DNA of 18,245 nucleotides from Candidatus Thorarchaeota archaeon (lineage in GTDB: Archaea; Asgardarchaeota; Thorarchaeia; Thorarchaeales; Thorarchaeaceae), in assembly GCA_019057475.1 (NCBI GenBank), contig DXJO01000032.1, forward strand, positions 1 through 18,245, read 5' to 3'. Numbering within the stretch: the stretch's first letter is position 1; the number at the start of each line of letters is the position of its first letter. The position numbers were made by a program, and so were the translations under genes. This document shows, piece by piece, positions 1-18,245 of the stretch. Below the pieces are notes generated by a model, which was given only the letters and a program-made list of their open reading frames with translations, did not search any database and was not told the origin of the DNA.

Positions 1-2
1 AC

Positions 3-140
3 ACATACGACGAGCTCTTTCTCAGAAGGCTCCCTGTGCTAGCAGCCTTTGCTTTTCCGGTGGCGCTGTTGATACCAACCTTACCTTTGATCCTTGAGTA
101 TTGCGGCAGTGGAAAACGAATCCATTGGCTGTGGGACTAG
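3..140 (+). CDS. possible 3' end of a membrane protein entering from the left edge
   Basis: Frame 3 is open from the window edge to TAG at 138-140 and reads TYDELFLRRLPVLAAFAFPVALLIPTLPLILEYCGSGKRIHWLWD, with one hydrophobic stretch. No other support. Confidence 0.3.
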   Translation, partial: TYDELFLRRLPVLAAFAFPVALLIPTLPLILEYCGSGKRIHWLWD

Positions 141-276
141 CTCGAGGGAACCCTGGCTCCAGACTGTCGCTGAGGTGTTCAAGGGCTTCCTTCAGAAACG
201 GAAGGCTGAGCTGTTCAGGAGGCTGGGGATGACTGGCGACCATCAGGCCTTATAATGACTGAATTCAATACTGTTC

Positions 277-567
277 CTATAAGCCATCCGATCTCAGAAG
301 AACGTACGTGAAATTTGGCCAAGAGAGAACAACAAGTTGGCCATGGGCCTTGAGTCGCTCGTACTCTTCACGAGAAACTACAATAGGCATGACTATCACA
401 ATCCAAGGAGTAACAATCTGATGGTGCGGACTAGGTTCATCATTGAAGCGAGTTTCAATAATTCTCCGTCGAAGGGCAACTGAAGGATTGGGAGGATTTG
501 TTTCTTCATTTTCATTACCGTGAAGGTAAGTGAAGATGCCAGGGCCGGCAGGATCGTCACGGCTCAG
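277..567 (-). CDS. hypothetical protein (96 aa, CTG start; absent from the ORF track)
   Basis: Open minus-strand frame MSRDDPAGPGIFTYLHGNE...IVVSREEYERLKAHGQLVVLSWPNFTYVLLRSDGL*. The CTG is preceded by AGGGGT, with a TATAA element about 22 nt upstream. It fills an otherwise empty gap and is divergent from the 709+ cluster. Confidence 0.5.
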   Translation of the reverse strand: MSRDDPAGPGIFTYLHGNENEETNPPNPSVALRRRIIETRFNDEPSPHHQIVTPWIVIVMPIVVSREEYERLKAHGQLVVLSWPNFTYVLLRSDGL

Positions 568-612
568 TGAACCCCTGAATCCGCTAGGTTATATGGTTCT
601 AAGTATAGGTAC

Positions 613-691
613 TAACGTACTTACTAAAGTAACTAAGTGTTAGGTTACATGACTCTTAGGTATAGTCTTAGTAACGTACTTACTAAAGTAA
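613..691. repeat. two identical 20-bp direct repeats TAACGTACTTACTAAAGTAA (613-632, 672-691), each containing the palindrome TTACT-AA-AGTAA; probable operator sites
   Basis: Exact repeat seen in the sequence with a 59-bp period, in an AT-rich divergent intergenic region just upstream of an RHH-like gene. Confidence 0.85.
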
Positions 692-708
692 TGCACAAGA
701 AGAAAGTA

Positions 709-844
709 ATGAACTTGAAACGATTGAATATCGTGTTTGAAGACAAGGACTTCGAGATTCTTCAACAGGCCAAGGGAGGACACTTGGACAGAGGCCCTAG
801 TCAAGTGGGCCAAGATAGTGTTGAAGGATCGTGAGTCCAAATGA
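709..844 (+). pseudogene. frameshifted ribbon-helix-helix (CopG/antitoxin-like) DNA-binding protein
   Basis: Frame 1 gives MNLKRLNIVFEDKDFEILQQAKG (alternating beta-strand then helix). Frame 2 from ~776 gives EDTWTEALVKWAKIVLKDRESK*. Its stop at 842-844 overlaps the next ATG (ATGA). The break lies in AAGGGAGGAC. Confidence 0.6.
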
Positions 845-1077
845 CCTTGATAGATGTAGACAACATCCAACACCATGAGAATACAACTGTGGTACATCTC
901 ACTACAGTACAAGCCATCGAGTTCGCGGCAGCGATAGACGAGAACGTGAAGAATGTAAAGGACGATATCAAGGGGCTAATGCTCATGACGATTCGTTTTG
1001 GCCCTGCGATTCTCGTGGGTCTAAGGAGTAAGGAGGTATATTACTTCCCGAATCCGGAGGCATCCGACAATGAGTGA
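841..1077 (+). CDS. hypothetical protein (78 aa)
   Basis: ORF with natural composition. It overlaps the reconstructed upstream stop (ATGA) and the downstream ATG at 1070. Confidence 0.6.
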   Translation: MTLIDVDNIQHHENTTVVHLTTVQAIEFAAAIDENVKNVKDDIKGLMLMTIRFGPAILVGLRSKEVYYFPNPEASDNE

Positions 1078-1147
1078 TCCAGTCACAACGATAGTGACAA
1101 TAATTCTGCTGTGGGCCTCTGCGATTTTTGTACTGTACGCGTTCTAG
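1070..1147 (+). CDS. small single-TM peptide (25 aa; 37 codons if TAG 1145-1147 is a recent nonsense mutation)
   Basis: GGAGG at 1056-1060, 9 nt before the ATG. Sequence MSDPVTTIVTIILLWASAIFVLYAF*, continuing in frame as KHATKEDKSGD* to 1183. Confidence 0.5.
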   Translation: MSDPVTTIVTIILLWASAIFVLYAF

Positions 1148-1175
1148 AAACACGCGACCAAGGAGGACAAGTCCG

Positions 1176-1379
1176 GTGACTGAAGATAAAGCTGATGGCC
1201 TCCTAGATCTTCGACGAACATCTTGGACCCTACTACGAAGTGGAATGACAATGAGAAGAGGGTTTTGTGATGGTCCTTCTCCCACGACGATACATTTCCC
1301 GATTTTTTCCGAACTCCCTCATTGTCCCACATGTTCGCGGGCCCGAGTTCGTTCCCCTGCAATAGGTAAACAGAAATGA
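1176..1379 (+). CDS. hypothetical protein (67 aa, contains CPTC)
   Basis: AGGAGG at 1161-1166, 9 nt before GTG 1176. The stop overlaps the Nmad3 ATG (ATGA). The protein itself is not recognisable and may be decayed. Confidence 0.35.
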   Translation: MTEDKADGLLDLRRTSWTLLRSGMTMRRGFCDGPSPTTIHFPIFSELPHCPTCSRARVRSPAIGKQK

Positions 1380-2161
1380 AGGAAACAGCAATGAAACTAA
1401 ATGAGCTATTGGAAAGACAAGTGGCGATAATAAACGTTGGAATGTCAACTACTAGAGGAATTCCGGGCCCATTGTTCGAGGACGGTACATTCCGATATGT
1501 GCCAATAAGAGAGCGAAAGCCTGGCAATCTTACACCAAGATACAGGGATCTAGGACTGGCTGAATGGGTTCCTGACCCAGACGGCTTTGCTCACTACGAC
1601 CCTGAATTCGAAACCATGACCTTTGGGGACTACGAGTACCGGCCGAGAGTTGCGAATGCAAAGAAACTCCAGAGCGGGGATTTCCTATTTTTCTTTGCGT
1701 CACTCTCAACAATGGAGGATAGGAGAAGAAGGGGCACTACTGGCTTCTACCTGATAGGTTACTTTGAGATTGACCGAATCATTCCATACAACGAAGCCAA
1801 GAACTCTCCACTGACTAAGAATAACGCACACATAAGGAGAACTAGAGATTCAGAGTTCTCGATCTGGAAGGGAACGTCACGGTCTGCTTTTCTTGAGTTT
1901 GCAGTACCAATCGATAGAGAGTCCACAGACCTCTGGCTCAGAACGAGCAAGGGAAAGAGGCTGCCTTGGGGGTCGGTTGACAGGAGCGGTCGCCGACGCT
2001 CTGACCTAGAAGTGATTAACTCAGCTACACGTGCCAGCCGCTTGATACGCCCAGAACATCGATGGGCATTCTGGACGCTTGTCAACGCAAAGAATCCGGG
2101 GCTTCCCATATTTTCGTATAATAGTCCCTCCCATATCAAACAAGGCAACCAAGGTGATTGA
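1376..2161 (+). CDS. Nmad3-family (nucleotide modification associated domain 3) protein
   Basis: Motif series GPLFEDGTFRYVPI, HYDPEF, TFGD, GDFLFFFASL, GFYLIGYF and NNAH, in the order typical of Nmad3. The start may instead be ATG 1391. Confidence 0.8.
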   Translation: MKETAMKLNELLERQVAIINVGMSTTRGIPGPLFEDGTFRYVPIRERKPGNLTPRYRDLGLAEWVPDPDGFAHYDPEFETMTFGDYEYRPRVANAKKLQSGDFLFFFASLSTMEDRRRRGTTGFYLIGYFEIDRIIPYNEAKNSPLTKNNAHIRRTRDSEFSIWKGTSRSAFLEFAVPIDRESTDLWLRTSKGKRLPWGSVDRSGRRRSDLEVINSATRASRLIRPEHRWAFWTLVNAKNPGLPIFSYNSPSHIKQGNQGD

Positions 2162-2162
2162 A

Positions 2163-2807
2163 ATGGCAGAGATTGATGCACCTGTGAGACAACCACCACC
2201 GGACAAGAGAGGGCGCATAGCCACAGTATGTTCTCTCTGTGGCTGGGTCGTTATACTTGCCTTCTGTTGGGCCTATAGCACGGTGCAATATTTTCCTGAT
2301 GACATCTGGTTAGAAATTGCCTACGTGGTGACGTTGCTCGTTGCGGGATTCTTTATCGGCATATCAGTCGTTAAGATATGGAGGGCAGTCTTGAATCTCT
2401 ACAGACACTGGCGAGGCGATTCTTCGCGTTGCAAGGCGGGATACAAGAGTTCGCAATCGGCGACGATGTGAGGGGTGTTTGGATTTCTCCCCTTTACTGC
2501 TCTTGCCTGAAACCTGATAACGAATTTGGTAGTACAAACTCTCATCAGCATGGTCGGTCTCCTTTTCATAGACACCGCTTTAATCGCTGGAGCAGTGATG
2601 ATAGGACAGTATACGTGGCTTGATTTGATAATGCCACTTATCGCCCTAATGTTGGCAATAATGGTGGGTCTGGCTATCCTCTTTCCACAATCCGCCATCC
2701 TGATAGCTGCCCAATCTGCGATGATGAGCACCCCATTCGGATACTTCTTGTTAGCAATCAATATAGGAGTATATCTTGCTCAACTATACGTAGATTGGTT
2801 AGACTGA
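2163..2807 (+). pseudogene. multi-pass membrane protein interrupted by two in-frame TGA codons (2469-2471, 2508-2510)
   Basis: Track ORFs 2079..2471 and 2526..2807 share a frame, and the linker reads ATM*GVFGFLPFTALA*NLITNLVVQ as continuous hydrophobic sequence. GGTGA RBS before ATG 2163. Confidence 0.65.
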
Positions 2808-2830
2808 TAAGGCCATAAAAAAGGAACCAG

Positions 2831-3424
2831 ATGAATCATATGTCAGGAACCATCCCGTACACATCCTCGGGGAAAACAGAGCGATTGATAAGAAACGTAC
2901 ACGTAGCAGTTGGACTCGCAGCAATGCTGGTCCAGCTGCTCGTTCTTGATTTCGTGACATGGTTTCACACGACGGGGATGGCCTCGCCTATCTTCATTAT
3001 CATAATAGGCATCGTATACGGTTTCCTATCAAGTGCAGAGTCTGATGAGGAATACCTACGAAACATCGTTGAACCAAGAGTTGACAAAGTCACTGAAGAG
3101 AATCGTGGCCGCTTTCTCCAGTTCAGAAGAACTACTCGACATTTGGTACTAATGCTTGGCTATATTTATGCCGCAATATTCCAGTTGCTTTGGATATCGC
3201 TCACTAATATGGGCGGCGTAGCAATGCCGGCTCTGCTTGTAGTATTTCCAACGTTTGCAACTGTGGTGGCGATGGGACCAACACCATTCCTGGTAATTTT
3301 GAGAAAGACAAGATATCAAGACATCAAACACTTATTGGATGCTGAGCGCGAAGATCTGAGATTCCGACTGCGGACAGGGAACCTAGGTCAAACCACACAT
3401 TCCGCAGGCTATGGAGCAGCGTAA
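2831..3424 (+). CDS. hypothetical membrane protein (about 4 TM)
   Basis: 197-aa ORF with two pairs of hydrophobic helices separated by a charged loop. Confidence 0.75.
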   Translation: MNHMSGTIPYTSSGKTERLIRNVHVAVGLAAMLVQLLVLDFVTWFHTTGMASPIFIIIIGIVYGFLSSAESDEEYLRNIVEPRVDKVTEENRGRFLQFRRTTRHLVLMLGYIYAAIFQLLWISLTNMGGVAMPALLVVFPTFATVVAMGPTPFLVILRKTRYQDIKHLLDAEREDLRFRLRTGNLGQTTHSAGYGAA

Positions 3425-3480
3425 TTATCGAGAATGTACCACGCTGCTTGGCCAGGTCACCCTCTGCGTATTACAAGCAA

Positions 3481-3651
3481 TTATCTCGCATGTTCGGGGA
3501 TGTTCAATCGGCAAGAGAAGGCCGCTGCCTTCTTGAACAAGGTTTTGCGGAGATGACGGGGCATCCTCGCATCCAAATCTTTGTGGAGCTTTGTGACCAT
3601 CTTGCCGTTGGACGGCGTGCCCTCTGCCTGTTCGTTATTTCTTTGTGTCAT
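3481..3651 (-). CDS. possible small hypothetical protein (56 aa)
   Basis: ATG 3651 overlaps the end of the upstream minus-strand gene. Sequence MTQRNNEQAEGTPSNGKMVTKLHKDLDARMPRHLRKTLFKKAAAFSCRLNIPEHAR*. No family recognised. Confidence 0.3.
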   Translation of the reverse strand: MTQRNNEQAEGTPSNGKMVTKLHKDLDARMPRHLRKTLFKKAAAFSCRLNIPEHAR

Positions 3652-3985
3652 ACAAATCACGTCGTTCTAGGAGGAGGTATGACGCGATTAGCAGACCACC
3701 AAAGATGCACATAACGACCAATAGCGCCGTTTGGATGTATCTCGCCCACCGCTCGTTGAGCTTCTTTTTCTTCTTCGCTACCTCCAACCATAAGGACGCT
3801 GAAATAGCTAGAGAGCTAAACAAGTACCATGTCGTGACGAAAGCGGGTTGGTAACTATATGCGCCTGAGAGAGCATAGAGAGCGTATATGAACGAAAAGC
3901 AAGTCACTACTATCGCAGCTACAAGCATCATCTTTGCGCTAACAACGGTTTCTTCTTCGGTCATCGCAGCGACATCCCCTGTCAT
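3635..3985 (-). CDS. hypothetical membrane protein (about 3 TM)
   Basis: Three hydrophobic segments with a KKKKK loop. ATG 3985 lies 2 nt after the upstream stop; ATG 3964 is an alternative start. Confidence 0.7.
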   Translation of the reverse strand: MTGDVAAMTEEETVVSAKMMLVAAIVVTCFSFIYALYALSGAYSYQPAFVTTWYLFSSLAISASLWLEVAKKKKKLNERWARYIQTALLVVMCIFGGLLIASYLLLERRDLYDTKK

Positions 3986-3987
3986 AG

Positions 3988-4614
3988 CTAGAGTGGAGCC
4001 CCGCAGTTCGTACAATTCCGGTTGACCTGATCGTTCTTGCGGCCACAGTTAGGGCAGATGACCAAAATTACTTCCTGAATGCGCACTGGAGCTGCTCTTC
4101 GGCGATAGGCATACACTATGATGAGGATTGCCGCCACACCACCGACTCCCGCTACTGCTGCGACTACGGTCCCGAACGCCATCTGGTTCTCTCTCTCTGC
4201 GATTGCTTCGTGATTGTGACTCCCTTCAACGTGCTTGGATGTAAACCAAGAGTAGGTGTTGGAATATACAACGTACCATGTGTCATCATACGGAATCGTG
4301 TAGGTCCATGTGCGCCCTCCAGTCAGCTGATACTCCAAGGCTGCGGTGTAGGACTCAGACCCCGAAAATCTCCCATAGTTCTCGGAGTCAAAGACATAGA
4401 AGTTGATGTCGTTCGTTACTCCGCCCACGGTTGCAGTGGACGAGCCTGATACCACATCGTCTTGAGAGCAGACGAATCTGAAATGCTGGAACGTTCCCGC
4501 TGGAACCTCAATCTCGAAGTCTGTTGATTGAGCCCAGACTTGTGCTAGAAGGGCCATCGTCAGCATGAAAAGTGCCGCCCAGCAGACAACTACCGCCCTA
4601 TACGTCCTGTTCAT
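3988..4614 (-). CDS. type-I membrane protein: signal peptide, emp24/p24 GOLD-like domain, TM helix, C-terminal zinc ribbon
   Basis: N-terminal hydrophobic signal. IEVPAG..F, DINFYVFD and WYVVYSNTYSWFTSKHV resemble p24 GOLD motifs. The TM is followed by RRR, then CPNCG...CTNCG. Confidence 0.75.
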   Translation of the reverse strand: MNRTYRAVVVCWAALFMLTMALLAQVWAQSTDFEIEVPAGTFQHFRFVCSQDDVVSGSSTATVGGVTNDINFYVFDSENYGRFSGSESYTAALEYQLTGGRTWTYTIPYDDTWYVVYSNTYSWFTSKHVEGSHNHEAIAERENQMAFGTVVAAVAGVGGVAAILIIVYAYRRRAAPVRIQEVILVICPNCGRKNDQVNRNCTNCGAPL

Positions 4615-5089
4615 TGTAGCCCACCAAGCCAGCCCTTCATCACGCGGGACTCCGATTTCAGTATTCCGGTACTAAGACCAGAGTGACCACTCATTCAACC
4701 AAGCCTAGGTTTGGGGGGCGTTTTCAAGGCACAGAACATATCTGGTTCAAATGGGTCGCACAGTGAGGACAGTACGAAGCCCTCACCTGACTTGATGTGC
4801 GCACAGCACTCCTCAGCTCGGTTCCCTGTGCATGGGCTGTGAGCCCTGATTGCTTTCCAAAGAATAGTCGAGGTCAAATGGCGTAAGAGAAGAAGATAGC
4901 GCAAGACGAAGATTGTGCTCAACCCTGAAGAGAGAGAGCTTTGGCAGTGGGCAACAAAAAAGATTGACGATTAAGACTTCAGAGCGTAGGTCGCATCGAC
5001 CGCGCGGAGTTGAAAAAACAAAATGAATGAAACCGATAACGAAAGAAAATATGTGGGAGGATGAGCTAATCACAACCTCCCTTGATTGA

Positions 5090-6037
5090 TCACCAGAACT
5101 CCTCGGAAACAACTCTTGATCTAGATTCAAGGTCCCTGTAAAGCACTGCTGCAAAGACATAGTTAATTGCGCTGAAGAGGAGCGAACTGATGAGTACCGA
5201 AACGTACAACACGAGGGCTAGGTCATAGAAGACAAGAGGAACTAGCAGCCATCCAGGCACTAATGCGATGACTCCCACGGCAATGCCCAGTAGAATCTGG
5301 CCGCCGAAGATGTGCAAGAAGTTACCTGTTGTCAGCTCCCATGCCCTCTTCAGTGAATCGATTGCACCCAAGTCCTCAGCGATAACGACTGCGCTAGTAG
5401 GACTCAGTCGTATACCGAAGTAGAGAGCCACGATCAATCCAATCAAGATGAGAGGAAAGGCCATCATTATCATGTTTATGGCGTCCATTGAAGGGTAGTA
5501 GGGATCAAAGGCTGCCAAAGCACCAAAAAGGAAATACATACCAGGGGCCAACGCTCCGGTGACAATCAATGCAAGAAGGAATTGCGCTACAATCATAGTA
5601 GATAGCCTACTGAACGCAAACGAGAGGCTTGTTCCCACATCAGCTTGGTGAAAGCCATAGTCATCAAGTGCGAATTTGATGCCGCCTCCAGCAATCACAG
5701 CATTTACAACCATACCCACAATAGTTAGCACAATTGCGAGGATGATAAATCCAATACCCGTGACTATTTCGGAGGTGGCAAATCCAAGCAACGTCATGAT
5801 AATGTCTGCGCCTACGTAGACCAATAGGTCAAATCCAAGCACACCGTAAAGTGCGCAGAACACTGCGAGTTGAAGCAGATTGAAGGCCACTCCAAGAAGA
5901 CCGACAATCAGAATGTAGCTCGGTAGCTTCCGCACCCATACTTTCAACGTTCTCGTTACAAGGTCCAATGCACTCACTGTGAAATCCTGTTCAGGGGGTG
6001 CAGAGGGCTCAAGTCCTACTCCATCGTCAATTCCCAT
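5090..6037 (-). CDS. multi-pass membrane protein (glycerophosphodiester phosphodiesterase membrane-domain/YciC-like family)
   Basis: About 6 TM helices, with typical motifs AVVIAEDLGAIDSLKRAWELTTGNF and AVLYRDL. GGAGG RBS before ATG 6037 and TTATAA about 40 nt upstream, so the track start at 6130 is probably too long. Confidence 0.8.
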   Translation of the reverse strand: MGIDDGVGLEPSAPPEQDFTVSALDLVTRTLKVWVRKLPSYILIVGLLGVAFNLLQLAVFCALYGVLGFDLLVYVGADIIMTLLGFATSEIVTGIGFIILAIVLTIVGMVVNAVIAGGGIKFALDDYGFHQADVGTSLSFAFSRLSTMIVAQFLLALIVTGALAPGMYFLFGALAAFDPYYPSMDAINMIMMAFPLILIGLIVALYFGIRLSPTSAVVIAEDLGAIDSLKRAWELTTGNFLHIFGGQILLGIAVGVIALVPGWLLVPLVFYDLALVLYVSVLISSLLFSAINYVFAAVLYRDLESRSRVVSEEFW

Positions 6038-6130
6038 CAATAGTCCTCCTAGGTGATTTCGATATCGAGGTGTAATCTTATAATATCTCCGTACTGAATA
6101 GGGCAGATGGGCGGAGTACGCGACAAGCAA

Positions 6131-6385
6131 TCATGCAGGTTTCGGCCGGGCGTCGAAGATCTCCATGAATCTCATGCCTCCAGCCTTTTCAAGAAGTTCC
6201 TCGAAGGCAATGATGACCACTTTCGGAGTGATTTCTGTGCTCTTCTTCGTGATGGAGACGACCTCGTGAACCAATGAGGGGTGGTCTGAATTGACTGCAG
6301 CCTTTGGAGCTACATAGAGGTTTAGCACGTCCATGCTGTACGAATCATTCATGTCCTCCTTTGCCACCTCTATCTGGATGAGTTT
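6131..6385 (-). pseudogene. probable 3' remnant of a phenylacetate-CoA ligase (PaaK/F390 synthetase-like) gene, C-terminal domain only
   Basis: The in-frame extension gives IQIEVAKEDMNDSYSMDVLNLYVAP...ITPKVVII...GMRFMEIFDARP, which resembles the PaaK-like C-terminal domain. The frame is closed by TGA just upstream of 6403, and no adenylation domain is present. Confidence 0.4.
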
Positions 6386-6568
6386 GTGCGCTGTATCACG
6401 CTCTCAAAAGATAAGAGAATGAAGTGAGCGGGAAACAAGAGTCTCGCGATTGGTTTCAGGGCCAGAAGGAAGATTGAACTTTTTATGCCCTCTTATGCTC
6501 GTCCGGTTATCTGTAGACACAAACTCCTATCAAAAACAACGAGTTCTTATCCCCTGCTTGATGATTGA

Positions 6569-7480
6569 GATACAGACAACTTTTCCAGTGGTGAACAGAC
6601 TTATTCTACAACTCTTACGAGTCTTCGAGACTTCTACTACATGCACAAGGTGAAGCGCGTACAGGAGGTCCTAGAAATTAGTGGTCAGAATGAAACGAAC
6701 AGGTTGATCAATCTGTGCGAGAGAATATTGAAGATTCAGGGCACTTCCGTGTCAAGAGAGGAATTCGGGGTTGTTAGTTCTCCCAAGGGCACATTCTATG
6801 GTGATGTTACGTTATCAGACCTCTCGGGCAAGCAACTCAACTGCTCAGGTGCTGGAGAATACGGTTGGTTCATCTCCTCGAAGCCTTTTGATGTAAAAAT
6901 CCATGACATCAACATTGATGCTGCAATCTTCGTTGAGAAGGAAGCCATGGCAAGAAACCTTATCGAACTCAAACTGCCTGAAACTCTAAAGGTCGGGGTA
7001 GGTTCGCTATTTGGACAGCCAGGGAGGAACATGAGAGCATGGATTAGACGCCTCGCGGACAATGGTGTGCCAATCCTCGTACTTGTTGACATGTCTCCAT
7101 GGTCACTGCGCATTTTCTCCACAATCAAGAGCAACTCTATCGAGCTCTCAAACATCCGGGGTCTCGCAACCCCCTCTGCGAAGCTACTCGGTCTGACGAC
7201 AACAGATTTTTGGCGCAAGAACGGCATGCTAACTGCAATTGAGCACTCATTGGAAAACATGTCCAAGTCAGACCTGAAGTGCGCTCAACAGAACCGCAAG
7301 ATACCGGCAATCAATGAAGACCCAATCCTTCGAAGGGAGAACGAAGCACTCCTCAAGAAACGCAAGAAAGGAGAACTTGAAGCATTCAAGGCATTTGGAC
7401 TGCCTCTCACTAGTCTCAGGAAGCTCTACGTTGATTACATCAAGCGTAAGTCACGTGGCTTCAATGTGAAACTGATATAA
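6569..7480 (+). CDS. divergent DNA topoisomerase VI subunit A / Spo11-like protein, 5' end disrupted
   Basis: TSLRDFYY (catalytic Tyr motif) lies in frame immediately before track ATG 6641. Also present: REEFGVVSSPKG, FVEKEA (TOPRIM Glu), GQPGRNMR, LVDMSPW (DxD position) and KGELEA. There is an in-frame TGA at 6566-6568 and no standard start codon between it and the YY. Confidence 0.85.
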   Translation, partial: DTDNFSSGEQTYSTTLTSLRDFYYMHKVKRVQEVLEISGQNETNRLINLCERILKIQGTSVSREEFGVVSSPKGTFYGDVTLSDLSGKQLNCSGAGEYGWFISSKPFDVKIHDINIDAAIFVEKEAMARNLIELKLPETLKVGVGSLFGQPGRNMRAWIRRLADNGVPILVLVDMSPWSLRIFSTIKSNSIELSNIRGLATPSAKLLGLTTTDFWRKNGMLTAIEHSLENMSKSDLKCAQQNRKIPAINEDPILRRENEALLKKRKKGELEAFKAFGLPLTSLRKLYVDYIKRKSRGFNVKLI

Positions 7481-7516
7481 AGCTCGAATGCCACGGGGGG
7501 AGTGAGGAGAGCCTTC

Positions 7517-8188
7517 ATGAGTGAAGAAAAGGAGAATATGCTAAACCTCTTCGAGGAGTTCAAAACCACCCTTGTCGACCTTATTGATGACAGGGATAAG
7601 CTTGCCAGCGAAATCGAGGAACTACGAACTGCAAGAAGAGAAGCCGATGAAAAGGCGTGGGCTGCGGACGAGAAGGTCAAGAATTTGGAATCAGACCTTG
7701 AAGCCGCTGTAACGAAGGGCGATAAGGCAACTTCAAAGGTCAGCTCGCTCAAAGAGCAAGTTAAGGAGTTGAAGAGCAAGCTTAGAGAAGCAGAAGCCTC
7801 AAGCACTGATGCCATAGATGCCATCGTGAAAGAGCGCGACGAGCTTAGGACGGAGATGAATGAGATAACCTCGAAGCTCTCGCGTGTATCTGAGCTCTAT
7901 CGGGAAACTTCTGCTGAAAAGGAAGCGCTCCAAGAGAAGGTTGATGTCAGTGATCTGCTTGGAATCTACATAGTGCTTCTTGAAACTGTCTTCTATGGAA
8001 AGCCTCATGCAAGAATATTGTATACACTACATGACATCAAGAAGCCAATCACAAGGAAAAACCTTGCTGATAGTTCAGGCATAATGCCAGCTCAAGTCCT
8101 CAAGGCGATTCACGATCTGGCGAATGAAAACCTGGTTTCATACAACGAGGACACCCAACAAGTTACTCTGAAGAAGGAGATCATGTAG
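7517..8188 (+). CDS. coiled-coil protein with C-terminal winged-helix domain
   Basis: About 140 aa of E/K/L heptads, then PHARILYTLH..ITRKNLADSSGIMPAQVLKAIHDLANENLVSY (wHTH pattern). GAGGAG RBS before ATG 7517. Confidence 0.8.
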   Translation: MSEEKENMLNLFEEFKTTLVDLIDDRDKLASEIEELRTARREADEKAWAADEKVKNLESDLEAAVTKGDKATSKVSSLKEQVKELKSKLREAEASSTDAIDAIVKERDELRTEMNEITSKLSRVSELYRETSAEKEALQEKVDVSDLLGIYIVLLETVFYGKPHARILYTLHDIKKPITRKNLADSSGIMPAQVLKAIHDLANENLVSYNEDTQQVTLKKEIM

Positions 8189-8218
8189 ATCAGCGAATCA
8201 TTTGCCCCGTAATCAAAT

Positions 8219-9241
8219 GTGCCAAAGAGAGATGATGTGTTGTCTAGAAAAGTGAATTATAGTCCAGCGCTTCGAAAGCATGTCAGGAAGTACAATCTGA
8301 ATGACAAGCTCCAATCTATTATGAACTTGCTTGGCAAAGACGCACAAGGAGTTATCGACTGGGCTCAGGAAGAAGCCAAACTCAGAATCAAGAAGGGTGA
8401 GGAGAAAGAGACCAATCTAGCGAAGGCTGTATTCCAGTTGATAGCTAATGAAGCAGCAATTAGGTTAGTGAAACAGAACCACTCACGAGGGCGGATGACG
8501 ATAAAGAGTGAAGTTAAGCGCCGGACCGGAATCAAAGCAGAGATGCCTCTCCTCTACCAAGAAGCAGGCCTCCGTCATCCTCAGGAGGCAAGGAATCTTC
8601 GGCACAATCTATTCCACGAAGCATTCATGGCATTGATAACGCATCTCTTTCCGGATGTCACAACCAATGTCCCCGTGACTGGAGAGGGCCTAACCCCTGA
8701 TTTGATGGTCAATCATAAGAATCCCAACTGGACCCTCTCTGTCGAATACAAGGGATACCGCGCGATAACCCTTCTCGGCGAATCAGAGGTCCTTAAGGGA
8801 ATGAGGTATCAAGCGGCGTATGGCTCGTCCTGGCTAGTCACCAGCACGACCAAGACAGTAAGAGATCGCTATGAAGGTACTCTTGAATCTGAGAAGCTAA
8901 TAAGGCAGGGCATCGAGCGGCTAGAGAGGATTGTTAAAAGAAGAGGGTATACTGGGGAGCAGAAAGAGAACAGAGGCATTTCAAGGAAGGGGATAACACA
9001 TCTTGAAAAGCTAAGAGGAGCCAACCTCAAATGCAAGCTAATCTCCGCAGAAGAACTCCTTGACTCTTGCAGAGAGGGGAAGCCAAGAAAGGCACTCGCC
9101 ATATCCAGTGGTATGGAGTTCATCGAGATGCTTCGAGAGGCCGGCTTCGAGAGCCATGCAGACAATGTGTTGAGGATAATGAAGACCCCCACGAATCTTC
9201 TTCATAGTGACACTGTAACGTCTGTGCGACTCATAGGCTAG
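8219..9241 (+). CDS. putative PD-(D/E)XK (restriction-endonuclease-like) nuclease with helical N-terminal region
   Basis: 340-aa basic ORF. Helix LFHEAF, then NVPV...TPDLMV...LSVEYKG, matching the PD-x(n)-ExK core. Confidence 0.6.
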   Translation: MPKRDDVLSRKVNYSPALRKHVRKYNLNDKLQSIMNLLGKDAQGVIDWAQEEAKLRIKKGEEKETNLAKAVFQLIANEAAIRLVKQNHSRGRMTIKSEVKRRTGIKAEMPLLYQEAGLRHPQEARNLRHNLFHEAFMALITHLFPDVTTNVPVTGEGLTPDLMVNHKNPNWTLSVEYKGYRAITLLGESEVLKGMRYQAAYGSSWLVTSTTKTVRDRYEGTLESEKLIRQGIERLERIVKRRGYTGEQKENRGISRKGITHLEKLRGANLKCKLISAEELLDSCREGKPRKALAISSGMEFIEMLREAGFESHADNVLRIMKTPTNLLHSDTVTSVRLIG

Positions 9242-9349
9242 AAGGCCATAATCTCAAACAGGGCGTTCCTTCTACCAACCTTTATCAATAATGAGTAACT
9301 TGTTGTTCTGTTCTCGAATAGTAAATCGGAATAATGAGAGGGTAATGCA

Positions 9350-9742
9350 TTGCTAAATATGCCAGACGAGGATGCGACCGAACAACTCAAGATGATCCTG
9401 CGCGATCTCAGTAGCAGGTCGCCGATTCTGGGAGCAGCGATATTCTCTGTGGAGGGCTTACCACTTGTTAGCTACTTCCACGCTGGCATTGAGGTAGCAT
9501 CTATTGCCGCAATGGTAGCGAGCATTCAGTCAGTTGGGGAGCTGGCTGTCAAAGAGCTTCGCCAAGGGGACCTGAAATCGATTATCATTCAAGGCACACT
9601 AGGTACAACAGTAGTTATCTCGATTCCAGATTCCTACTTGCTTGCGGTGACAGCGCCAGAGAACGTCAAGCTCGGACTTATTTTTAACGATGCAAAGGTG
9701 TACGCCAAAAAGATGACAGGGATTCTGCGCAATCTAAGGTGA
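9350..9742 (+). CDS. Roadblock/LC7 (MglB/LAMTOR2-like) domain protein
   Basis: ILGAAIFSVEGLPL, IAAMVASIQSVGE, ELRQGDLKSIIIQGTLG, LLAVTAPENVKLGLIF. The size of about 130 aa fits. ATG 9359 is an alternative start. Confidence 0.92.
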   Translation: MLNMPDEDATEQLKMILRDLSSRSPILGAAIFSVEGLPLVSYFHAGIEVASIAAMVASIQSVGELAVKELRQGDLKSIIIQGTLGTTVVISIPDSYLLAVTAPENVKLGLIFNDAKVYAKKMTGILRNLR

Positions 9743-10579
9743 GTGGCCTCCACTATGGGGCGGGCTTATCCTTTTACTCATCACCCCTGTTGGTCACGTA
9801 ATCGCGATGGGCTATGGGCCAGGATACACCTGCCGGTAGCACACTCCTGTAACGTGAAATGCGGATACTGCGATCATCAATTGGACGCCTCCGGCCATAT
9901 GCCAGTGCCTGGCCGATCAAGAAGGGTGATGACTCCAACTCAAGCAATCAAAGTAACTCGTGATGAGCTTGGGAAAGACCCGAATCTACGCATTGTCGCG
10001 ATTTCGGGGCCAGGCGAACCACTTGCGTGTCCGCAAACATTCAAGACTCTGCAAGGGATTAGAGCGTTGAGTGCTAACATAGATTTCTGCTTGAGCACTA
10101 ACGGAGTGCTGCTGGAAGAGAAGACAAAGCAACTGATCGAGCTCGGGGCAAGGACAATTAGTGTGACAATGAGCACCGTATCCCCTGAAACCGCCTCGCA
10201 AATCTATGAATGGGCGATGATTGATGGCAAGCGGCTAACAGGACCTGAAATGGGAGAGAAGGTCATCGATGCACAGCTCAGGGGCATCTCTTCTGCTACC
10301 AAGTCAGGTGTGTTTGTTAAGGTGAACTCGATACTCATTCCCGAAATGAATGGAGAACAAATGGAAAATCTGGCAAGAGCCCTGAGAGATGCTGGTGCAC
10401 GTCTTCAAAATATCGTCCCACTCATACCATTTGACAACATGGTAAATGAGCGACCACCTACACAGAATGAACTTCAAGATGCAAGAAACAGAGCTTCTCG
10501 CTTTATGGAGCAGTTTTACCACTGCAGACAATGCAGAAGCGATGTTGTAGGGATACCCGGCGCAGACCGTATCCTTTAG
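9743..10579 (+). CDS. NifB-like radical SAM protein (stand-alone SAM domain, divergent)
   Basis: HPC, RIHLPVA, CNVKCGYC, SGPGEPLA, CLSTNG, KVNSILIP, NIVPLIP and HCRQCRSDVVG. The NifB ExRP and TxTxN motifs are not conserved. Confidence 0.88.
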   Translation: MASTMGRAYPFTHHPCWSRNRDGLWARIHLPVAHSCNVKCGYCDHQLDASGHMPVPGRSRRVMTPTQAIKVTRDELGKDPNLRIVAISGPGEPLACPQTFKTLQGIRALSANIDFCLSTNGVLLEEKTKQLIELGARTISVTMSTVSPETASQIYEWAMIDGKRLTGPEMGEKVIDAQLRGISSATKSGVFVKVNSILIPEMNGEQMENLARALRDAGARLQNIVPLIPFDNMVNERPPTQNELQDARNRASRFMEQFYHCRQCRSDVVGIPGADRIL

Positions 10580-11403
10580 CTAGATGTTTTCTGGGCCAAG
10601 CACCCCACTTCAACTAGCTTGTTAATCAGGAACCACAAAGCTTGCTGATCATAGGGCAATTCTTCAATCACTTGGGTTATTGTCATTACGCCGTCAAAAT
10701 GGTTCAGCATGTCATCAACCGGTTTCCCATACATTGCTTTGATACTATTCAGAGTTATATCCGGACATTCTTGCGTCACCAGAATGTCATTGTCGGTGAG
10801 TCGCCTTTTGAAATCACACCACTCGTACTTGTGCAGCATCGAAAACAATGCTAAGACTTGTTTCTCAGGCAAGTCAATCAGGTCCATTATCTCTGCCACA
10901 GTTCGTTTGCCGTTAATGAAAGCCTCCAACTGCTCTAGCTTGCTGTCGACAGACCCGACTCTAAAAGGGATTATGAGGCCCTTCCTATTCTTGAAAGGTA
11001 CGAGGTCTATGTCAATCGCAAAGAACGGAAACTCCATTAGTATCTCAAGGGAGAACTCGCGGAATCGTCGAACATCGCCTTCAAACTTCTTAAGCTTAGC
11101 ACCATGCTTCTCTTCCACATTCTCAAGGATTCTGTTCAATCGTTCACGGTATGGCGCTTCACTAGGCACGGGATCAACAACAAGCAGGACAAGGACGGTT
11201 TCTCCAACCTCAATTAGGATATCATAAGCCGCTTTCCGAATTGTCCTAATGGGGGTTTTGGCGAAGATTATCACTGCAGTGACAAAGCCCGCAATCAGGT
11301 CAGGGTCAATGGACATCTCTTCATAGGGCAGACTGAGTATTGATTCGCCCCCTTCTAGGCGAATCAGTGAGATGTACCGCACCTTGGATACGTCGAGTGC
11401 CAT
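10576..11403 (-). CDS. longin-like domain + two winged-helix repeats (NPRL2-like architecture), paralog A
   Basis: N-terminal IDPDLIAGFVTAVIIF...FEGDVRRFREF (Asgard longin-type signature). Repeats FINGKRTVAEI and HFDGVMTITQV, each followed by a helix and L...(G/W) strand. GGAAGGG before the ATG. Confidence 0.75.
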   Translation of the reverse strand: MALDVSKVRYISLIRLEGGESILSLPYEEMSIDPDLIAGFVTAVIIFAKTPIRTIRKAAYDILIEVGETVLVLLVVDPVPSEAPYRERLNRILENVEEKHGAKLKKFEGDVRRFREFSLEILMEFPFFAIDIDLVPFKNRKGLIIPFRVGSVDSKLEQLEAFINGKRTVAEIMDLIDLPEKQVLALFSMLHKYEWCDFKRRLTDNDILVTQECPDITLNSIKAMYGKPVDDMLNHFDGVMTITQVIEELPYDQQALWFLINKLVEVGCLAQKTSS

Positions 11404-11453
11404 GCTACCAACCCTTCCTAGTCACTATGTAACTCCCACTGCAGGACCCGCAT

Positions 11454-11472
11454 TTCACACATTCCATGTGAA
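11454..11472. promoter_or_regulatory. inverted repeat TTCACA-N7-TGTGAA, possible operator or hairpin
   Basis: Perfect 6-bp arms between the two longin genes, immediately downstream (minus strand) of an ATTATTAT element. Confidence 0.3.
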
Positions 11473-11513
11473 GGGCACCATAATAATCTCTTGGCCTCTG
11501 AGCTAAGCACGAA

Positions 11514-12386
11514 TTACTCAGTGGACCCGCCTCCTTCGCTCGACTGTTCGCGGTAACCCAGCACACCTGCATCAATCAGGTTCTTGGCAATTGTAATAAG
11601 AACCTCAATATCGAACGGAACTAGCTCACACACTTGCTCAAGTGTTCTCGTTCCATCGCACATCTCCGCGAAATCATCCAGTTGGTCGCCGTATACACCA
11701 ATAAGACGCTTTGGGGTATCGGTCAGTTTTACAAGCACTGTGTCCTTGTTTGCACGACGCGAAAGCGTAATCCATTTGAACCGGTCCAGCATGGAGAATA
11801 TTGCCGTTAACTCGGCTTCAGAGTAGCCGGAAGATTTAACGATCTCCCTAATGGTTCGTTTCCCATTGATATAGCCAACAACGGTTTGTATCTTCTTGTC
11901 TGTTTCACCCACACTCCAAGGGATTGCTACCTGGCAGTTAGGCGTCACATCCGACTTCTTAATCAGTTCAGGAACGAGCTGCCAATCAAACCGTCTATAT
12001 GGGAACACACCAAGGATGTCAATCCCGAATTCTCTGAACGGGCGAATGTCACCCCTCCATAGGGTGAGCTGCAGTTCATACTTGGCCTCGAAATCTGATA
12101 TAATTCCCTTTAACGCTTCACGATATGGTTCGTCATCCTCCACTTTATCGATAATGAGCAACCCTACAACATGATCGCCTTCCTCTATCACAACCACATA
12201 GCCTTCCTTGATGAATGTTCGAAGCTGCTGATTCTCAAAAATTACAATTGCTAATACAAAGCTGGCAACAAGATCAGGATCGACACTCATCTCTCTAAAC
12301 GTAATGCCTAAAACTGGCTCACCGCCGTCTTTTCTAACTAATGAAACGTAGCGAACAATTTCCTCGTTCAAGGGCATGTGGCTCAA
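11514..12386 (-). CDS. longin-like domain + two winged-helix repeats (NPRL2-like architecture), paralog B
   Basis: VDPDLVASFVLAIVIF...WRGDIRPFREF, with repeats YINGKRTIREI and MCDGTRTLEQV. Colinear with 10576..11403. AACCTTTTAT TATA-like element about 25 nt upstream. Confidence 0.75.
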   Translation of the reverse strand: MSHMPLNEEIVRYVSLVRKDGGEPVLGITFREMSVDPDLVASFVLAIVIFENQQLRTFIKEGYVVVIEEGDHVVGLLIIDKVEDDEPYREALKGIISDFEAKYELQLTLWRGDIRPFREFGIDILGVFPYRRFDWQLVPELIKKSDVTPNCQVAIPWSVGETDKKIQTVVGYINGKRTIREIVKSSGYSEAELTAIFSMLDRFKWITLSRRANKDTVLVKLTDTPKRLIGVYGDQLDDFAEMCDGTRTLEQVCELVPFDIEVLITIAKNLIDAGVLGYREQSSEGGGSTE

Positions 12387-12422
12387 CGTTGATTCTTTAA
12401 CGAATGTCCAATAAAAGGTTGG

Positions 12423-13316
12423 TCAGATGTAATCCAACAGACCTGATTGGGTCACTATCTTCACAGGCGAATCTGGATGCACCGTGTAACCCACGAGCTG
12501 CTTAAGGTCAGCAACCGTAAAAGCCGAACCAATACGGGTCACAAGTAGGGATCCCTTCATTCCCACAACAGCGCCCAATAGCTGCATGCCATCCATTGGC
12601 TCGGACCTCTTGCGCCATGGAAGAGGACGTGCATTGAGAGAATCGAGATTGTAGTACATTGACAAGTCTTCTAATTGCACCTCATACTCGGGCAGCACTC
12701 TTGGGAGCGAAGATGAGAAACGCTTAGCTAGCTCCTCCGCTCCGGAAAAGTCCAATTGCTCCATTAGATTCGTAATTTTCCTTTTGCTGCGAACCTGCTT
12801 TGTTGCACCACTTCTACGACCCACCAGGTCCTCCAGTCTTCTTGCAGCTCTACCGCCCCGTATCTCTGCAATGACGGCAGCGAAATCTGTACCTTGTTCC
12901 ACCCACCGCGTCTTGACTCGCCTTGCTGTTGAAACTCCAACCTTCAGTGTCTGGTCCTTAAACACGGCTAGATAGAGTACATAGTCTGTTTCTTCGCACC
13001 TCGTCCTACGTTCCTCAGATGCATTGCATATTCTACCAGTGCATCTGATGCAGGGATTCATGGAATCAACCGCTGCACATAGGCTACACCTGACCTGCCT
13101 TGGAGGACTCACAACGTGTTCTGGGCAGGGCACAAGGCGCCCAGCTTCATTCCTGCTACCGATACACATGCGTGGGCCAGCGATGGTCCAAGATAACTTA
13201 TCACCGGGTGACAGACGAGTGAATGTAGGAGTTTCTTCAGCCCCCGTCCATGATAGTACGCCCTGCTCAAATGCATCATTCTCGGTGGGCCGCCAAGTTA
13301 CGCCAGTAATGTGCAT
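12423..13316 (-). CDS. DUF2797 domain-containing protein
   Basis: Cys-rich N-half (CIG, CP, CSLC, CIRC) followed by LYLA..LKVGVS and TRWVEQG, then VVGMKGSLL. Confidence 0.82.
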   Translation of the reverse strand: MHITGVTWRPTENDAFEQGVLSWTGAEETPTFTRLSPGDKLSWTIAGPRMCIGSRNEAGRLVPCPEHVVSPPRQVRCSLCAAVDSMNPCIRCTGRICNASEERRTRCEETDYVLYLAVFKDQTLKVGVSTARRVKTRWVEQGTDFAAVIAEIRGGRAARRLEDLVGRRSGATKQVRSKRKITNLMEQLDFSGAEELAKRFSSSLPRVLPEYEVQLEDLSMYYNLDSLNARPLPWRKRSEPMDGMQLLGAVVGMKGSLLVTRIGSAFTVADLKQLVGYTVHPDSPVKIVTQSGLLDYI

Positions 13317-13327
13317 CCGAACAGCCC

Positions 13328-14374
13328 TCAGAAGATTTTCCGGCGGCGATCACCATCCCCCATCCACTTGACGCCAGCGATGTTCAAATCTTCATCACAA
13401 TTGGGACAACGGCCAGCCTTGCTCAGATTGTTCTTCTTTAGATACACAGACCATCTCTCGACTGCCAATGTTCCGCAATTCGGACAGTAGGTATTCTCAA
13501 AGTCATGACCAGCCACATTACCTGAGTAGACAAATGTGAGACCAGCCGCCTTAGCGACTCTGATATGACGTTCTAGGGCCGATGCTGAGGTTCTTGGCAA
13601 GTGGGTCATCTTGTACATTGGAGAAAAAGCCGTGAGATGAAAGGGTATGCGGGAACCTAGATTCTCTACGACCCACTCCGCCAATATCTTTGTGTCCTCC
13701 TCCATATCGCCGACTTGGGGAATAATGAGGTTGGTTATCTCAATGAAGACACCTTTCTCTTTCAGCCTCGTCAGCGCATTGAAGATTGGCTCGACCTTTG
13801 GGACGCCCATGTACTTCTCATAGAACGACTTGTTGCCACTTCCCTTGAAGTCTACTGTGGCAGCATCAAGATACGGATAAATGTAGTCTATTGCTTCAGG
13901 AGTCATGTAACCGTTTGTAACAAACGTATTGTACATCCCCTGCTCATGGGCAATGCGAGCTGTGTCATGAGCAAGCTCCATGAAGATTGTTGGCTCTGTG
14001 TAAGTATAGCTGATTCCCGAGCAGTCGTACTGACGCGCAAGCTTCACGATGTCTGCTGGTTCCAATCTCTGGCCAACAGGGGTTTCCCTCTGAGACGAAT
14101 GATAATTCAAGCAGAACTGACACCGGAAGTTGCAGGACGATGTGCTAATGGAGAATGGGCTAGACCCCGGAGCGAAATGGAAAAGGGGCTTTTTCTCAAT
14201 TGGATCCGCAGCCATGCCATCTATCAGACCATAGACTGTGGTATAGAGCACTCCATCTTTGAGTTTTCTGACGCGACAGAAGCCTGACTCGCCCTCATGA
14301 ATCACGCATCTTCTTGCACAGAGGTCGCATCGCACACCGTTCTTGAGTTTGGAATAAAGAACTGCCTCTCTCAT
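13328..14374 (-). CDS. amrS: AmmeMemoRadiSam system radical SAM enzyme (PflX/pyruvate-formate-lyase-activase-like)
   Basis: CDLCARRC..GFCRVR, DPIEKKPLFHF, CNFRCQFC, YTYTEPT, FVTNGY, EITNLIIP and YSGNV..NTYCPNCG..CPNC. Confidence 0.93.
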   Translation of the reverse strand: MREAVLYSKLKNGVRCDLCARRCVIHEGESGFCRVRKLKDGVLYTTVYGLIDGMAADPIEKKPLFHFAPGSSPFSISTSSCNFRCQFCLNYHSSQRETPVGQRLEPADIVKLARQYDCSGISYTYTEPTIFMELAHDTARIAHEQGMYNTFVTNGYMTPEAIDYIYPYLDAATVDFKGSGNKSFYEKYMGVPKVEPIFNALTRLKEKGVFIEITNLIIPQVGDMEEDTKILAEWVVENLGSRIPFHLTAFSPMYKMTHLPRTSASALERHIRVAKAAGLTFVYSGNVAGHDFENTYCPNCGTLAVERWSVYLKKNNLSKAGRCPNCDEDLNIAGVKWMGDGDRRRKIF

Positions 14375-14476
14375 CAGAGGGAGAGTTCGTGCGGATTCTT
14401 ATGCGTGTTCCGGTGAGTGAAAAGAAAGACATGATTTCTTTGAGAAGATTGGACAGTAATAGTTGCCAAATGCGTT

Positions 14477-15928
14477 TTAGCTCAAATCTATCTTTTCACG
14501 TGTCAATACGAGCTTCTCACCATCGACGATCTTAGCAATGCCCAATTGTTGGAAGTCTTCAGCCCATTGCATAACTATAGCTGGGGCTACACCCATGGAG
14601 CGGGCAATCTCTCTTATCGACATCTCAATGTTGTCTTCCACCATGAGGAACGCTTTAGTCTTCTCTGTTCGGCCCATTAAGCCAAGGTAACCACGCAAAG
14701 CCTCTTCAGTGAGCTGTAGCTTCACCTGCGCCGCCTTGTAATCATTGGTGGTCCTCTCATGACTGGCTGAAATCCGATCAAGTTCAGTCTTCACACGCTC
14801 AAGCTCTCTTGCACTTTCACCCGACTCGGAGGAACGAAGGCGTGCTCGTAATTCATCAACTCCAGCAAGCCGTTCATTTGCCTTTTTCAGCTCATCCTCG
14901 AAGTGTCTGATGTTGCCTCCAAGGTCCTCAATCAGTAGGTCGTTCTTATTCTTGGCATCGCGAAGCTGACGGTTCTCGATCTGGGTAGCTTGAAGTTCCT
15001 GAGAGGCGTCTTCCAATCGGTCATTAAGCAAGTCATGAATTGTTTCCATGGACTTGATGTGCTTACGAAGCTCAGCGACCGTTTCCGCTTCAGCTGCTGG
15101 CGATGCTCGAAGGCTAGCCACGGTTTCCTCTAGACTCTCGTTCCGTGCCTTCATTCCAGCAAGTTCGCTCCGCAATGACTCAATGTCATTCTCTCGATTT
15201 TGTATCTTCTCGGTTGCCACGGTTAAGTTACGCTCTAGTTCCTTAACATGGCGAGAAAGTGCCTTCAATTGTTCTTCTACTTCCTTCGGAATGGCCACCT
15301 TTGGTTTCATGGTCAGCTCCGTCGATAGGAATTCCACCTCTGTGGAGAGTCGCTGTGTGAAATCATCAATGCTGGCTTTCAAGGTTGTGAGTTCATCGTG
15401 GGTTTCATTCGCGGCATCCTTGAGAGTGTCGGTCAACACTCGAATCTTTTCAAGAATCGGTGCCGACATTCCAGAGGTCAGGGTTTCCTCAATCGCTGCG
15501 AACTCTTCCTCAATGATGGGTGTCACCGCGGTGTCAAAATAGACGTCCTGGAGGTTGGTCTTCGCACGCCTTTTGCTCTTCGCGATAATCGTGCTCCGGA
15601 GATTCACAAGGTTGCCCTTCAAGCCGACCAGAAAGGAAAGCATTACGGGTATGAGATCACGCTCAATATGATCAATCCCATCGTTGATCAAGTTGAGATT
15701 TCTTTCCACGTGACGAGTACTCTCTCGGAAACGGCCAATGCTCTTGTCCATCTCAATGCGTCGCCGAACTTGGTCCGCAGATTCCACCCTGAGAACATCC
15801 TTTGTCATGCGACCCGATTCGACTAGCTCCTTCTTCATGGCTTCATCGATACCGAGCTCTGCGAGCATCTTGTCAACTACTGAATCTCTGCCTTTTTCTG
15901 GAATTTTCTCTTCGGGTTTCTTGCTCAT
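14477..15928 (-). CDS. long coiled-coil protein with C-terminal winged-helix domain
   Basis: 483 aa, helical N-terminus and about 200 aa of heptads. The C-terminus KAFLMVEDNIEMSIREIARSMGVAPAIVMQWAEDFQQLGIAKI is wHTH-like. GAGG RBS. No Walker A motif. Confidence 0.8.
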   Translation of the reverse strand: MSKKPEEKIPEKGRDSVVDKMLAELGIDEAMKKELVESGRMTKDVLRVESADQVRRRIEMDKSIGRFRESTRHVERNLNLINDGIDHIERDLIPVMLSFLVGLKGNLVNLRSTIIAKSKRRAKTNLQDVYFDTAVTPIIEEEFAAIEETLTSGMSAPILEKIRVLTDTLKDAANETHDELTTLKASIDDFTQRLSTEVEFLSTELTMKPKVAIPKEVEEQLKALSRHVKELERNLTVATEKIQNRENDIESLRSELAGMKARNESLEETVASLRASPAAEAETVAELRKHIKSMETIHDLLNDRLEDASQELQATQIENRQLRDAKNKNDLLIEDLGGNIRHFEDELKKANERLAGVDELRARLRSSESGESARELERVKTELDRISASHERTTNDYKAAQVKLQLTEEALRGYLGLMGRTEKTKAFLMVEDNIEMSIREIARSMGVAPAIVMQWAEDFQQLGIAKIVDGEKLVLTREKIDLS

Positions 15929-16030
15929 GCGAAGACCTCACTAGCCTCTGACTGGGCTAAAGCAACTACTAGTGAACTGCTAGACAACACATAAATCTAT
16001 TCGGAAGATGGGTCGCAATGAGACTTCGTA

Positions 16031-16867
16031 TTGAGATTCTTGATAGAAATGCAGGCAGACGTGCACAATAGAGGTACATCCCGAATAAAGAAAGGGAAGA
16101 TGACTTGGCATCTCTTTACAGACATGGACAACCAGTTCGTTACGTCTCTTGATGTCTTCCCGCCAGCGAGAGTTCTTGAAAAAGCTGAGAAGAACATGGT
16201 TGCCATCATCAAGATGCCGGAGTTGACTCCATGCGAGAGCTTCTCTCCGACAGTCATCCTCCGCATTGACACGATTTCCCGTGATTGGCTTCTCGAGCCC
16301 CAAGCAACCCCCGAGGAAGAAATCAAGCAGAACAGAGGAATGTTCTGCGCCATACAGGAGTACTGGGAATATGGTAACCCGCTTGTTCAGAAACTGTCAG
16401 AGAGTATCGCTGAAAAGAGTAGCAACGACGAGGCATACGCTCGGTCGGCGTACCAAACAGTCAGAGAGCACCTGAAGCTGAAGACTCATCTTGACGAGAG
16501 AGTGGGGGCTGCACGTGCCACTGCGGGCAAAGAAGGTGACTGTGATGAACATGCGGACCTGTTTATTGCCTTGAGCCGCGCTGTCAAGATACCATCACGT
16601 AGAGTTGTGGGCCACTTCTACAGGTCAGGGTCGGAACCCGAGCCGCATGCCTGGTGTGAAGTCTATCTCTTGAACATAGGCTGGATTCCCGTTGACCCAG
16701 CTCTGGGACGCTTTGGCACTCTCTCCGAGAGATATTTCTCACGTGTGAGAGAAGGACTTGTTTCTGCCCGTCCGACGATTCAAGTAAAGTGGGATGCACC
16801 CGCGATGGGAGGACCAGTTGTTGAAGAGAAAGTAAGGATGTCCGTCTTCAAGAACAATCGAGGCTAG
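16031..16867 (+). CDS. transglutaminase-like superfamily protein
   Basis: Intact Cys-His-Asp triad: GDCDEHADLFIALSRAVKIPSR, HAWCEVY, GWIPVDP. Confidence 0.92.
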   Translation: MRFLIEMQADVHNRGTSRIKKGKMTWHLFTDMDNQFVTSLDVFPPARVLEKAEKNMVAIIKMPELTPCESFSPTVILRIDTISRDWLLEPQATPEEEIKQNRGMFCAIQEYWEYGNPLVQKLSESIAEKSSNDEAYARSAYQTVREHLKLKTHLDERVGAARATAGKEGDCDEHADLFIALSRAVKIPSRRVVGHFYRSGSEPEPHAWCEVYLLNIGWIPVDPALGRFGTLSERYFSRVREGLVSARPTIQVKWDAPAMGGPVVEEKVRMSVFKNNRG

Positions 16868-17595
16868 AGCCCGGATATCCTCTCAGACTCGTACAGACTC
16901 ACAAACATGTCTGCCCCAAAGTGCCAGCATGAATGGGTGTCGAATATGGCGCATCTGACTATGGGCAGGAAAGGCGCATTAAGGGCTGAACGAAGAGTTC
17001 CCGCAAGGTGATGCGTCATCATCTCTCCGTAAGCGGCTACCTGTGGTATGGACTCAAGAAATCTCTTCTTCGTTGACTCAAGTGAGCCCGGCTTGTAATC
17101 GCAGACTTGCACATGGCCATCCACAAATCGGACCAAATCTACGTGTCCTGAAAGTCGGTATCTCTCGGTAAACACCGGAACTTCAATGGCAATAGAGTTC
17201 GGATCGTCCTGAAGGAAGTCAGGAAGCACTGTATGGTTCAGTGTATAACTTTTGTCGCCTCTTGCTCGATGATACTCTCTTATTCTTAGCACCAAGTCAT
17301 CTTCAATGCTAGCCACAACTGCATGGCTTTTCATGAGCTTTGTTCGTAATGCTACACGTCTTGCAGCTGACATTTTCAAGAGTCGCAATGAGGATGCACG
17401 TCTGTAGAATGGATCAGTGAAGGGGGCTGCTGGCACCTTGCCGGCTCTAACTGCTGAAAGGTGTGCCCAAAGAGCAGCCAGGTCGCCGTCAGTGTTTCCA
17501 AGCTTTTTGTGGTTCCCGCGATTCCATTGAAACCCGTACGCAACCTTGCCATGGCGAAACTCCCTTCTTACGATATCATCGCCATCGGCTGTCAT
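16864..17595 (-). CDS. PD-(D/E)XK (RecB-like) nuclease family protein
   Basis: IEVPV, SGHVDLV, VCDYKP and QVAAYG correspond to the RecB-type motifs E, G..D, DYK and QxxxY. Confidence 0.85.
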   Translation of the reverse strand: MTADGDDIVRREFRHGKVAYGFQWNRGNHKKLGNTDGDLAALWAHLSAVRAGKVPAAPFTDPFYRRASSLRLLKMSAARRVALRTKLMKSHAVVASIEDDLVLRIREYHRARGDKSYTLNHTVLPDFLQDDPNSIAIEVPVFTERYRLSGHVDLVRFVDGHVQVCDYKPGSLESTKKRFLESIPQVAAYGEMMTHHLAGTLRSALNAPFLPIVRCAIFDTHSCWHFGADMFVSLYESERISGL

Positions 17596-17667
17596 GTCCC
17601 TTCAAAGCTGACTCGGGCACCAATCTTTTTAATGCACCGCCCCTCAGAAGCCATAGGTGACACCGAG

Positions 17668-17946
17668 TTGACATATGCCTTCATCGTTTTCTATCGTTAC
17701 AGGACAATGTCCATGGAAGAAGCTGAGAAGGCAAGGGAGTTCTGGACGGACTTTCTCAAGGGAGAATGGCCTAGCGATGTCCGGATTGTAGGGAACTACA
17801 AGTATGCATGGGGAACTGAATGGAATGGATTCCTGCTGTTAGAAGCAGAGAGTGCCCACACCTTCTTTGAGTTCTGGCCCAAGTTTCGGGACAAAACGCG
17901 CTGGTACGTAGACAACACTCGAACAATAATCGGCCAGAGGACGTAA
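17668..17946 (+). CDS. small alpha/beta protein (92 aa; possibly GYD/dimeric alpha-beta barrel-like)
   Basis: TTG 17668 has AGGTGA 7 nt upstream and TTTTTAA at about 17626. The sequence MTYAFIVFYRY..VRIVGNY..WNGFLLLEAES..TRTIIG has a ferredoxin-like pattern. The track start at 17461 overlaps the opposite gene and is unlikely. Confidence 0.75.
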   Translation: MTYAFIVFYRYRTMSMEEAEKAREFWTDFLKGEWPSDVRIVGNYKYAWGTEWNGFLLLEAESAHTFFEFWPKFRDKTRWYVDNTRTIIGQRT

Positions 17947-18245
17947 AGAAAGAAAACGAAGTCGAGAGGGAATGCAACAGCTGCCAAGAACTTGTGCAAT
18001 CTTGGACATTTTGTAGGTGGTTATAACGTACTGCTCGGGATTGAGTGGTGTGGACGTTCAATGCTGATTGCTAGGGCCTGCATGCAATTTGGCCGCCGCC
18101 AGTTGGACGGAGACAGAAAACGCCTATGGGGAGGACGTGAAACTTGTCGCAGATTCAGTAGGATCTGCAGAGCAGACCTCAATGAATCAGGAACCGAACA
18201 TCAGTCAAGGACATTGATGTCCATGATTGTACAAGTTACGGGCAA

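Follow-up and report, generated by a model that had tools for sequence, protein, structure and literature searches.

The origin of the regulators of mTORC1 nutrient sensing is an open question, and two neighbouring genes of a Thorarchaeia archaeon give it a concrete form: do they encode a relative of the NPRL2-NPRL3 pair of GATOR1 with the role of a GTPase-activating protein (GAP) beside a Ragulator-like Roadblock protein, as a sequence-only reading had proposed, or a module of the same descent with another role? The window, the whole stretch of 18,245 nucleotides that was analysed, is the entire contig C12 of a 3.34 Mb genome that is 96% complete. Gene A (10576..11403, minus strand) encodes 275 residues, and gene B (11514..12386, minus strand) encodes a paralogue of matching architecture, with 290 residues when read from TTG at 12386 and 287 when read from ATG at 12377, the start of the database protein. 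B precedes A with 110 bp between them, and the two proteins share 38% identity over 282 colinear columns (E 3e-65), which bears out the description of the genes as adjacent, co-oriented and colinear paralogues; all the sequence motifs named in that reading are likewise present. Searches of A and B against Pfam and NCBIfam returned no significant family, and their named homologues are nearly all from Thorarchaeota.

In the AlphaFold2 models of A and B (mean pLDDT 88 and 80, respectively) a longin domain of five strands is followed by a linker strand and two winged helices (wH1 and wH2), so that the proposed succession of longin, LVP linker and two winged helices is seen in both proteins. In A, an NPRL2-like module, the longin domain spans residues 7-126 (11026..11385, minus strand). 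The linker, with LVP at residues 134-136, and wH1 (residues 150-200, with the motif INGKRTxxEI) are encoded at 10804..11004 (minus strand), and the acidic wH2, which carries DGxxTxxQV, occupies residues 207-271 (10591..10785, minus strand). Similarly, the longin domain of B covers residues 11-129 of the 290-residue frame (12000..12356, minus strand) and its winged helices residues 160-209 and 217-278 (11553..11909, minus strand). The internal repeat is based on the motifs and the models, as wH1 and wH2 show no similarity by BLAST. Conservation is concentrated in the longin domain: among 52 A orthologues, 63 of its 126 columns are invariant, while the C-terminal part has 20 such columns out of 149. 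The first longin helix of A is almost invariant and the winged-helix lobe is poorly conserved.

Structure and sequence both lead from this architecture to NPRL2. In Foldseek searches the top 11 matches of A and the top 10 of B were all GATOR1 or SEACIT chains (best E 2e-7), with a weak whole-chain fit (TM about 0.33-0.38), and the fold search aligned 246 residues to the Npr2 chain 8adl_S (Z 10.2, rmsd 12.3). A profile of the C-terminal half matched human NPRL2 (residues 171-266, E 6.7e-7) and yeast Npr2 (1e-6) among PDB sequences, the next match following nearly four orders of magnitude behind at 5e-3 and PqqD at 0.11. Searching PDB sequences with one sequence or with the close family gave no matches; it took the diverse profiles A4 and A6 to reach NPRL2. 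In the alignment the LVP linker falls on DVPV of NPRL2 and INGKRT on IDGFRH, and the NPRL2 motif cited in the sequence-only reading proved correct, DVPVF...QILPYIDG.RHI..I aligning to the linker and wH1. Matches to HTH_NPRL3 were found in 13 of 60 members, below the cut-off. The Pfam NPR2 family (PF06218) had no match in the same genome and none above the gathering cut-off in 151 Asgard genomes; one homologue matches it at E 0.012. The suspicion that the repeats might be generic PqqD or helix-turn-helix folds was thus examined, and NPRL2 is clearly preferred in both the Foldseek ranks and the C-terminal profile. The wide lead of NPRL2 and Npr2 over generic winged helices makes a strong case for homology to the NPRL2 C-lobe, and modelled architecture together with C-terminal sequence likewise supports the predicted homology of A and B to the NPRL2/NPRL3 core.

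The longin half points less specifically. Its profile reached Bet5 and Mon1, longins of guanine nucleotide exchange factors (GEFs), at a non-significant E of 0.016-0.03, and NPRL2 was absent up to E 10, which does not exclude homology. The isolated domain superposes best on the SNARE longins Sec22b and VAMP7 (Z 15.7, rmsd 2.2, 119 residues aligned), and NPRL2 chains are absent from its 50 best PDB structural matches, again without excluding homology. A and B have the plain longin fold of SNARE and adaptin longins (Z 13-16 for the SNARE longins), and the Mon1-Ccz1 and TRAPP Bet5-Trs23 complexes, to whose Bet5 and Mon1 subunits the A family matches weakly, offer longin-dimer GEF platforms for comparison; none of Mon1-Ccz1, TRAPP, Sec22b or VAMP7 has the two winged helices. 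With NPRL2/NPRL3 (Npr2/Npr3) A and B share the domain order, the sequence match in linker and wH1 and the existence of a paralogous pair. In contrast, they are about 100 residues shorter, show 8-14% structure-based identity and superpose over the whole chain with an rmsd of 10-14 Å.

Liu et al. (bioRxiv 10.1101/2020.10.19.343400, Fig. 5c) described a family with the domain organisation of NPRL2 from most Thor and a few Loki genomes. A and B share its longin domain, its NPRL2-type C-terminal domain and its presence in most Thor genomes, and they very probably belong to it. The passages of the preprint that were consulted mention neither the tandem pair and the two winged helices nor the missing GAP motifs and the GTPase fusion considered below.

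The duplication that produced A and B does not appear to be that of NPRL2 and NPRL3. In a tree of the Asgard homologues, A and B form separate clades (support 100/99 and 100/98, respectively); together with scattered extra copies and the gene of the sister family f2 they make up a weakly supported group (91/75) that excludes the single homologues of families f8, f15 and f19. The f2 gene is a single copy at the same position with about 30% identity to each of A and B. The two clades and the single f2 copy place the duplication inside Thorarchaeia, and on this phylogeny it is confined to them. The identity of 38% between A and B, against only 8-14% to NPRL2/3, likewise argues for an independent event. 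An assignment of A to NPRL2 and of B to NPRL3, or the reverse, is not supported, as Npr2/NPRL2-type chains come first or nearly first for both proteins and the two genes arose by duplication within Thorarchaeia.

If A and B are not NPRL2 and NPRL3, what might the module do? About ten further proteins of the genome contain all or part of the longin-wH-wH module, in unrelated contexts. On contig C52 a protein of 641 residues comprises a longin, an intact Arf-like GTPase, a linker and a longin-wH-wH module, and its upstream neighbour (571 residues) is built likewise but has lost the G motifs (hhalign 96.8%, E 2.6e-10). All 8 family genomes fetched retain this fusion pair; in f2 the GTPase-module fusion occurs with no recognised partner. 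In f8 the single homologue belongs to a co-oriented cluster with a longin-Arf GTPase, and one homologue of family f16 has both a GTPase and a Roadblock gene as neighbours. For several single homologues of other families, no GTPase lies alongside. The strongest indication that the module works with small GTPases comes from the fusion, the f8 cluster and the f16 neighbours, although some adjacency is to be expected by chance given the many GTPases of an Asgard genome, 16 by motif in this one, with nine weak Gtr1_RagA matches. The link from the pair to a small GTPase encoded elsewhere, which the sequence-only reading had drawn, therefore stands for the module, which is fused to or clustered with GTPases, and gains nothing from the immediate surroundings of A/B, where no GTPase gene lies within 5 kb. 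Taken together, these gene arrangements support a putative GTPase-docking role for the module, with a scaffold or GEF-like function more likely than a GAP function.

The explanation that best accommodates these observations, held tentatively and with somewhat less than even confidence as a whole, is that A and B are Thorarchaeia-specific paralogues of the Asgard longin-wH-wH module, probably co-expressed, whose longin dimer docks a GTPase. Judging from gene order and longin behaviour, the longins would pair as A:B, and as A:A where B has been lost. The conserved face of the longin dimer would then dock a small GTPase encoded elsewhere, the winged-helix lobes may bind each other or further partners, and the dimer would act as a scaffold, an effector or a GEF-like or allosteric regulator and not as a GATOR1-type GAP; the Roadblock neighbour is not required in this model. 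Docking on the conserved helix face is suggested because the longin is the most conserved part of the protein and because in C9orf72-SMCR8 parallel longin helices contact the GTPase switches (PMC8213707). Against it counts that some longin domains, such as those of SNAREs, function without GTPases (PMC10933270). A complex prediction for A:B with alignments gave a score of 0.01 (mark 0.32) which, the controls not having been folded, speaks neither for nor against binding. The more specific claim that A:B is a true heterodimer regulating a small GTPase of Thorarchaeia, such as the fused Arf-like GTPase of C52 or the longin-GTPase of C31, and an archaeal functional counterpart of NPRL2-NPRL3 that arose by independent duplication, is correspondingly more doubtful and would have to be called unlikely as it stands.

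How firmly the two proteins are tied to each other bears on the competing view that they are subfunctionalised paralogues, acting as homodimers or monomers with different partners, whose adjacency is a relic of duplication. That the pairing is conserved in relatives holds true, B and A being adjacent in 37 of 40 family genomes and the intergenic distance, at 5 of the 10 loci measured, lying between -4 and 3 bp. This conserved tandem order, and reading frames that abut in several genomes, argue against independent partners. So do two more tandem module pairs, on C52 and C29 of the same genome, which suggest repeated conversion of homodimers to heterodimers. The pair is nevertheless not obligate: the remaining three genomes, all of genus g4, have A only (their genes nest in the A clade), B having gone together with the upstream DUF2797 gene, and two of the three are 98-99% complete. 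The single copies of f2 and other Asgard families and the A-related copies scattered singly in several genomes fit proteins acting alone, and Asgard Roadblock and longin structures are homodimers (PMC10933270), PDB 8yqg being listed as a dimeric longin. On balance such independent roles are somewhat unlikely.

Could the docking dimer instead be a heterodimer acting on a Rag/Arf-like GTPase as a GATOR1-like GAP, with the Roadblock protein as a Ragulator-like part? The architecture and the C-lobe homology to NPRL2 would favour this. The arginine finger, NPRL2 Arg78 (Npr2 Arg84), sits on a longin loop, presumably the one between b4 and b5. In all 121 A and 120 B sequences (241 sequences) b4 and b5 are linked by a turn of three residues, without an arginine column. 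Longin GAPs have in common a GP motif before strand 2 in addition to the arginine finger (PMC12290439), and no GP motif was found in this loop among the listed A and B variants or in a 53-row wider alignment, the commonest loop being GGES in A and GGEP in B. Unlike A and B, the Heimdallarchaeial longins that have been tied to eukaryotic GAP complexes keep both GP and arginine finger and are described as FLCN/SMCR8-type (PMC12290439). The DEPDC5/IML1 family (PF12257) had no match in the genome. Invariant arginines do occur in other longin loops, R53 and R56 in A and R31 in B, and could provide a non-canonical finger. On the motifs tested, A and B nevertheless fall outside the GATOR1-type GAPs. 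Because the GP motif and the arginine-finger loop are missing, a role as scaffold, effector or GEF-like factor is likelier than one as GAP.

The Roadblock gene offers the GAP heterodimer some circumstantial help. It encodes a Roadblock/LC7 protein (9350..9742, plus strand; PF03259, E 2.9e-9) in a converging operon and, in agreement with the distance of about 830 bp given earlier, is separated from the end of A by 833 bp. This gap is filled by a NifB-like radical SAM gene (9743..10579, plus strand), absent from the earlier description and missing from the corresponding position in f2; there only 49 bp separate the end of the single copy from the Roadblock gene, so that the proximity is ancestral in the taxonomic order. 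Among 12 module loci only that of A/B has a Roadblock gene within 5 kb, and by our own rough estimate such proximity would arise by chance with a probability of about 1% at one locus and below 10% across the module loci; it is thus not trivial. The linkage is also kept in every fetched family locus that reaches that far. However, a 13-kb block of unrelated genes, from TopoVI-A to a PD-(D/E)XK nuclease, is conserved as a whole, and the Roadblock gene stays with the pair no more faithfully than the TopoVI-A, AmmeMemoRadiSam, transglutaminase and nuclease genes do. Moreover, the Roadblock gene lies on the opposite strand in a separate transcription unit, and no Roadblock gene was recognised in the fetched flanks of the f8, f15 and f19 homologues. 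The 340-residue neighbour in the Roadblock operon was not found in five families outside Thorarchaeia. Like Ragulator (LAMTOR1-5) and MglB, the locus has a Roadblock/LC7 protein; unlike Ragulator, it has a single such gene, with no LAMTOR1-like anchor or GTPase beside it, and the genome holds 13 Roadblock matches in all. The linkage is therefore conserved, as proposed, but no better than that of a dozen unrelated neighbours, and the Ragulator-like role drawn from it is not supported: beyond block synteny there is no specific tie between the Roadblock gene and A/B. A GATOR1-like GAP with a Ragulator-like partner is accordingly quite improbable. What is supported of the proto-GATOR1/Ragulator proposal is the homology to NPRL2/3, the conservation of the pair and the link of the module to small GTPases; a GATOR1-type GAP, an obligate pair and a Ragulator-like role of the Roadblock protein are not.

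Winged helices might also read DNA, with the longin as sensor or dimerisation domain of a regulator. Weak matches to MarR, TrmB, ArsR and HTH_47, the basic wH1 of B (pI 9.9) and the fusion of NPRL2-like longins to two-component signalling domains, reported by Liu et al. (bioRxiv 10.1101/2020.10.19.343400), are in keeping with such a DNA-binding pair. In contrast, A and B are acidic overall (pI 5.0 and 4.8), their wH2 domains even more so (about 4.2), wH1 of A is neutral, the winged-helix lobe is little conserved, and the protein-binding C-lobe of NPRL2 leads the sequence matches by the wide margin given above, which makes DNA binding very unlikely. Finally, the radical SAM genes on both sides of the pair and PqqD matches, seen in 6 of 60 members with a best E of 0.008, could suggest PqqD/RRE-like peptide-binding adaptors for these enzymes, an idea scarcely credible given PqqD at E 0.11 against NPRL2 at 7e-7, no NifB-like gene beside the f2 copy and ten other module genes in unrelated contexts.

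Returning to the preferred reading of a GTPase-docking longin dimer, A and B are, on the comparisons made, a conserved NPRL2-homologous gene pair and a lineage-specific variant of a published family; since the family itself has been published, the surprise is limited, and a literature search found no publication on the tandem pair or its activity. The pair should not be read as the ancestor of NPRL2 and NPRL3, because Thorarchaeia underwent the duplication on their own and the proteins lack the GAP motifs. Instead, it provides sequence-level support for the descent of the NPRL2 C-lobe from the Asgard longin-wH-wH module. With two small proteins, predicted to be soluble, and named candidate GTPases, encoded on C52 (25848..27773), C31 (19425..20306) and C45 (28996..30795) besides a Rab-like set, the pre-eukaryotic function of the module becomes testable. 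If A:B does prove to be a heterodimeric GTPase regulator, it would show the role that the GATOR1 core had before the arginine finger and DEPDC5.

On contig C52 of the source genome, a longin-GTPase-longin-wH-wH gene and its sister gene, which has lost the GTPase motifs, stand in tandem (25848-29589, minus strand; locus L118). The pair is kept in all eight family genomes fetched; it is a Rag-like GTPase/pseudo-GTPase design and is more striking than the pair of NPRL2-like paralogs A and B. A third tandem pair, encoding proteins of 303 and 430 residues, lies on contig C29 (19256-21567, minus strand; L119), and its longin and winged-helix parts match the same profile as the other module genes. 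Single additional A-related copies of 205-302 residues, some with one winged helix, are found in several genomes (L101, L102, L103, L108 and L109), near genes resembling aldehyde oxidoreductases and ABC transporters.

At the A/B locus, the NifB-like radical SAM gene (9743-10579, plus strand) separates Roadblock from A throughout the family but is not at that spot in sister family f2; its match to TIGR01290 (224 bits, below cut-off) is limited to the first 280 positions. Two coiled-coil proteins that end in a helix-turn-helix (7502-8188, plus strand; 14477-15928, minus strand) are conserved in the block without family assignment. The match of the TopoVI-A/Spo11 gene (6620-7480, plus strand) to a relative is confined to residues 96-381 of the latter; no counterpart of its N-terminal 95 residues was found within the window, reflecting either truncation or an assembly fault. 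In genus g4 (L098, L099 and L100) B and DUF2797 are lost jointly, the AmmeMemoRadiSam gene being followed directly by A; in G299 (L054) only DUF2797 is absent. In G152 (L055), B is split and so is the NifB-like gene, possibly through sequencing errors.

In G007 (family f8), a co-oriented cluster (L104:6591-10358) comprises a 351-residue longin-like protein, a longin-Arf GTPase, a 180-residue protein, a single longin-wH-wH homologue and a 157-residue protein. The nearest source-genome counterpart of this GTPase, at C31:19425-20306, is a candidate client.

Follow-up and report, generated by a model that had tools for sequence, protein, structure and literature searches.

The 18,245-nt stretch of DNA analysed here (the window) belongs to a Thorarchaeota genome with a completeness of 96.4%. 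It contains a Roadblock gene followed closely by a gene for a radical SAM enzyme that resembles NifB, the enzyme that builds the eight-iron carbide cluster of nitrogenase. The features of this region are listed below; residues follow the numbering of the 274-aa protein, counts refer to 114 homologues of the Thorarchaeota family (about 50% mutual identity), and Mth denotes the M. thermautotrophicus NifB numbering of PMC8179604, transferred via an alignment to the solved structure.

8219..9241, + strand: PD-(D/E)xK-nuclease-like upstream gene, syntenic in 36/36 loci
9274..9288, + strand: BRE/TATA-like motif, consensus CCAAGCTTTATC, upstream of the Roadblock gene; putative promoter
9350-9742, + strand: Roadblock/LC7 gene, 130 aa, TTG start, alternative ATG at 9359; PF03259, E 2.9e-9
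9755..10579, + strand: NifB-like radical SAM gene, single domain, 274 aa; alternative GTG start at 9743 giving 278 aa
9788..9829, + strand: predicted K-cluster ligands Cys12 (in HPC; Mth C18) and His25 (Mth H31), invariant, 114/114
9848..9871, + strand: Cx3Cx2C radical SAM cluster motif with C32, C36 and C39, 114/114
9890..9913, + strand: altered gating loop SGHMPVPG, with Gly47 at the Mth C52 site and His48 at the Mth E53 site
10028..10030, + strand: Cys92, gained in the clade without the loop Cys
10088..10090, + strand: predicted K-cluster ligand Cys112 (in CLSTNG; Mth C115), 114/114
10319..10327, + strand: K189-V-N191 (Mth K192/N194), 114/114
10523..10534, + strand: C-terminal CxxC, predicted K2 ligands C257/C260 (Mth C260/C263), 114/114
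10576..12386, - strand: longin-like paralogue pair, 275 and 290 aa, convergent; resemblance only, no Pfam match

Reading of the open reading frames places the Roadblock stop codon TGA at 9740-9742, with an in-frame GTG (9743) directly 3' of it, and ends the NifB-like frame with TAG at 10577-10579. An in-frame ATG at 9755 would leave a gap of 12 nt, and the NifB-like proteins from the genus of the window in the database are 274 aa long, in agreement with this start. As judged from the sequence, the tight linkage of the two genes holds, whereas the zero gap of the original prediction hinges on the start codon that is picked and would become 12 nt with ATG 9755. Downstream, the first longin-like gene is convergent and overlaps the NifB-like stop by 4 nt. 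The naming of the upstream gene as PD-(D/E)xK-like, which stems from PDDEXK/Mrr_cat cluster matches at 0.85-0.90, should be regarded as a lead only.

The named homologues and related loci of the NifB-like protein retrieved in the database search were from Thorarchaeota; the search by locus yielded four close loci, besides a SPASM enzyme that is unrelated. In the profile search its best family was TIGR01290 NifB (E 2.5e-66), with 224 bits against a curated cut-off of 343.65, a value to be read with a 441-position model (matched at 10-280) that is far longer than the single-domain protein, and with a cut-off reached by only 1 control genome though the controls include two methanogens. Membership in the radical SAM superfamily is evident from PF04055 (57 bits, cut-off 29.5), the Cx3Cx2C motif and a partial TIM barrel fold, and the Roadblock protein scored 37 bits with PF03259 (cut-off 23). 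The best solved relatives of the enzyme are archaeal NifB structures (PDB 6Y1X with E 4e-60, the next with E 2e-51). An AlphaFold model (mean pLDDT 86.5, with low confidence at residues 44-54) gave TM-scores of 0.84-0.87 to 6Y1X, 7BI7 and 7JMB, and in a fold search NifB was the sole close match (E 1e-23 to 1e-27, TM 0.76-0.87), the next fold having an E value of 1e-10. The gene is intact and under purifying selection, with a dN/dS of 0.19-0.21 against two congeners that is comparable to that of its neighbours (0.13-0.17 for the Roadblock gene). Two genomes (G206, G152) contain a split copy, which could be an assembly error or a sign of decay.

All of the motifs quoted in the original prediction (HPC, RIHLPV, CNVKCGYC, SGHMPVPG, SGPG, CLSTNG, SVTMS and HCRQCRSD) are indeed present, and their meaning can be judged from the enzyme of M. 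thermautotrophicus, in which C18, H31, C115, C260 and C263 are cluster ligands, K192 and N194 position the bridging sulfide that is the proposed methyl acceptor, and T141 lies at the SAM ribose (PMC8179604). The counterparts of the five K-cluster ligands and of the K/N pair are invariant in all 114 homologues, and the T141 site is Thr in the window's protein and Thr or Ser in all others. The structural feature of NifB that is missing is the C52/E53 gating loop, which reads G47/H48 here. The loop Glu position is occupied by His throughout (114/114), directly after the loop Cys position, an order also seen for C52 and E53 in the solved enzyme, and the loop Cys is kept in 103 of the 114 sequences and replaced by Gly, Ala or Ser in the other 11. 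In the genus of the window, 10 sequences have Gly or Ala in place of the loop Cys, and each of them has gained Cys92; all 10 Gly/Ala47 sequences thus carry Cys92 and all 103 Cys47 sequences carry Asn92, and loss and gain were probably a single evolutionary event. In authentic NifB, exchange of C52 or E53 leaves little or no NifB-co formation while SAM cleavage persists (PMC8179604), and this is the chief reason to suspect altered chemistry in the Thorarchaeota enzyme.

The sequence fingerprint of NifB consists of six motifs (PMC5715403), four of which the protein lacks. HPC is present in 114/114 homologues. ExRP, which is found in 93 of 129 non-Thorarchaeota homologues, occurs in 0/114, with His instead; AGPG is SGPG in the window's protein and in 104/114 (AGPG in 9/114); TxTxN is SVTMS, with Ser at the Asn position (N143) in 98/114; and Cx2CRxDAxG is CRQCRSDVVG, with CxxCRxD in 114/114, DAxG in 2/114 and DVVG in 104. 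The last of these departures had not been listed in the original prediction, nor had the absence of an N-terminal His (Mth H24) that is common in other NifB and mostly absent across the family. Because of the four failed motifs the protein is not classed as NifB, but on structural criteria it would work like NifB. It should be noted that homologues with other divergent loops (HSYRPA; QVSFPG together with SGPG; FVNRPG) have NifH-like and component-1 genes as operon partners, so that motif drift alone is no proof of a new product. The subfamily may, as proposed, make a different product; the altered gating loop is an argument in favour, but the residues that hold the cluster and the bridging sulfide are invariant, and the loop-divergent homologues in nitrogenase-like operons weaken any conclusion drawn from motifs.

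In phylogenetic analysis, 16 Thorarchaeota sequences fell on one side of a branch with a support of 100/100 and a stem of 0.41 changes per site. This clade lies outside the canonical, ExRP-bearing NifB group, the canonical rows being defined by the ExRP motif and by position in the first tree, with no biochemically proven NifB among them. No supported sister group of the clade was recovered either in the larger quick tree or in the second tree, from which the long-branch rows P0207, P0208 and P0187 were omitted. Among the deep-branching homologues, P0146 and P0207 are found in nitrogenase-like operons and P0131 beside methanogenesis genes.

The NifB-like gene was found in 64/77 genomes of the Thorarchaeota family of the window, covering all 16 sampled genera; among the 224 Asgard genomes searched outside the family, only 6 had it. 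In 12 of the 13 negative family genomes the family-specific Roadblock orthologue (50-93% identity) is likewise missing, and in the 13th the start of the NifB-like gene runs into an N gap, so that these absences look like assembly gaps. No assembled family genome has the Roadblock orthologue without the NifB-like gene.

A NifB is expected to serve a client, and the known L-cluster clients are NifDK/EN, NFL and McrC/Mmp7. The MCR activation complex is the second described use of the NifB cluster, with McrC and Mmp7 binding L-type clusters (PMC12176620, PMC13474568); NifB is essential in methanogens, including nitrogenase-free ones (10.1101/2023.10.20.563283), and its occurrence in Asgard archaea has been mentioned (PMC12176620). 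Every one of these clients is missing from the Thorarchaeota family genomes searched. PF00148 proteins (NifDK, NifEN, CfbD, NFL) were found in 0/77 family genomes, including that of the window, and NifH (TIGR01287) in 0/81, with working controls in both searches; McrC (PF04609) and Mmp7 (TIGR03274) were each found in 0/81. Mmp17 was not found in the genome of the window, and the 18,245 nt themselves contain no nif genes. The original prediction of a NifB-like enzyme apart from nif genes, belonging to a non-nitrogenase subfamily, is thus borne out by the genomes and by the position of the clade in the tree.

Several candidates were inspected and set aside. NifX-like domains are present in 255/301 Asgard genomes regardless of NifB; of those inspected, two lie beside a MinD-type ATPase with ferredoxin and one is fused to a cation-efflux transporter. 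Two weak PF00142 matches were rejected as NifH, the one inspected being of the ParA/MinD type, and an HGD-D pair with an activator, a conceivable double-cubane client, resembles on inspection an ordinary 2-hydroxyacyl-CoA dehydratase. In the literature searched, in which subscription titles were mostly beyond reach, nothing was found that treats NifB in Thorarchaeota or that joins Asgard, roadblock, longin and radical SAM, nor was a family-wide case of NifB without both nif and MCR activation proteins found. NifB without nif is already known from methanogens; the new element, as far as the literature searched goes, is the absence of both client types across a lineage.

The Roadblock gene directly precedes the NifB-like gene in 36/36 long loci, with gaps of -8 to +15 nt in 34 of them; the adjacency seen in the window is therefore family-wide. 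The BRE/TATA-like motif at 9274..9288 is the sole + strand site scoring >8 in 6000-11600, and no such motif lies between the two genes. TTTAT occurs on the sense strand of 33/36 orthologous intergenic regions, which come from related genomes and hence are not independent, compared with a mean of 6 and a maximum of 12 in 200 shuffles and with 1 on the reverse strand. The tight gap, the motif upstream but not inside the pair and the convergent longin-like gene at its end make a two-gene transcript likely.

However, the pair is embedded centrally in some 15 conserved genes, and the inner junctions of this block are equally conserved. This block runs from an M50 peptidase gene, topoisomerase VI B and A, a coiled-coil/wHTH gene, the PD-(D/E)xK-like gene and the Roadblock and NifB-like genes to two longin-like genes, DUF2797, AmmeMemoRadiSam, a coiled-coil gene and a transglutaminase-like gene. 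The coiled-coil/wHTH and PD-(D/E)xK genes are conserved in 36/36 loci and the first longin-like gene in 35/36, and thus adjacency to Roadblock is not specific. The only genome of the sister family (G108, 96% complete) has the whole block in gap-free sequence: its Roadblock gene (37% identity) lies some 50 bp from the one longin-like gene, and no NifB-like gene was found anywhere in this genome. The Roadblock-longin arrangement hence exists without the enzyme, and either the Thorarchaeota family acquired the NifB-like gene by insertion behind the Roadblock promoter or G108 has lost it. None of the six other Asgard NifB loci has a Roadblock neighbour related to the Thorarchaeota one. Co-transcription is therefore the sole support for a functional link between the two genes.

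The longin-like/wHTH gene is duplicated in the family (35 and 33 of 36 loci) and single in G108, which places this duplication on the branch that also carries the NifB-like gene. Two coiled-coil proteins (7502-8188 and 14477-15928) that flank the block have winged-helix domains at the C-terminus and are conserved across the order. The topoisomerase VI A gene is split, with residues 96-381 encoded at 6620-7480 of the window and residues 1-99 on another contig (G000:C47:22051-22347) that also carries top6B and M50 peptidase genes; two further top6A-like and top6B-like matches exist in the genome (C21, C39). Positions 1-6600 of the window contain unrelated genes, including an Nmad3 domain at 1376-2161 and several membrane proteins, which together with the split gene suggests an element inserted into top6A, a rearrangement or a misassembly.

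The best explanation of these observations, which we hold with about even confidence, is that the enzyme is an orphan eight-iron cluster maturase that works like NifB for a client yet to be named. It would bind the SAM-activating [4Fe-4S] cluster and two further [4Fe-4S] units, which would be held by Cys12, His25, Cys112, Cys257 and Cys260 and fused to an eight-iron K-type cluster. The SAM methyl group would be moved to a bridging sulfide held by K189/N191, 5'-deoxyadenosyl radical chemistry would follow, and the product might be an L-type or related 8Fe cluster, handed on to a client outside both the nitrogenase family and the MCR activation complex. His48 would probably replace the loop Glu as temporary K1 ligand. 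Co-transcription would most likely result from the position of the gene in a Roadblock unit that exists without the enzyme in the sister family, rather than from joint action. The eight cluster ligands and the K192/N194 equivalents, invariant in 114 homologues, are what cluster building predicts, and a maturase role is not at odds with a lost ExRP, given the loop-divergent homologues in NifH-like/component-1 operons. There is precedent for NifB outside nitrogenase in methanogens (10.1101/2023.10.20.563283; PMC12176620). Against the maturase count the lack of a client among about 80 family genomes, the absence of both loop Cys and loop Glu in the window's protein, the four missing fingerprint motifs, the split copies in two genomes, and the long stem of the clade, which would be expected after a functional change.

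The same points could also be read as signs of a repurposed radical SAM enzyme, in which a permanent or sacrificial auxiliary Fe-S cluster would assist radical chemistry or sulfur/methylthio transfer on another substrate and no carbide cluster would be released. The lack of a known cluster client, the retention of the gene in a genus that has lost the loop Cys, and a set of residues that suggest a new surface or pocket (the clade-invariant Y5-P6-F7, R17, L20 and W21 near the N-terminus, and the changes of N143 to S, R47 to H and A to S in AGPG) would fit such an enzyme. We rank it second, as less likely than the maturase, because the five K-cluster ligands and the K/N pair are kept and, by inference from PMC8179604, would take up the substrate site of the barrel, and because there is no gene-specific neighbour linked to a substrate. 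Decay of an ancestral MCR or nitrogenase-like pathway, leaving a relic or a catalytically dead Fe-S storage protein, would likewise account for the missing client, for the two split copies and for a median identity across loci of 52%, which is below that of Roadblock (63%) and of the first longin-like protein (66%); a dN/dS of about 0.2, ten invariant catalytic or ligand residues and retention in all 16 sampled genera make it very unlikely. That the protein is an ordinary nitrogenase NifB with its nif genes elsewhere, as the title 'nitrogen fixation protein NifB' of some database records would imply, is hardly credible given the PF00148 and NifH results and the branching of the clade outside canonical NifB.

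The original prediction had also offered an Fe-S/SAM-status sensor linked to Roadblock/longin signalling; spelled out, the enzyme would sense Fe-S, SAM or redox state, or act as a switch, bind to the Roadblock dimer and give input to Roadblock-longin-small GTPase signalling. The family-wide adjacency, the common upstream motif, the convergence on two longin-like genes and the absence of an assembled Roadblock orthologue without the NifB-like gene inside the family would all be in line with it, and co-transcription survives as its likely part. The sensor itself is unlikely, since the neighbours on both sides are equally conserved, G108 keeps Roadblock beside a longin-like gene without NifB, and the other Asgard NifB loci lack the neighbour. 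A combined version, in which a NifB-type eight-iron (possibly carbide) cluster would be read out via the Roadblock and longin-like proteins and so inform an Asgard small-GTPase module of Fe-S/SAM status, is slightly less likely again. Thus, the orphan status of the enzyme is solid, and the signalling claim is weak.

In the literature searched, only two uses of the NifB eight-iron carbide cluster are described, in nitrogenase-family enzymes and in the MCR activation complex, and a 2026 review (PMC13474568) has posed archaeal targets 'of unknown identity' as an open question. A gene that is retained without known cluster users in the genomes searched points to an unnamed customer or to altered chemistry, and an Asgard family with a gene under selection and neither client is a clean system for a third client or a changed reaction, making the question of other users of NifB chemistry testable. 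The natural variants, i.e. Glu to His family-wide and loss of the loop Cys in one genus, probe the proposed gating role of C52/E53. It follows also that 'nifB' annotations in Thorarchaeota genomes are no evidence of nitrogen fixation.

Among known systems, the single-domain archaeal NifB of Methanothrix thermoacetophila (PDB 6Y1X) and Methanothermobacter thermautotrophicus (PDB 7BI7/7JMB) resemble the Thorarchaeota enzyme in size, architecture and fold (TM 0.84-0.87, 34-35% structural identity), in the radical SAM triad, in the C18/H31/C115/C260/C263 set, and in K192/N194 and T141. They differ in the loop, where C52/E53 are G/H in the window's protein and C/H in most family members, in AGPG (here SGPG), N143 (here Ser), DAxG (here DVVG) and H24 (absent here), and in their hosts, as the host here has neither MCR activation proteins nor nitrogenase. 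The methanogen NifB that serves MCR activation (PMC12176620; 10.1101/2023.10.20.563283) is similar in its nitrogenase-free genomes and in a gene away from nif, but its client is known and present, whereas McrC and Mmp7 are found in 0/81 genomes of the Thorarchaeota family.

Ca. Borrarchaeum-type NifB-like proteins (G041, G058), so called after a cluster member, share the orphan status and a His in the loop (YHAFRP), PF00148 and McrC not being found in these two genomes (both about 100% complete), but they form a separate branch of the tree, keep AGPG and TxTxN and have no Roadblock neighbour. Their genes (L041:7638-8441, L043:7005-7808) lie beside an integrase or LRR gene. In other Asgard families, a NifH-like gene and a single component-1 gene form a compact operon together with a nifB whose loop is non-canonical (L042:5140-8060, L045:2417-5198, L044:938-3975); by its gene content, this operon would encode a nitrogenase-like system of one subunit that has a NifB of its own. 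Two further clusters (L106, L107-L108) place nitrogenase-like H/D/K genes and a divergent nifB amid several radical SAM enzymes and methyltransferases, in L106 also with an acyl carrier protein, and resemble natural-product clusters. These NFL-operon homologues (L042, L044, L045, L106-L108) are close to the Thorarchaeota enzyme in having non-ExRP loops, some with His and some with SGPG, and in branching deep in the tree, but they adjoin NifH-like and component-1 genes, of which the Thorarchaeota clade has none.
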